From a virus (lineage: Duplodnaviria > Caudoviricetes), in the IMG/VR virus record IMGVR_UViG_3300037482_000077, positions 1 to 51,351 of that record: a stretch of DNA of 51,351 nucleotides. The stretch is one strand, 5' to 3'. The translations under genes were made by a program, and so were the position numbers. Position 1 is the stretch's first letter, and every line of letters starts with the position of its first letter. The notes below the pieces were generated by a model. That model did not search any database. It had not been told where the DNA came from and was given only the letters and a program-made list of their open reading frames with translations. Shown here one piece after another: positions 1 through 51,351 of the stretch.

Positions 1-126
1 GCGAAAATCGGGTTCAATTGCCGGCGCGAGCTCGGGATGCTCTCGCAGGATTGCGCCCCATCGCGGGTCGCTTGGACCAGGGGCGAAAAGGCTACGAAGT
101 TCGGTAGTTGGTCCATGTGCTTCCTG
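1..126. repeat. Contig-end overlap (identical to 51219-51344); indicates a circular/complete phage genome
   Basis: 126 bp exact direct repeat at both ends; the copies diverge exactly at the C10 run at 127-136. Confidence 0.9.
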
Positions 127-874
127 CCCCCCCCCCTGTTACCGTTGCGTGCTGTTCGGAGTTCGCGCCCTTGCCGTCCCGCGCCGCTGGCGTCGGCCAC
201 TGGCATACCTGCCCCGCCAGAATCGGATCGCCCCGCCCGCCCCGCTGATTCGGCCCGCCCTTGTCGCCGTCCGTCGCGCGCGGCGTCGCCCAGTTCGTCA
301 CGCCATGCGAGACAAAACCATCTTTCGCGCCCGTGGCTGGCGCCCACGTCGGACGCGGATAGATGGAGCCATTCCGCATCCCAGCCGAGGTCGGCCAGTT
401 CCCCCACGACTCGGGCGGCTGCGCGCTCGTCGAGTTCTCCTTCCGCCTCGTCCATAACGGAGGCGGTGGCAGAAGCGATGCCTCCGACGTTCTCCAGAAA
501 GAGGAAGAGCGCACCGCTATCGGTCGCGATGCGGACGACTTCGAAGAAAAGCCCGCTGCGCTTGCCGTCAAGCCCGGCGCGCCGACCCGCAACGGACAGG
601 TCCTGACAGGGGAATCCGGCAACGACGCAATCCACCTTGCCGCGCCATGCGCGAGCGTCGAAGGTGCAGACATCGGACCAGACAGGAGCCGCATCCATCG
701 AGCCTTCTTCCATGCGCGCGACCATGACTGCGGCGGCGTGAGCTTCCCGCTCAACGTGGCAAACGGCGCGATACGCGATGCCCAAGTGGGCGAGCCCGGC
801 TCGCAATCCCTCGTCGAGCATTCCGACGCCCGAGAAGAGGGAGATTCCAGCGAGGGGACGTAGAGCCAGCTCAT
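92..874 (-). pseudogene. 5' part of a phage WPTP/WATP-motif protein (family often annotated as DNA-methylase-associated), frameshifted at a G10 tract; continues across the contig junction as 51071-51344
   Basis: WPT, WATP and WPTP motifs here; the family C-terminal motif LNPIFAAWLMGWP lies in another frame; G8 or G11 would restore TGGG-RKHMDQLPNF. Confidence 0.65.
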
Positions 875-1072
875 TCACGCCGCCTCCCGTGCCGCGGCCA
901 TCTCCGCGCGCCAGGCCTCGCGCACGTCGGCCCGCAGCCGGTCGGCGGCAGCCTTGCCGCGGCGCTTGGCGATCAGATCGAGGTGCGCCGCTATGCGGTC
1001 GCCGGACGGCCAAAAGTTGCGCACGCACCAGCGGACTTCACAGGCATGGCGGTATTCGTCGTCAGTCCGCAT
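875..1072 (-). CDS. Small phage hypothetical protein (YRHACEVRW motif)
   Basis: Tightly packed in the replication operon. Confidence 0.7.
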   Translation of the reverse strand: MRTDDEYRHACEVRWCVRNFWPSGDRIAAHLDLIAKRRGKAAADRLRADVREAWRAEMAAAREAA

Positions 1073-1262
1073 GGCTGTTCCTTAGTGCGGCGTTGGCGCG
1101 CTCGCTGTTGATTCGGCCGGCCTTGACGTGATCGCCCAGGATCTTCACGAAGCGCGCATCGCCCTTCTCGGCAAGCTCGATGATTGCGTCTTGCCACGGA
1201 CCGCGCACGGCCGGCGGTTCGCCCTGCGCCCATCGCGTCGAACCTGCTTCAATGCCTTTCAT
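1062..1262 (-). CDS. Hypothetical protein
   Basis: ATGA overlap with the dnaC-like gene. Confidence 0.6.
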   Translation of the reverse strand: MKGIEAGSTRWAQGEPPAVRGPWQDAIIELAEKGDARFVKILGDHVKAGRINSERANAALRNSHAD

Positions 1263-2047
1263 GCTTGCCCCCTGTGCGACTCCCAATCGAAGACGATCGC
1301 CTCGCCCTTGTCCTCGCGGATGCGGTCGAAGATGCGCTCGCCGAGATAGGCCTTAACCTCGTCGAGCGCCAGATTCGAGAGCATCAGCGTCGGCCGGCGG
1401 CGCTCGTAGCGCTCGTTCAGCACGTCGAACAGGATCAGCTTTTCGGTCTCGCTGCCGAACTGAACGCCCACCTCGTCGAGAATCAGCAGGTCCGGGAATG
1501 CGAGCGACTCGACCGCTTCCGTCTCGCTCATCTCGCTACCGCGGCTCCACGTGTCCTTCACCCGGCGAAGCGCGCGCATGACCGTGCAGAAAAGAACGGT
1601 GCGGTTATCCCGACGCATGATCCGAAGACCGATCCCGATTGCCAGGTGCGTCTTCCCGGTGCCAGGCTTCCCAAGGAACAGCGCGGACCGGCCGGTTTCT
1701 AGCGCTTCGTCAAAGGTGCCGGCGTATGCTTCGGCGAACGCCAGCGCGCGCCGCTGACCTTCCGTCGCAGCCACATACGACTGGAGCGACCGATCCTGAA
1801 ACCGCTCCGGGATGCCCGCAGAGCCGATCTTGGATTGCCACAGGCGCTGCGCTCTTTCCTTCTCCTGCGCCTCGCGCTTGGCCTTCTCCTCGATCTCGGC
1901 CTCGGCGGTGCAGGCCGAGCATTTCGTCCAGACGGCACCGAATACGCGGCGGCTTTGAAACATGCCGTGCGCCTCGCACGCGGCGTCGCGGACTTCAGGG
2001 CTGTGCATCGCATCGAGCATCTCGTGCAGCGTGTCTTTGCCGCTCAT
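1259..2047 (-). CDS. DnaC/IstB-like AAA+ helicase loader
   Basis: Walker A GKPGTGKT, Walker B LLILDEVG, N-terminal Cys/His zinc site, GERIFDRIRE; follows the initiator. Confidence 0.92.
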   Translation of the reverse strand: MSGKDTLHEMLDAMHSPEVRDAACEAHGMFQSRRVFGAVWTKCSACTAEAEIEEKAKREAQEKERAQRLWQSKIGSAGIPERFQDRSLQSYVAATEGQRRALAFAEAYAGTFDEALETGRSALFLGKPGTGKTHLAIGIGLRIMRRDNRTVLFCTVMRALRRVKDTWSRGSEMSETEAVESLAFPDLLILDEVGVQFGSETEKLILFDVLNERYERRRPTLMLSNLALDEVKAYLGERIFDRIREDKGEAIVFDWESHRGQA

Positions 2048-2904
2048 AGCAAGCCCCCCGTCCCGTAGTCCTTTGTATCGAACCTCTCCGGCTCAGGAGC
2101 TCGTAGCCGGCTGGCCGGCGCTGCTGCCTGGAGTACGGACCAGTCGTCGCGCCAGTGCTCTCCCGTGCCGAGGAAGCTCGCCGCCTGCTTCACGAACTGC
2201 GTGCCGATGCTGCCCTTTGCCTTGCAATACGCTGCATACCGCCGCAAACCGGTGAGAAGTTCGTCAGCAGGAATGCCGGACCGGATGCGCGCATTCCACG
2301 CCTTCAGCGCGTCGGCCTTGCTGTTCGAACCTTCACGCTTCGGGTAGATCGACCAGAACTCGGCGAACTCTTCCGGCATGCTCGGCGCAGGCTTTTCTGC
2401 GCCAAGCGCGGTGTGTTTGTCTTTTGAGGTTGTCTTTTGGAAGGTTGTCTTTTGTGTGTCCCGATTCGGGACTACCGACCCGTCCCGATTCGGGACTACC
2501 TCTAGTCCTTTTTTGGGACTAGCGTCCCGATTCGGGACTAGTCCTTTTTTGGGACTAGCTATCCATTGGTCATAGTGCTTGTTGATGCCGATCACGCACC
2601 CGTATTCGCCACCGCGCTTCGTGATGACGCGCACCTCGTGAAGCTGGTTAAGCGTCTCGGTGACATGGTTGCGGGAGACGCCGCACATCGCGCCAATCTG
2701 CGACGCGCTCATGTCATCGTGCTTCTTGTTGTAGCCGTAAGTCTTGCGCAGTACGGTCAGCACGACATGCAACTGCCGGCCGGAGAAGCCGAACGTCAAG
2801 ATGGCGTCGAGAAGTTCATTCGCAATGCGGACGTGCCCGTTTTCGAGTTGCGGGCCGTCTGCCCTGTGTTCGTCGATGTTGATTACTCTGTTTGCTTGTG
2901 CCAT
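2044..2904 (-). CDS. Lambda O-like replication initiator
   Basis: LENGHVRIANELLDAIL N-terminal domain, internal iterons, C-terminal FAEFWSIYPKR domain. Confidence 0.9.
   Translation of the reverse strand: MAQANRVINIDEHRADGPQLENGHVRIANELLDAILTFGFSGRQLHVVLTVLRKTYGYNKKHDDMSASQIGAMCGVSRNHVTETLNQLHEVRVITKRGGEYGCVIGINKHYDQWIASPKKGLVPNRDASPKKGLEVVPNRDGSVVPNRDTQKTTFQKTTSKDKHTALGAEKPAPSMPEEFAEFWSIYPKREGSNSKADALKAWNARIRSGIPADELLTGLRRYAAYCKAKGSIGTQFVKQAASFLGTGEHWRDDWSVLQAAAPASRLRAPEPERFDTKDYGTGGLL
2417..2557. promoter_or_regulatory. Replication origin: iterons plus adjacent T-rich repeats
   Basis: 3x GTCCCGATTCGGGAC and 2x AGTCCTTTTTTGGGACT at 2458-2557; 3x TTGTCTTTTG at 2417-2454; located inside the O-like gene as in lambda. 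Confidence 0.85.
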
Positions 2905-2978
2905 GATTTCCTCGTTGATTGATTCCGGCCCGCCGAGTGGTTGCCGCCACGATGAAGCGGGCTTTGTTTCGTCCGACA

Positions 2979-3200
2979 TCAGGCCGCGGACCGAGCCAAG
3001 AAATACCGCTTTACCCTGCACGCTTCCCCGAACCGGTTCTGCACCTCGACCCATTCGGACGCGATGTCCTCGCCGGCGTCTTTCAGGTCTTTTGCCCTCG
3101 CCGCGAGCCGGAATATTCCGAGTTGCACCAGGGCCGACATCGGCGTCACGGATGCGCCAGTCCTGAGCATGGAGAGCAGGCGGTCGTTCTGGGATCTCAT
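2979..3200 (-). CDS. Small winged-HTH phage protein
   Basis: SVTPMSALVQLGIFRLAARAKDLK motif. Confidence 0.8.
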   Translation of the reverse strand: MRSQNDRLLSMLRTGASVTPMSALVQLGIFRLAARAKDLKDAGEDIASEWVEVQNRFGEACRVKRYFLARSAA

Positions 3201-4279
3201 TGCACGCCCTCCAGTAGATCGGCTTGCTGCTCGGTGATTTCGTAGGCGTCGCGCACGTCGTGGCGCATGCCGAATAGATCGACTTGTTCGGCCGGCAGGC
3301 AATGCGGGCTAAACCAGATCACTTCACGCTTGGCGTTCTCCCGCCCGCGTCCGGTGCCCTGGTTGCCGTATCCGCCTTTCGCCTTCCAGAAATACGGCAC
3401 CCATCCGGCGTCGGTCATCTCGTCGTCGTGCTCGCCCGTATAGCCGCACAGCGCGATGCGAAAGAGCGGGTTGTCCCCGTTGGTCGCGGCCCATGCGCGC
3501 GCCCGGTCTGCGACGCTCTCGGCGGCTTTCACCGCATAGGCGTCGTGGCAGTCGGCCGCCTCCGAGTCATAGGGTGGGTCGAGCACGACGGCGGTTAGCC
3601 CGACGCCCGTCGTCACGGACGGCCCGAGCACGCGCTCGAAGTCGCCGCAGGCAACGCGCACGTCGCGCAGGCGGTCAGCCAGGGATTGAAAGTAGTCGGC
3701 GAGCTTGCGATTGATGCCCTTCCCCTCCGACAGGTGGGGAAGCTTGCGATTGATGCCCTTCCCCTCCGACAGGTGAGGAAGCTTGCGATTGATGCCCTGA
3801 GACGCCGACAGGTGGGGAAGCTGGCGGGAGTCCGTCAATTCGCCGTCGACGACGATCCATGGCCCCTCCCCGCTGCACCAGCCGGAGCCGATCCAGCTCG
3901 AGATGCCCCACACCCACCAGCCGGCCGCCTTTGTGTCGTAGAAGTCAGGCGAACCCATCAAGCGGGCCGTGATGCTCTCGCGCTGCCCATTCAGCCATGC
4001 GTGGCGCGCGTGCAAGTCGCACTCGCTGACCGGCCAGTTGGCGTGGTGCGCGACCGCTTCCGGATCGGCCTGAAGCGCCCGCCAGAAGTTCGCGAGCAGC
4101 CCGTCGAAATCGTTGATCGTCTCGAATCCGCTCACATTCGGCCGCGCCAGCAGGCAGGCCCCGGAGCCGAAGAACGGCTCGACGAAATTGTCGACGACGC
4201 CGAACCGCATCCAAATTTGCGCAGCAACGGCGCTCTTGCCGCCGAACCACGGGTAGGGAGACCGGAGCACATCCTTCAC
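3197..4279 (-). CDS. DNA adenine methyltransferase (Dam/D12 class)
   Basis: PYPWFGGKS, FVEPFFGSGA, ETIND and DPPY motifs; GTG start. Confidence 0.9.
   Translation of the reverse strand: MKDVLRSPYPWFGGKSAVAAQIWMRFGVVDNFVEPFFGSGACLLARPNVSGFETINDFDGLLANFWRALQADPEAVAHHANWPVSECDLHARHAWLNGQRESITARLMGSPDFYDTKAAGWWVWGISSWIGSGWCSGEGPWIVVDGELTDSRQLPHLSASQGINRKLPHLSEGKGINRKLPHLSEGKGINRKLADYFQSLADRLRDVRVACGDFERVLGPSVTTGVGLTAVVLDPPYDSEAADCHDAYAVKAAESVADRARAWAATNGDNPLFRIALCGYTGEHDDEMTDAGWVPYFWKAKGGYGNQGTGRGRENAKREVIWFSPHCLPAEQVDLFGMRHDVRDAYEITEQQADLLEGVQ
3702..3823. repeat. 39-bp in-frame tandem repeat (about 3 copies) inside the methylase
   Basis: Units start at 3702, 3741 and 3780; they encode LPHLS(EGK/ASQ)GINRK. 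Confidence 0.9.
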
Positions 4280-4445
4280 TTGCGCGCCCCCGCCCAGAAA
4301 TCCAGCCACGACCTGGCGAAAACCAGCGGATCGAGCGTCACGGCGACCGCGGCGCGCCGGTGCTCGGCCAGCACCGTGACGGATGCGCACGCCGCCCGCC
4401 GATGGGCCGGGCGCAGGGAGGCGGCGAAGGTCAGCACGTGCGCGG

Positions 4446-4592
4446 TCACAGCGCAGAAATCCACTGCGCGAACTCCATCGCCGCCACGCCGAACCCGAAC
4501 ACAGCGAACATCGCAACGACCATCAGCAGCAACACGAGCCGCATACGGGCCGCGTCTGCGCGGGCGTCAAAGTCATCGGTGTAGTCGTTCAT
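4446..4592 (-). CDS. Small membrane protein (48 aa)
   Basis: MNDYTDD...LVLLLMVVAMFAVFGFGVAAM hydrophobic helix; ATGA overlap with the upstream gene. Confidence 0.6.
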   Translation of the reverse strand: MNDYTDDFDARADAARMRLVLLLMVVAMFAVFGFGVAAMEFAQWISAL

Positions 4593-4840
4593 TCCTCGGT
4601 CCCCTTGCTAGCCTTGATATCCTTGGATATCGCGCCACCGTCGCCAAAAATGGAACGGAGGGCGTGATATTTGTCACGCTGCACTTTGAGGTGCTGCGCT
4701 ATGAGCACTCGCATCAGAGCCTGCGGCGTCACCCCCGCCTCTTCGGCCACCATCCGGAAAGCGCGGTCCATGTCGTCCGGCAAGCGCAGCCCGATCTGGC
4801 CCGTCTTTTTCCCGTCGATCAGGTCGTCAATCAGTTCCAT
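4589..4840 (-). CDS. Ribbon-helix-helix/CII-position regulator
   Basis: QIGLRLPDDMDRAFRMVAEEAGVTPQALMR pattern; lies downstream of cro. Confidence 0.65.
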   Translation of the reverse strand: MELIDDLIDGKKTGQIGLRLPDDMDRAFRMVAEEAGVTPQALMRVLIAQHLKVQRDKYHALRSIFGDGGAISKDIKASKGTEE

Positions 4841-4943
4841 GTGCGGTCCCACAAAAAGACGCCCGGCGCGGCTACCAGAGCCGGCCGGGACGTTGAAGCC
4901 GGCCAGAGGGCCAGCAGGAGGAGAGGGGGGCGGCAGTCATGAG

Positions 4944-5177
4944 TCAGGCGACCTCTTTGCGGGAACGGTAAATGCGCTCCGCGCTCTCGACGCGCCGGAA
5001 GAAGTCCGCCAAGCGCTGCACGGTCAGCACGCCCGGATTCGGCGTGACGCCCTGCGAAATCTTGGTGATCGTGTGGTAAGGAACGCCGGATTGGTCGGCG
5101 ATGTCCTTGTGCAGTCCGCGGGTTTCCCGCAGGCGGCGCCGGACGTAATCAAGGAGCGGTTCGTGATTGGTGCGCAT
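4944..5177 (-). CDS. Cro-like HTH regulator
   Basis: HKDIADQSGVPYHTITKISQGVTPNPG HTH; divergent from the repressor. Confidence 0.85.
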   Translation of the reverse strand: MRTNHEPLLDYVRRRLRETRGLHKDIADQSGVPYHTITKISQGVTPNPGVLTVQRLADFFRRVESAERIYRSRKEVA

Positions 5178-5184
5178 GCGAGAC

Positions 5185-5244
5185 AGAATATCCATCTCCG
5201 GACTTTAATGCAATGGCCGCATGTGGACTATCCGAATGAGGATA
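5185..5244. promoter_or_regulatory. PR promoter and three OR-like operators
   Basis: Minus-strand TTGCAT-17-TATTCT; sites TATCCatctccGGACT, TGGCCgcatgtGGACT and TATCCgaatgaGGATA. Confidence 0.75.
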
Positions 5245-5252
5245 ATTTGCGT

Positions 5253-5600
5253 ATGGGAAAAGCACGCGAAACCGCCGCCCGCAACCTCGCGCGGCTCATG
5301 GAGAGCTCGCGCCTGGACACGCTGCAGAAAGTCGCAGACAAGTCTGGCGTGGGCTATGGCACCGTCCGCCGCGTGAAGCTGGCCGACGTGTCGGTGACGA
5401 TCGACAACCTGGAGGCGATCGCCGCCGCCTTCGGGTTGTCGTTGGTCGAGTTTCTGGCGGACGCCGATGCGACGCCGGTCGAGCGCACCTGTCGCGACGT
5501 AGCGCATATGCTCGCGGCACTGCCAGAGGCGGATCGCGCGCAGATCGTGACGTATGTCACACTGCGGACCGAACTCCGATCGGTGACGCCTGACGCCTGA
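5253..5600 (+). CDS. CI-like XRE repressor (short, no S24 peptidase domain)
   Basis: LQKVADKSGVGYGTVRRV...TIDNLEAIAAAFG HTH_XRE pattern. Confidence 0.85.
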   Translation: MGKARETAARNLARLMESSRLDTLQKVADKSGVGYGTVRRVKLADVSVTIDNLEAIAAAFGLSLVEFLADADATPVERTCRDVAHMLAALPEADRAQIVTYVTLRTELRSVTPDA

Positions 5601-5769
5601 ATCCCGCGCCCAGTGCGGGTCTTGGGCATCCCGGTGCGCCGATCATGGCGCCGACGCGCTGGTGTCTATGTATTTCGTGTAATTGCGTCCCCTGTGCGCA
5701 ACCTGTAATACTCCCCTACTCAATACGCACTACCCGGAAACGGGCACGGGGGGGTTTGTGACGGTCGAC

Positions 5770-5952
5770 ATGCATCTAGCCATTGCCAGTGAATGTCTTG
5801 CTTCGCCAGATTTCGATGCGGAGCTTAGAGAGCTGATGCGAAGCACGCCCGGACTCATGGCGCTCAGTGCCACCCTGAGGTACGCGGACGGGCACATCGA
5901 GCGCGTGACGATCAACATGCCGGACCCGGTGCGCTTGACGCAAGTCAACTGA
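5770..5952 (+). CDS. Hypothetical protein in the immunity region
   Basis: ORF between the repressor and a terminator; start uncertain. Confidence 0.45.
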   Translation: MHLAIASECLASPDFDAELRELMRSTPGLMALSATLRYADGHIERVTINMPDPVRLTQVN

Positions 5953-5974
5953 CCGCGCCTCACCCCTCAACCAG

Positions 5975-5998
5975 ACCCGCCGGTGCGGGTTTTTTTTC
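5975..5998 (+). terminator. Intrinsic terminator
   Basis: ACCCGC-CGGT-GCGGGT followed by a T run. Confidence 0.85.
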
Positions 5999-6014
5999 GT
6001 CTGCGCGAAAAAAT

Positions 6015-6055
6015 AGCCGAATATGGCTTGACTGTAGCGTCCTGATATGGATAAT
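6015..6055 (+). promoter_or_regulatory. PL promoter and two OL-like operators
   Basis: TTGACT-16-GATAAT; AGCCgaatatGGCT and GTCCtgatatGGATA share the CC-N6-GG core with the OR sites. Confidence 0.75.
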
Positions 6056-6093
6056 TGAGTCCAACACCCCACCACCCCACCGAGGACGCCGCC

Positions 6094-6213
6094 ATGCAGA
6101 TCCAAGCCCCGCACCCGAAGGACCAGTCAATCGCCGCCTATCTGGCCGCGATGTCCATCCTGTACCACGGCTCGCTGGCCGCCGCGCTGGCCGCCGCCCC
6201 GAAGTCGAACTAG
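6094..6213 (+). CDS. First PL gene, 39-aa peptide
   Basis: GAGGA RBS; MQIQAPHPKDQ... Confidence 0.55.
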   Translation: MQIQAPHPKDQSIAAYLAAMSILYHGSLAAALAAAPKSN

Positions 6214-6222
6214 GAGATCGTC

Positions 6223-6384
6223 ATGAGCTACGCGAGACAGCAACTGGTGTACCGGCAGAAGTCGCGCAACGTGCTGGCCTGGGTGATCGTCGGCGCGTTC
6301 GTCGTCGGCGTCGTCGCGGTGGCGGGCCTGCTGAGCCTGGACATGACGAGCCCCTTCACGCTGGCGCTGCAGGTGCTGCCGTGA
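6223..6384 (+). CDS. Small membrane protein
   Basis: AGGAG RBS; hydrophobic VLAWVIVGAFVVGVVAVAGLL. Confidence 0.65.
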   Translation: MSYARQQLVYRQKSRNVLAWVIVGAFVVGVVAVAGLLSLDMTSPFTLALQVLP

Positions 6385-6629
6385 TGGACACGATCAAGCG
6401 CTTCAAGGACTTCCCGGAGGTTGGCACCGCGGTCATCCACGCGACGGGCGGCAACCATCTGCGGCCCAGCGCGGTGGCCGAGGCGTTCCGCGTGACCGGC
6501 TCGCCGATTCTGCAGACCTGCACGCTCGGCTGCCTGGATGCGCCCGATTACATCTCGGCCGGGTCATTCATCGCGCCGTGTGCGCAGATCCCGATTCCGT
6601 CCTCCGCTAACCGATCCAGCCGCTTTTGA
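6384..6629 (+). CDS. Hypothetical protein
   Basis: TGATG coupling with the upstream gene. Confidence 0.5.
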   Translation: MDTIKRFKDFPEVGTAVIHATGGNHLRPSAVAEAFRVTGSPILQTCTLGCLDAPDYISAGSFIAPCAQIPIPSSANRSSRF

Positions 6630-6646
6630 ATCACCCCCGCATACCG

Positions 6647-6829
6647 CCCGTCCCACCCGGGCGCCGGTCAGGGGGAAATGACCGGAACCTCCCGCTGAAT
6701 CGGCGGCGGACATGGCAGGGACCGAGAGCACCGCGACACCAGCCCGGAAGGGTGACGGCTCGATAGGCGAGCGGCGGATGGTGAGTGCCGACCAAGACAT
6801 CACGGACAGCTTAGCGGGAGAGGGACGGG
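6647..6829 (+). ncRNA. Candidate structured leader RNA
   Basis: Nested long-range stems CCCGTCCC/GGGACGGG and CTCCCGCTGA/TTAGCGGGAG with internal hairpins. Confidence 0.45.
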
Positions 6830-6831
6830 AC

Positions 6832-7113
6832 ATGAACAAGCCGAAGATTTTTTGCTTCTCCAATGTGCGCGACGGCGGCGACGGCGTCGCTTACGCAATG
6901 GCGGAAGACGGAACGGTGCTTGGTTCGCACTGGTGCAGTCACGAGGCGTATGTGCCGGGCGACCTGGGTGTAACGGAGGGGGAGCGCCCTGACCGGCACG
7001 AGACCTACAAGGCGCACTACCCGGATGGGTACGAAATGGAGTTCGTGCCAGCGAAAGACGTGAAGAAGCACGAAGGGCTTGGCCGCGCTTTCGATCTGAA
7101 CCGCCCCGTATAG
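6832..7113 (+). CDS. Hypothetical protein
   Basis: Protein-like composition (MNKPKIFCFSN...). Confidence 0.7.
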   Translation: MNKPKIFCFSNVRDGGDGVAYAMAEDGTVLGSHWCSHEAYVPGDLGVTEGERPDRHETYKAHYPDGYEMEFVPAKDVKKHEGLGRAFDLNRPV

Positions 7114-7124
7114 CCGCGACGACT

Positions 7125-7300
7125 GACCGGCGTAACCGGTCACCACACGAAGGGCGATTGTGACGAACTGCAGCGACGTCGGAGGTAGCGCCTCCCTCGG
7201 CAGTCGCCCCCCGTGTGGTCGGCAGCTCACCCTGAGAGCTGCAGCGCTGGCAGGCCGCCACAAACGCCTGCATCCGCATGCCGCGGGCTGATCGCGGTGG
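7125..7300 (+). ncRNA. Candidate structured RNA / RNase III-type hairpin series
   Basis: GACCGG-CGTAA-CCGGTC hairpin; 19-bp stem 7142-7160/7201-7219; further hairpins GCAGCTC/GAGCTGC and GCAGGC/GCCTGC. Confidence 0.45.
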
Positions 7301-7356
7301 CAGCCACTGCCGAAGCTGGGATCGGGACCAAATGACACACGACGAGGGAGATAGCC

Positions 7357-7605
7357 ATGCAGGCGGAAATTTTGACGAAGGTGACGAAGCTGGCCAAAGA
7401 GTGGGCGATTGTTACGCGCCCTGAAGGCATCCGGCCCGACGACAGGTTTGTCGAGGACTTGGCTTTCGACAGCCTCGACCGGGTCGAAATGGTGATGGCC
7501 GTTGAGGAAGCTTTCGACATTGGCATCAGCGACGAAGAGGCCGAGCGCGTCCTCACGATTGCGGATGCGGTTGCGCTGGTGGTTGAGAAGCAGTCTCAGC
7601 ACTGA
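7357..7605 (+). CDS. acpP: Acyl carrier protein homolog
   Basis: FVEDLAFDSLDRVEMVMAVEEAFDIGISDEEAE, containing the phosphopantetheine-attachment DSL serine. Confidence 0.9.
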   Translation: MQAEILTKVTKLAKEWAIVTRPEGIRPDDRFVEDLAFDSLDRVEMVMAVEEAFDIGISDEEAERVLTIADAVALVVEKQSQH

Positions 7606-7624
7606 ACGCACAAGGGAGATAGGC

Positions 7625-7858
7625 ATGACCACGTACAGCAGCAACACACGCGCCATGCCCGGCCCCGGCGACCTCGGCGACGATCCGCGCCTCGCCGGGG
7701 ACGATCTGGACGACGCCATCGGGATGGACGAGATCATCAGGGAGATCCGCACCTGGCTCGGCATTGCCGCCGTAGCGGATCTGGCGGGCGACCGCGGCAA
7801 GGCGATGAGCGCGATCCGCGAGATTGCGGTGTACGCAACGGACTGCACGGAGGATTGA
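7625..7858 (+). CDS. Hypothetical protein
   Basis: GGAG RBS; operon packing. Confidence 0.6.
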   Translation: MTTYSSNTRAMPGPGDLGDDPRLAGDDLDDAIGMDEIIREIRTWLGIAAVADLAGDRGKAMSAIREIAVYATDCTED

Positions 7859-7861
7859 GCG

Positions 7862-8242
7862 ATGAGCGACTGGACGAAAGAGCCGTGGTCGGCATGTGAG
7901 CCGACAGACACCCTGCACGCGATTCGCGCGAAGTCCGGCCGCGTCGTTGCTGATGTCGGATACAGCGACACGGACACGCAAAACAGAGCAAACGCGCGAC
8001 GCATCTGCGCATGCGTGAATGCGCTTGAGGGACTGAACGATGACGCGCTAGCCGGCGGCTGGTCGTTCCGTGGAATCGAGAAATACGCAAAAGGGCTTGA
8101 GTGCCAGCGCGACGAACTCCTGCAGGAGCTGCGCTACATCGCCAACGCCGACACCGTCGAATGGGACGATCCGACCGACTTCGAGGCGTGGGCGAAGAAT
8201 CGGGCGCGGGCCGCCATCGCGAAGGTGGAGTCGGCGAAATGA
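7862..8242 (+). CDS. Phage hypothetical protein (ANARRICACVNA family)
   Basis: Motif common in lambdoid early proteins; ends RAAIAKV. Confidence 0.75.
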   Translation: MSDWTKEPWSACEPTDTLHAIRAKSGRVVADVGYSDTDTQNRANARRICACVNALEGLNDDALAGGWSFRGIEKYAKGLECQRDELLQELRYIANADTVEWDDPTDFEAWAKNRARAAIAKVESAK

Positions 8243-8409
8243 TGGCGCCCTACTTCTACAGCCTCGGGATGCTCGTCACTGGGCGGCATCACGACGGATG
8301 CAACATCCATCTGACCGCGATGGACCTGCTTGCCGCCGTGATCGCTGACGAGGAGCGGGAGCCGAGCCCGGCGATCGCTTTCCTGTTCCGTAAGGAGTCG
8401 AAGAAATGA
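8239..8409 (+). CDS. Hypothetical protein
   Basis: ATGA overlaps on both sides. Confidence 0.55.
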   Translation: MMAPYFYSLGMLVTGRHHDGCNIHLTAMDLLAAVIADEEREPSPAIAFLFRKESKK

Positions 8410-8639
8410 GCCTGATCACGCTGGCAAGACACTACCTGCGCGTCGCGAAGGCCCGCCGCCGCAACCGAGAGGCCGCCAAGATCGCGCGACTGGAATCCTT
8501 CATCGAGGCCCAGCGCGAGCAGGCCGACAAGTATCTCGCCGGGTGCGCAACGAAACTGGCGCGGCTCAAGGCCAAGCACGACGGGCGCAGCTCCGAGCAG
8601 GTGCGGCGGGATGTGGAGCGGGCGTCGAAGTATTTCTAA
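8406..8639 (+). CDS. Hypothetical coiled-coil protein
   Basis: AAGGAG RBS; ATGA overlap. Confidence 0.65.
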   Translation: MSLITLARHYLRVAKARRRNREAAKIARLESFIEAQREQADKYLAGCATKLARLKAKHDGRSSEQVRRDVERASKYF

Positions 8640-8678
8640 CCCACCAGCGGCGGCAGAGTCACGCCAAAGGAGATTGCA

Positions 8679-9449
8679 GTGAGCACAGCACTTACCACCC
8701 TGACATCAAGCCTTGCCCAGAAATTCGGCATGGGCGAGAACGGCGCCGAGCTTGTAGGCGTCCTCAAGGCCACAGCGTTCAAGGGGCCGGCGAGCGATGC
8801 GCAATTGACCGCGCTGATGATCGTCGCCAATCAGTACGGGCTGAACCCCTGGACCAAGGAGATTTACGCCTTCCCTGACAAGAACAACGGGATCGTGCCG
8901 GTGGTCGGCGTCGATGGCTGGAGCCGCATCATCAACGAGAACCCGCAGTTCGACGGCATGGACTTCGCGCTATCTCAGGACGGCGAGGAATGTACCTGCA
9001 CGATCTACCGCAAGGATCGTTCGCACCCGATCAGCGTCACCGAGTATTTCAGCGAGTGTCGTCGCGACAACGCGCAGCCGTGGAAGTCGCACCCGCGCCG
9101 CATGCTTCGCCACAAGTCCATGATTCAGTGCGCCCGCCTCGCGTTCGGCTACGTCGGCATCTTCGACCAGGACGAAGCCGAGCGCATCGCGGAGATCGAT
9201 GTGACGCCGGGGCGCCAGACCGGCACGCAAGCCGCCGCTTCTGCTCGCCCTGTCGCCATCAAGAACACCGAAGAGCGCATGAAGCTCGTCGCCGACCTGG
9301 AAATCGTCGCCGCCGAGCAAGGTATCGAAGCGTATGCCGGCGTATGGCAAAAGCTCACCAAGGAACAGCGCGGCATGATCGGCGCCGACGAGCACGCACG
9401 CCTCAAGACCGTCGCCGCGTCGATCCCCGCGGAGGCGAGCCATGAGTGA
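8679..9449 (+). CDS. bet: Red-beta single-strand annealing protein
   Basis: QYGLNPWTKEIYAFPDK, IVPVVGVDGWSRIIN and PWKSHPRRMLRHK motifs. Confidence 0.95.
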   Translation: MSTALTTLTSSLAQKFGMGENGAELVGVLKATAFKGPASDAQLTALMIVANQYGLNPWTKEIYAFPDKNNGIVPVVGVDGWSRIINENPQFDGMDFALSQDGEECTCTIYRKDRSHPISVTEYFSECRRDNAQPWKSHPRRMLRHKSMIQCARLAFGYVGIFDQDEAERIAEIDVTPGRQTGTQAAASARPVAIKNTEERMKLVADLEIVAAEQGIEAYAGVWQKLTKEQRGMIGADEHARLKTVAASIPAEASHE

Positions 9450-10068
9450 AGAACTGCAACGCACGGCAGCATGGCGCGCCGACCGCTGCGGGCGATGGAC
9501 CGGCAGCAAGTTCGTCGACGTCCTCGCGCGCAACAAGCGCACCGGCGAGAAGCTGAAGGCGTGGCATACGCTCTGTTGGCAAGTCGCCTGCGAACGCCTT
9601 ACCGGCGTACAGGACGAAGGCCCGGACGGTTTCGCGCTGCGGTGGGGGCGCGAGGTCGAGCCGTTCGCCGCCGAAGCCTACGAATTCGCCAGCGGCAACC
9701 TCATCACGCCGGCCGGCTTCATCGCGCACCCGGCCTACCCGATGGCGGGATGCTCGCCCGACGGGCTCATCGGCGCTGATGGCGGCATCGAAATGAAGTC
9801 GCCGAAGTCCTCACTGGTGCATCTCGAGCGGCTGATGTCCGGCATACCTGATGAGTACGTCCCGCAGGTACAGGGCTGCATGTGGGTGACGGGCCGCGCG
9901 TGGTGGGAATTCGTCAGCTATGACCCAAGGATGCCGGAACCGCACCGCCTTTACATCCAGCGCATCGAGCGTGACGACGCCTTTATTGCGGAACTGGCCG
10001 TAGCGGTGGCAGAGGCCGAAGCGCGCGTCGTCGAAATTCTTGAACAACTATCGAAGAGGGCAGCATGA
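9442..10068 (+). CDS. exo: Lambda exonuclease/YqaJ family recombination nuclease
   Basis: GCSPDGL...IEMKSP, YVPQVQG and FVSYDPR motifs. Confidence 0.92.
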   Translation: MSEELQRTAAWRADRCGRWTGSKFVDVLARNKRTGEKLKAWHTLCWQVACERLTGVQDEGPDGFALRWGREVEPFAAEAYEFASGNLITPAGFIAHPAYPMAGCSPDGLIGADGGIEMKSPKSSLVHLERLMSGIPDEYVPQVQGCMWVTGRAWWEFVSYDPRMPEPHRLYIQRIERDDAFIAELAVAVAEAEARVVEILEQLSKRAA

Positions 10069-10490
10069 ACGCATGGCAATTTACCGGGAATCTTGGGGCT
10101 GATTGTGAGAGCCGCGTAACACCCAACGGCGATGCCGTCGTCTCGTTCTCGGTCGGCGTGAAGTCCGGCTACGGAGACAAGGCCGTTACCACCTGGGCGC
10201 GCTGCCAGATGTGGGGAAAGCGCGGCGAAGCGGTCGCGCCATTCCTTCTGAAAAGCCAGCTTGTCGGCGTGGGCGGCGAATTGACCAACCGCGAATACAC
10301 GGACAAGGACGGCAACAAGCGCACGAGCCTGGATGTTCGCGTCAATGACCTGACGCTGCTCGGCAAGCGGGACGGCGCACAGCAGGAGCGCAGCCAGCCC
10401 GCACCGCAGCGCGAGCAGAAAGCGTCCGCCAAGACCGCCGCAGAGGGCGGCAGCGGCTTTGGCGACTTCTCCGACGACGTGCCGTTCTGA
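10065..10490 (+). CDS. ssb: Single-stranded DNA-binding protein
   Basis: OB fold (FTGNLGAD), acidic C-terminus DDVPF. Confidence 0.95.
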   Translation: MNAWQFTGNLGADCESRVTPNGDAVVSFSVGVKSGYGDKAVTTWARCQMWGKRGEAVAPFLLKSQLVGVGGELTNREYTDKDGNKRTSLDVRVNDLTLLGKRDGAQQERSQPAPQREQKASAKTAAEGGSGFGDFSDDVPF

Positions 10491-10562
10491 GGAAACGGCC
10501 ATGACCACTACCGCCCTCACCCTACCCGAGTGCGCCGCCTGCATGGCGCAAAAGGAGGCCGC

Positions 10563-10793
10563 ATGAGCCCGAACGAGATCAAGGTCGGCAAGACCTACAC
10601 GAACCGCGGCGCCGGCAAGACGCAGCGCACCGTGATTGCAATTGGCCCGGAGTACAGGCCGTCGCAGTTTTGGAACGCGACCGGAGAGCCGCTGAACCAT
10701 GATGAGCCCGGCGTGCTGTTCGAGCAGCGCGGGATTGGGCGCAATCTGTACCTCTCGTCGTTTGCGAAATGGGCCGGCAAGGAGGCCGCATGA
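10563..10793 (+). CDS. Hypothetical protein
   Basis: AGGAGG RBS. Confidence 0.7.
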   Translation: MSPNEIKVGKTYTNRGAGKTQRTVIAIGPEYRPSQFWNATGEPLNHDEPGVLFEQRGIGRNLYLSSFAKWAGKEAA

Positions 10794-11143
10794 ACCTCGC
10801 CGCCCAACTCTCCGCCGCCAACGGCATCGCCCAGCCGGCCGCACTGCCGACCCACTGGGCGCTGCTGTTCGGCCACGCCGCCCCGCACCCGCTGCCGGAG
10901 CCCGTGCGCACCCCCGCCCCGCGCGAGAAGCCCTATCGCCAGGTCACGCCGATAGGGATGCAGGACGACTTCCTTGCCGCACTGGAGTCCGGGCCGGGCA
11001 CCACCACCGCGCTCGCGCATTTCGTCGGCACAACCCCGAGCGCGGCGCGGCGCTGCCTGCAGCGGATGGAGCTGCGCGAGCTGGTGAGCGTTCGCGAGGC
11101 GTTCGTGAACGGGCGCAATACGCTGGAGTGGAGCGCTAAATGA
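10790..11143 (+). CDS. Protein with C-terminal winged HTH
   Basis: TTTALAHFVGTTPSAARRCLQRME HTH pattern. Confidence 0.65.
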   Translation: MNLAAQLSAANGIAQPAALPTHWALLFGHAAPHPLPEPVRTPAPREKPYRQVTPIGMQDDFLAALESGPGTTTALAHFVGTTPSAARRCLQRMELRELVSVREAFVNGRNTLEWSAK

Positions 11144-11382
11144 CCATCGATCTGTACGCCGACTGCGACGGCGACGAACTCGGTGCGCTCGAAGCCATCT
11201 TCTCCGGCTACGGCTGTGCCTCGTCCGTCGACGAATTCATTAGCGCCGAACTCGACGCCGCGCGCGTGCGCATCATCCGCTTCGCCGCCCTGCGCTGGCA
11301 CGCCGCCGCGTCTGGCGCCATGCGCTACCCGTGGTCGCAGGAGTTTGCGATCGAGGCAATCACCGAAATTCGAGGACGCTGA
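11140..11382 (+). CDS. Hypothetical protein
   Basis: ATGA overlap. Confidence 0.6.
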   Translation: MTIDLYADCDGDELGALEAIFSGYGCASSVDEFISAELDAARVRIIRFAALRWHAAASGAMRYPWSQEFAIEAITEIRGR

Positions 11383-11384
11383 GA

Positions 11385-11753
11385 ATGAACTACCTGAACA
11401 CGAACGCGCACCTTGAAGCGGAGGTGGCGCGGCTGCGCGCGGAGCTTGACGCAGTTTCTGCCGCAATCCCTTCAGTCGAATTCATGGACCCGCCCGATGG
11501 CGGCGATACGTCGCTTGCGGAGCAAGTGCGCCGCATGGCTGCACTCATCGAGGACCAGTCGAACGAACTCGGCGCGCTGCGGGCACAGAGCGCGCCGGAG
11601 GGTTGGCAGATGGTCCCGGTGGAGCCAACCATCGAGATGATGGACGGCGCGTTCGACGACATCCGCCTGTCGGACGCCCATACGACGTACGGCGTTACAG
11701 AGCACGTGTGGGCCTACATGCTCGCCGCCGCACCGAAGCCGGAGGTGAGGTGA
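11385..11753 (+). CDS. Ea22/Ead-like early protein
   Basis: FMDPPDGGD and PEGWQMVPVEPT...MLAAAPKPE modules. Confidence 0.7.
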   Translation: MNYLNTNAHLEAEVARLRAELDAVSAAIPSVEFMDPPDGGDTSLAEQVRRMAALIEDQSNELGALRAQSAPEGWQMVPVEPTIEMMDGAFDDIRLSDAHTTYGVTEHVWAYMLAAAPKPEVR

Positions 11754-12166
11754 TGGCAGGCTACTACAACAACGACAAGCTGATCGAACTGGAAAACGAG
11801 GTCACGCGGCTGCGCACCGAACTCGCCGCAGCGCAGGCCCGCGAGCAGCAGATGCGGGAGGCGCTGCGGTTGCTATGGAATTCAGAAGGCGCTCCGGATT
11901 GTGATGACCTCGCCGCTATCGACGACGCCCTCGCCCTCCCGTCCGACGACTCCGCGCTGCGTGCCCGACTGGCGCAGGAGCGGGAGCGGGTCGCGGAGTT
12001 TCTCGATCAGCGCGCAGAGGACTACGCGCTGGAGTTCGGCCGCGGCCGCGACAGCGAAGGTGGGCTGTCTTTTGGTTGCGGCCCGTGGGTCCACATCCGG
12101 AAGGATTACTACAACGAGCTGCTGGAAAACGCGGGGGCGGTCCGCGCCATGGGAGACGCGCAATGA
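11753..12166 (+). CDS. Early coiled-coil protein (paralogous modules with 16721-17101)
   Basis: RLRTELAAAQARE and DDSALRARLAQERERVA. Confidence 0.7.
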   Translation: MAGYYNNDKLIELENEVTRLRTELAAAQAREQQMREALRLLWNSEGAPDCDDLAAIDDALALPSDDSALRARLAQERERVAEFLDQRAEDYALEFGRGRDSEGGLSFGCGPWVHIRKDYYNELLENAGAVRAMGDAQ

Positions 12167-12474
12167 CGGAGCGTGAATTACTGGAGCTGGCTGCGAAGGC
12201 GGCGGGGATCGATGTGAAGTTTTGCCCTGACGACACCATAGAGGTCGGCTACTTGCAGCGTAACAAGTTCGTAGCATGGAATCCGCTCACCGACGATGGC
12301 GATGCGCTGCGGCTGGCGGTGAAGCTAAGCATGAGTATCGTTTTTGGAGCGAATTACGTAATCGTGAACAGCAGCGTTCAGAGCCCAACAGTCAACAATG
12401 CCAATGATCCATACGCAGCCACCCGACGTGCAATCGTCCGCGCGGCAGCCGAGATCGGCAGGAGCCTGCCATGA
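12163..12474 (+). CDS. Phage hypothetical protein (WNPLTDDGDALRLAV family)
   Basis: Recognisable conserved phage motif; ends ATRRAIVRAAAEIG. Confidence 0.8.
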   Translation: MTERELLELAAKAAGIDVKFCPDDTIEVGYLQRNKFVAWNPLTDDGDALRLAVKLSMSIVFGANYVIVNSSVQSPTVNNANDPYAATRRAIVRAAAEIGRSLP

Positions 12475-12749
12475 CCGACACCCGAGAACTCGCCCTGCGA
12501 CTGGCGCGGGAGGCCCTTGGTGACAAGGCGTACAGCGCCCTCACCTACTCCACCGGCCCGTATGAGGTCACAGAGCCAACAGTTGATCTGGTTGCTCTCG
12601 TCCGCCTCGCTATGGTCGAGGGGCTGCGGATGGGGGCGGATCTCATGGAGCGGATTGCGGCGGCGTGCAATGAAGAATGCTCAGACGCCGAGCCGTTTAT
12701 ATACGCGAGAGAAGCCCTGCGCGCCAAGGCTGAGGAGATGGGCAAATGA
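12471..12749 (+). CDS. Hypothetical protein
   Basis: ATGA overlap. Confidence 0.6.
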   Translation: MTDTRELALRLAREALGDKAYSALTYSTGPYEVTEPTVDLVALVRLAMVEGLRMGADLMERIAAACNEECSDAEPFIYAREALRAKAEEMGK

Positions 12750-12934
12750 CCGGATTAGCGCACGACGTGTGCCGCTGCAAGGGCTACGCCTGCGACCGCA
12801 AGACCGAGTGCGCCCGCTACCGAGACCGCAACTTCGGACACAAAACCCCCTGGACCGCGCGGCTGTGCCCCATGGGTCGCGAGTCGGAGTACTTCATCGC
12901 TGCCGCGCCCGTGGCCGAGGAGGTGGGCAAATGA
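12746..12934 (+). CDS. Small Cys-rich protein
   Basis: DVCRC...CDRKTECARY. Confidence 0.65.
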   Translation: MTGLAHDVCRCKGYACDRKTECARYRDRNFGHKTPWTARLCPMGRESEYFIAAAPVAEEVGK

Positions 12935-13080
12935 GCCGCTATCGGCGCCTCTTGCTGCTCATGTTCGGCATGGTGAGTTGGGCAACGCTGGATTTCATTA
13001 CAGGACGCACATCGTCGAGTGAGGACCTACTAATCGCATCGCTCGCACTTGCATGGGCAGCTGAGGAAATGATCAAGTGA
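12931..13080 (+). CDS. Small two-helix membrane protein
   Basis: ATGA overlap; hydrophobic segments. Confidence 0.5.
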   Translation: MSRYRRLLLLMFGMVSWATLDFITGRTSSSEDLLIASLALAWAAEEMIK

Positions 13081-13553
13081 GAAAGCGCGCCCGCCACGTC
13101 GGCCTGCATCCGCTCATCGCCGCCGGCCTGCACCGCGCCGAGAAGCAGCGCAAGGCCGCCGTGATCGCCAGCCCCATGCGCGCCCTCTTCGCCCTGCTCG
13201 CCACCGGCGAGGTGCACGAGATCGACGGCCTGCCCGTCATGCGCATGCCCGAGTGCGACGACGGCGTGACCGAGCGCGCAACGTGGTGCGCCATCGCCCC
13301 GGCGATCCGCGGGTGGTGCGACTTCTGGGCACGCATCGCGGCAGACATCCGGCTCTATCACATGGGCGTACTCGCGGACCGGCTGGAGCGCGGGCAGGCG
13401 GTGACGCCGCGGCTCGTCGAGCAGGCGCGCGAGGAATTCGAGGCGACCATCGGGCGGATACCTGCGCTGGCCGAGGGGGCGATTCTGAGCGCGATCACGA
13501 CGACGAAGATTTCATGGGCAATGCAAGATATCGGGGGTATCTATGGAGCCTGA
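13077..13553 (+). CDS. Hypothetical protein
   Basis: GTGA overlap; protein-like composition. Confidence 0.65.
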   Translation: MRKRARHVGLHPLIAAGLHRAEKQRKAAVIASPMRALFALLATGEVHEIDGLPVMRMPECDDGVTERATWCAIAPAIRGWCDFWARIAADIRLYHMGVLADRLERGQAVTPRLVEQAREEFEATIGRIPALAEGAILSAITTTKISWAMQDIGGIYGA

Positions 13554-14073
13554 CCTAATTGCGATGATGCGCCAGTATCTGGAATACAACCCTAGTAGCG
13601 GCCAATTCGTTTGGGTAAAAAATCCTCACCGTCAAAAGATTGTCGGCAAGGTTGCAGGTTTATTGCTCCATTCCGGTTACGTCCAAATTTCGTTTCAAGG
13701 CAAACGATACCAAGCGCACAGGCTGGCTATGGCCTTCCTTGAAGGCTCATTCCCTCCTAGCGGTATCGACCACATAAACGGGGCGCGCAACGACAACCGT
13801 GCCACCAACCTGCGCCATGCAAGCGCAGCAGAGAATGGGCAAAACATGAAGCGTAGCTCCAAAAACACCTCTGGGTTTGTTGGGGTGCATTGGAACAATA
13901 AACACAAGAAATGGTATTCGCGCATATGCGCCAACGGGAACAGGGCTTTCCTTGGCGCCTTTGACTCACCAATCGACGCGTACAAGGCGTACCTAGATGC
14001 AAAGCGCGATATGCATCCATTTCAGCCTGTTCCAAGACAGGAGATGGAACGGCTTTGCGAGGCCGTGAATTGA
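13543..14073 (+). CDS. HNH homing endonuclease with C-terminal AP2 domain
   Basis: AHRLA, IDHINGARNDNRATNLR and NTSGFVGVHW...FLGAF motifs; lower GC than flanks. Confidence 0.92.
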   Translation: MEPDLIAMMRQYLEYNPSSGQFVWVKNPHRQKIVGKVAGLLLHSGYVQISFQGKRYQAHRLAMAFLEGSFPPSGIDHINGARNDNRATNLRHASAAENGQNMKRSSKNTSGFVGVHWNNKHKKWYSRICANGNRAFLGAFDSPIDAYKAYLDAKRDMHPFQPVPRQEMERLCEAVN

Positions 14074-14119
14074 CACCAAACGCAGCCATGACAGACGATC
14101 AATGGTGGGAGATTGAGCG

Positions 14120-14176
14120 GCGTAACGATCCAGCATGAGCGGCCCGCAGGGTCCGCTCTCGATGCGCCAGTTGGGC
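14120..14176 (-). mobile_element. attC-like recombination site (57 bp)
   Basis: Minus strand GCCCAAC-TGGCG-CATCGAGAGC-GGACCC-TGC-GGGCC-GCTCATG-CTGGATC-GTTACGC; slightly degenerate L'' box and spacer. Confidence 0.65.
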
Positions 14177-14190
14177 GCGGAGGGGGAAAG

Positions 14191-14460
14191 ATGAAGTTGA
14201 ACGTACTAATTATGCGGGCGCTGGATTGGCCGTGCTCGATGGGCGAGCGCCTACGGGATTGGCTTGAGGCAGGCGAAAAGCAAGCTAGCCAACCGGAGAT
14301 CAACCCACTCGCACGGCGCTGCTATCTGATGAGCGAGGCTCACCTAAGCGGTTATCGACTCATCGTCGGCTTTGAAAGCCTCGATGATCTTCAGGATGCG
14401 CAGGAGTTTTTGGCGCGGCGGGTGCCGCCCAACTTGAATTCAACGGACATGTCGCGTTAA
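14191..14460 (+). CDS. Hypothetical protein carried in an attC-like cassette
   Basis: GGAGG RBS just after GTTGGGC; the ORF runs through GCCCAAC at 14427-14433. Confidence 0.65.
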   Translation: MKLNVLIMRALDWPCSMGERLRDWLEAGEKQASQPEINPLARRCYLMSEAHLSGYRLIVGFESLDDLQDAQEFLARRVPPNLNSTDMSR

Positions 14461-14532
14461 CGAATTGACGCGACACATGTCGCATAACGCCCAGATCACC
14501 GGGTTGGCTCGACACAGGGAGACGAGTACGAG

Positions 14533-14718
14533 ATGACCAAACAGGAATTGCACAAGATGCGCCGCCTCGAAGCCGAGAGCACTCGGCTGCGCGAGCAACT
14601 GGAGCGGCACATGGACGTGTATCGCGAACAGATGTACGAGCTCGTCGAGTTGCGCACGCAGATGGATCTGGTGCGGGCGGCAGTGGGTGCGCCTGAAAAT
14701 TCCAAGGAGCCGGCATGA
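14533..14718 (+). CDS. Small coiled-coil protein
   Basis: Operon packing. Confidence 0.65.
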   Translation: MTKQELHKMRRLEAESTRLREQLERHMDVYREQMYELVELRTQMDLVRAAVGAPENSKEPA

Positions 14719-14987
14719 CCGACATCGATACCGGCGACACCGTGCGCCACGAGCCGACCGGCGAAGAATGGCTCGTCGCCTGCGTCATCGGCGACCACCT
14801 GAACTGGTGCGGCTGGCCGGAAGGCACGGCGGCGCTTGCGGACTGCGAGCTGGCGAAGAAGGTATCAGACGAGAAGCGCGACAGACTTCTGCGCGAACTG
14901 ACCGCCATGAAGAGTGACGACCACCGCGGCCGGTATGCGCGGGAGCGGCTGGGCGATACGATGGGCGAACACAGGGAGGAAGCATGA
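14715..14987 (+). CDS. Hypothetical protein
   Basis: AAGGAG RBS; ATGA overlap. Confidence 0.7.
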   Translation: MTDIDTGDTVRHEPTGEEWLVACVIGDHLNWCGWPEGTAALADCELAKKVSDEKRDRLLRELTAMKSDDHRGRYARERLGDTMGEHREEA

Positions 14988-15247
14988 AGCCCGAGCACAA
15001 CATCCTTCAACTACACTGGATTCGCGCGGAGCAGTATTGCCTGCTCTCTGGCGAGTCGATCGACGCCGTCCGCGAGCGCATCCGCGACGGCGCATGGGCC
15101 GCCGGCAAGCACTACCGGCGCACCGGCCCGCGCACCCTTTGGATCAGCATTCCGGCGGTCAATCAATGGATCGAGCAGCAGCCTCTCGTCGCGTCGTGTG
15201 TCCCGAAGGAATTGAAATCCGCCCGGGGGCGCGCAGCGACCGCATAA
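14984..15247 (+). CDS. xis: Excisionase
   Basis: WIRAEQYCLLSGES...GAWAAGKHY...LWISIPAVNQW; overlaps the integrase start. Confidence 0.85.
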   Translation: MKPEHNILQLHWIRAEQYCLLSGESIDAVRERIRDGAWAAGKHYRRTGPRTLWISIPAVNQWIEQQPLVASCVPKELKSARGRAATA

Positions 15248-16389
15248 GGATCAGCTTCAACCTCAACGGCCGGCGCCACCGCGAGACGCTCGATATCCCG
15301 GCCACCGCGGCGAACATCAAGTATGCAGCCCGTCTCCGCGCGGAGGTGCTCAACGCGATTGAGCGCGGCACCTTCGACTACACGACACTGTTCCCGAAGT
15401 CGCGCGCGGCGAAGAAGGCGCAGCGGCAGGGGCGGGCCAAGAAGCCCAGCCAGGTCGGCGAGTTGGTCGATGCCTACCTCGATGCGGCGCGCGCCGCGAA
15501 GGTGATGTCCCCGTCGTCGATCGCGTGCTATGCCCGATGGGGCGAGGCCCGCGTCAAGAAGAAGTGGGGCGACACGCCAGTCGATGAACTGGCGACCGCA
15601 GCGCTGCGGCCCTGGGTCGCGGAGCTGGCCGGGGCGCTCGCGCCGAAGTCCGCCAGGAACTGCGTCGCGCTACTCTCGACCGTGCTCGACCAGGCTGTCG
15701 CAGACGGTTTCATCGCAGCGAATCCACTCGATCCGATCAAGCTCAAACGCGTCATCCCGCGCGCCAGGAAGGGCGTGGACGACGATGTCGATCCGTTCAA
15801 CGATACCGAGGTGTCGGCGATCATCGCCGCCTGCGACCGGCCTGAGGAGCGCGCGCTGTTCCAGTTCGCCTTCGCGGCCGGGTTGCGCACCGGTGAGTTG
15901 ATCGCGCTGAAGTGGGACCATCTCGATCGGCTGCAGGGCTACGCCCATGTCTGCGACAACGTCGTCGACGCCGAGATCGGCACGCGCGAGAAGGACACGA
16001 AGACCGGGTCGGTGCGCGACGTGCCGCTATTGCCCGCCGCCCTTGAGGCGATTGCCACGATGCGGCCGATCAGCCAGCTGCGCAGCCCGTACGTCTTCAC
16101 CGGCGCGGACCATCAGCGGTGGGCGAGCGCGCAGCAGATCCGCAACCGCTGGCGGATCGTTCTGAGGCGCGCCGGCGTGCGGTATCGGAACCCCTACCAG
16201 ACGCGGCACACGTTCGCGTCGCGGCTGCTGATGGCGGGCGAGCGCGAACTGCTCGTGGCGTACCTGCTCGGTCATTCGACCGTCGAGATGGTGCGCCGGC
16301 ACTACGGCCGGTACATCCGGCAGCCGGACGGCGTGACGCTCGCGGGTGATTACAGCGGGTTCGGGGCGAGCGCGAAGAAGGCGGGATAA
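15166..16389 (+). CDS. int: Tyrosine integrase with N-terminal arm-binding domain
   Basis: GLRTGE (R), DTKTG (K), PYQTRHTFA, LGH and HYGRY (Y) motifs. Confidence 0.95.
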   Translation: MDRAAASRRVVCPEGIEIRPGARSDRIRISFNLNGRRHRETLDIPATAANIKYAARLRAEVLNAIERGTFDYTTLFPKSRAAKKAQRQGRAKKPSQVGELVDAYLDAARAAKVMSPSSIACYARWGEARVKKKWGDTPVDELATAALRPWVAELAGALAPKSARNCVALLSTVLDQAVADGFIAANPLDPIKLKRVIPRARKGVDDDVDPFNDTEVSAIIAACDRPEERALFQFAFAAGLRTGELIALKWDHLDRLQGYAHVCDNVVDAEIGTREKDTKTGSVRDVPLLPAALEAIATMRPISQLRSPYVFTGADHQRWASAQQIRNRWRIVLRRAGVRYRNPYQTRHTFASRLLMAGERELLVAYLLGHSTVEMVRRHYGRYIRQPDGVTLAGDYSGFGASAKKAG

Positions 16390-16415
16390 GGTGACTTTGG
16401 ATCTATGCCGAAAGC

Positions 16416-16629
16416 ATGGGGCTGATTTGGGGCAGTTTGGGGCACATAAAACCACCTTGAGCCGGCTTACAGAAAATCGACGATGCGACCAAAGCCCTGT
16501 ATCTGCGCGGTTTAATGCGTGCTAAGGTGGGTGATGATTGGCGGAAGCGGTGAGATTCGAACTCACGTATGATTCCTGTTCATTCAACTGCTTGCCTCGC
16601 TCGCGATGAATTTGGGGCGCATTTGGGGC
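16416..16629. repeat. Integrase arm-type sites flanking the attP core
   Basis: (T/A)TGGGGC direct repeats at 16416, 16426, 16436 and 16611, 16622. Confidence 0.7.
16539..16567 (-). mobile_element. attP core: 3' end of a tRNA-Ser (probably the TGA isoacceptor)
   Basis: CGTGAGTTCGAATCTCACCGCTTCCGCCA = T-arm, acceptor strand and CCA; lies right after int. Confidence 0.85.
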
Positions 16630-16720
16630 TGATCGTGCGCGATTTTGCTCGCGCGGCACCTGCTGCGCGCCGGACATGGGCGATCTGGCGGACGAGATGG
16701 ACTGACAAATGGAGAACCGC

Positions 16721-17101
16721 ATGGACATCACGGAACGACTGAGGCGCCTGTACGATCAGCACGGAACGAACTACGTGCGGGAGGCCGCCGACGAGATTGA
16801 GCGCCTGCGCACGGATCTGGCAGCGGCGCAGGCGCGTGAATGTGTGATGCGCGATGCGCTGAACTGCATCGCGTGCTGGTTTGAGGGTGCCAAGGTTGAT
16901 CGTACATTTGACGAGCCTGGGGCCGCCATGACAGTGCGCGCGGCTCTTGCGGCGACTCCACCCGACGACGCCGCCCTGCACGAGCGCCTGCGGGTTGAGC
17001 GCGAGCGTTGCGCCAATGTTGCCGACGAGATGTTCCGCGTTGCGACTGGCGATGACATTGCCGCCGCCATCCGCGCTCTGTCCGACGAGGACGCGCCATG
17101 A
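16721..17101 (+). CDS. Coiled-coil protein paralogous to 11753-12166
   Basis: EAADEIERLRTDLAAAQARE and DDAALHERLRVERERCA. Confidence 0.75.
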   Translation: MDITERLRRLYDQHGTNYVREAADEIERLRTDLAAAQARECVMRDALNCIACWFEGAKVDRTFDEPGAAMTVRAALAATPPDDAALHERLRVERERCANVADEMFRVATGDDIAAAIRALSDEDAP

Positions 17102-17334
17102 AACTGAACATGACCATCGACGAGTGCCTGGCCTTCGCCGACGAGTGGAGCCGCGGGCAGACCTTCCACGCCGACTCGCAAGGCTGGCGCGTGGTGTGCC
17201 TGCTGCTCGCGGAGGAAGTGCGGCGGGGGCGCGGGGAGCCGGAGGCGCCTGCCCGTGGCGCACGCGAATCGATCGCCCTGCGCACGCCTGACTCTGCTCT
17301 GCGCGACCGCCTTTGCGGCCGCCAGGACGCGTAG
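17098..17334 (+). CDS. Hypothetical protein
   Basis: ATGA overlap; GAGGA RBS. Confidence 0.6.
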   Translation: MKLNMTIDECLAFADEWSRGQTFHADSQGWRVVCLLLAEEVRRGRGEPEAPARGARESIALRTPDSALRDRLCGRQDA

Positions 17335-17337
17335 CCG

Positions 17338-17598
17338 CTACCGCTTCATCCGCTGCAGCGACAGGTCGGCGCACTCGTCATGCAGCGCGGCGCAGTTGGC
17401 GTACTCGTCAATCGCCTGCAATTCCCACAGCAGGCGACTCATGTTGTCGCGCGGGGCCGGCGGCGGGCTCATCGGGTCGCAGCGCATCAGGCACGCAGCC
17501 GGGGGCGGCAGGGTGGCGGTCACAATAGGCGCCGTGGAGCACCCTGTGCTCAGCGACAGACAGGCCACAATCGCGAGCAGGCAGCACGCGGATTTCAT
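17338..17598 (-). CDS. o-spanin (Rz1-like lipoprotein)
   Basis: Lipobox-like LSTGC, Pro-rich; overlaps the i-spanin out of frame. Confidence 0.7.
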   Translation of the reverse strand: MKSACCLLAIVACLSLSTGCSTAPIVTATLPPPAACLMRCDPMSPPPAPRDNMSRLLWELQAIDEYANCAALHDECADLSLQRMKR

Positions 17599-17842
17599 CC
17601 TGACGCCCCTTTAGACGGCTTTGAGATAGTCGCCTGACTTGCGCTCGTGCGGCGGATGCTCGCGCGTCCACGTCAGCGTACTGACGTGCAAGGACAGCAA
17701 GGGCGTCCGCAGTGTCCGCTCGCACGGCGGCCGCTGCCGCACTGCATCGAGCATCTCGGACCGCATAGCCTCCCCAGCCTGCCAGGCCGAGACATACCAT
17801 TGCGAGTAGAGCGCCAGCGGCCAGAGCATATAAGCGGGACAC
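17408..17842 (-). CDS. i-spanin (Rz-like)
   Basis: N-terminal TM helix, Ala-rich coiled coil, C-terminal Cys; end of the lysis cassette. Confidence 0.7.
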   Translation of the reverse strand: MSRLYALAAGALLAMVCLGLAGWGGYAVRDARCSAAAAAVRADTADALAVLARQYADVDARASAARAQVRRLSQSRLKGRQDEIRVLPARDCGLSVAEHRVLHGAYCDRHPAAPGCVPDALRPDEPAAGPARQHESPAVGIAGD

Positions 17843-17971
17843 ATCACGCCTCCTTCGGTGCGGGTGTCTTGAGCTCGGCGTTCTTCGTCGAGAGCGGCTC
17901 GGGCGCGACGACGCTGCGCACGAGCTGCGCGAAAAACTCGGGCCACCACAGCACTGCTTGATTTGCGTCCA

Positions 17972-18151
17972 TCACGTCCTCCTTCGTTCAACGGCGATCG
18001 ATGGCCTGCGCAGGGAAAACCAGGCGCATTCCGGGTGCAACAGGTGCCCGTCGCGGCACATGAGACGCTGCTCGCCGCCGACCGTCCTTGCGTCGCAGTT
18101 GCGGCAATCGAGGCAGCGCGACGGGGGCGGCAGGGTGACGGGGGTGGTCAT
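17972..18151 (-). CDS. Small Cys-rich protein in the lysis cassette
   Basis: CLDCRNC...MC...EC; ATGA overlap. Confidence 0.5.
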   Translation of the reverse strand: MTTPVTLPPPSRCLDCRNCDARTVGGEQRLMCRDGHLLHPECAWFSLRRPSIAVERRRT

Positions 18152-18336
18152 GCGTCCGTTCTCACGCCGCGCAACCAGAAGCCCAGCAGCAGCGCGAGCG
18201 GCTCGCGCCACATGGCGGCATATTCGGCGAAGGTCAGCGCCCCGCTGATGTAGGCGTAGGCCGACACGCCCACCATCGGCAGCAGCACCAGCGCGGTGAT
18301 GATCGAGACGGTGTCGAGCAGGCGGGCGTCCATCAT
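18148..18336 (-). CDS. Small two-TM membrane protein (holin/antiholin-like)
   Basis: Hydrophobic helices; directly follows the endolysin. Confidence 0.55.
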   Translation of the reverse strand: MMDARLLDTVSIITALVLLPMVGVSAYAYISGALTFAEYAAMWREPLALLLGFWLRGVRTDA

Positions 18337-18794
18337 TGCGCCCCGGCGCACAGCGTGTATTCAGCTTGGCGGCGCTTCACGAGGCCCGGCATCACGCGAC
18401 CGCCGGCTCTGTTCCATCGCAAGACCTCTTGGCACGCCCCGACGTAGTCGCTCGCCTTCAGCCTCTTGACGAGCGTCGAGCCACAGAACGCGCCCTCCCC
18501 GATGTTATAAGCGAGGGACACGAAGGCCGAAAACTCCCACGGGTGCATCGGCACCGGGGCGCAGCGCTTCACCGCGCGCTCGAAGCGCGAGGCGTCGGCG
18601 AGCAGTTTCACCAGTGCGCGATCCGGCGTGATGCGATCGCCCGGCTTGACCCCTTCGGTGGTACCGAATCCGATGGTTTGCACGCCGACCCCATCGTCGT
18701 ATGCCTCGCCGCGGTAACCCTCGTGCACCGCAATACCGACCAAGGCGGACGCCGACAGCGTCAGCGCCGCAATGGCGATACGCGGCGGGATCAT
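18333..18794 (-). CDS. GH24 lysozyme, SAR endolysin
   Basis: N-terminal SAR helix; catalytic E-x8-D-x5-T (HEGYRGEAYDDGVGVQT); GLVKRRQAE. Confidence 0.95.
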   Translation of the reverse strand: MIPPRIAIAALTLSASALVGIAVHEGYRGEAYDDGVGVQTIGFGTTEGVKPGDRITPDRALVKLLADASRFERAVKRCAPVPMHPWEFSAFVSLAYNIGEGAFCGSTLVKRLKASDYVGACQEVLRWNRAGGRVMPGLVKRRQAEYTLCAGAQ

Positions 18795-19144
18795 TTGCCC
18801 CTCCACCGGCGCCACAGCACAGACATTGCCCATAGCGTCGCGCCGATGGCGAGCAGCCACGACCCGATGACGATCCCGCGTAGCGGCATGGGTGGCGCCG
18901 GGGCCGGATCATGGTCCAAGGTCTTGCCACGGAACCCCGGAAACAGCGCATGCAGCGGGTGCGGGAGATCGCCGTGCGGCACGTAGCTCGTAAGCCGCCC
19001 GGCGGTGTCGATGTGCATCGCGTGTGGGAGCACCCAGCGCGGCTGCGCCTCGCTCCATGCGTGCTCCGAGGTGCGGAACACGATGTAGCCGTGCCGGGTG
19101 TGCCAGCGGTCGAGCGCGTCGCCGAGACAGTTGTAGGCGCTCAT
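18791..19144 (-). CDS. Hypothetical protein with C-terminal TM helix
   Basis: Between holin and endolysin; ATGA overlap. Confidence 0.65.
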   Translation of the reverse strand: MSAYNCLGDALDRWHTRHGYIVFRTSEHAWSEAQPRWVLPHAMHIDTAGRLTSYVPHGDLPHPLHALFPGFRGKTLDHDPAPAPPMPLRGIVIGSWLLAIGATLWAMSVLWRRWRGK

Positions 19145-19148
19145 GGCG

Positions 19149-19373
19149 CTACTCCTCGTCCTGCGCCGGCTTGCCTTGCTCGGCGCGCTTCTGTGCGAGT
19201 TTCAGGTGCTCGCGCCGGAACCAGAAGTTCATGCCGGCATTGACCACGAAGGCGACCACCGCGACGATCAGGCCACCAAGCGCCGCGAACTCGTTGGTCG
19301 TGAGCCCGAGGATCACGGTCCCCCCGGCTGCCGTGTAGCCGGTGGCGGCCGATGCTTTGATCATTACGTCCAT
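19149..19373 (-). CDS. Holin (HP1-like)
   Basis: GLTTNEFAALGGLIVAVVAFVVNAGMNFWFRR, basic C-terminus. Confidence 0.75.
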   Translation of the reverse strand: MDVMIKASAATGYTAAGGTVILGLTTNEFAALGGLIVAVVAFVVNAGMNFWFRREHLKLAQKRAEQGKPAQDEE

Positions 19374-19508
19374 GTCCGGCGTCCTGTTTGTAAGGGTCAC
19401 GGTGCTTACCTATTGGGGGGGTCGAAATCATGCGCGACGCGTGCGAACGCCTCGCGGCGGGCGCGATCGGTGAGCGGCTTGAATAGCCGGGGCCCGGTAC
19501 GACGGGCG

Positions 19509-20168
19509 TTACACGTCGGCGGTGATCCGGACGACGTTCGTGCCATCGCATTCGACGATCGCCCGCTTGCCGTCCGCCACTGTGATGCCGGTCCCGCTCG
19601 CGCCGATGACCCGCACGCCGAACCCGCCCGTCACGTTGGCGAACACGGTGTAAGCGCGCGGCACCAGCGGCACGACGACATCGCGCAGCGCGGTGAGCGC
19701 GCCGGCGAGCTCCATGGATTCGCACATGGCCTGCTCATAGGTCAGCGTCTTGTTGGCATCGGCCATGGCGAGCGTGAAGCGCCCGTAGAGGAATCGAACC
19801 TGGTGATGCGTGTCGCGGTGGTCCTCGTAGCTCGTCACGGTCGCCGTGCCGGTGACGGTTTTATACAGGGCGAGCTTGTCGGCCGGGAACGCCGTCGCCG
19901 ACTCCGTGACCGCCAGTGCGCGGTCCGCCGCGACGTAGCGCGTCGAGGAGGCGGTGAGCGTGACCGTCCCATTGGCCTTCGCGGTCGCGGTCGCGTTGAT
20001 ATACCAGCGCGGGGTGCCGTAAAACCCGAACGTCAGCCCGGAGCAGGTCGAGGCGCGACGCTTGAGGTCTGCGGCGCGCGACATGGCGTCCAGCGCGGCA
20101 TTGACGGTGACCTCTTTGCTGCTCTGTGATTGCGTGAGGGCGTCGAGATTGGTGGTCGAGTCGGCCAT
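19509..20168 (-). CDS. Tail fibre/tip-associated protein (DUF2793-like N-terminus)
   Basis: SQSSKEVTVNAALDA N-terminus; last tail gene. Confidence 0.65.
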   Translation of the reverse strand: MADSTTNLDALTQSQSSKEVTVNAALDAMSRAADLKRRASTCSGLTFGFYGTPRWYINATATAKANGTVTLTASSTRYVAADRALAVTESATAFPADKLALYKTVTGTATVTSYEDHRDTHHQVRFLYGRFTLAMADANKTLTYEQAMCESMELAGALTALRDVVVPLVPRAYTVFANVTGGFGVRVIGASGTGITVADGKRAIVECDGTNVVRITADV

Positions 20169-20172
20169 GGCG

Positions 20173-23100
20173 TTACCTCGTGATACTGGTGGTGAGCGGG
20201 TAGCCGCGTCCGACTACATCCGACATTTGGTAGATTTTCACGTAGAGGGTGCTCTGGTTTGAGCCCCAGTCCGTGACCTGCTGCGCGCTCGTGTAGGCGA
20301 CCGTGGCACTGGTCGCGGTGAGCGTGCGTTTCAGTGTGGTGTAGGCGCTGTCGTAAATCTCGACTTCATACGATTCGGCCGTCTCGGCGAGCGTCGCATC
20401 CACAAAATCGCGCCACTCGCCGCCGTAGCGCGTGCGGCGAAGCCAGGTCAGCGTCCAGTCGTTGGTGCTCGGGTGGCGGTTGCCGTTGAGATAGACGGGC
20501 GCGAGGCACTCCAGATTGACACCGCGGTAGGTGAAAGGGGTGTCGAACTCGCTCTCCACGGAAGCGCCCGCCGTGATCGCCCGGTATAGCCGGCCGAGCC
20601 CGATCACGCTGGATTCGACCGGCACGAACTGCAGCCCAGCTTCGGTGAGCGACACCACCGTATCGCCCGCCGCGTGCGCCGTCATGGCCCACTCGGAGCC
20701 GTAGCGCCCGCGCAGCAAGTTGGTCAGCACCCACGACCCGTCGCCTTGCAACGTGCAGTCTTGAGCACTAATGATCTCCCACCGACCGTCTGCGCCGTAG
20801 GCAAAGAGGTTGGCCCCGGCGAGCAGCTGCAGTTCGGTGACACTCTCCAGTGCGCTATGCATATTGACGGTGAGCGCGTTTGCGGTGTCGATGATGTCGG
20901 TCCGCCCCGCCCCGATGCTGTTGCTGGCGGCGCCGATGTTCGACCCGGGCGGCAGCATCGCGGCGATGTCCTCCCACGTCTGCCCGGCGTCGGTGCTGCG
21001 GTACAGGATGCCGCCCGGCCAACCCGCCAGATAGCCGGTGATCGCCACCGGACAGCCCGGCACGCTCTCGCTCTGCCGAATCAGCGGGATGTCCAGCATC
21101 TGCGCCACGGTCGGGCCTTTCAGCACCACCGTGGCGCCGCCCGTGGCATCCCCTTCCTCGCCCAGCGCGGCGGGCGTATAGACCGCCGTGGCGTCGAGTT
21201 TGGCGTGACACTCCAGCCGCCCGTCAGGGAGGTAGTGCACGGAGGTGAGGCGCAGTTGATAGGTCGCATCGTCCGTCGTGACCGTGATCACGTCGGCCGG
21301 CTCAAGGGCGAGGTACGTCGGCGGTAACTTGAACGGCCCGACTTCGGTGCGCTCCAGCCAGTACAGATGCAGCAGGCGCTCGGCCATTCCGGCCGCTTCG
21401 GTTGCCGTGAGGACAATCGGCAGTTCCGATTCGCGCACGTTGATGGAGGCGGTATTGAGTCGCTCCGCGCTCTGCTCGCCGGGGTCGTACTCGCGCGCCG
21501 GATCGAGATAGCCGAGCGTGAGGCGGCGCGGCATCTGTGTATCCATCTCGCGCGACAGGATGACTTGCGCGCCGGGGCTATCGCCGTCCGCGCGGGCGTC
21601 GAGCTCCTCGGCGGTGATGGTCGCCACCGATGCCGTCCCGCGCGGGATGAAGTCGATGGTATAGCCGGCCTGCACGACATCGAACGGCCATGCGGCCTGT
21701 AGCGGGTCGAGTGCGCCCCGGATGGCGCCGGTCTGCGTCACCCGATAGCCGCGCACCACTTGGGGCGCAAGCGCCGTCACGTCGATGTCGGCGGCGCTCA
21801 GCAGGCCGGATTGCAGGCACTCGGCGGACACGATCTCATCGAGGGTCACATCGGTGACGGTTTGGTTGAATGGGACGATGCGGGCGATGAGCCCCGTTCC
21901 GCCATCGCACACCCATATCACGCCGTTGTGCACCTCCACGTCGGCCGATTGCCAAATGCCGTAGTCGTTGCCGAGATCGACCGTCGTCACCACCACCCCA
22001 GTGGCGGTATCGACCCCCATGAGCATTCCGTACTCGCCGCCCACCCACAGGATCTGGCGCGACGCGTCGTAGGCGACGGGATTGGCTGCATCGATGTCGC
22101 TCCACTGGTACGGCAACGTTTTTACCGGCCCGAATGTGCGCGTATCAATGTCGAATTCGATGATGTCGTGCCGGTCGAGCGTTTGGTAAATCTCCAGCCA
22201 CAGTGAGTTGCGGTCGCTGTCGTAGACCAACACGTCGTTCGCCCAGGTGCCGGCAGTGACGTTGTAGTCCGCTGTGACCCCGAAGCCGGGCTCGAACACG
22301 GACAGCCGCATCGGCGCCGAATAATCGCCGACCCCCCACCGGATCATCCAGATGCGCCCGTTGCCGTCAAACGCCATACGCAGCGGCGCCATGCCGATGC
22401 TGTACTCCGCCAAGACAGCGTCGTTGATCGGGTCAATCTTCTTCAAGACGCCGTTCGTGCCCGCCGGCTCCGCGCTACCGGAGGCCACCCACACCGCGCC
22501 ACTCCAATCCGAGGAGAAGCCCGTGACGCTCCACGTCGACGCATTGGTTACGTCAATGAGATAGATGTAGTTGAGCGCCCCCCAGGCCATCGACCTTTCG
22601 TAGGTGGCGAATTGCGCTGAGAACACGTAAAGCCCAGCCGCGTGAGAACAGGTGACGATCCGCCGTACCGGGTTGTACTTGATCGCCCCGTAGCACAGCG
22701 ACGGCGTCGCGATGTGCCCGATCAGCGCGCCGGTATCGGCGTCAATTCGCGTTATCCCGTTGGGGAAATGCTGAACGGCCCATATTTCATTCAGCAGCGG
22801 GTTATAGACGAACGTGTCGAGATAGTTGTCATAGACAGACAGGTCGTAGACTTCGACGGCATTGACGGTCGTCGTAACCTGCGCGACCTCCACTTTCACC
22901 TGGGCGCCGAGCAGACTGTTCCCGTGATCGGCCAGCGGGTAGTCGTAAAAAACGATGTAGGCGAGCCCCCGATAGGCGGGCGTATTCGCCACGCCGCGGT
23001 CGGCCTGCATGCGCGGGTCGGGCTGCTGGTCGTCGGTACCGAGATAGATATGCGCGGGATTGACGGCGGCGGCGGTGGCGCCCTTACTCGTCAGTTGCGC

Positions 23101-23553
23101 GACGCTGTCGGCCGGCGCCGCTGCGTCATACACCAGCTTCGACCCAATCCAGATGCGCCGGATGCCACCGATTGGCCCCTTGCAGATGCCGACCGCGAAA
23201 GTGGCGTAATAGCTGTAAGTGCTCGTGCTGGAGCCGCCGCCCCCGCCCTTGCCGCCGGATTTCTTTTTCTTGACGACCTCTTTGAGCTTGTTCCCCTCAA
23301 GCCAGAAGACATTACCCCCGGAGGCGACCTCTCCGTATACGCGCGGTATGTGCGCGCCATACGTGCTGGTCTGCACGGTCAGATCCGAGAGCCGCGGCCC
23401 GTGGATCGTCGGCCCTTTCGGCGGGTCGATCAGCCCCCCGACGCCCATCCCGACCTGTGCGCCATAGAGGGCGCCCAGCGGGTTGCCGCCGGTGGCAAAA
23501 AACCCGATGACTGCGCCGGTGATCGCGCCAAGTGCCTGACCGGTGCTGCTCAT
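20173..23553 (-). CDS. Central tail fibre/host-specificity hub protein (GTA-type) with a beta-propeller insert
   Basis: GPRLSDLTVQTSTYG, NTPAYRGLAYIVF and LLRGRYGSE motifs. Confidence 0.9.
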   Translation of the reverse strand: MSSTGQALGAITGAVIGFFATGGNPLGALYGAQVGMGVGGLIDPPKGPTIHGPRLSDLTVQTSTYGAHIPRVYGEVASGGNVFWLEGNKLKEVVKKKKSGGKGGGGGSSTSTYSYYATFAVGICKGPIGGIRRIWIGSKLVYDAAAPADSVAQLTSKGATAAAVNPAHIYLGTDDQQPDPRMQADRGVANTPAYRGLAYIVFYDYPLADHGNSLLGAQVKVEVAQVTTTVNAVEVYDLSVYDNYLDTFVYNPLLNEIWAVQHFPNGITRIDADTGALIGHIATPSLCYGAIKYNPVRRIVTCSHAAGLYVFSAQFATYERSMAWGALNYIYLIDVTNASTWSVTGFSSDWSGAVWVASGSAEPAGTNGVLKKIDPINDAVLAEYSIGMAPLRMAFDGNGRIWMIRWGVGDYSAPMRLSVFEPGFGVTADYNVTAGTWANDVLVYDSDRNSLWLEIYQTLDRHDIIEFDIDTRTFGPVKTLPYQWSDIDAANPVAYDASRQILWVGGEYGMLMGVDTATGVVVTTVDLGNDYGIWQSADVEVHNGVIWVCDGGTGLIARIVPFNQTVTDVTLDEIVSAECLQSGLLSAADIDVTALAPQVVRGYRVTQTGAIRGALDPLQAAWPFDVVQAGYTIDFIPRGTASVATITAEELDARADGDSPGAQVILSREMDTQMPRRLTLGYLDPAREYDPGEQSAERLNTASINVRESELPIVLTATEAAGMAERLLHLYWLERTEVGPFKLPPTYLALEPADVITVTTDDATYQLRLTSVHYLPDGRLECHAKLDATAVYTPAALGEEGDATGGATVVLKGPTVAQMLDIPLIRQSESVPGCPVAITGYLAGWPGGILYRSTDAGQTWEDIAAMLPPGSNIGAASNSIGAGRTDIIDTANALTVNMHSALESVTELQLLAGANLFAYGADGRWEIISAQDCTLQGDGSWVLTNLLRGRYGSEWAMTAHAAGDTVVSLTEAGLQFVPVESSVIGLGRLYRAITAGASVESEFDTPFTYRGVNLECLAPVYLNGNRHPSTNDWTLTWLRRTRYGGEWRDFVDATLAETAESYEVEIYDSAYTTLKRTLTATSATVAYTSAQQVTDWGSNQSTLYVKIYQMSDVVGRGYPLTTSITR

Positions 23554-23960
23554 GCGACCCCCCGGAAGCGATACCCGCGCACGGTGCGCCGCCGCCACTC
23601 GGCGCTATAGGTGTGCTCGCAGCATTTGCCGGCTTCGGCGTAGGCGTGAATGATCGTGTCGCCGGCGCAGATGGCGACGTGCTGCGGGTCGCGGGCGATT
23701 CGCAACAGCAGCACGTCCCCTGCCTGCGGGGCGCCGGTCACGCGCTCGAGCACCGGCTGCGCGTCGAGCGTCGCTTCGAGCAGGCCCTGATACGGCAAGC
23801 GCGGGTAGTTCGTCGGCGCGTCATACGGGAGGCCCATGCGGTGCGCGACATGGCACACCACGCCCGCGCAATCCATCCCGCGCCCGACGACGCGCCCCTG
23901 ATGCATGAACGGGGTGTCGAGCGTTTCCCGCGCCGCGGCCAGGATGTCGTCGGCGGTCAT
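23550..23960 (-). CDS. NlpC/P60 tail-tip peptidase
   Basis: TPFMHQGR, GMDCAG, QHVAI and IIHA motifs. Confidence 0.9.
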   Translation of the reverse strand: MTADDILAAARETLDTPFMHQGRVVGRGMDCAGVVCHVAHRMGLPYDAPTNYPRLPYQGLLEATLDAQPVLERVTGAPQAGDVLLLRIARDPQHVAICAGDTIIHAYAEAGKCCEHTYSAEWRRRTVRGYRFRGVA

Positions 23961-24790
23961 TTGGTGCCCACCTGGCCGTAGGTCGATCCGGTCGGCACGA
24001 ACGAGAATCCGCCGAAGTTGAGCACGTTGTTCCATTTGTCGCGGCAGTCTTCCAGCCGCTTGCGGCAGCCGGGGATCAGCTCGTAGGCATCGGCCGCGGT
24101 GACGGCGTAGTAGAACGGCTCGAAAATCTCAATCGTGCCGTCCGCCTCGTAGCGTTTCACCTCGATGGGGCTGAGCCCGGCGTTCAGCCCGGCCGTGAAG
24201 CGGATCGTGCCGGCCGCGAAGTAGTCGGCCGCTTCGGTGCGCGTCGAATCCCGAAAGACCGTCGTGCTGGTGACGCCGGTTAAGGCGCCGGTCACGGTGA
24301 GGGGGGCCAGCGCGACCTTGCAGCCGGCGTATTCCTGCCCGCCGAACACCTTTTTGCAGGCAGGCGAATAGGTGTCGCCGACCGATTGGTTCAGCGCATC
24401 GACCAGCGCCATTTCCTCGATGCGAAACCGATCGTCGATCAGCGTGGTGCGCCCGAGAATGGAGGCGACGACCGGTTCTTCGTCCTCAATCGGCGTTGCC
24501 CAGGTGGTGGCGTACAGGTAGCAGCGCGCGCCGTCATAGACGCCGGACTGCACCGCCGCGCGGGTGATCCCGACCAGCCCCGCTACGCCTTCCAGGTCGA
24601 TCATGGAGGGCGACAGTCCCGCCCCGGCGCTGTAGCCGGTGAAGTCGTGCCCGGAAAACGCCTTGTAAATCTGCCCGTTGCTCATGGTGAGATCGCGCGG
24701 GTGGTGCGTCAGGCGAATGGCGGCCCCGAGCACGGGCACGATGCGCAGGCACATCACGCGGTAGCGGTAGTCGGCGACGGCGGCTTTCAT
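23957..24790 (-). CDS. Tail hub protein (DUF2163/BR0599 family)
   Basis: C-terminal GCRKRLEDCRDKWNNVLNFGGF. Confidence 0.9.
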   Translation of the reverse strand: MKAAVADYRYRVMCLRIVPVLGAAIRLTHHPRDLTMSNGQIYKAFSGHDFTGYSAGAGLSPSMIDLEGVAGLVGITRAAVQSGVYDGARCYLYATTWATPIEDEEPVVASILGRTTLIDDRFRIEEMALVDALNQSVGDTYSPACKKVFGGQEYAGCKVALAPLTVTGALTGVTSTTVFRDSTRTEAADYFAAGTIRFTAGLNAGLSPIEVKRYEADGTIEIFEPFYYAVTAADAYELIPGCRKRLEDCRDKWNNVLNFGGFSFVPTGSTYGQVGTK

Positions 24791-25428
24791 AGGTCGATGA
24801 GTTCCACGATGTCGATGTCGGCCGTTTCGGCCCAGGTCGTCGAGACCGGCGTCACGTCGAGGGCGGAATCAAACCGGCACGGGATGTCGAACTCGCAGCC
24901 GCCCGTCACGACCGCGCCCTCGCCCGGGTCTGGGGTGAGCGTCACCCGCCCCGTGGTGGTATCCACCACCACCCCGGACATGAGCTCAAAGCCGTCCGCC
25001 GCCACCCGCGTGGTGCCCGCGACCGGCTTGAAGAGGGTTCGGTAAGGGCGCCCGATGCCGGACACCCCGGCGGCGCCCACCCCGTATTCCTTGCGCAGCT
25101 GATACACCCCGGCCGACACGCGCAGCAGGACCTGATCGACCGGCGTGGGCGCGCCCGTCTGGCCGTTGGTGGTGTAGTCGTCGAACGCCTTCACGCGAAA
25201 CCCGGCAAAGCGCCCATAGGTCCGGTGGTAGAGCGCCTGGACCTCGGTGAATAGCGTCGCCTTGGCGCGCGCGAACGACACCCGGAAACGGCGCAGCGGG
25301 ATGCCGTGCACCAGTCGGCGGTATTCCTTGCCGCCCGCGGTGCGCGTCACCTCGACGTTGTAGTCGTCGGCATAGGACGCACCGATCCGGATATTCACCG
25401 GCAGGCGTTCCTCGAGAAATGCGCTCAT
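24787..25428 (-). CDS. Distal tail protein (DUF2460/TIGR02217)
   Basis: FLEERLP, YQLRKEY and GCEFDIPCRFDS motifs. Confidence 0.9.
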   Translation of the reverse strand: MSAFLEERLPVNIRIGASYADDYNVEVTRTAGGKEYRRLVHGIPLRRFRVSFARAKATLFTEVQALYHRTYGRFAGFRVKAFDDYTTNGQTGAPTPVDQVLLRVSAGVYQLRKEYGVGAAGVSGIGRPYRTLFKPVAGTTRVAADGFELMSGVVVDTTTGRVTLTPDPGEGAVVTGGCEFDIPCRFDSALDVTPVSTTWAETADIDIVELIDL

Positions 25429-28424
25429 GCGTACCTCTGTGCGCGGCTGAATGCGCCGACCGCCTCGCGCGCCCCAGCCCCGGCCGCCCGCTTGACCTCG
25501 GCCGGCGTGCCGCTGGCGACATTGACGACGATGTTGATGGGCGGGCTGCCCGCGCGCTGGCCTTTGGTGAAATCGACGACGCGCTCGTTGGGGTGCAGGA
25601 TGGCGTTGAAGCCACCTTTGCCATCGACCCCGCCGATGCGCTGGCCGCTGCCGGTGAAGCCGCCCCCGTCGAACGACGGGGTGAAGCTGCCGCCGCGCGA
25701 GACGTTCGCGGGGCTCGTGGCGCCCGCCGAGGCGCCGCCCCCGAAGTAGGCGCCGGCTGCGGTAAAGGCGAGATCCAGCCAGCCGCCCTTGCCGTTCTTG
25801 CTCGGCCCCATGATGCGGTTGGCGAGATCGGCGGCGACCGCTTCCGCGATCATTCGCTGCAACATTTTCCCGAACCCCGCGAGCATGCCGTCGAGGCCAT
25901 TCGCGAACGGGTCGAACAGGAAGTCGGCGAACGCGTCCTGCATGTTGCGCGCGGCCTGCTTGGTGAATTCCTCCATCATGTCGGTGGCCTTTTTGGCCTC
26001 CGGCGCGATGTTGCCCAGCGCGGTCGAGGCGGCTTCGCCGAACTGCTCGGCGCTGATGCTGCCGTCCTTGAAGGCATCCGCCAGGAACTGCATCGTCTGG
26101 CGCTGCGCTTCGAGTTGCGCGGTGGGGGTGGCCGCGATCAGGTCGTTCAGGCGCTTCTGATCGGTGGCGGCGTGAATCGCCGCGCTCGCCGAGGCGGCTT
26201 GTGCAATGGCGACCTGCTGCCACGGCTCGGGCATGCGCGCCCACTCGGGCGAGCGCATCAGGTCGTAGAGCGTCGCCTGCGCGGCGTTGAGCTCCAGCGT
26301 GCTGCGCCCCGCTTCGATATTCGTGCGCGCAATCGATTCCACTGCGCGCCCGTATGCTTGCGCGGCATTCACGTCAAAGCCGGCGTTCAGGTCTTCTCGC
26401 GGACCTTTCGGCGTGCGCGTCTTCGCCGGCTCGTTTTTCTTGTCGAGCTCCGCCAGCGCGGCCTTGTATTGGCGCAGCGCCGCGACGTGCGAGGCGTTCG
26501 CCGCGTCAAATGCCCCGTCAAGGCTGGTCTGCTGGATGACCTCCACGAACCCCTTGACGATGTCCTCGCGCGCCTTCGTGAGTTTCTGCTCGCTAGTGGC
26601 GAACTTGCTCACGTACTGGTCGAGCGCGTCCGCCCCGACTTTGGCGGCGTTGGCCCGCGCCGTGCCGATCTGCGTTTCCAGTTCGATCTGGCGCTTGGCG
26701 AAGGTCGCGAGCTTGTCCTGCATCTCCCGTCCTGCGTCCGAAAACATCCCGCGCCCGCCTTTCTCGTCGAGCCTGTCCAGCGCGTCCTTCAGGAACTTGA
26801 CCTCGGCGCGGATCGTCTTCAATTCCGACTCGCCGGCCGCGAGCGTCTGCTCGAACGACGTGCGCGAGGCGCGCGCCAGTCCCGCGTTCAGCATGTCGAG
26901 TTTCTCGATCATGTTACTGATGCGCCGGGTCACGGCCCCCTCGACATCAGCGGTCGCGCTGTCGGCCTTGTCGCGCCACGACAGCCACGCCGCCCCGCCC
27001 ACGAGTAGCGCCGTGGTGGCGATACCGATCGGGCCGCCCAGGAGCGCCAACGCGCCCCGCGCCAGGCCCGCCGCACCCGCGGCGGCAGTCGATGCCGCCG
27101 TCGATGCGGCCGTCGCGGCGGTGAGTCGTGCGGTGGCTGCCGCCGCAGCACTGGTTGCGACGGTCTGCGCCTCGCGCACGGCGGTGAGCTTCGCGCCCAC
27201 GCCGGCCGCCGCCGCTTCCGTTGCCGCCAGTTGCCGCGACAGGTCTGCGAGCACCCTCAGCCGCGCGGCGCGCCCGGTGTCGCTGATCTGCGCCGCGAGA
27301 CGGGTCTTTTCCTGCGCGATTTCGGCGCGGATGATGAGCGCCGTCGAGGCGAGCCGCTCGCGGTCGGCGGCGATTTCCAGTTGCGCCGCGGCGACCGCCG
27401 CGCGCGCCTTCTCCATCTCGGAGACCGCCGCCGCCTTATTGACCGCCGCGCGGCGCACCTCGGCCGCTTCGGATTGCGCTACTGCTGCGAGGGAGGCGCG
27501 CTGCGCCGCGATGTTCGCCACCGTGGCGGCGACCCCTTGCCCCATCGCCGCGACGTATTTCCCGATCGCCGCGGCGACCCCGACCCCGAGCACGTTGGCC
27601 ACGGTGTCGAGGTTGTTCGCCAGCGCCGTCATGCCGCCCGCGACGGTCGCGGTGAGGCCGGTCGCCCGGTTAGCGTCGGAGGCGAGCTTGTCGAACGCGT
27701 TGCCGATGGCGGTCGATGCCCGACTGATGGTCGGCGGCATCTGTGCGAACTCGGCTTCGACTTTCTTCAGTCCTTTTTCGAGCGCCGGCAGCACGACATC
27801 GGTCGTGAGGCGCCCGGACTCCGCCCATGCGCGCAGTTCGCCGCGCGCCACCCCGAGGCCGTCCGCGAGCGCCTTCATGAGCCGCGGGGCGCCCTCGTTC
27901 ATGGAGTTGAACTCGTCGCCGCGCAGCGTCCCGGATTGCAGCGCCTGGGAGAACTGCGTGAGCGCGCCAGCCGAGGCGGCTGCGGAGGCACCGGACACGA
28001 TGAGCGCTTTCCCGATGCCGTCCGTCAGTGCAAGCAGGCGCTGTTGCGACACGCCCAGCCCGTCGGTCGCGCGCGCCATGCTCGTGTACAGCTCGGCGTT
28101 CGCGCGAAAGCTCGTCTGCGACGCCTGCGACGCCCGGAACAGTTCACCCTGCACCATCGCCAACTCGGCACTGGAGGCAGTGACGAGCCGGATGCGCGCC
28201 TCGATGTTCTGCATCTCATCGGCCGCGCGCAGCATCTGACCGGCCACTGCGGTAATGCCGAGGCCGGCGATCGTCGCGCCAAGCGTCGTGAAGTGACGCG
28301 CCAGGCTCGCCGTGGAGGCTTCTGCGCGCGCACCGGCGGCATCGAGCCGCTGCAGGTCCGTCGCGGCCCGCTGCACGCCATGGGATCGGACCTCGATCCC
28401 GAGCGTGGCGATCTCATTGGCCAT
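25425..28424 (-). CDS. Tail tape measure protein
   Basis: 999 aa, Ala-rich; QALQSGTLRGDEFNSM; C-terminal FDGGGFTG...LHPNE. Confidence 0.95.
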   Translation of the reverse strand: MANEIATLGIEVRSHGVQRAATDLQRLDAAGARAEASTASLARHFTTLGATIAGLGITAVAGQMLRAADEMQNIEARIRLVTASSAELAMVQGELFRASQASQTSFRANAELYTSMARATDGLGVSQQRLLALTDGIGKALIVSGASAAASAGALTQFSQALQSGTLRGDEFNSMNEGAPRLMKALADGLGVARGELRAWAESGRLTTDVVLPALEKGLKKVEAEFAQMPPTISRASTAIGNAFDKLASDANRATGLTATVAGGMTALANNLDTVANVLGVGVAAAIGKYVAAMGQGVAATVANIAAQRASLAAVAQSEAAEVRRAAVNKAAAVSEMEKARAAVAAAQLEIAADRERLASTALIIRAEIAQEKTRLAAQISDTGRAARLRVLADLSRQLAATEAAAAGVGAKLTAVREAQTVATSAAAAATARLTAATAASTAASTAAAGAAGLARGALALLGGPIGIATTALLVGGAAWLSWRDKADSATADVEGAVTRRISNMIEKLDMLNAGLARASRTSFEQTLAAGESELKTIRAEVKFLKDALDRLDEKGGRGMFSDAGREMQDKLATFAKRQIELETQIGTARANAAKVGADALDQYVSKFATSEQKLTKAREDIVKGFVEVIQQTSLDGAFDAANASHVAALRQYKAALAELDKKNEPAKTRTPKGPREDLNAGFDVNAAQAYGRAVESIARTNIEAGRSTLELNAAQATLYDLMRSPEWARMPEPWQQVAIAQAASASAAIHAATDQKRLNDLIAATPTAQLEAQRQTMQFLADAFKDGSISAEQFGEAASTALGNIAPEAKKATDMMEEFTKQAARNMQDAFADFLFDPFANGLDGMLAGFGKMLQRMIAEAVAADLANRIMGPSKNGKGGWLDLAFTAAGAYFGGGASAGATSPANVSRGGSFTPSFDGGGFTGSGQRIGGVDGKGGFNAILHPNERVVDFTKGQRAGSPPINIVVNVASGTPAEVKRAAGAGAREAVGAFSRAQRYA

Positions 28425-28743
28425 TCGTGTCGTCCTTGTGCATTTCGGTGAGCGCCGCGTCTTCCATGGTCCGGATCGCGTCGAAGAGATCCGGCCAGTG
28501 CGCGCGGGGAATCTGCTGCAGGCGCATCACCACCGGCAGGGCGTTGTAGTCGAGCCCGGTGCGCCCGCAATGGGCGATGCGCCACTGCGTCCCGAGGGCT
28601 GCGAAGAGCTGGACTGCCGGCCAGTTTTCCGGCCAGACCTCTACCGCCGTCTCGATGTCTGCGCGCGTGAGGCCGAACAACCGCAACTCATCGTCGCTCG
28701 GCTGCTTCGCGTACAAGGCACGGGCGGCGGCCCTCAGTTTCCC
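28414..28743 (-). CDS. Tail assembly chaperone T part (DUF1799-like), expressed by -1 frameshift
   Basis: EVWPENWPAVQLF...TQWR...GLDYNAL; no own start codon; entered via the slippery site. Confidence 0.8.
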   Translation of the reverse strand, partial: GKLRAAARALYAKQPSDDELRLFGLTRADIETAVEVWPENWPAVQLFAALGTQWRIAHCGRTGLDYNALPVVMRLQQIPRAHWPDLFDAIRTMEDAALTEMHKDDTNGQ

Positions 28744-29048
28744 AAGCGGGCCTGCGTCAGTTCCTGGATGTAGGACGAGAACAGCGCGGCGGCGGCGCCG
28801 TGGTAGTTCTGCAGCAGGTCGGCGAGCGACGCTTCGGAAAATTCCGCATCGACGCCCTCCCACCCCGCGATCATGTCGAGCGTCGCGTGTAGGTCGTCCT
28901 GCTTGCCGGCGGTCGCGTCTTCCCAGAACGCTTTGAGCTGGTCGCGCGTGCGGTGCTTGTAGAGGACGCACAGATCAAGAACCTCCCCGCCCGGGGAGGG
29001 GATCTTGACCGTCGCCTTGAACGTCTGCGGCGGGCTGATCTTGAACAT
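28734..29048 (-). CDS. Tail assembly chaperone
   Basis: MFKISPPQTFKATVKIP...ARLGN; lies between tail tube and TMP. Confidence 0.85.
   Translation of the reverse strand: MFKISPPQTFKATVKIPSPGGEVLDLCVLYKHRTRDQLKAFWEDATAGKQDDLHATLDMIAGWEGVDAEFSEASLADLLQNYHGAAAALFSSYIQELTQARLGN
28737..28743 (-). promoter_or_regulatory. Programmed -1 ribosomal frameshift site G GGA AAC
   Basis: X XXY YYZ heptamer immediately before the TAC stop codon, as in lambda gpG/GT. Confidence 0.8.
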
Positions 29049-29050
29049 GA

Positions 29051-29701
29051 TCAGGAGGCGTAACGGGTCATCAGGCCCGACAGCGAGAACGAGCAGGCGA
29101 GCGTCATCGCCTGATTGACCGTCATCTCGGGCACGTCCGACAGCGACCAGTAGCCGTTGTAGTAGATCTTGGCGCCGTTCGGGAGCGTCACGCGCATGGC
29201 GGTCGGGGTATTGGTGTCGGAGGCGGCCTTGACGACCGCATACCACGATTGCGACGTGTCGTCCGCCAGGGACAGCTCAAGCGAGGACGCCCCGCGCACG
29301 GTCGGGATGCGACCCTGTCGGCGCGCGGAGAGCAGTTGATACTCGAAATACTGCTGCTCGCCAGACGCCCCTTGCGTGTTCAAAATCTGCGTGACGTTGG
29401 TCCAGGCGGTGATTTCCCGCACGGAACCGGTGCCGGAGCCGGCCGGGTAGATGGTGGTCGAGCTCGTGTCGACCCCCTCGAAGGTGATGTCGTCGGTGGC
29501 GACCACCGAGGCGCGCACGATGCGCCCTTCGAGGTCTTCCCATCCGGAGGTCACTTCCAGGATGTCATTGACGATGACGCTGTGCCCGGTCGCGAGGGTG
29601 GCGACGCCGGGGTCGGCGTTGGTGATGGCGGACATGGTCTTCGAGGCGCCGTAGGTGCTGGCGATGGCGATTTGCGAACCGTTCGGCAGAGTCAATGCCA
29701 T
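29051..29701 (-). CDS. Major tail tube protein
   Basis: LPNGS, SAITNADP, EVTSGW and SGEQQY motifs. Confidence 0.9.
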   Translation of the reverse strand: MALTLPNGSQIAIASTYGASKTMSAITNADPGVATLATGHSVIVNDILEVTSGWEDLEGRIVRASVVATDDITFEGVDTSSTTIYPAGSGTGSVREITAWTNVTQILNTQGASGEQQYFEYQLLSARRQGRIPTVRGASSLELSLADDTSQSWYAVVKAASDTNTPTAMRVTLPNGAKIYYNGYWSLSDVPEMTVNQAMTLACSFSLSGLMTRYAS

Positions 29702-29720
29702 TTGTGTATCTCCTGAAATG

Positions 29721-29743
29721 AAAAAAGCCGCTCAAGGCGGCTT
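29721..29743 (-). terminator. Intrinsic terminator upstream of the tail tube gene
   Basis: AAGCCGC-CTTGA-GCGGCTT followed by a T run. Confidence 0.65.
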
Positions 29744-29770
29744 GTGGTCAGTTGCGGCAGCGGTGTGGTG

Positions 29771-30184
29771 CTAGATCACGTCGGACAGGTACCTGAAACT
29801 TACGGGCACGACGTACAGACCCGGCTCGTTCTGGCCGGGGCCGGCAGACACGGGGCTTGTTTGGGTGACGGTGATCGCGCCCGAGGTGAGGCGCAGATTC
29901 ACCGGGAATAAGGTATTCAACTCGCCGAGGATCGTTTCGGCGGCGGCAGGCCCGGCCCCGTCCGGCACGACGATCGACACCTGGAAGACGCCGAGGTATT
30001 GCCGGTGGTCGCCTTTCAGGTCATCGCTACCGGTGGCGGCTGGCAGCAAGAAACAGCGCAAATGCGTGGCCGCGGGGGGCGCGAAGGCGGCGTTCTGCCA
30101 TGCCACTTGCAGCACGGGCGAGTGCGCGGCGGCCCATGTCGCGAGGCGCGACTCGTAGGCGGTGCGGATCAGTTTCTGACTCAT
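29771..30184 (-). CDS. Tail terminator (DUF4128-like)
   Basis: IRTAYESRLATWA, VAWQN, YLGVFQVSIVVP and YVVPVSFRY motifs. Confidence 0.85.
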   Translation of the reverse strand: MSQKLIRTAYESRLATWAAAHSPVLQVAWQNAAFAPPAATHLRCFLLPAATGSDDLKGDHRQYLGVFQVSIVVPDGAGPAAAETILGELNTLFPVNLRLTSGAITVTQTSPVSAGPGQNEPGLYVVPVSFRYLSDVI

Positions 30185-30194
30185 GCTGCCCCTG

Positions 30195-30227
30195 AAAAGA
30201 AAAAGGGCGACTCCGAAGAATCGCCCT
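30195..30227 (-). terminator. Intrinsic terminator closing the guide-RNA array
   Basis: AGGGCGATTC-TTCG-GAGTCGCCCT followed by TTTTCTTTT. Confidence 0.85.
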
Positions 30228-30236
30228 CTGTTTTCT

Positions 30237-30525
30237 GCCGTTTTCGGCCCTTGCCAAACCGTACTTCGCCAGGCAATGCCACGCATTGCTCGGCCACGCC
30301 ACATGATGCTAACTGCATCGGGTAACAGCCATCGGCCGCTATCCGCTGTTTTCAGCCCTGGCCGCTCCGAGACATGCCTCGGATCGCAACGACATGCATC
30401 GCCCCGCCGAGTGGTGCGCTAACCGCATCCCCAAGCGCCAGATAGACGCTTGAGGCTGTTGTCAGCCCGTGCCGTGCCCCGCAATGCCCTGCCCAGCAAT
30501 GCCGTACCGCGCGGAACCAAGCCGC
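30237..30525 (-). ncRNA. Array of three ~110-nt putative guide RNAs built of (GGY-like)+NN pentamers, each capped by a conserved hairpin
   Basis: Pentamer tracts at 30469-30523 (11), 30359-30408 (10) and 30251-30300 (10); caps GGGCTGACAACAGC, GGGCTGAAAACAGC and GGGCCGAAAACGGC with a compensatory stem change. Confidence 0.8.
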
Positions 30526-30533
30526 GAGGTCAA

Positions 30534-31022
30534 TCAATCCTTCACATCAAACCGCAAGCGCCGCGCCTTCCGCGCCTGCTGCGACAGGAACGAGAGCCGC
30601 GCGATAGCGTTCGCGTTCTCCCGCGCCTCGTCATGCGAGAGCGCGCTGCGATCCACAAAATGCAGCCGGCGCCCCATCTTGCGTAGCTCCGACTTCACGC
30701 GGCGCATGCCGTCCTGCATCGCGAACGCCGTCTGCTTCGCCGGCTCGACGATCATGTAGCCCTGCCCCGGCACGGCGCGCAGGCACATGGCTTTCTCTTC
30801 CAGCAGGAAGGTCGCCAGTGCGTCAACCTGCGACAGCAGCGACAGCCGCCAGCTTTCGTACTCCTGCGCCGTGATCCGGCCTTCAGGCTTCTGAAGACTC
30901 ATCGCGGCCTGCATCTCGTCGTGCGGGACAATTTGCCCGTAGGTGTACTTTTTGCCGAACAGCTCGGCCGCCGCGTTCTTCCATGGCGGCAGCAGCGACA
31001 GCGACTCGTCTTCGTTGCCCAT
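30534..31022 (-). CDS. Accessory protein of the RAMP/pentamer-array cassette, function unknown
   Basis: TGATG-coupled to the RAMP gene; LRAVPGQGYMIV wing-like motif; basic helical C-terminus. Confidence 0.75.
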   Translation of the reverse strand: MGNEDESLSLLPPWKNAAAELFGKKYTYGQIVPHDEMQAAMSLQKPEGRITAQEYESWRLSLLSQVDALATFLLEEKAMCLRAVPGQGYMIVEPAKQTAFAMQDGMRRVKSELRKMGRRLHFVDRSALSHDEARENANAIARLSFLSQQARKARRLRFDVKD

Positions 31023-31594
31023 CAGATCACCTCGACATCAAAGCGCCCGAAGCGCGGGCGGTAGGTACCGATGCCGATTCTACGGCCAGCCTCTTCAACC
31101 ACGCGGACCAAGTCGCCGCGGTCGATCACGTCTTCCATGAACGCGACTTCGAATTCCGCCGCCCACTTCAGGAAGATCGGCCGGCATCGCATGATCTTCT
31201 TGCCGGCCACATTCACCCCGCGCACGTCTGCGAACTGTGTTCCCGCGGCCCACAGTTTTTCCTTCTTTCGCGGACCGTCGTATTCGAGTTTGGCGCGATC
31301 AGTCAGCACTTGAACCGCCTGTTTGATGGTCTTGCCGAGCCGATGAATCTTGCCGGCCTCCGCGACGCATCCCTCGAAGTTCAGTGCCGGGATGAATGGG
31401 CCAACGTCGTCCGCGTAGTACATCGATGCCGACCACTCGGACTGCATGAGCCACAAGTAATCATCTTCGGACTTCTTGCGCTTCCCACTGACCGCCTTGT
31501 GCGCTTTCGTCAGTTCGTGCAGCGGATTGGCCAGTGTTTCGGCCTGCATCAGCAACGGCGACGTGCCGGTGATCCTGAATTTGATCGTTTCCAC
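31022..31594 (-). CDS. Stand-alone RAMP (Cas7-like) RNA-binding protein
   Basis: IKFRITGTSPLLM (RRM beta1), PFIPALNFEGCV (cf. P.IPgsslKG), thumb-like DVRGVNVAGKKIMRCRP, C-terminal Gly-rich loop GIGTYRPRFGRF. Confidence 0.75.
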   Translation of the reverse strand: METIKFRITGTSPLLMQAETLANPLHELTKAHKAVSGKRKKSEDDYLWLMQSEWSASMYYADDVGPFIPALNFEGCVAEAGKIHRLGKTIKQAVQVLTDRAKLEYDGPRKKEKLWAAGTQFADVRGVNVAGKKIMRCRPIFLKWAAEFEVAFMEDVIDRGDLVRVVEEAGRRIGIGTYRPRFGRFDVEVI

Positions 31595-31653
31595 GGTTAG
31601 CTCCTGCTCGATGGCCTGCTGTGCGGGCGACGTGCCCTAGCGCCATAAACAGG

Positions 31654-31681
31654 ATTCTACTACCTGTTACGGTAGTGTCAA
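31654..31681 (-). promoter_or_regulatory. Sigma70 promoter of the RAMP cassette with an internal palindromic operator
   Basis: TTGACA-CTACCgtaacaGGTAG-TAGAAT; further CTACCG half-sites toward the XRE gene. Confidence 0.75.
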
Positions 31682-31747
31682 TATCTTTTGCGAGTGCTAC
31701 GCTACCGCTATAGACAAAATTTCTACCGGCCGTAAAGCGAGGCGAAA

Positions 31748-31969
31748 ATGAGCGACATGATTACCGGGCAAAAATTACGCGCCATCAGGGCGCTCAAGGG
31801 CATCACCCAGGCAGAACTGGCCGCCTCTGCCGGCGTTTCTCCCACTGCGATTGCCGAGTTCGAGACCGGCAAGCGCGACATTCGTGCATCGACCGTCGCC
31901 AAGCTCTGCGAGGCGCTCGGGGTGTCGGTGACCTACAAGGTTGATGGGACTGAGATCAGCGGTCCATAG
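31748..31969 (+). CDS. XRE-family HTH regulator, divergent from the RAMP gene
   Basis: LRAIRALKGITQAELAASAGVSPTAIAEFETGKRD. Confidence 0.9.
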   Translation: MSDMITGQKLRAIRALKGITQAELAASAGVSPTAIAEFETGKRDIRASTVAKLCEALGVSVTYKVDGTEISGP

Positions 31970-31972
31970 CCG

Positions 31973-32362
31973 CTAACCGCCGTAGCGCGCTTGAATTTCT
32001 GTGAGCGTCAGTTTCACTATGCCAGCCGGGGCCTGCTTGCTGCTGCCGTTTTCGAGCTTCAGCGCATACGGCAACGAGTTCGTGCAGAAGATCAACGCGC
32101 CATCCATTAGCCGTGTCGTCGCGACCGCCGAGGCAATGCGCCCGATCGTTCCGCCTCCGCTCTTGTCGGTCGTGGTGCTGGTTGTGACGTTGGGGGCGCC
32201 GTGGCCGATTACGAAATTCGCCCTGAATCGCCCAGTATCGACTGGGGATTTTTTCACCATGCCGGAGAACGCCTCGAGCATGATTTTTCGCACGCCCGTA
32301 TCGGCCTGCCCGTTCGCCCTGGCAACGAGCCGCGACAGGTCCAGCGAGAATTTGCCGGCCAT
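31973..32362 (-). CDS. HK97 gp10-like tail completion protein
   Basis: SPVDTGRFRANF and NSLPYALKLENGSSKQAPAGIV motifs. Confidence 0.9.
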   Translation of the reverse strand: MAGKFSLDLSRLVARANGQADTGVRKIMLEAFSGMVKKSPVDTGRFRANFVIGHGAPNVTTSTTTDKSGGGTIGRIASAVATTRLMDGALIFCTNSLPYALKLENGSSKQAPAGIVKLTLTEIQARYGG

Positions 32363-32364
32363 GG

Positions 32365-32724
32365 TCAGCGCCTGATCTGCACGGTATGCAGCACCGCGGT
32401 TCCGGCCGGCGACGTGGTATTGACGCTGACCACGCCGTATTCGGTCGCGCCGACCAGAATGCGGTCGTCTGGCTCGGGGGCGGTGACGCCGGCCGGTGAC
32501 AGCAACACGTACTTGTCGCCGCGCTGGATCATCGAGCCGTCGATCTGCTTGGTGGCGTAGTCGAACACCGCGCCGCTACCGAGCTCGTCCGTCACCGTCA
32601 CCGCCGCCGATCCGGTCGCCGGGTCATACGCGCCGGCCGTGCGGTGGCGCACCGTCACGGCTTGGCCGAACTCGACGATCAGTTCGTCGGCGACGGCGGC
32701 CAGTTCGGTGTAGTCGAAACTCAC
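32365..32724 (-). CDS. Head closure/head-tail joining protein
   Basis: GAYDPATG, IDGSMIQRGDK; position in the operon. Confidence 0.8.
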   Translation of the reverse strand: MSFDYTELAAVADELIVEFGQAVTVRHRTAGAYDPATGSAAVTVTDELGSGAVFDYATKQIDGSMIQRGDKYVLLSPAGVTAPEPDDRILVGATEYGVVSVNTTSPAGTAVLHTVQIRR

Positions 32725-33152
32725 TGCGCAAGCTCCAACAGATCTATTCCGTTGCCGCAGTCCGTCTGGAACACACAGGCAACCGCTACCGCCTCATGCG
32801 CCCGCCGTCCGAGGTACATGGCGGCCTCTGCATAGTCGCGGCCAGAGCCGAACGCACAGCGCGACTCCTCGATGGTCAGCGGGAATGGCCCGGTTGCGTA
32901 GGATTGAATCCCGCTCTTCGTGATCACGATCAGCGTCGCCTCATCGTCTCGCGCCTTCGCCGGAAACCTCTCAGGGTCTGCGCCAGACTTCCACCACTCT
33001 CGCATTTCTGCTCCAACGTCGTAGTTTCCAGTGATGGCCAGAAGCGCACTGCCGTGCCGCTGGATCTTTGTCACGGTGCGAGCGATGCCGCCGCCCGTCG
33101 TCGCGCGTTTGTCAGCCGCCAGAATTCGCCCGTCCCACGCGATGACAGTCAT
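32721..33152 (-). CDS. Ntn-hydrolase (HslV/proteasome beta-like) protein
   Basis: M-T-V-I-A-W-D-G...AADK N-terminus and AFGSG motif. Confidence 0.7.
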   Translation of the reverse strand: MTVIAWDGRILAADKRATTGGGIARTVTKIQRHGSALLAITGNYDVGAEMREWWKSGADPERFPAKARDDEATLIVITKSGIQSYATGPFPLTIEESRCAFGSGRDYAEAAMYLGRRAHEAVAVACVFQTDCGNGIDLLELAQ

Positions 33153-33640
33153 CCGCGCACCACTTCGATCGAGTTATTTCCGCCGCGCACCAGATCCCGC
33201 AGCAGCGCATCGACCGCCGAATACCGTTTCTGCCCGCCATTGCCGCGCGCCGACAGCTTGCGGGTGATCGGGCCGACCGTGACCGACTCGACGTACTGCG
33301 CATCAGCATCGGTGAGCAGTTCCGCCGACAACGCCTTGAGCGCGAGTTCAAAGCATGCCGCCTTGAGCGCCGCCGGCAGCACGGTCGTCGCCACCACGTA
33401 GCCATCGACCGTGACCCCGGCGCGCGGCCAGTCGAGCGCCTGCGTGCTCGCGACCCGTCCGCCGCGCCAGGCGTAGTGGCTGTCGAGGTAGTCGGTGGCC
33501 TTGCGGGCGGCCCATTCCTGGGCCTCGCTGTCCGCCGCATCCCATGCCGTGTTGCCGCGGTTCGCGTGGTAGGTCGCCGCCTCCGCGAGCGTGACGTAGC
33601 TGTCTGCCGAGGAGCTGCCAATGGTTGCCGTGAGTGCCAT
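33149..33640 (-). CDS. Head-tail adaptor (DnaT-like annotation family)
   Basis: ADSYVTLAEA, ATDYLD and QALDWPR motifs. Confidence 0.85.
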   Translation of the reverse strand: MALTATIGSSSADSYVTLAEAATYHANRGNTAWDAADSEAQEWAARKATDYLDSHYAWRGGRVASTQALDWPRAGVTVDGYVVATTVLPAALKAACFELALKALSAELLTDADAQYVESVTVGPITRKLSARGNGGQKRYSAVDALLRDLVRGGNNSIEVVRG

Positions 33641-33641
33641 A

Positions 33642-33947
33642 TCAGCGCTCTTTCATTTTGAGGTAGATAGTCCGGTCATCGGTGCGCCCGCCGCTCGTCG
33701 TGAAGCGGAACGTGGCCGTCGCGGTTTCGCCCGCCGTGCCGCCCGAGATCCAGGCAACCACCTTGTCGCCGGCAATCACGCTGCTATCGACCGTCACGCC
33801 CACCCCCGTCACGCTGTGCGAGGCGAGCGTATCGGCGATGCCGGCGAGCCAATCCGTCAGGTCGAGCGAGTAGTCGAGCACCGCGTTCGGATCTTTCGGG
33901 ATCGACGCCTTGCCGCTCGCGCTGATCGTGTAGGTTTCTGTCGTCAT
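33642..33947 (-). CDS. Virion fibre-adaptor-like protein
   Basis: KDPNAVLDYSLD and AWISGG...GRTDDRT motifs. Confidence 0.7.
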   Translation of the reverse strand: MTTETYTISASGKASIPKDPNAVLDYSLDLTDWLAGIADTLASHSVTGVGVTVDSSVIAGDKVVAWISGGTAGETATATFRFTTSGGRTDDRTIYLKMKER

Positions 33948-34699
33948 ACGGCGAGCGTCCTTGACTGTGCATCCACGGCGAGCACCCGGCTCTCGGCGGG
34001 CGATAGATAGATGCGGTTTTCGTCCGCGATCCGCAGCGTGCGGGCCGCTGAATAGGTGATGATTGTCCCGGATAGGGCCGCGGTATCGCTGGCCGACTCC
34101 GTCGCCGACAGCGCGCCGGCAATCCGCACCACGCCGACGACGATGGCGGTATCAGCGACCGTCTCGGTGATCGCTGCGGAGCCGCGCACCCGTACCACGC
34201 CGGCCATGCTGGCGGCGTCTGCGCCCGTCTCGGTGGCGGACAGTGCGCCTGAGATGTCGTTGCTGGCGTCGCCCGTGATTGCGGCCGTATCCGAGCCCGT
34301 CTCAGCCGCAGCGAGCGCGCCCGATACGACGACATCGCCCACCATGGTCGCGGCGTCGGCGCCCGTTTCGCTGGCTACGAGCGCGCCTTGCACGAGCACC
34401 GCGCCCGCGATTGCAGCGGTATCTGCGCCGGCCTCCACTGCCGCGAGCGCGCCAGAGACAAGCACGCCGCCGCTGATCGCCGCCGTATCGCTGCCGGTCT
34501 CGGTGGCCGCCAGTGCGCCCGCGACCTGCACGTCGCCAGCGAGCGATGCGGTGTCAGCGCCGGACTCGGTGGCAGCTAGGGTGCCGGTGACTGCGCCTCC
34601 GCCTGATGTCGTTTCTTCCAGCCACCCCCCCGGCGCAACCCGGTTCGTGGTGCCGGTTTCCTCGACCCAGCCCCAAGGCGTGACGCGGTTCAGCGCCAT
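33944..34699 (-). CDS. Repetitive virion protein (20-aa repeats)
   Basis: About 9 copies of GALAATETGxDTAAIxGxVxVx. Confidence 0.75.
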   Translation of the reverse strand: MALNRVTPWGWVEETGTTNRVAPGGWLEETTSGGGAVTGTLAATESGADTASLAGDVQVAGALAATETGSDTAAISGGVLVSGALAAVEAGADTAAIAGAVLVQGALVASETGADAATMVGDVVVSGALAAAETGSDTAAITGDASNDISGALSATETGADAASMAGVVRVRGSAAITETVADTAIVVGVVRIAGALSATESASDTAALSGTIITYSAARTLRIADENRIYLSPAESRVLAVDAQSRTLAV

Positions 34700-34702
34700 G
34701 GC

Positions 34703-36019
34703 TTAGGCGCCTCGAATGGCCGGATCGACATACACCGTGATGCTCGGCTCGCCCACGACGACGCGCGCCATCAGGTGGCCGATCTCGGCCGGCGTGAAAC
34801 TCGATGCCGGCGCGAGTTTGCCGCTCCATGCGCTCGCATTCTCGCCCGTCCAGCCTGACGTGCCGACCCCGGCCGCCTGATTGGCCGGCGTGCCGAGCAG
34901 CGTCATGCGGTCATTCACAAACGACGCCTGCGTGCTGCCTGCCGTGCCTTTGTAGCTGAACTCGCCCCATACCTCATCGTCCTGGTACGCGGTCGTGCTG
35001 CCGTCGCGCAGGATCTCAATCGATGGCGTGATTGCGCTCGTTGCACTGTGGTAGCGCCCGAACCACGGACTCACGTAGGGGGTGTAATACGAGCAGTTCG
35101 CGGTCGTGGTGATCTTCCACGCGCAGCGATTGGTGCCGTCGTACTGCGCGCCATCGTCGGCATAGATGCCGGTATCGACGACCGTCGCGCCGAAGGCGTC
35201 ATAGTGTGCGATGTGATAGTGCTGATCGCCCGCCGCGCAGTCATAGAGCCACGCCGCCACGCTCCCCTTGTTGGCGACCGCTTGCGACGCCAATACCGTT
35301 ACACCTGACCCGAGCTTGCAGTTCGTGAAATGCAGCGTCGAACTCTGGTTGCCCCATACCCCAACCAGCGTGCCCGTGATGGACGACAGATCGCAGTTGA
35401 GCATCCTCACTGCGCCGCCCGTCCCGCTAGACTGAAACAGCGTCGCCGGAATCGACCCGGCAGGATCGACGATGCAGCCTTCCATATCGACCGTCTGTCG
35501 TGCGTTGATACCTTGACCTGTATGGCCAAACTTCAACGTTGAATTCCTCAGTCTCACATAGGTATTACCCACGCCGTTATTCTGACCCAGTTCGATACTG
35601 ACGATGGAGGTGGTGCTCGTCAGCGAAAGCACGCAATTTTCCATCTCGAAGTGCGATTCATCCGCGCCTGCGACGAAGATTCTCTCTAACGATGCCCCTG
35701 CGACCTGAAATGTGACCCCGTATAGGTAGATTCTTTTTGTGCCGCCAAGCGTAATGGACCGGCCTGTCGTCGTATGCCCGATGAACGCCCCGCCGCTCGC
35801 CAGCCCGCTGGTGCGATTCACGCTGATGACGTTGACGTGCGCGGCGAACGTATAGGTTGTGTTGCCGGCCAACGCCTCGTTATGGTCATCGGCAACATAG
35901 ATCAGGTCGCCGTTCGCGGTAGAGGCAGACACCGCCGATCCAAATGCCGTATAGGCGTTTGTCCAGCTCGTTCCATTGTTGGCGCCTGCAGCGCCTGAAT
36001 AGACATAGCGGATTGCCAT
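34703..36019 (-). CDS. Putative head fibre/beta-helix virion protein
   Basis: YVYSGAAGANNGTSWTNAY N-terminus; repeated xxNCxL beta-helix-like turns. Confidence 0.6.
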   Translation of the reverse strand: MAIRYVYSGAAGANNGTSWTNAYTAFGSAVSASTANGDLIYVADDHNEALAGNTTYTFAAHVNVISVNRTSGLASGGAFIGHTTTGRSITLGGTKRIYLYGVTFQVAGASLERIFVAGADESHFEMENCVLSLTSTTSIVSIELGQNNGVGNTYVRLRNSTLKFGHTGQGINARQTVDMEGCIVDPAGSIPATLFQSSGTGGAVRMLNCDLSSITGTLVGVWGNQSSTLHFTNCKLGSGVTVLASQAVANKGSVAAWLYDCAAGDQHYHIAHYDAFGATVVDTGIYADDGAQYDGTNRCAWKITTTANCSYYTPYVSPWFGRYHSATSAITPSIEILRDGSTTAYQDDEVWGEFSYKGTAGSTQASFVNDRMTLLGTPANQAAGVGTSGWTGENASAWSGKLAPASSFTPAEIGHLMARVVVGEPSITVYVDPAIRGA

Positions 36020-36462
36020 TACGCCAGCACCTCAGCCTTGCGGTCCGCCGCGATCAGCCCCGTGCCGATCATGTAGTCCAGCGCACCAGCGAGCCGTGGC
36101 GAACTGAGCAGCACGGCGCCGCGCTTCTCGCCAAGGTCAAGGAAGTCGTCAATGATTGGATCGGTGGCGCGCGCAGCCCGAACGGCGATACGCTCCTGCG
36201 CGGTGAATCGGTCGATGAAATCCACCCACGGAACGGGCATCTCGAACTGCATGGCCTCTGCCGCCACCGCCTCGCGCGCGTCGATCTCCGCGCCGATCTT
36301 CTCGGCCCGCGCTGCCAGTACGGCGCCGATGTCCATACTGGCCGGCGCGAAGTAGCTCACGTCGTAGGTGCGGCCGGCGTGGTCGGCGTGCCGCTCGTGC
36401 ACGGAGCGATCCCCGGACGCTTGCACGGTCGCGCTGACGATCAGGCTGGAGACGATGGGCAT
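36019..36462 (-). CDS. Fibre-associated hypothetical protein
   Basis: FIDRFTAQERIAV motif; TAATG coupling. Confidence 0.6.
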   Translation of the reverse strand: MPIVSSLIVSATVQASGDRSVHERHADHAGRTYDVSYFAPASMDIGAVLAARAEKIGAEIDAREAVAAEAMQFEMPVPWVDFIDRFTAQERIAVRAARATDPIIDDFLDLGEKRGAVLLSSPRLAGALDYMIGTGLIAADRKAEVLA

Positions 36463-36463
36463 A

Positions 36464-36844
36464 TCAGGCGTGGACGATCTGGCCGGTCGTCAGCGTCACG
36501 GTCTGCGTCGCCGTGATCGAGGCGTTATCGAGCACGATGTCGGTGCCCGAGGTGCCGACCGTGAGCCCGGAGATGACGACCGTCCCGTCGCCGTTCTTGA
36601 TCTGGGCGGCCGCGGCGGTGCCAGTGGCATCGGCCGAGGCGTCGCTGATATCCGGATCGAAGTCCAGCGTCAGGGTGTCGGTCGCCACCGTGCCGCAGGG
36701 CTCGACGAGCTGGAACACGGCGAGCACGGTGCCCATGGCGGTGGTGCCGATTTCGAGGGTGCCGGCGCCGACCCCGGCGTCGATGGCGTCGGCCACCGCC
36801 TGCATGCGGAGGGTCTTGACTGCGGTGCTGTAGGTGACGGCCAT
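36464..36844 (-). CDS. Virion structural protein
   Basis: ADATGTAAAA...GTSGTDIVLDNASIT family motif. Confidence 0.65.
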   Translation of the reverse strand: MAVTYSTAVKTLRMQAVADAIDAGVGAGTLEIGTTAMGTVLAVFQLVEPCGTVATDTLTLDFDPDISDASADATGTAAAAQIKNGDGTVVISGLTVGTSGTDIVLDNASITATQTVTLTTGQIVHA

Positions 36845-36935
36845 GTTCTAGGCTCCAGAAATGCAAAAAGCCCACACAGAGCGGGCTTCGGTATTGGGTG
36901 GTTCGGGTTACGCGAGCGTCAGGCTTGCGCTGTCA

Positions 36936-37271
36936 TCACAATCCGTGCGCTTCGAGCATCGCAACCAGATCTGCTTTCTTCATCTTCGGGTCGAACGCAA
37001 TGCCGCCGACGACCAGTGCGTCGCGAATCTCGGCGACGGGGCGCTTACCGTCTGCCTTTCCCGGCTGCGCGTTGATCGTCTTAAGCGATTCGCGAGCGTC
37101 TTGGCTTGCTGCGCTGCGCACTTCCTGCGCAGAGCCGGCGTCGATTTTGACGGCCACGTCCGCTTTCTTCGGCGTCATCGAGAAGCCGCAGTACAGGCAG
37201 CACTCGCGGGCATCGACCGGCTCTTTTTCGCGCGGGAGTCCGTCCGCGTCGTAACAGGTGACGAGCGCCAT
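36936..37271 (-). CDS. HeH/Rho-N-like domain protein
   Basis: VAEIRDAL...GIAFDPKMKKADLVAML. Confidence 0.65.
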   Translation of the reverse strand: MALVTCYDADGLPREKEPVDARECCLYCGFSMTPKKADVAVKIDAGSAQEVRSAASQDARESLKTINAQPGKADGKRPVAEIRDALVVGGIAFDPKMKKADLVAMLEAHGL

Positions 37272-37316
37272 CTGATGCTCCAAAAGATCAGGGGCGACCG
37301 GGGCCGCCCCTTGTCA

Positions 37317-37937
37317 TCAATAGTCGCCGAGGTTGATCCAGTGAATCGTCACGGAGCCATTGACCAGCACCGTCGCGTCCGCGTCGATGTCGGTCGCGAC
37401 CGCCACAGCGAGGTTCAGGAACGCATCCACCGCGGTCGAGGTGCCGTCCAGTGATGCCAGCACACCCGGGCCGACCCCGTTCGCCACTGCGCCCGCAACA
37501 TCAATCGTCGCCGATGCGGTAAAGGCCGTGACATTGACGATGTCCTGCTCGGTCGTCGCTACGGTGGCGCTCGCCTGCGTGGTCGAGCCCACTCCCCAGT
37601 TGCAGGTCACGCTGGCATTGAGCGTGCTCGCCAGGGCCGAGGTCGTCGTGACGGCGATCGAACCAATGGCCCCCAGACGCAGGATGCGGCCGGCGGGGAA
37701 GTCGTAGATTTTGACCCCGCCGCCCTGCTCCGTGTCCCGCATGGTGACCGCGAGATTGGCGAGCGTGATCGTGGTTTTATGCACGACCGCGTCGCCCGCC
37801 TCGGTAGCGACCGCCGTCGCCCCGAGCGCGACCGGGACCGAGCCATACGACCCGGACGGCGCAGCGTCCAGATCCACGGTCCGGGTGCGCTTGACGTTGG
37901 CGTTGACCGCCTCGTCGATCTGTACGGTGCGCGTCAT
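37317..37937 (-). CDS. Capsid-associated structural protein
   Basis: Beta-rich; follows the decoration protein. Confidence 0.6.
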   Translation of the reverse strand: MTRTVQIDEAVNANVKRTRTVDLDAAPSGSYGSVPVALGATAVATEAGDAVVHKTTITLANLAVTMRDTEQGGGVKIYDFPAGRILRLGAIGSIAVTTTSALASTLNASVTCNWGVGSTTQASATVATTEQDIVNVTAFTASATIDVAGAVANGVGPGVLASLDGTSTAVDAFLNLAVAVATDIDADATVLVNGSVTIHWINLGDY

Positions 37938-37942
37938 GGCGA

Positions 37943-38362
37943 TCAGTCCTTCGCCAGCCAGGCCGAGAACGTGATCGACGGCGTGGTGCCATCGACCGCA
38001 GTGCTCAGCCGGACATAGCGATAGACCGTGCCATTTTGCTCGTTGCGGAACGGCACCACGAAGCGGCCGACCGCGGTGTCGGCGTCGCCCGGGGCGGTGA
38101 CGTTGCCCATGCGCGACACGGCGAGCTCCACGCTGCCGCTGGTCATGGCGGCGACGTTGGAGCCTTCGAGCGAGATCACGTAGTACTCGTCGGTCGAGGC
38201 CACGTCGATGCCGGTCACGTCGATGACGAGATGACCGCACACCAGCCCGGCGCCGAGGTCCAGGATGGTCGCGCCGACATCGGTCTGCGCGGTGGTGTGG
38301 GCCGCCGACGCCTCGAGCAGCAGCGCGTTGTCGTAGGTGAATTGCGAATACAGGTTTGCCAT
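37943..38362 (-). CDS. Capsid decoration/cement protein
   Basis: Follows MCP; YRYVRL motif. Confidence 0.7.
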   Translation of the reverse strand: MANLYSQFTYDNALLLEASAAHTTAQTDVGATILDLGAGLVCGHLVIDVTGIDVASTDEYYVISLEGSNVAAMTSGSVELAVSRMGNVTAPGDADTAVGRFVVPFRNEQNGTVYRYVRLSTAVDGTTPSITFSAWLAKD

Positions 38363-38389
38363 GATGGATTGTCCTTTCGTTGGCGTTGG

Positions 38390-39316
38390 TTAGGCGACGA
38401 CAGCAGCGTCAGCGATGGACCACAGGCGGGTAGCCGCACGGCCGTTGAACACGGCGAATCCGTTGTACCACTCGACGCGGGTGCGGAAGACCGGCGCCGT
38501 CTGCAACTCGCCCAGGTCGCGCACGTTCATGCCGCCGTTCTGCAGGCCGAGCACGCCCCCGTCGCCCATCGAGAGCACGTAGATCGAGGTCGCGGTATCG
38601 GTGCCCGAGGTGGCCGCTTCGGTGAACGGGAGGATCGCGGCGCCGGTGTGGTCCAGATCCACCACAATGATGGGGAGGCCGTTGTAGAACTCGACCCGCC
38701 GCCCGAACGCGCCCACTTCCATGGTGATGAAGCCGCCCACGGTGGTCGAGCGCGAGGCTTGCGTGAGACGCCGGCGCATGGCCTTGTTCATGACGAGGTG
38801 GGTCGGGTTCAGCGTCTGGTCGATCGCCTCGTCCAGCTTCGTGAGCGACAGTGCGGAGCCGTTGGCGGTCGAGCCAGCGGCGATCTTCTGGGCGCCCGTG
38901 ATCCGGGTTTGCAGGCCGTCGAACTCGCGCGGGTCGGACTGGTTGTCACCCTTGATGAACTTCTGCGTCCAGGCGAGCGACAGCGCGCGAATCTTCATCG
39001 CCTCGTGCACGGAGCGCTGGTTCGGCCCCATGGTGTCGATGATGAATTTGTCGACGTCGAGGTCGCCGCCCGCGATGACCAGCGCTTCGGTCAGCGGGTT
39101 GAGCACGCCGGTCGAGGGCGTGTAGGCTTCATTGACGCCGCGGAAGCCGACGCCAGGCAGGCTCGACTCGCGGTTGTACTTCATCGCGTTGCCCGAGATC
39201 GACTCGAACGGCAGATTCATCAGGATGTCGCTTGATCCGGCATACAGTTCGATGATGGCCTGACGCACAACGTCGCCGGTTTCGAGTTTTGCCGCTTCAA
39301 CAAGGGTGAGAGCCAT
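38390..39316 (-). CDS. Major capsid protein
   Basis: LTLVEAAK, LPGVGFRGVNE, GGDLDVDKFI and EFDGLQTR motifs. Confidence 0.9.
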   Translation of the reverse strand: MALTLVEAAKLETGDVVRQAIIELYAGSSDILMNLPFESISGNAMKYNRESSLPGVGFRGVNEAYTPSTGVLNPLTEALVIAGGDLDVDKFIIDTMGPNQRSVHEAMKIRALSLAWTQKFIKGDNQSDPREFDGLQTRITGAQKIAAGSTANGSALSLTKLDEAIDQTLNPTHLVMNKAMRRRLTQASRSTTVGGFITMEVGAFGRRVEFYNGLPIIVVDLDHTGAAILPFTEAATSGTDTATSIYVLSMGDGGVLGLQNGGMNVRDLGELQTAPVFRTRVEWYNGFAVFNGRAATRLWSIADAAVVA

Positions 39317-39331
39317 GATGCGTGATTCCTT

Positions 39332-40060
39332 TTACTTTTTCCCGGCGCGTGCGGCGGTGAGCCGCTCCGTGGGGGAGAGATTGGATAGGTCGCGACCGGA
39401 CGGCGTGCCGCTGCCGCCTTGAGCGCCGCCGCCGCTGGCGCCGGAGCTCTTCAGGATGTGGTCCTTGTACGGATAGGACTCGATGAGCGATTCGAGGGCC
39501 TCGTCGAAGTCGGCCAGTTCGCCCGGGCGCGCACGGCTGTAAATCTTGTTGCCGTGTGCGTCATAGGCGACGGTCTTGCCGTCCTCGATCTTGAACGCCT
39601 GCCCGAAACGGGCCTGCACCATGTCTGCCGGGATCGCGAGCTTGTCGGCGATCATCTTCGAGCGGCTGAAACTGCCGCCGATCTTCTCGCCGTAGAGCTG
39701 CTGCTCCAGCTGCTGGGTGCGGGTTTGCGCTTCGGTCAGCTTGCCCTCGTAGGACTTGCCGATTTCCGCCTTCACGCGCTCCACTTCGCCCGCGTCGATC
39801 AGCTTTTTCTGATCGAGATTCGAGACGACTTCGAGCGCCTTCAGGGCGGCGACCGGATCGGCGATGCCGTCGAACGACTTCAGCCCCTTCTCGGCGGCTT
39901 CTGCGCGTTCGCGGTGGGATTTCGCCTCCCCGTTCAGGCGGCTGATGGTGGCAACGGTTGCGGCCACGTCGAAGGCCACTTCCTTGCCATCGTCCGCGAC
40001 ATACACCGGCTTGCCGTCCTGCAACACCACGTGGCCATCAGCGTCCAATTTGAGTTTCAT
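39332..40060 (-). CDS. Capsid scaffolding protein (DUF6651-like)
   Basis: MKLKLDADG...TISRLNGEAKSHRE...PGELADFDEAL. Confidence 0.85.
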   Translation of the reverse strand: MKLKLDADGHVVLQDGKPVYVADDGKEVAFDVAATVATISRLNGEAKSHRERAEAAEKGLKSFDGIADPVAALKALEVVSNLDQKKLIDAGEVERVKAEIGKSYEGKLTEAQTRTQQLEQQLYGEKIGGSFSRSKMIADKLAIPADMVQARFGQAFKIEDGKTVAYDAHGNKIYSRARPGELADFDEALESLIESYPYKDHILKSSGASGGGAQGGSGTPSGRDLSNLSPTERLTAARAGKK

Positions 40061-40228
40061 CGAGCTTTCCTTTGGGCATCCGCCCGGTACTGGTGGGTCA
40101 TCCGACCCGTTGCTCCGCGACCCATCCGGGATGTGCGGACATGAAAAAGCCGACCGCAGCATCACGCCGGGTCGGCTGGAAAAGAAAAAGGCCCGCCGGA
40201 GCGAGCCTTGATGTTCAGTTGTTCGTGG

Positions 40229-40423
40229 TCAGTCTATGTCTATTGGAACATCGCCTCGCAGATCAACGATGGAGGCGAATCCAATCTCGTTACGACCGTC
40301 GAGCGTCAAAATTTCCAGCCCCTCGTAGCCGGGCGTGGCGATCATGATCCCGTGCTTGCGGCAGAGTGCGCGGAGCTCGGCGATGAACACCGCCGCATCG
40401 CCCTTGTTCTCTGAATCGCTCAC
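40229..40423 (-). CDS. Hypothetical protein
   Basis: GTGA overlap. Confidence 0.55.
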   Translation of the reverse strand: MSDSENKGDAAVFIAELRALCRKHGIMIATPGYEGLEILTLDGRNEIGFASIVDLRGDVPIDID

Positions 40424-40806
40424 CACGTTGTCACCTTGCCCTTGCTCAGGCAGTGCGCACAACATCGCACCCGGCGCGGCTTCGGCCCTTCGAGGATGTC
40501 GGCCGGCCCCTGATTCGCGCTGCGCGCCAACGCCTTTAGCGCATCGGTCTCGGCCAGGCTGAACTTCACGTCGGAGTGCCGAGTCGTTTCGATGAAGTTG
40601 CACCCTTCGCAGTCCATGACGTGCGCGATGTATTTGGCGAGCAGTGCTCGGTAGTCGACTTCCTGCGGCCCACGCGGCTCCTTGGTTGTGGCCAAGAAAA
40701 AAGGCTCACGCTCTCCGGGCTCGTAAAACGTGCAGAAGTTCCACTCGAGGCTGGATAGCGCCTCGACTTCCTGTTGCGTGTAGCGCTTCGACCTGTCGAT
40801 GTCCAT
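40420..40806 (-). CDS. Hypothetical protein with a duplicated C-terminal Zn-binding-like module
   Basis: Ends NQGPADILEG...CAHC, like the upstream gene. Confidence 0.6.
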   Translation of the reverse strand: MDIDRSKRYTQQEVEALSSLEWNFCTFYEPGEREPFFLATTKEPRGPQEVDYRALLAKYIAHVMDCEGCNFIETTRHSDVKFSLAETDALKALARSANQGPADILEGPKPRRVRCCAHCLSKGKVTTW

Positions 40807-40808
40807 GC

Positions 40809-41009
40809 TCACCCCCACACATGCTTGCAGTGCCAGCACCCGCGCCGCCTGAGAGGCTTGGCACCTTCGAGCAGATCGGCCGGCCCTTGATTGACCCATG
40901 TCCAGGTGCTTGATCCACACGATGGGCAGTAGGGCGACACACGCGGCGCCCGGCGCACCTTCGGCGGCTTGTCGGGCGTGGCGTTGTCGGTGATCAGTTT
41001 CAGCTTCAT
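40809..41009 (-). CDS. Small zinc-ribbon protein
   Basis: CPSCG...CWHC. Confidence 0.65.
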   Translation of the reverse strand: MKLKLITDNATPDKPPKVRRAPRVSPYCPSCGSSTWTWVNQGPADLLEGAKPLRRRGCWHCKHVWG

Positions 41010-41016
41010 CCAGCCA

Positions 41017-42135
41017 TTATAGGCCGGCGGCAGCGAACGCCTTGGCGTCGCGCTCGCGCAGTTGGTCGAGCGTCAGCCATTTGCCCTTGTCGCCATAGAA
41101 GCGATCCTGCGTGAGACCGCCTTCTCGCATGAGCCTCCCTCTGGCCGGCCCTAAAATGTCGTCCTGGCGCGCGGCGCTCTGCTTCTTGATCCAGTCGCCG
41201 TAGCTCGTGCTTTCCGGCACGACCCCGTCCATGCTCGCCCGCGCGCCCTCCGGAAGCTCGTCCTGATCTATGCCGAGCTCGCGCCAGCTCTTGAGGATCG
41301 GAACGCTGGTGCTGCGGCATTGCCAGTGCAATCTGCCCGGCCCGGCACCCCACGGCACCTTATGGCCGATCGGCTTGTGCGTGTCGGTCGTATAGCGCAA
41401 GCCATCGCGGAGGCGGCATTGGTCTGATGTTTTTCCATCGAGCGTGCTCACCCAGCCGGTCGAGGCAACCAAATCCGCATTCGTCTCAATGAACCGATCG
41501 CGCGTAAAACTCGCCACATGTGACGTTGCCGTCCTGACGATCGCCTCGACATCCCGGCGCGATCGCTCAAGCAGCCCGTCCGAGTAGCTCAGCGCACGCG
41601 TCCCGCGCAGGTCGCGCACCATCTGGTCGATCGTTTTGCCTTCGATGAATCCCATGCGCAAGGCTTCGCGGATCTTCTGCGTCTTCGCTGCTTCGACGCC
41701 CGTCAGGGCCTCCCTCAGTAAAACCCCTTGAAAGGGACGACTGAGCGCCGCCGCATACACCTGCTCCGGCACCACCGCAGCCACCGCGAAATACACCTGC
41801 ACCGGCGCCGGAATCGTCGCCTGGAACAGCTTTATCTGATAGTCCGCCTCGTAGGCCGTCAGGTCGCGCAGTTCCAGTTCTAGGCCGGCCCGCAGCGCTT
41901 CATAGGCCCGCACATTGATCTGGCGGACCGAGGCGAGCAGCGCGTCGATGCGATCTATCTGGAAAGCGCTTTGCGGCACGCGCTCCAGCGCCGCCATCAA
42001 CTGCGAAAAAAGATCGGCGTCTGCCCGATTCAAAATTGCGACGAGACGCCGCGTGACGCCGGTCGAATAGCGCGTCAGGTCGATCGCGTGCTGGGTGGCT
42101 GCGTCGGCCAGTCGTTCATTGGCCGTCGGCGCCAT
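41017..42135 (-). CDS. Minor head protein (Mu gpF/SPP1 gp7 family)
   Basis: WVSTLDGKTS..C...LHWQCRS motif. Confidence 0.9.
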   Translation of the reverse strand: MAPTANERLADAATQHAIDLTRYSTGVTRRLVAILNRADADLFSQLMAALERVPQSAFQIDRIDALLASVRQINVRAYEALRAGLELELRDLTAYEADYQIKLFQATIPAPVQVYFAVAAVVPEQVYAAALSRPFQGVLLREALTGVEAAKTQKIREALRMGFIEGKTIDQMVRDLRGTRALSYSDGLLERSRRDVEAIVRTATSHVASFTRDRFIETNADLVASTGWVSTLDGKTSDQCRLRDGLRYTTDTHKPIGHKVPWGAGPGRLHWQCRSTSVPILKSWRELGIDQDELPEGARASMDGVVPESTSYGDWIKKQSAARQDDILGPARGRLMREGGLTQDRFYGDKGKWLTLDQLRERDAKAFAAAGL

Positions 42136-43505
42136 CACTCAGCAGCGCCAAGCGCCGGCCCTTCGTCCGCCACCCGTTCCGCTTCGTCCGCCGCGACGAG
42201 GTCGGGCGACAGAATCCCGCGCCGCTGCTGTTCCTGGATCGCGGTCTGGCGCGAGATGAGCCCGCTCTGCTGCATCGTCACGACGAGCTGTGCGGAGGCG
42301 TCCGACAGCGAGTTGGCGCCGAAGTCTTTGTGGAGCGCGACGTTTCCGCCCTCGCCCTCGCCGACCCACATCGCCGCAAACTGCAAGCACTGGTCCAGCG
42401 CGTCCTCCACGCCCTCCGCGATGCGCTGCAGGGCCGACTTGTTGCCGTCGTCCTCGCTGCGGGTCTGGGTGGCGGTGACCTGTCCGGGCTTTATGACGAG
42501 GAGTTCCGCGCCGGTCGCGCGCATGCGCTCCTCTAGATCCTTGATCGACTCCCGGCCGGCACTGATCGCGGCGCCGGTATGCTCCACGAACTTCATTTCT
42601 GCGCCGAGCGGGAGCTTCACTGCGGATTTCGCGCCGACTGTGATCTCGGTATCGGAGTCCGCCCCGATGATCGCCAGGATGGGCACGCGCGCGACGTGCA
42701 GAATCGTCTGCTGGTCGCTCGACGACTGCCAGTGCTCGACGTTCTGGTGCGCGAGCTCAAGCAGCGGCGGGCGGCCCACGCCGAACCCGGTCCGTTGCCC
42801 GTAGAAGAAAACGAACGGGATCTCTGACAGCGTCGTGAGCCCCTCATCGACGCGCGCCCACTGCACGGCCGCGGACGCTGTCTCGGCCTTGCGATACACC
42901 GCCCATGCGCCGGGGGTGAGGACACGCACCTGTTCGATCGTCTTCGCGCCGAACTCACCAGTCTCGACTTCGACCGACTCCAGCAGGCGCAGCTGCATCA
43001 GTTTGGTTGCGCCGCCGGTGCGCATCGACCGCCAGCCCAGCACCGTGCCGGGCGCATAGCGGGTGAAGTAGGGCCGCGCACCGACCGCGCGCTCTTCGGC
43101 GAGGTTGCGGACGTTGCGCACGGTCGGGTAATCGACCAGCACGCCCGAGACGCCGTAGCCGATGCAATCGCTCATCACCTCGGCGGCGAATGTGTGCAGG
43201 TTGCGCCCCTGTAGGTCGGCGTCCGTCATCCATTCCGCGAGCCTGGCGGGCACCTTGTCGTTCAACGTGAGCGACTTGGCGAACGGCTTGCCGGCCAGGA
43301 TCTCGACGGTGCGCGCGAACGCCGGGTAGAGGGTGGCCGTCTTCAGGCGCGCGCTGTAGCTGTCGTCGGCCTCGTTGGGCCACTGCGGCAGATGCACCCG
43401 CCCCGCCGACCGCATCGCCGACGTACCGCCGAGCAGATGACGGATCATGGGCCACTGCTCGGCCATGCCCGTGACTGCGGCGGATTCGGTGCGAACGTCT
43501 GTCAT
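42135..43505 (-). CDS. Portal protein (DUF4055)
   Basis: LLGGTSAMR, YSARL and PPLLELAHQNVEHWQSSSD motifs. Confidence 0.9.
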   Translation of the reverse strand: MTDVRTESAAVTGMAEQWPMIRHLLGGTSAMRSAGRVHLPQWPNEADDSYSARLKTATLYPAFARTVEILAGKPFAKSLTLNDKVPARLAEWMTDADLQGRNLHTFAAEVMSDCIGYGVSGVLVDYPTVRNVRNLAEERAVGARPYFTRYAPGTVLGWRSMRTGGATKLMQLRLLESVEVETGEFGAKTIEQVRVLTPGAWAVYRKAETASAAVQWARVDEGLTTLSEIPFVFFYGQRTGFGVGRPPLLELAHQNVEHWQSSSDQQTILHVARVPILAIIGADSDTEITVGAKSAVKLPLGAEMKFVEHTGAAISAGRESIKDLEERMRATGAELLVIKPGQVTATQTRSEDDGNKSALQRIAEGVEDALDQCLQFAAMWVGEGEGGNVALHKDFGANSLSDASAQLVVTMQQSGLISRQTAIQEQQRRGILSPDLVAADEAERVADEGPALGAAE

Positions 43506-43511
43506 GCGGGG

Positions 43512-44741
43512 TTACATCCTCAGTGGTTCAACGATGGCGGTGCGGCTCTGGATCGGGTAGCGGTACGCAATGAAGTAGCCTGCCGCGTCGATGACGTGGT
43601 CGAGGCCGCCGTCCTTGTCGGGTTCGCCGTGCTTGTTGTACGCCTGCCTTTCCAACGACTCGACGAGCTGCGGGCAGCGCTCCGGATTCACGCGATAGCG
43701 CCGCGCGCCGTCGCAATGCACCATGCGGTTCATCGACAGCACGCGGTCTTTCACGGCCGGATTCGCCGGATTCGCGCACACCCTAAAGCCCGCCGCGCGC
43801 AGCAGCGACAAATCCGACTCGCTCGCGTTGTTGCTCTTGCGGTTGTTGCCCGAGGCGTCCGGGTAAATCATGACCGGGTGGTTCGGGTAGTCGCGCTTTA
43901 GCAGCGCGATCATGGCCGGCGTGTCGAACACTTCTGTCAATTCCGCCGCCGCGTGCGGGTCGTCTCCGCGCAGCACGTGGATGACCGCCGCGCCGTGCGC
44001 CACATTGAAGTCCATTCCGATGTGGAGCGGCTCGCCCGGCTTGATGGCTTCGCCACTGGCGTTCAGCGCCCGGTCGAACTCGGCATAAACGCTACCGGCC
44101 GTCAGATTGACGAACTCGCCATCCAGATACGCCGACAGCAGATTCGATGGGTACGTGTTGCGCAGATTGGCGATGTACTCGGCCGGCAGGTTCGCCGCGT
44201 TGTCCATCGTCCGCGCCCGAAACATCACATAGCCCGGCGCGCGATGCTTGACCCATCGCTCATGCACAAACCGGAACCCTTCCGGCGTCGTCGCAACCCC
44301 GACCGTGTTCGGCATGCTGCATTTCTGACGATTGCGGGCAATGACCTTGTTCCAGACCTCGCGCGCCTTCTCGATCGGCAGCGTGTCGAGCTCATCGCAG
44401 ATCGAGTGCGCGACTTCATACCCGACGATGCGCGCCGGGTTTTCCATCGTGCGGAACACGATCCGGCCGGCGCCAGGGAACTCGATAAACGAGCTCGCCT
44501 TGTTCAGCTTGTAGGCCCAGCCTTTGCGCTCGCACAGGTCCGGGAATCGCCGGTAGGCGATGTCCTCGACCAGCGGATAGGTCGGCAGGTAGTAGGCCAC
44601 GTCGCACTGCCTGAAATGCGACTTGAGCGCCATCGCGCGGGCAATCGCTGCGGCAGTTTTTCCGCTACCGAATCCGCCAACGAAAGCCGGGAACGGCTCG
44701 CGGCTCGTCGCGAACGCGCGCTGCGTGTCCGTGAGGCTCAT
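43512..44741 (-). CDS. terL: Terminase large subunit
   Basis: Walker A GGFGSGKT, ICDE, TTPEG, GMDFN and DHVIDA nuclease motifs. Confidence 0.95.
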   Translation of the reverse strand: MSLTDTQRAFATSREPFPAFVGGFGSGKTAAAIARAMALKSHFRQCDVAYYLPTYPLVEDIAYRRFPDLCERKGWAYKLNKASSFIEFPGAGRIVFRTMENPARIVGYEVAHSICDELDTLPIEKAREVWNKVIARNRQKCSMPNTVGVATTPEGFRFVHERWVKHRAPGYVMFRARTMDNAANLPAEYIANLRNTYPSNLLSAYLDGEFVNLTAGSVYAEFDRALNASGEAIKPGEPLHIGMDFNVAHGAAVIHVLRGDDPHAAAELTEVFDTPAMIALLKRDYPNHPVMIYPDASGNNRKSNNASESDLSLLRAAGFRVCANPANPAVKDRVLSMNRMVHCDGARRYRVNPERCPQLVESLERQAYNKHGEPDKDGGLDHVIDAAGYFIAYRYPIQSRTAIVEPLRM

Positions 44742-45265
44742 ACGAAGTCATCGACGGAGGCCGGCAATGTCTTCGTCGTGACCGTTGCGTCCAGTTTGTC
44801 GGTGAACATGCCAAGGTGCCGGCCGATATCAACCAGCGCGGCGCGCTTGTCGTGCATCTTGATCTTGATGCCCTGCGCGGTCTGGCTCACCTCGGAGATG
44901 GATGCCGCAGTGGCATCGTCGATCTCTTCGCTGCCCACGAGCGCAACACCATTGACGATCTCGGTCGTGTTAGTCATCTCGTTCGTGACCGCGACGCCTT
45001 CGCCCCACCGGACGGCCTTCCTGATGTCGGCAAATCCGATCTTGGCCAGCTCGGCGAGCACGCGGTCCTGCGTGATGTGCGTCCGGGTCTCGCGCGCCTT
45101 CATGGCCTCTGACAGAGCCGCTTGTACGCTAGCTTTCGCTAACAGCCGTGCGCCCTGCTCGTTCGCCGTCCGGGCGCTGTACCCTGCTCTTGTCGCGGCT
45201 TGCGTCGCGTTGAGATCGATCAGATACTCCGCGACGAAACACTGCTGCTTCGCCGTGAGCGCCAT
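44738..45265 (-). CDS. terS: Terminase small subunit
   Basis: LTAKQQCFVAEYLIDLNATQAATRAGYS. Confidence 0.95.
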   Translation of the reverse strand: MALTAKQQCFVAEYLIDLNATQAATRAGYSARTANEQGARLLAKASVQAALSEAMKARETRTHITQDRVLAELAKIGFADIRKAVRWGEGVAVTNEMTNTTEIVNGVALVGSEEIDDATAASISEVSQTAQGIKIKMHDKRAALVDIGRHLGMFTDKLDATVTTKTLPASVDDFV

Positions 45266-45721
45266 CGCCTGTCCTTCCGTAGTTGTTCGGGTATCCCGCT
45301 GCGGGACTGCTTCGCCTCGTCGGCGCTTGAACTATTCGGAAATCCCTAATAGTTCGCCGGGCTCGCACCGGCATCGATGGATCACGCTCCTTCGAGGTGA
45401 CGCCAAAAGCAAACGCCCCGCGCTCCATGAGGAAGGCGAGGCGTTGAATGTTTGCCGCTTACGATTATGCGGCGCCCGTGTTGATGCTTTTGCTGTCAGC
45501 TCTTTCGGAGGTAGCCCGGGCCGATCTCTTGGATTCTTGCCGGTTACAGCGTCCGGCCGCCGTGGCATCAGCGTTGTGCGCTGACCGGCTGAGGTGCTGA
45601 CCCCTAGACGGGTCCGAATTGTGCTGTCGTAGGAGGCTGATTGACCCGATTAAGCGATCGCCACTCGCACGCTACCTGCTCCCATACGGGTACATCCGCA
45701 GTAAGCCCGGCCTTCAGATGC

Positions 45722-45753
45722 AAAACGCCCGCGATCCTTGCGAGATGGCGGGC
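45722..45753 (-). terminator. tR'-like terminator after the late promoter
   Basis: CGCCCGC...GCGGGCG-TTTT. Confidence 0.55.
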
Positions 45754-45833
45754 GGTTCATTTTGTCTCGGAGTCGGCGATACCTACCAACGGTATCGCGA
45801 TCTCGTCTATGACGGCGGCTGTACTCTGCGCGT

Positions 45834-45862
45834 TTTATATCATGTATGAATGTACAGATCAA
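45834..45862 (-). promoter_or_regulatory. pR'-like late promoter
   Basis: TTGATC-17-TATAAA upstream of the terminator and the terminase operon. Confidence 0.6.
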
Positions 45863-46029
45863 GCGGCGTCAATCAGCTTGCGCACCCATACCGATCCGCC
45901 GTTCTTGCGGGCCTTCTCGCGCTGCTCGTGCGTGAGTTGTACGGTGACGCGCTCGACGGCCGTTGCGCCGTCCGCTGCCTTGCGCCCCTGGCCGCGATCG
46001 GGGCCGCCGCGCTTGTTCAGCCGTCTCAC
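45859..46029 (-). CDS. Small RHH-like regulator (paralog of 47715-47906)
   Basis: KRGGPDRGQGRK...VTVQLTHEQREK...GGSVWVR. Confidence 0.75.
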   Translation of the reverse strand: MRRLNKRGGPDRGQGRKAADGATAVERVTVQLTHEQREKARKNGGSVWVRKLIDAA

Positions 46030-46355
46030 ATCTCCACCCCAACTGCGGCGCACGCCCATGAAACCTCGTTCGGGTTCGTGTCGGTCGGGCGTGCGTCGAA
46101 CATGGGCCGCGTAACCGTCTTTCGGCCGAGTTGGCGCATTTTGCTGTCGAGAACCGTTATCTCGATGCTGCCGTCACGCTTGCCCCGGTACTCGACGCGC
46201 TTCCCGAAATACTGCGTGAGCTTCGTCGCTTCGGTATGCGGGTAAGCGAGCGTTTCACGCCGCTGATCCTCTTCGACGCCGCGCTTGACTGCGTTGTCGT
46301 ATTCGCCGCTGCTGTGAAGGATTCCCATGATCTTCTCCTCTATCGCCCGTTTCAC
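46026..46355 (-). CDS. Hypothetical protein (moron 1)
   Basis: GTGA overlaps. Confidence 0.6.
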   Translation of the reverse strand: MKRAIEEKIMGILHSSGEYDNAVKRGVEEDQRRETLAYPHTEATKLTQYFGKRVEYRGKRDGSIEITVLDSKMRQLGRKTVTRPMFDARPTDTNPNEVSWACAAVGVEM

Positions 46356-46606
46356 AGCCCGCGGCTCATCGCGTCTTTCTGCGCGGCCTTGAGCACCTTG
46401 TACTCGGCGTCCAGTTCCGAGTAGCGCGGGTCGTCGATGCTGGTGCCTTCCATGATCCGCGAAATGCGCGCCGCCTTGCCTTCGAGCTTGCTCCAGAGCG
46501 GCTCACCGGCACCAGATTCGACGAACTTCTCGTGCGGGTTGTAGCCCTCGCCGCCTTCGTTCATCAGGTCGTTGTAAGCCTTCCACATCGGGTTGATCGT
46601 GCTCAT
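46352..46606 (-). CDS. Hypothetical protein (moron 1)
   Basis: GGAG RBS; own promoter upstream. Confidence 0.7.
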   Translation of the reverse strand: MSTINPMWKAYNDLMNEGGEGYNPHEKFVESGAGEPLWSKLEGKAARISRIMEGTSIDDPRYSELDAEYKVLKAAQKDAMSRGL

Positions 46607-46645
46607 TTTCCGCTCCCGTCCGTTGTTGTGTGCTTCCTTGATTTG

Positions 46646-46673
46646 ATTATAGCGCCACAAACAGACATTGCAA
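46646..46673 (-). promoter_or_regulatory. Sigma70 promoter of moron 1
   Basis: TTGCAA-16-TATAAT. Confidence 0.7.
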
Positions 46674-46699
46674 GAGAAATTTAGCGCTCCCGGCCCCGA

Positions 46700-46915
46700 T
46701 CAACCAGAGCCCACGATTGCATCGAACAGATAGTTCGTTGTTCGTCTCACGATTCGCCCGATCATTGTCTTCGGCATGTCGGCCTGCCACGCCCTATACG
46801 CAGACTCAGCCGACGCGCCAAAGCCTTTCGCCAGCTTCGACTCGCAGCAATACGCAGGGAGGAAGCGGATACCAAAAAGGTACGGACTCGCGATGTAACG
46901 AATTTTCGGCTTCAT
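46700..46915 (-). CDS. Hypothetical protein
   Basis: ATGA overlap with the Q-like gene. Confidence 0.55.
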   Translation of the reverse strand: MKPKIRYIASPYLFGIRFLPAYCCESKLAKGFGASAESAYRAWQADMPKTMIGRIVRRTTNYLFDAIVGSG

Positions 46916-47292
46916 GTTCTTGCCCGGTTGCGCACCATCCGCATCGCCCGGTGCAGCTCCGTCACCATCTCGTCGCGCCGAATCGCCAGCACGCGCCGGA
47001 TGTAGCCTTCCTGGGCGCGGTGTAGACAGTGCAAATGGATCAGCCACCGCTGACGCTCAGGCAGCGCACACACGTGACTGTGCAGCGCCTCGGCGGCCAG
47101 GCTGTCCCACTCGGCGCGCGGCTCGCTGTCCTGCCAGATGTCCGTGCTCTTGAACCGGTACTCGATCGACCGGCAATGCCCGCGGCGGATACGGTCGCGG
47201 GACCATGCCGCCCAGTTCTCTAGCCGCTCGTGCGTCTCCTGCAGGTCTTCCGGAATGCGGCGAAGCTGCTCAAATATCGACTCACGAATCAT
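46912..47292 (-). CDS. Q-like late antiterminator
   Basis: ERLENWAAW N-terminus, C-terminal HTH-like segment; last nin-region gene before pR'. Confidence 0.7.
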   Translation of the reverse strand: MIRESIFEQLRRIPEDLQETHERLENWAAWSRDRIRRGHCRSIEYRFKSTDIWQDSEPRAEWDSLAAEALHSHVCALPERQRWLIHLHCLHRAQEGYIRRVLAIRRDEMVTELHRAMRMVRNRART

Positions 47293-47516
47293 TGCCCGTT
47301 ATCCCCTTGTTCCAAACTGATGACTACATTTCTCAGCGTCGCCAGCGGTCGCGCCGGCACGCGCTTTGTGTCGCTGGCGCTGTAACTCCGCGCCGTGACG
47401 TGCGTAGGCATATCAATGCCCGAGATGAGCCGGTGCGCGGCGGCATGGAGCCGGCCGAGCCGCGACTGCAGGTCCGCGATGCGCAACAGCAGGCGCGTCT
47501 CGGTGGTCTCGTCCAT
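47289..47516 (-). CDS. Hypothetical protein
   Basis: Overlap packing. Confidence 0.55.
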   Translation of the reverse strand: MDETTETRLLLRIADLQSRLGRLHAAAHRLISGIDMPTHVTARSYSASDTKRVPARPLATLRNVVISLEQGDNGQ

Positions 47517-47731
47517 CACTGCCCGCCGTCCGCTTTGCTGTGGCGCCACTGGTCGCAGCGCCTGGCGGGCGCCTGCTCGCGTCTTGTTTTCGGCGCCTGC
47601 GTGTTGTCGCAGCTCTGCATGGTCGTCCCGCACAACCGCCACGTGGTGAGGCTCGCGCAGTGCGTGCAGTCCTGGCCGCGGCGCTCCAGCCATCGCTCGG
47701 GGTTTCGGTACTGGTTAGCGGGCAATGCCAT
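47516..47731 (-). CDS. Cys-rich hypothetical protein
   Basis: YRNP...CTHC...C...RC. Confidence 0.65.
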   Translation of the reverse strand: MALPANQYRNPERWLERRGQDCTHCASLTTWRLCGTTMQSCDNTQAPKTRREQAPARRCDQWRHSKADGGQ

Positions 47732-47906
47732 CGGGCGTCTTTGCGCGGTCAATCTTGCCGCGCACCCACTCCGCACCGCCGAGCCGCTCCAGCTTCTCGC
47801 GCTGCGCCTCGGTCATGCGCAGCGAGACCGTCACCGTGATCTCGCCGGGCTTGACAGGCTTTCTGCCTTGACCCCTTCCGGGGCCACCTCGTTTGGTTTC
47901 GGTCAT
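47715..47906 (-). CDS. Small RHH-like regulator (moron 2)
   Basis: KRGGPGRGQGRKP...VSLRMTEAQREKLERLGGAEWVR. Confidence 0.8.
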   Translation of the reverse strand: MTETKRGGPGRGQGRKPVKPGEITVTVSLRMTEAQREKLERLGGAEWVRGKIDRAKTPDGIAR

Positions 47907-48064
47907 TGCGCACCGTTCAGGCGGGCAATTTCGTTTTCCATGTAGGCGCGAAAATCCGGGTTGCAAAAATACTCGCGCATCATTTCCACCTGGGCAATAC
48001 GCTCTGGGTTGGTTTCGCCAATCAGAGCGTTGTTGAAAACTTCGGCGGCTTGTTGGTTGGTCAT
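47903..48064 (-). CDS. Hypothetical protein (moron 2)
   Basis: AAGGAG RBS; own promoter. Confidence 0.7.
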   Translation of the reverse strand: MTNQQAAEVFNNALIGETNPERIAQVEMMREYFCNPDFRAYMENEIARLNGAQ

Positions 48065-48098
48065 TTCGCTCTCCTTCGTTTGTTGAGTTGATGTAGTT

Positions 48099-48150
48099 AT
48101 TGTAGCGCGCAATCAAACCATGTCAAGCGTTATTTGTGGTGCGCAATCAA
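48099..48150 (-). promoter_or_regulatory. Sigma70 promoter of moron 2 with direct-repeat operators
   Basis: TTGACA-16-TACAAT; TTGATTGCGC twice (48107-48116 and 48141-48150). Confidence 0.75.
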
Positions 48151-48315
48151 CACTTCATCCCCATGCAGCGCACACACCCAGCGCGCGTTCCTGCCGCCGT
48201 TGAATGTGATCTCCCGCCCGCCGGCTCGCGGACGCTGGCAGCGGCATTGGCTGCAGTAGCGCGGCTGGTGGCCGTGGGTGGCGGAGAGCAGCCGCCGGTA
48301 GGTGTCGCTCGGCAT
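48130..48315 (-). CDS. Small zinc-finger protein
   Basis: CSQC...RWVC. Confidence 0.6.
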   Translation of the reverse strand: MPSDTYRRLLSATHGHQPRYCSQCRCQRPRAGGREITFNGGRNARWVCALHGDEVLIAHHK

Positions 48316-48707
48316 CAAGCCATCTCCCATTCGCGCGCAGTAAGTTTCACGCCGCGCTCTGCACAGAACGCATTCATCAGTTCGATCAGGTCGGACATCT
48401 CTCGCTTGCTCATCTTGCTGGTGCGCTGCCCGCACACAACGAAGCCACCATCTAAGCCAGGGATGACCTTCTGCCGCTTCAGTGCTGCGGAAAACACGTC
48501 TTTCCACTCTTCTGGCGTGAGCTTGTTGCCGTACCAATCGACCTGTTTCGCGATATCGGCGAGTTGCGCCCACATGCGTGCGTTAGCCTCGCTCGAGCGT
48601 GTCGGATCGGCGATCGTGACGACCTTTCCCCACGGTGCCGCGGCGATCTGCCGGCGAACGTGAGTCTTAACGTCGTCGCTCACGAGCTTGAATCGCTGGA
48701 TCGTCAT
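48315..48707 (-). CDS. ninB: NinB/Orf recombination protein
   Basis: TRSSEANARMWA, LTPEEWKDVF and RTSKMSKREMSDLIE motifs. Confidence 0.9.
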   Translation of the reverse strand: MTIQRFKLVSDDVKTHVRRQIAAAPWGKVVTIADPTRSSEANARMWAQLADIAKQVDWYGNKLTPEEWKDVFSAALKRQKVIPGLDGGFVVCGQRTSKMSKREMSDLIELMNAFCAERGVKLTAREWEMA

Positions 48708-48982
48708 GCCATCAACGCTGCCGCGCGCTTCGTCAGGTCCGCGAGGTGTTTTGCGACGATCTGGAGCGCCTCGGTTTCGGCCTGCTCTTTCGTCGCGCCC
48801 TTCTTTAGCGGGTGCCCGTCGATCGCAACGGCGTGGCAGTGCATCACCCATTCCGGCCGGTGGTAGATATGCCCGCAGGTGATCACGATGCGCAGCGGGC
48901 CTTCCTTCACCTCAAACGTCGTCGGCGTTCGCTCTTTGTCGTTACGGCTGTAGCTCGTAACGTCTTTCCACTCTGCGGTCAT
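48704..48982 (-). CDS. Hypothetical protein
   Basis: EWKDVTSYSR...GHIY motif. Confidence 0.7.
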   Translation of the reverse strand: MTAEWKDVTSYSRNDKERTPTTFEVKEGPLRIVITCGHIYHRPEWVMHCHAVAIDGHPLKKGATKEQAETEALQIVAKHLADLTKRAAALMA

Positions 48983-49001
48983 GTCGCGTTGCGCTCCGTA
49001 G

Positions 49002-49751
49002 TTATGCGGCAAGCTCACGCTTTGCCATCTCGCAGAAAATCCCGCACTGAACCTCGGGCTCGCTCTGGTAGTCGCCAGTGCCGGGCTGCAGTTCGTCCAG
49101 AAACGCCCGCTCTTCATTGATCCGAATCAGGCGCACGCCGAGCCGGCGCGACTCTTTCGCCATGTGGTCGAATTGCTCGGGGAAGTCGGCGCGAATCTTG
49201 TTCCAGTAGCCTTGCCCGGTCGCTTTGCAGCAGCCGATGCAGTTATTGTGCTGGTAGCCGAGCCGGTACATTTTCGGCAATTCGATCCCGGCGTCCTTCA
49301 CCATCGCCAGGCAGTCGGAATGCTCTAGCCCGCGCTCGATAAGCGGTGAAAAGGCGTCGATATTGTTCGCGTCGAGAAAGTCATCCCATCGGCCCTGTTC
49401 TTCGGCGCAGTAGCCGAAGACATGCCGGTCGGTCGGCTTCTCGAAGCGGCGGCGAACTTCCTTTTTCAGCTCCAGCGTGCAGGGCGCCCCACCGATGCCG
49501 CTGATGTACGAGCGCTGCCGGAAAACCTCGTAAATCGAGCCGTCGTACTTCTCCGCGATCAGGTTCATGATCGGCACGCCAAACCACGCCTCGCAGTCGG
49601 CGGCAAAGCGGTCGTTGTCCGGGTGCTCCTCGCGCACGATGCACCGCGCTACCACCAGTGGCAGTCGGCCCGCGTTCTCGGCAATCGCCAGCTTCGTCGC
49701 CACCCCACTGGCGGCGCCGCACGAAAACCAGCACACAATCCGTTGTTCCAT
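49002..49751 (-). CDS. PAPS-reductase-like PP-loop protein, carried in an attC-like cassette
   Basis: WFSCGAASG, EHPDN, APCT, HNNCIGC and CGIFC motifs. Confidence 0.85.
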   Translation of the reverse strand: MEQRIVCWFSCGAASGVATKLAIAENAGRLPLVVARCIVREEHPDNDRFAADCEAWFGVPIMNLIAEKYDGSIYEVFRQRSYISGIGGAPCTLELKKEVRRRFEKPTDRHVFGYCAEEQGRWDDFLDANNIDAFSPLIERGLEHSDCLAMVKDAGIELPKMYRLGYQHNNCIGCCKATGQGYWNKIRADFPEQFDHMAKESRRLGVRLIRINEERAFLDELQPGTGDYQSEPEVQCGIFCEMAKRELAA

Positions 49752-49765
49752 GCTTCCTCCGAACC

Positions 49766-49822
49766 GCATAAATCGGCGCTCCAGCGGACGCCTAGCGGCG
49801 CCGCTGATCTTGGTCGTTGGGC
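49766..49822 (+). mobile_element. attC-like recombination site (57 bp)
   Basis: GCATAAA-TCGGC-GCTCCAGC-GGACGCC-TAGC-GGCGCC-GCTGATC-TTGGTC-GTTGGGC: R''/L''/L'/R' spacing with both extrahelical bases. Confidence 0.75.
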
Positions 49823-50019
49823 TGCACTCTTTCAGCCAGGTTGAGCACCATTGCGCCAAGCTCTTGAATGTAGTCAAGCGCAATAGCCAGGTGCCTGCGG
49901 TCATGCGGACCGGGCTTATCCTCCCGCAGTACGCCAAAGTCCTCGCCGTCAAAACTTGCGAGAAATTTCAGCGCAGTCGTTGCTGTTTCCTTTGCAAGCT
50001 CCGGGTGCAGTTCTGCCAT
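49792..50019 (-). CDS. Hypothetical protein in a second cassette
   Basis: AAGGAG RBS; C-terminus runs into the attC-like site. Confidence 0.65.
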   Translation of the reverse strand: MAELHPELAKETATTALKFLASFDGEDFGVLREDKPGPHDRRHLAIALDYIQELGAMVLNLAERVQPNDQDQRRR

Positions 50020-50128
50020 TCCGCTCTCCTTTCAAAGCCGCCAACGCTACGGTCAACGCGACCGGCTGCAGGCTTGGTTCATTGTTCAATCGCCTTGCGC
50101 TTCTCGACGTACTGCCGGCGGATCGCGG

Positions 50129-50425
50129 TCATCGTGCCGCCCCGTAGATCCGGTTGCGCGTCTCGTCCAAAAGCTCAAACTCAGTGACGCCGTGCAGCCG
50201 CTCCCATGCCTTGCGCCCGCGCACATGCAGCGCGTCATTGCCGAGACGGTGATGCGTCGGGCATAGAGGTATGGCGTCGAAGTGGCTCGCCTTGCGCCCT
50301 GCCCCGGTGCCGGTGCGCGGGTGATGGATCTCGGCCGGGCTCTCGCCGTAGCCGAGTCGATTGCACAGAGCGCAGCCCAGACGGGCCACGCGGTCGAGGT
50401 GGGTGTGCTCAGCCTTGGTGGTCAT
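50129..50425 (-). CDS. Ref-like (recombination enhancement) HNH-type nuclease
   Basis: GCALC, AEIHH and IPLCPTHHR motifs. Confidence 0.85.
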   Translation of the reverse strand: MTTKAEHTHLDRVARLGCALCNRLGYGESPAEIHHPRTGTGAGRKASHFDAIPLCPTHHRLGNDALHVRGRKAWERLHGVTEFELLDETRNRIYGAAR

Positions 50426-50865
50426 AGCGCAGCACCTACCGTCACGGCAACCGCCAGCGCCGGCCACGCATGGGACCGCACGCCGTAAGTTGGGCCTGGA
50501 TTGGCTTTCACGCCTTGCGGGCCGATCAGGTCGATCAAGGCTTGACGGATGTTCGCGTCCTTGGCGCGGGGTGTGCCGCACAGGTGCATTTTCACGTCCT
50601 TGCGATACACGAGCCGCACCGCATCCGGATCGCGCCACGTCTGTTGGAATCTCCCGATCCACCGCACCGTCTCGAACACCTCGCGACCGACCGCCATGCC
50701 GTAGCTCGCCACCATCTCGATCGCGAGCACATCGGCCACCGATTCTCCGATGCGATAGAGCATGTCGTCGTTCTGCTCAACACCGGACGCAATCACGCGG
50801 CCGGCGTCGTAGATGCACCATCCGGATTCTGTTGTGCCAGGGTCGATCGCAAAGATTGTCGTCAT
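50422..50865 (-). CDS. RuvC-like Holliday junction resolvase
   Basis: IFAIDPGTTESG, LAIE and KDANIRQAL motifs. Confidence 0.75.
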   Translation of the reverse strand: MTTIFAIDPGTTESGWCIYDAGRVIASGVEQNDDMLYRIGESVADVLAIEMVASYGMAVGREVFETVRWIGRFQQTWRDPDAVRLVYRKDVKMHLCGTPRAKDANIRQALIDLIGPQGVKANPGPTYGVRSHAWPALAVAVTVGAAL

Positions 50866-51074
50866 ACCTCACCTCCCGCACCGTCCCGCACGACGAACCG
50901 ATCGGACTGCGCATTCCGCATGCACCCGACGACGACGCCATCGACGAACGATGTCACGTAGCAATACGATTTTCCGTCCTCGCTGATCCGCCCATTCCGG
51001 ATGACCGTCATCACGTACTGCAGCGCCTGCGCGTCATTGTGCGTCGAGTCGTTTTGGATGATAAGTTTGCTCAC
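50862..51074 (-). CDS. Hypothetical protein
   Basis: GRIS..GKSYCY motif; overlap packing. Confidence 0.65.
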   Translation of the reverse strand: MSKLIIQNDSTHNDAQALQYVMTVIRNGRISEDGKSYCYVTSFVDGVVVGCMRNAQSDRFVVRDGAGGEV

Positions 51075-51344
51075 GCCGCCTCCTCAGACGATGCCGGCTC
51101 GTCGAGCAAGCACGACAAATGCTGCTGCAGCTTGCAGCGCCACAACGCCGTTGCCGACGCACTTGAGGCGTGCGGCTCGGCTATCACCCATGTCGAAGGC
51201 CAGCCCATTAACCACGCGGCGAAAATCGGGTTCAATTGCCGGCGCGAGCTCGGGATGCTCTCGCAGGATTGCGCCCCATCGCGGGTCGCTTGGACCAGGG
51301 GCGAAAAGGCTACGAAGTTCGGTAGTTGGTCCATGTGCTTCCTG
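51071..51344 (-). pseudogene. 3' part of the frameshifted WPTP-motif gene (joins 92-874 across the circular junction)
   Basis: RQLNPIFAAWLMGWP motif. Confidence 0.65.
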
Positions 51345-51351
51345 GGCGCGG

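What the first reader, a model, noticed from the sequence alone, without database searches (positions are those of the whole stretch)
30237..30525. Array architecture: conserved triplets, variable dinucleotides and covarying cap hairpins
Minus-strand tracts are as follows. Unit 1: GGCtt GGTtc CGCgc GGTac GGCat TGCtg GGCag GGCat TGCgg GGCac GGCac. Unit 2: GGCgg GGCga TGCat GTCgt TGCga TCCga GGCat GTCtc GGAgc GGCca. Unit 3: GGCgt GGCcg AGCaa TGCgt GGCat TGCct GGCga AGTac GGTtt GGCaa. Each tract ends in GG plus a 4-bp hairpin (GCTG-ACAA-CAGC, GCTG-AAAA-CAGC, GCCG-AAAA-CGGC), with a compensatory base-pair change in unit 3. Between units lie a longer hairpin and a small GTTA-loop hairpin (TGCG-GTTAG-CGCA; GATGC-AGTTA-GCATC). 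The unit period is 110/108 nt. A fixed 5-nt phase with non-repeating NN is unlike a slippage microsatellite and looks like information storage with processing signals.
Basis: seen in the sequence. Interest (0 to 1): 0.9.

Follow-up and report, generated by a model that had tools for sequence, protein, structure and literature searches.

The report
Phage VIPR array targeting neck gene
The repeats are three predicted guide RNAs of a VIPR system (a CRISPR-related DNA silencer described in 2026) inserted among a phage's tail genes, and the third guide spells, in the published gapped code, the neck gene of related phages, so it likely shuts down tail production in rival phages.

Summary
The three GGY/NN tracts with cap hairpins are the vrRNA array of a type II VIPR system (bioRxiv 10.64898/2026.04.26.720920).

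The adjacent 190-aa ORF matches solved SUSP1 Vipr (E 4.8e-38). The next ORF is a Vap1 homologue. Across 15 units from 6 loci, NN identity is random-level (0.25) and triplet identity is 0.70. The 4-bp cap covaries.

Read with the 1-nt-skip code, guide 3 spells the neck gene of related phages. One metagenomic phage gene matches 21 of 22 bases with the wobble base skipped. The carrier's own copy, next to the cassette, matches 17 of 22. A close relative with an empty site co-occurs in one sediment run, but matches only about 18 of 22 (inferred).

Targets of guides 1 and 2 were not found. Next-door targeting was absent in 11 of 11 guides from related cassettes. Expression and silencing are untested. 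This scan found VIPR systems before on other DNA.

Verdict: a new member of a known kind, with one well-supported target.

The parts
31748..31969 (+). Divergent Xre/Cro-type HTH gene, predicted repressor of the cassette
   Evidence: Pfam HTH_3 E 8e-17; a similar divergent HTH ORF is listed for L002 and seen by eye in L001, L003, L159; repressor role inferred
31654..31681 (-). sigma70-like promoter of the vipr operon (TTGACA, 16 nt, TAGAAT)
   Evidence: Only promoter-like site in 30100-32050, 11 of 12 matches, 0.6 expected by chance; activity untested
31659..31676 (.). Operator-like inverted repeat inside the promoter spacer
   Evidence: Sequence; core conserved in 5 of 5 aligned loci; HTH binding inferred
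31612..31646 (-). Predicted 5' leader hairpin upstream of vipr
   Evidence: Fold z -1.8, 8 of 200 shuffles as good; similar stem by eye in L001, L002, L159, not L003; weak
31022..31594 (-). vipr gene, 190 aa RAMP/Cas7-like guide-binding protein
   Evidence: phmmer to PDB 36pp 'SUSP1 Vipr protein', E 4.8e-38 over residues 2-189; phrog_4652
30534..31022 (-). vap1-type accessory gene, 162 aa, overlapping the vipr stop
   Evidence: 31% identity over 112 aa, E 5e-15, to the gene after vipr in Felixounavirus Andreotti; same family phrog_5926 in 4 of 4 such genes tested
30469..30526 (-). vrRNA1 guide tract, 12 YNNGG units; target not found
   Evidence: negative searches
30415..30468 (-). vrRNA1 tail: GG, 4-bp cap (30466-30455), long hairpin (30454-30429), small hairpin (30427-30415)
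   Evidence: alternative fold
30359..30411 (-). vrRNA2 guide tract, 11 units; target not established
   Evidence: best hits 18-19 of 22 in unrelated genes
30305..30358 (-). vrRNA2 tail: cap (30356-30345), long hairpin (30344-30320), small hairpin (30319-30305)
   Evidence: Free fold gives all three stems, z -2.9
30251..30303 (-). vrRNA3 guide tract, 11 units; decodes to neck-gene codons of related phages
30237..30250 (-). vrRNA3 cap hairpin with compensatory change
30202..30229 (-). Intrinsic terminator closing the cassette
   Evidence: 12-pair stem plus T run
31973..32362 (-). Neck1/tail-completion gene flanking the cassette; homologue of the guide-3 target gene
   Evidence: phrog_169 E 1.5e-37
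32265..32296 (-). Carrier's own, mismatched copy of the guide-3 site (17 of 22)
   Evidence: Best 1-skip match in the window; mismatches at units 1, 5, 9, 11
29771..30184 (-). Tail terminator gene, other flank; abuts the neck gene in cassette-free relatives
   Evidence: Pfam PF13554; L153 gene order; joint 30186-31994

Best explanation
The array is the predicted guide-RNA part of a type II VIPR cassette (HTH, promoter, vipr, vap1, three vrRNAs, terminator) inserted between the neck and tail-terminator genes of a tailed phage, and guide 3 likely directs Vipr to silence the neck gene, and so the downstream tail genes, of related phages. Shown here: gene identities, anatomy, NN variability, cap covariation, the gapped match of guide 3 to neck genes, the lower match to the carrier's own copy, and an empty-site allele in a relative. 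Taken from the published SUSP1 and P. fulva systems, not shown here: the transcript yields roughly 70-110 nt RNAs; one Vipr binds each pentamer and buries GGY; NN pairs with double-stranded DNA skipping every third base; binding blocks transcription. Inferred: a roadblock early in a rival's neck gene is polar on its tail genes; the HTH represses the cassette promoter; guides 1 and 2 point at elements not sampled here.
For: Vipr homology E 4.8e-38. Residues the structural paper names as functional (K33, R39, K82, R138, R179) are kept: K33, R138 and R179 in 118-119 of 120 homologues, R39 and K82 read from the alignment. Vap1 homology. 11-12 units per guide, within the published 9-16. NN entropy 1.88 and 2.00 bits against 0.86-1.06 for triplets over 150 repeats; pairwise NN identity 0.25, triplet identity 0.70 over 105 pairs. 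Cap: 3 of 4 pairs and 8 of 64 cells changed on both sides, 0 of 500 shuffles reach it. Guide 3: best window match is the adjacent neck gene, in codon frame; 0 of 500 shuffles reach it within 7 kb; 2% reach it window-wide at amino-acid level. Among 120 neck proteins, 2 reach 21 of 22 and 12 reach 18 or more; 0 of 200 shuffled guides reach the maximum. The one exact 20-base hit in metagenome contigs lies at that codon position of a neck gene 60% identical to the carrier's, 21 of 22, wobble skipped, in a syntenic head-tail module whose neck gene abuts the tail terminator. Over 107 loci (728 kb) the best scores are 21 at skip 1 and 16, 16, 17 at skips 0, 2, 3; the ten next-best skip-1 rows are all the neck site. 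The last NN is AA in 8 of 15 units, which would explain the one mismatch.
Against: No expression, binding or silencing data. Only 1 of 3 guides has a target. The pattern that hit was trimmed of its last NN after the protein matches were seen; untrimmed or shifted patterns gave 0 hits, and 0 of 401 genomes matched with 1 mismatch. A 14-base scan returned 120 loci from about half the viral collection, only 1 a neck gene, best 18 of 22. L153 was selected by the 1-skip pattern; without it the skip-1 best is 18, which 4 of 60 shuffles also reach. L153 has 53% G+C against about 64% here, so a shared host is not shown. The co-occurring empty-site relative scores only about 18 of 22 (inferred from its likeness to P0002), one base above self. 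Vipr D177, essential in SUSP1, is T here and H17 is Q (clade-wide: T in 99, Q in 100 of 120). Cap units were chosen by having a stem, so percent paired is circular.
Confidence: 0.85

Rival explanations
1. The cassette is a genuine VIPR, but guide 3 is a relic that no longer meets a well-matched target; present activity, if any, comes from guides 1 and 2 against unsampled elements such as satellites or prophage regulators.
For: The sister phage seen in the same run as the carrier matches only about 18 of 22 (5' half inferred). The best DNA match is a more distant, lower-GC phage. Unit 2 has only 4 of 10 perfect GGY. Published type II targets are satellites and lysis-lysogeny regulators.
Against: Promoter, both ORFs, three caps and terminator are intact. 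Guide 3 equals the majority sequence of the 12 aligned close neck homologues over its first 10 codons. The sister matches the tail-proximal units 7-10, near where the filament is reported to nucleate, while self is broken at unit 9.
Confidence: 0.2
2. Guide 3 works on the carrier's own neck gene as a partial-match autoregulator that damps late transcription.
For: The own copy matches 17 of 22, the best in the genome, about 300 bp from the cassette.
Against: 77% is under the 80% cut used for natural targets, and the paper found no self hits above it. Homologues match better at the same position. The carrier's G23 occurs in 0 of the 11 closest homologues and A31 in 1 of 11, which looks like escape rather than selection for a match.
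Confidence: 0.05
3. The tracts are a degenerate microsatellite or an unannotated short coding region, and the neck match is chance.
For: Tandem Repeats Finder reports a short 15-nt period in unit 1; short ORFs can be drawn across the region.
Against: NN non-repeating and random across homologues, fixed 5-nt phase, covarying cap, adjacency to a Vipr homologue in 6 of 6 related loci examined, no GC3 bias, and a match that improves to 21 of 22 in homologues.
Confidence: 0.01

Closest known systems
Type II VIPR systems of Escherichia phage SUSP1 and the Pseudomonas fulva prophage (bioRxiv 10.64898/2026.04.26.720920; structures in 10.64898/2026.04.26.720927; PDB 36pp)
   Same: vipr plus vap1 two-gene operon, downstream array of vrRNAs with 9-16 YNNGG units and a structured 3' tail, phage-borne, 1-nt-skip wobble-aligned target in another phage, no self match at 80% or more.
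   Different: About 40% identical to Felixounavirus Vipr. No upstream vrRNA; a divergent HTH gene and operator-like palindrome sit there. The tail is a GG plus 4-bp cap and two hairpins, shared with Pseudomonas phages Medea1 and LESphi2, unlike the Felixounavirus tails; no pseudoknot was tested. H17 and D177 are Q and T. The target is a virion structural gene homologous to the gene beside the cassette, not a satellite recombinase or a regulator.
Solo vrRNAs of VIPR-null phages and F5 satellites (bioRxiv 10.64898/2026.10.15.759431)
   Same: Guides aimed at close relatives, with lower self-match than rival-match; wobble-aligned reading.
   Different: Here vipr and vap1 are present and intact; the target is a neck gene rather than vipr, vrRNA, a satellite or REP elements.
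Free-standing homing endonucleases of T-even phages, intronless homing and marker exclusion (PMC2988022, passages read)
   Same: A mobile cassette whose recognition site lies hundreds of bases from its insertion site in the cognate gene of cassette-free relatives.
   Different: No nuclease is evident; recognition is by RNA. Any spread would come from selection among recombinants, not break repair. Works-like analogy only.
Class 1 CRISPR-Cas (Cas7 filament on crRNA)
   Same: RAMP protein polymerising on a guide RNA with a structured handle.
   Different: No CRISPR repeat-spacer array or other cas gene seen in the region; specificity is in dispersed dinucleotides.

Membership tests
VIPR (type II) | Stand-alone Vipr RAMP homologue of about 20 kDa | tested here: met
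   190 aa, E 4.8e-38 to SUSP1 Vipr, full length
VIPR (type II) | G-loop, thumb and bundle residues needed for function | tested here: inconclusive
   K33, R39, K82, R138, R179 and G-x-G kept, W178 is Y; D177 is T and H17 is Q, clade-wide
VIPR (type II) | vap1 accessory gene directly after vipr | tested here: met
   E 5e-15 to the gene after vipr in a Felixounavirus, taken as vap1 by synteny; shared phrog_5926
VIPR (type II) | vrRNAs of 9-16 YNNGG units in flanking intergenic DNA | tested here: met
   12, 11, 11 units; 18 of 31 triplets perfect GGY, most others off by one base
VIPR (type II) | NN hypervariable and GGY conserved across homologues | tested here: met
   NN identity 0.25, triplet 0.70, 15 units, 105 pairs
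VIPR (type II) | Conserved structured 3' tail | tested here: met
   Cap covariation in 16 units; two further hairpins in non-terminal units
VIPR (SUSP1 clade only) | Pseudoknot in the tail | not tested
   Tail differs in sequence from Felixounavirus tails; no pseudoknot analysis run
VIPR (type II) | Target in another mobile element by the 1-nt-skip rule, 80% or more, wobble-aligned | tested here: met
   Guide 3: 21 of 22 in L153. Guides 1 and 2: none established
VIPR (type II) | No self target at 80% or more | tested here: met
   Best 1-skip self scores 17 of 24, 17 of 22, 17 of 22
VIPR (type II) | Phage or prophage location, no CRISPR array | tested here: met
   Terminase, portal, head, neck and tail genes; virus record; no CRISPR-like repeats
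VIPR (type II) | Discrete vrRNAs bound by Vipr; transcriptional silencing | not testable with these tools
   Needs small-RNA sequencing, pull-down and reporter assays
Free-standing homing endonuclease | Site-specific DNA nuclease domain | tested here: not met
   No nuclease family hit for any cassette protein in Pfam or PHROGs
CRISPR-Cas class 1 | Repeat-spacer array and cas operon | tested here: not met
   None seen

The most novel reading that the evidence does not exclude
The cassette spreads by RNA-guided homing without a nuclease. Guide 3 silences the neck gene, and so the tails, of any coinfecting relative with the empty site. Only recombinants that take the cassette together with the neighbouring mismatched neck allele escape, so the cassette drives itself into related phages. 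Fitting this: the target gene flanks the insertion site, and an empty-site relative co-occurs. Against that relative the flanks are 95-96% identical, while neck DNA next to the cassette is about 81% or less, with the divergence boundary (32277) inside the guide site. Against it: 0 of 11 guides in four related cassettes show a next-door match within about 3 kb, and the relative's site is only about one base better than self.
Probability: 0.2. Interest if true: 0.7.

Novelty: new member of a known kind. Interest (0 to 1): 0.42.

Why it matters
The class is published, so the array itself is not a discovery. What this locus adds is a natural target of a different sort: an essential virion gene of related phages, homologous to the gene beside the cassette, with the carrier's own allele mismatched and an empty-site relative in the same habitat. 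That gives a concrete case for asking how VIPR guides are acquired and how self-targeting is avoided. It also marks a clade (about 65 listed proteins at 70% identity or more) with Q17/T177 in place of the G1-reading residues and an HTH-controlled, mobile cassette. In the VIPR text I could search, 'neck' and 'homing' do not occur, but the papers' target tables (data S3, supplementary tables) were not available and may hold similar cases.

Tried and rejected
1. Guide 1 aimed at homologues of the carrier's PAPS-reductase-like gene (self 17 of 24 at 49546-49580): rejected; the best among 120 homologues is still 17 of 24 and 15% of shuffles reach it.
2. Guide 1, 18-base pattern in viral contigs: 0 hits. 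Full pattern with 3 mismatches in 5 records: 0.
3. Guide 2, 18-base pattern: 5 loci (2 are the same sequence), 18-19 of 22, in unrelated genes with no similarity to the window; the best is a portal-like ORF (L154, label from recalled resemblance). Treated as probable chance. Full pattern with 3 mismatches in 5 records: 0. Its self hit at 38210-38241 skips codon position 1, not the wobble.
4. Guide 3 scans that found nothing or chance hits.
5. Next-door targeting as a clade rule: 0 of 11 guides, about 3 kb flanks only.
6. Rfam: two sub-threshold hits outside the array. Pfam: no significant hit for Vipr or Vap. No solved relative of Vap.
7. Single-sequence fold of Vap: mean pLDDT 57.7, not used.
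8. Sequencing runs: no RNA holder listed; no evidence either way.
9. L153's whole contig is not held for genome search, so absence of vipr is shown only for the 10 kb fetched.
10. Earlier scan notes by place and by sequence: nothing.

Full report
Observation. The minus strand holds three tracts of five-base units at 30523-30469, 30408-30359 and 30300-30251. Each is followed by GG and a 4-bp hairpin; two further hairpins follow units 1 and 2, and an intrinsic terminator follows unit 3. Cap spacing is 110 and 108 nt. Over 31 pentamers the first three positions carry 0.55-1.28 bits of entropy and the last two 1.81-1.94. Units 1 and 3 exceed all 40 simulated genomes in GGY phase score; unit 2 alone does not.

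Setting. The window is a tailed-phage genome with terminase, portal, head, neck, tail tube and tape measure genes. Its first 100 bases recur near the end, so it is probably complete and circular. An integrase-like ORF at 14914-16389 (label from recalled motifs, not searched) suggests it is temperate. The array lies in a 1.8-kb block between the neck gene (31973-32362) and the tail terminator gene (29771-30184). The block holds a divergent HTH gene, a near-consensus sigma70 promoter with a palindrome in its spacer, ORFs of 190 and 162 aa, the array and a terminator.

Identity. The 190-aa protein matches the solved SUSP1 Vipr over its whole length (E 4.8e-38) and has relatives in 130 of 50,697 phage records. 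The 162-aa protein is 31% identical over 112 aa to the gene after vipr in a Felixounavirus and shares its PHROG family. The discovery paper (10.64898/2026.04.26.720920; whole text read; supplement PDF searched by terms; data files not available) defines VIPR as vipr plus vap plus RNAs of 9-16 YNNGG units with a structured tail, read with one skipped target base between NN pairs. Of the structural paper (10.64898/2026.04.26.720927) I read parts 1-2 of 6. Residues it names as functional are kept here except D177 (T) and H17 (Q); these changes are shared by 99 and 100 of 120 listed homologues, so they mark the clade rather than a dead gene. That they preserve function is an inference.

Homologous arrays. 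Four close loci (82-86% Vipr identity) and two Pseudomonas phages carry the same scaffold and cap with different NN. My rule picked 15 units from the window and five of these loci. It missed the L003 unit and two L005 units with longer loops, and in a few units ran some pentamers too far 5'. Across the 15, NN identity is 0.25 and triplet identity 0.70 (105 pairs). With the L003 unit added by hand, 3 of 4 cap pairs and 8 of 64 cells show changes on both sides, and 0 of 500 shuffles match that. Percent paired is circular because the stem was the selection rule, and relatedness can inflate this control. The close cassettes sit at other places: after the portal gene in L002 and L159, and before a neck-like gene in L003.

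Target of guide 3. With one skipped base, the guide reads as codons V V R K V I/M L E/D T F/L K/N. Its best match in the 51-kb window is the adjacent neck gene, in frame, 17 of 22; I noted the hypothesis, before the tests that follow. Among 120 listed neck homologues (of 189 found), two read VVRKVMLETF (21 of 22 possible) and 12 reach 18 or more; no shuffled guide of 200 reaches the maximum. I then dropped the last NN, which is AA in 8 of 15 units, and searched metagenome contigs for the first ten. One exact hit came back. It lies at that position of a neck gene 60% identical to the carrier's, scores 21 of 22 with the wobble base skipped, and sits in a syntenic head-tail module where neck abuts tail terminator. 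The collection's size is not given, so a chance 20-base hit somewhere cannot be excluded; the weight comes from where it fell. Over 107 neck-relative loci the best scores are 21 at skip 1 and 16-17 at other skips; without L153, which the pattern itself selected, the best is 18, in five loci, all at the neck site. None of the 107 loci holds vipr or vap in the fetched flanks. Negative scans; the 14-base scan covered 34 of 64 parts of the viral collection and gave chance-level hits.

Empty site in nature. Nine sediment runs hold parts of the cassette (X1 may be the source). In run X2, exact short pieces of the cassette occur at depth 2-3. A 10-kb contig at depth 167 joins 30186 to 31994, skipping 1807 bases with 15 other letters between (depth is not a share of cells). 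That contig differs at 31 of 787 and 23 of 437 bases in the outer flanks, at 35 of 189 in the neck DNA beside the cassette, and is unalignable from 32182 to 32277. Its loose end reads E-T-F-R-S-A-V-M-K where the carrier has E-A-F-S-G-M-V-K-K, so it matches guide units 7-10. The 5' half was not listed base by base; all visible residues agree with protein P0002, which would give 18 of 22. The sister is therefore only slightly better matched than self, though matched in the tail-proximal part where the filament is reported to form first.

Guides 1 and 2. No target was established. Exact-pattern scans miss targets with a single mismatch, so this is weak evidence.

Mechanism. Most likely the cassette is transcribed from its own promoter, Vipr coats each guide, and vrRNA3 parks the filament about 23 codons into a rival's neck gene, blocking transcription of its tail genes during coinfection or superinfection. 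The carrier escapes through mismatches at units 1, 5 and 9; G23 occurs in none of its 11 closest homologues and A31 in one. RNA production, binding and silencing are carried over from SUSP1 and P. fulva. Polarity, HTH control and a shared host with the target phages are inferences.

Comparison and novelty. This is a member of type II VIPR by every sequence feature I could test, apart from the two substituted residues. Published type II targets are satellites, lysis-lysogeny regulators and other VIPR loci (10.64898/2026.10.15.759431, parts 1-3 of 8 and term passages read; its supplementary tables are closed). VIPR arrays are also catalogued in bulk (10.64898/2026.10.21.760802, passages). A structural-gene target beside the insertion site recalls intronless homing in T-even phages (PMC2988022, passages), but no nuclease is present, and 0 of 11 guides in related cassettes show a next-door match.

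Verdict. Real, correctly described, a new member of a known kind; interest 0.42. The homing-like reading has probability about 0.2 and would deserve 0.7.

Noticed in passing
window 31659-31676 and 31748-31969; L001, L002, L003, L159 upstream of vipr: Divergent HTH gene with a conserved palindrome inside the vipr promoter spacer; looks like a regulatory switch particular to this VIPR clade.
   Followed up: partly
window 31612-31646 (-): Leader hairpin before the vipr start with apparent compensatory changes in L001, L002 and L159 but not L003; weak folding z-score.
   Followed up: partly
window 30415-30466 (-): Tail 1 has two exclusive folds: cap plus small hairpin, or one long stem in which the cap's 5' strand pairs with the small hairpin's loop (z -5.3).
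   Followed up: no
L003:2231-2334: Single long vrRNA of about 18 units, above the published 9-16, directly upstream of a neck-like gene; no self match.
   Followed up: partly
L001:4311-4830: Five-unit array separated from vap by an extra short ORF; its unit-4 tail nearly equals the unit-1 tail of L002, suggesting exchange of units between cassettes.
   Followed up: no
G001:C20:361384-361872 (-), about 13.5 kb from the vipr gene of L159: Second, distant Vipr-like match (28% identity, E 1e-6) on the same contig.
   Followed up: no
window 31994-32277 against run X2 record 1: Neck DNA beside the cassette is far more diverged from the empty-site relative than the outer flanks, with a boundary inside the guide-3 site.
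   Followed up: partly
window 3702-3826: 39-bp in-frame tandem repeat, 3.2 copies, inside the ORF at 3197-4516 that resembles a DNA methyltransferase (label recalled, not searched).
   Followed up: no
window 49002-49727 (-): PAPS-reductase-like gene (phrog_424) with 4596 relatives found.
   Followed up: partly
window 32721-33152 (-): HslV-family peptidase gene (phrog_1040) between head-tail adaptor and head closure genes; no match in the fetched L153 module.
   Followed up: no
window 46912-47292 (-): ORF resembling a Q-type antiterminator (recalled; no PHROG hit); relevant because the cassette puts a terminator inside the late operon.
   Followed up: no

Follow-up and report, generated by a model that had tools for sequence, protein, structure and literature searches.

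A VIPR cassette in a temperate tailed phage carries a guide that fits a related phage's neck gene perfectly and the carrier's own neck gene partially. The cassette likely silences its cousins' copy of this gene during co-infection or superinfection. We give this reading a probability of about 0.75. Its part on target class, that guide 3 would be directed at the orthologue of a virion gene in a relative, is well supported by the comparison of alleles. We infer the remaining parts, namely expression, binding by Vipr, a shared host and the sparing of self.

The window, by which we mean the whole stretch analysed (51,351 bases), is a single virus record. It is a temperate tailed phage and carries terminase, capsid and tail genes along with an integrase, a repressor-like gene and Bet/Exo recombination genes. 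The guide-3 site in the neck gene and the repeat array about 2 kb downstream of it are both on the minus strand. The interval from the neck gene (phrog_169) to the tail terminator gene begins with a divergent HTH gene and a promoter consensus. These are followed by genes for proteins of 190 aa and 162 aa, three pentamer arrays that each close in a similar hairpin, and a terminator (Table 1). The original prediction had called the flanking gene gp10-like. The Pfam HK97-gp10 match is weak (E 0.07), and the closer identity is the neck1/tail-completion family.

Table 1. Features of the cassette and its flanks (positions in the window)
Feature	Position	Strand	Evidence
Neck1/tail-completion gene, 129 aa; orthologue in relatives is the predicted target	31973..32362	-	phrog_169 E 1.5e-37; homologues
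Guide-3 self site, neck gene codons 23-33 (GVRKIMLEAFS)	32264..32296	-	17/20 informative bases match
Small Cro/CI-type HTH gene, divergent from vipr; cassette member, present in L001-L003 too	31748..31969	+	Pfam HTH_3 E 8e-17
Predicted sigma70-like promoter consensus upstream of vipr, TTGACA-16-TAGAAT, 11/12	31654..31681	-	
vipr, 190-aa RAMP-like guide-binding protein	31022..31594	-	PDB 36PP SUSP1 Vipr E 4.8e-38 full length; phrog_4652
vap1-like accessory gene, 162 aa	30534..31022	-	Homologues immediately downstream of vipr in Escherichia phage Alf5 (H10, H61) and Medea1; phrog_5926
Predicted vrRNA 1: 11 pentamer units and tail hairpin	30454..30523	-	
Predicted vrRNA 2: 10 pentamer units and tail hairpin	30345..30408	-	
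Predicted vrRNA 3: 11 pentamer units, of which the first is non-canonical and the last has a probable linker as NN, and tail hairpin; decodes V-V-R-K/N-V-I/M-L-D/E-T-F/L	30237..30305	-	
Intrinsic-terminator-like hairpin at cassette end	30195..30229	-	
Whole insertion (HTH, vipr, vap, array)	30187..31993	.	Missing from close relative, with 30186 directly joined to 31994 in its contig (run X2 record 9)
Tail terminator gene, downstream flank; adjoins neck gene in L004	29771..30184	-	

The VIPR discovery preprint describes GGY/NN guides that skip one target base with a wobble bias, silence on either strand without a PAM, and target satellites and rival prophages (bioRxiv 10.64898/2026.04.26.720920). 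Its criteria are 9-16 pentamers of GGY/NN or a related consensus, and YNNNG variants are reported (10.64898/2026.04.26.720920). In the SUSP1 and P. fulva systems, as the available parts of the two preprints describe them, each Vipr protomer holds one pentamer and presents NN for pairing, every third target base is skipped, and transcription is repressed without cutting (10.64898/2026.04.26.720920; 10.64898/2026.04.26.720927).

We compared the cassette with this description. By phmmer, the 190-aa protein matched SUSP1 Vipr (PDB 36PP) over residues 2-189, and it retains the equivalents of R138 and R179. It is about 40% identical to the Viprs of Felixounavirus-type phages and 48% identical to that of Medea1. 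The vap1-type gene follows vipr directly, as in Escherichia phage Alf5 and Medea1. Next to vipr is a guide array of three GGY/NN units of 10-11 pentamers with a degenerate position 1, and a similar hairpin lies 3' of all three units. Pfam and PHROG profile comparison gave no nuclease family match in the cassette, which holds HTH, vipr and vap only, and no Rfam family fits the array. We concluded that the locus is a VIPR moron, most likely of type II. The inter-guide spacers (30453-30409 and 30344-30306) fold into additional hairpins (z -2.6 and -3.2 with tails) that are possibly processing signals. Vipr homologues annotated as hypothetical are also present in the tail-tip region of Pseudomonas phage Medea1 and in the immunity region of LESphi2.

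Three other phages (L001-L003) carry HTH-vipr-vap-array cassettes at other insertion sites, with Viprs 81-84% identical to this one and with the same kind of hairpin 3' of the units. These cassettes (L001 3624-5860, L002 3626-5410, L003 754-2370) lie within virion operons, among head genes or before a neck gene. Their guides number 1 to 5, and in L001 the array is preceded by an additional small ORF. In all four clade proteins, the residues H17 and D177 that read G1 in SUSP1 Vipr are Q and T. We found that repeat position 1 is G in 74 of the 104 units across the clade. Degenerate repeat motifs were reported previously (10.64898/2026.04.26.720920 and the available part of 10.64898/2026.10.21.760802). 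The relaxed first repeat base accompanies Q/T at these two positions, a residue link that we found stated nowhere in the available VIPR preprint text. The change marks a variant clade as a mechanistic detail and is not a published typing criterion. The final dinucleotide ahead of the tail (for guide 3, in the unit at 30255-30251) is AA in 6 of 10 clade guides, compared with 6 of 94 inner units, and is probably a fixed linker to be omitted from target prediction in this clade.

Unit 3 (30305-30251, minus strand) reads CATGT GGCGT GGCCG AGCAA TGCGT GGCAT TGCCT GGCGA AGTAC GGTTT GGCAA, which gives the NN series GT GT CG AA GT AT CT GA AC TT AA. The self site (32296-32264, minus strand) reads GGC GTG CGA AAA ATC ATG CTC GAG GCG TTC TCC in the frame of the neck gene. 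When we re-derived the claimed self-match from the letters, 7 of 11 dinucleotides and 17 of 22 bases agreed, in frame and with the skip falling on the third base of each codon. This was the top site in the genome for guide 3 at a 1-nt skip. Skips of 0 and 2 gave only 15 and 14, and a skip of 3 gave 15 with the array itself excluded. Within the window, 17/22 was reached by 38 of 2000 dinucleotide-order shuffles (about 2%) and by 19 of 2000 base shuffles. The match is best only at skip 1. The caution in the original prediction that the self-match is only suggestive was sound, as guides 1 and 2 show self-matches of the same size (17/22 and 16/20). Because the last AA is probably a linker, the self-match is better read as 17/20, that is 85% identity instead of 77% with the last unit, on either side of the 80% cut-off used in the VIPR papers. 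The mismatches over the informative bases are one G.T-type wobble and two true mismatches, one of which is an A-C mismatch in the last informative unit but one, close to the guide 3' end. Self-derived residues were not enriched at the guide-3 site (2/12, P 0.23), and selection for escape of self was not significant.

We found that the orthologues in related phages fit guide 3 better. Scored on amino acids, the phage's own protein fits the decoded guide at 7/10, and of its 10 closest neck homologues 9 exceed this value: two score 10/10, four 9/10 and three 8/10. The remaining one is worse (5/10). The relative's allele that had been predicted, VVRKVMLETF-like, is present as exactly VVRKVMLETF in the neck orthologues P0004 and P0009 (10/10, from protein sequences only, in which Arg and Leu codons are not read). 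Every one of the three self mismatches in the first ten codons is corrected in orthologues. When the homologues of the three self-matched genes (359 proteins) were scored, guide 3 reached 10/10 and its 3000 shuffles at most 8, and guides 1 and 2 topped out at 7/10 and 6/9, values inside the null. The self-match was the reason for choosing the neck set; otherwise this protein-level result for guide 3 is not circular.

We also looked for the target at the DNA level. The database pattern search proposed with the original prediction returned nothing in viral_contigs, where the full patterns of units 3 and 2 and a core of unit 1 had 0 matches; guide 3 had no exact match there over either 20 or 18 bases, and the phage of P0002 was not found in that collection. 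The exact 18-base core of guide 3 occurred 15 times in metagenomes, 11 times in genomes and not at all in viral contigs. The highest of these 26 is L004 (21/22). The other 25 are unrelated, score 18-20/22, and in some cases repeat one sequence. L004 is a 49.5-kb phage contig whose neck protein is 60% identical to that of this phage, whose head-to-tail gene order is shared and whose neck gene adjoins the terminator gene. At the orthologous neck codons, the first 10 dinucleotides of guide 3 match L004 at 20/20 bases, or 21/22 with the terminal AA. No vipr gene was found in the 15.6 kb of L004 examined. With uniform base frequencies, 20/20 is expected by chance about 9e-8 times per 49.5-kb contig. 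The GC content is 55% in L004 and 64% in this phage. L004 was found using the pattern itself, so a DNA-level shuffle is circular for it, and it is the single DNA-level perfect target (n = 1).

The position of the match is also consistent. Among the 167 loci examined, all seven DNA sites at 17/20 fall at the same neck codons, skips other than 1 gave at most 17/22 in neck loci, and 80 more distant neck loci scored 6-18/22 at the site. The gapped code with the skip on the wobble base, which the original prediction had read from the array, is the published VIPR rule (10.64898/2026.04.26.720920), and L004 follows it at 20/20 with skip 1. The claim that the guide is insensitive to synonymous escape stands in part: the skip falls on codon position 3, but silent escape is still available at Arg and Leu codons. 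We did not find the location of the self site in the adjacent gene to be what gives the match its weight, which comes from the orthologue alleles.

Adjacency is not general in the clade. The guides of L001 and L002 have no match in their flanks (one L001 guide was called from a single unit and is uninformative for this comparison), and the guide of L003, whose cassette lies beside a phrog_169 gene, has no match in that locus (19/36). Targeting of the adjacent gene as a general rule is thus unsupported by L001-L003. The self-matches of the other two guides also look like chance. Guide 1 matches a PAPS-reductase-like gene (+49549; 17/22, equalled by 105/2000 shuffles) and reaches at most 7/11 in 120 homologues. 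Guide 2 matches the gene after the capsid gene (+38213; 16/20, equalled by 136/2000 shuffles), and its mismatched column is never corrected in 120 homologues. On 38213-38242 (+), guide 2 lies on the antisense strand with the skip at codon position 1, and three of its 4 mismatches are at synonymous positions. Guides 1 and 2 thus serve as a control, since their self-matches are equally good and do not improve in orthologues. Guide 2 and the guide 1 core had no exact match in viral_contigs.

These results bear on whether the fit is coincidental, with guide 3 having another, unsampled target and resembling a common neck-protein helix motif by accident. The self-matches of guides 1 and 2 are equal in size and look like chance, and random exact 18-base matches are common (25 of 26 unrelated), as this explanation expects. 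We nevertheless consider it very improbable. The correction of all three self mismatches of the first ten codons in orthologues argues against it, as do a null that stays at or below 8/10 in 3000 shuffles and the confinement of the motif to the close subfamily, the 80 distant loci scoring 6-18/22.

We also considered and rejected a target in the host chromosome. An 18/20 site was present in 6 of 401 genomes of one presumed host order, one of them the seed genome, compared with 2 for a reversed control. A neck homologue was found in 1 of the 401 genomes, with the allele ACRKITLETF, which fits guide 3 poorly.

Sediment run X2, which bears another study code than X1, the likely source run, contains pieces identical to this phage, the array among them, together with the contig of a close relative. 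The relative is 96% identical downstream and 95% identical upstream of the cassette, and the junction in its contig leaves out exactly the cassette. In the neck gene, the two are 95% alike upstream of 32277 and at most 81% alike between that point and the cassette, with 35 differences over 189 nt and with 32182-32277 too diverged to align. The second half of its guide site translates as LETFRSAVMKS, and the listed upstream changes agree with P0002. Its allele would thus be VARKIMLETFR and would match guide 3 at no more than 18/20, an upper bound with five upstream differences unlisted, which is one base above self. Should this allele be that of P0002, both of its mismatches would be of the wobble type (G.T/U.G), compared with one wobble and two true mismatches in self. 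Runs X5-X7 gave no sequence over the guide-3 site.

Two further features of the relatives concern the surrounding genes. The 3' two-thirds of the neck gene (31994-32277) is at most 81% alike in the X2 relative against 92-96% in the flanks, which suggests a recombined tract reaching approximately from the guide site to the cassette. An HslV-family peptidase gene (32721-33152) is a second insertion; the X2 relative lacks it (joint 32713-33148), and L004 has another small gene in its place.

The presence of a nearly matching site in the carrier itself raises the question of self-targeting. Guide 3 may be a relic or a self-regulator that was made against an ancestral neck allele of the phage's own (VVRK.MLETF-like) and now damps the late tail genes of its carrier, for instance in the lysogen, or is decaying. 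Site and array are 2 kb apart and self still matches at 17/20. At the positions of G and A in this phage, the sisters P0002 and P0003 retain V and T, so that the ancestral allele fitted better. Both sisters, however, share the phage's I where the guide specifies V, and the perfect allele occurs in more distant branches of a neck tree that is small and weakly supported (4 of 20 inner branches starred). Published surveys of VIPR guides also found no self-match at 80% or above (10.64898/2026.04.26.720920), and in the available part of a preprint on VIPR competition, where guides are directed against relatives' vipr genes and vrRNAs, self scores lie below non-self scores (bioRxiv 10.64898/2026.10.15.759431). 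We regard this explanation as improbable.

The cassette-free relative suggests a homing-like alternative, in which the cassette targets cassette-free alleles of the gene next to its insertion site and recombinants with the cassette and a resistant neck tract are favoured in mixed infection. The X2 relative fits such a history, with its nearly identical flanks, its divergence from the guide site to the cassette and its precise lack of the cassette; if it has the P0002 allele, its wobble-type mismatches would contrast with the two true ones in self. The phage encodes Bet/Exo-like recombination genes, and free-standing homing endonucleases provide a precedent (PMC2988022, available part). Against this, type II VIPR silences and does not cut, so no break would drive conversion, and mosaic boundaries are common at morons. 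The unmatched guide of L003 beside its phrog_169 gene and the unmatched flanks of L001-L002 likewise speak against it, and wobble tolerance is not reported in the available parts of the VIPR papers examined. We think it rather unlikely that the cassette is such a homing-like agent of exclusion, and equally so that it is in full an RNA-guided kin-exclusion element that accepts G.T wobbles in close kin, moves together with a resistant neck tract and spreads by silencing instead of cutting. Kin exclusion is compatible with the silencing of cousins, and both can hold.

According to our preferred reading, the silencing of cousins, vrRNA3 would guide a Vipr filament to the template strand at codons 23-32 of the rival's neck gene. 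A roadblock there would likely also lower expression of the downstream tail genes of the late operon. The cassette has a predicted promoter and terminator of its own, and expression in the lysogen would thus be expected. The phage's own allele would escape through its two true mismatches, including the A-C near the guide 3' end, which is the least certain step. The role given to the A-C mismatch draws on the SUSP1 structures, in which target engagement starts at the guide 3' end according to the available part of the structure preprint (10.64898/2026.04.26.720927). That part holds no data on mismatch or wobble tolerance (10.64898/2026.04.26.720927), and no seed weighting was used in target scoring in the available part of the competition preprint (10.64898/2026.10.15.759431).

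We compared the cassette with known systems, using the available parts of the sources. Like the type II VIPR of SUSP1 (10.64898/2026.04.26.720920; structure 10.64898/2026.04.26.720927, PDB 36PP), it has a Vipr homologous over its full length, a vap1-like gene directly downstream, an array of guides of about 10-11 pentamers with a structured tail, a 1-nt skip, and a predicted target that is coding, wobble-aligned and non-self. Unlike in SUSP1, the first repeat base is relaxed, H17/D177 are Q/T, a divergent HTH gene is present, the tail is a short hairpin as predicted by folding, and the predicted target is the neck gene of a related full phage and not a satellite recombinase. The Pseudomonas fulva prophage clade is likewise borne by temperate phages, has 3 vrRNAs with vipr and vap1 and targets other prophages, but mainly their lysis-lysogeny regulators and other VIPRs, whereas here the predicted target is the orthologue of the cassette-adjacent gene (10.64898/2026.04.26.720920). 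Solo and native vrRNAs directed at relatives' vipr genes or vrRNAs also have wobble-aligned targets in related phages and self scores below non-self; they target VIPR machinery or satellites, whereas guide 3 is predicted to target an essential virion gene that the carrier also owns (10.64898/2026.10.15.759431). T-even free-standing homing endonucleases and marker exclusion resemble the cassette in that a mobile cassette acts on a relative's allele hundreds to thousands of bases from the insertion site (PMC2988022). The endonucleases are guided by protein and promote gene conversion through cutting, whereas no nuclease was found in this cassette and adjacency was not seen in three related cassettes.

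The system, its code, the wobble alignment and the inter-phage role are previously published, and we do not report a new mechanism. We found no description in the literature of a VIPR guide against the orthologue of the carrier's own virion gene, although the target tables of the VIPR preprints, which lie outside the parts available, may hold one. The finding extends the predicted VIPR targets to a virion gene common to carrier and rival. It also provides an allele series of one essential gene, in which L004 is perfect, a co-occurring relative would have two wobble-type mismatches, and self has two true mismatches. The clade points to a link between a relaxed repeat position 1 and altered G1-reading residues, and the allele series bears on how VIPR separates self from non-self without a PAM.
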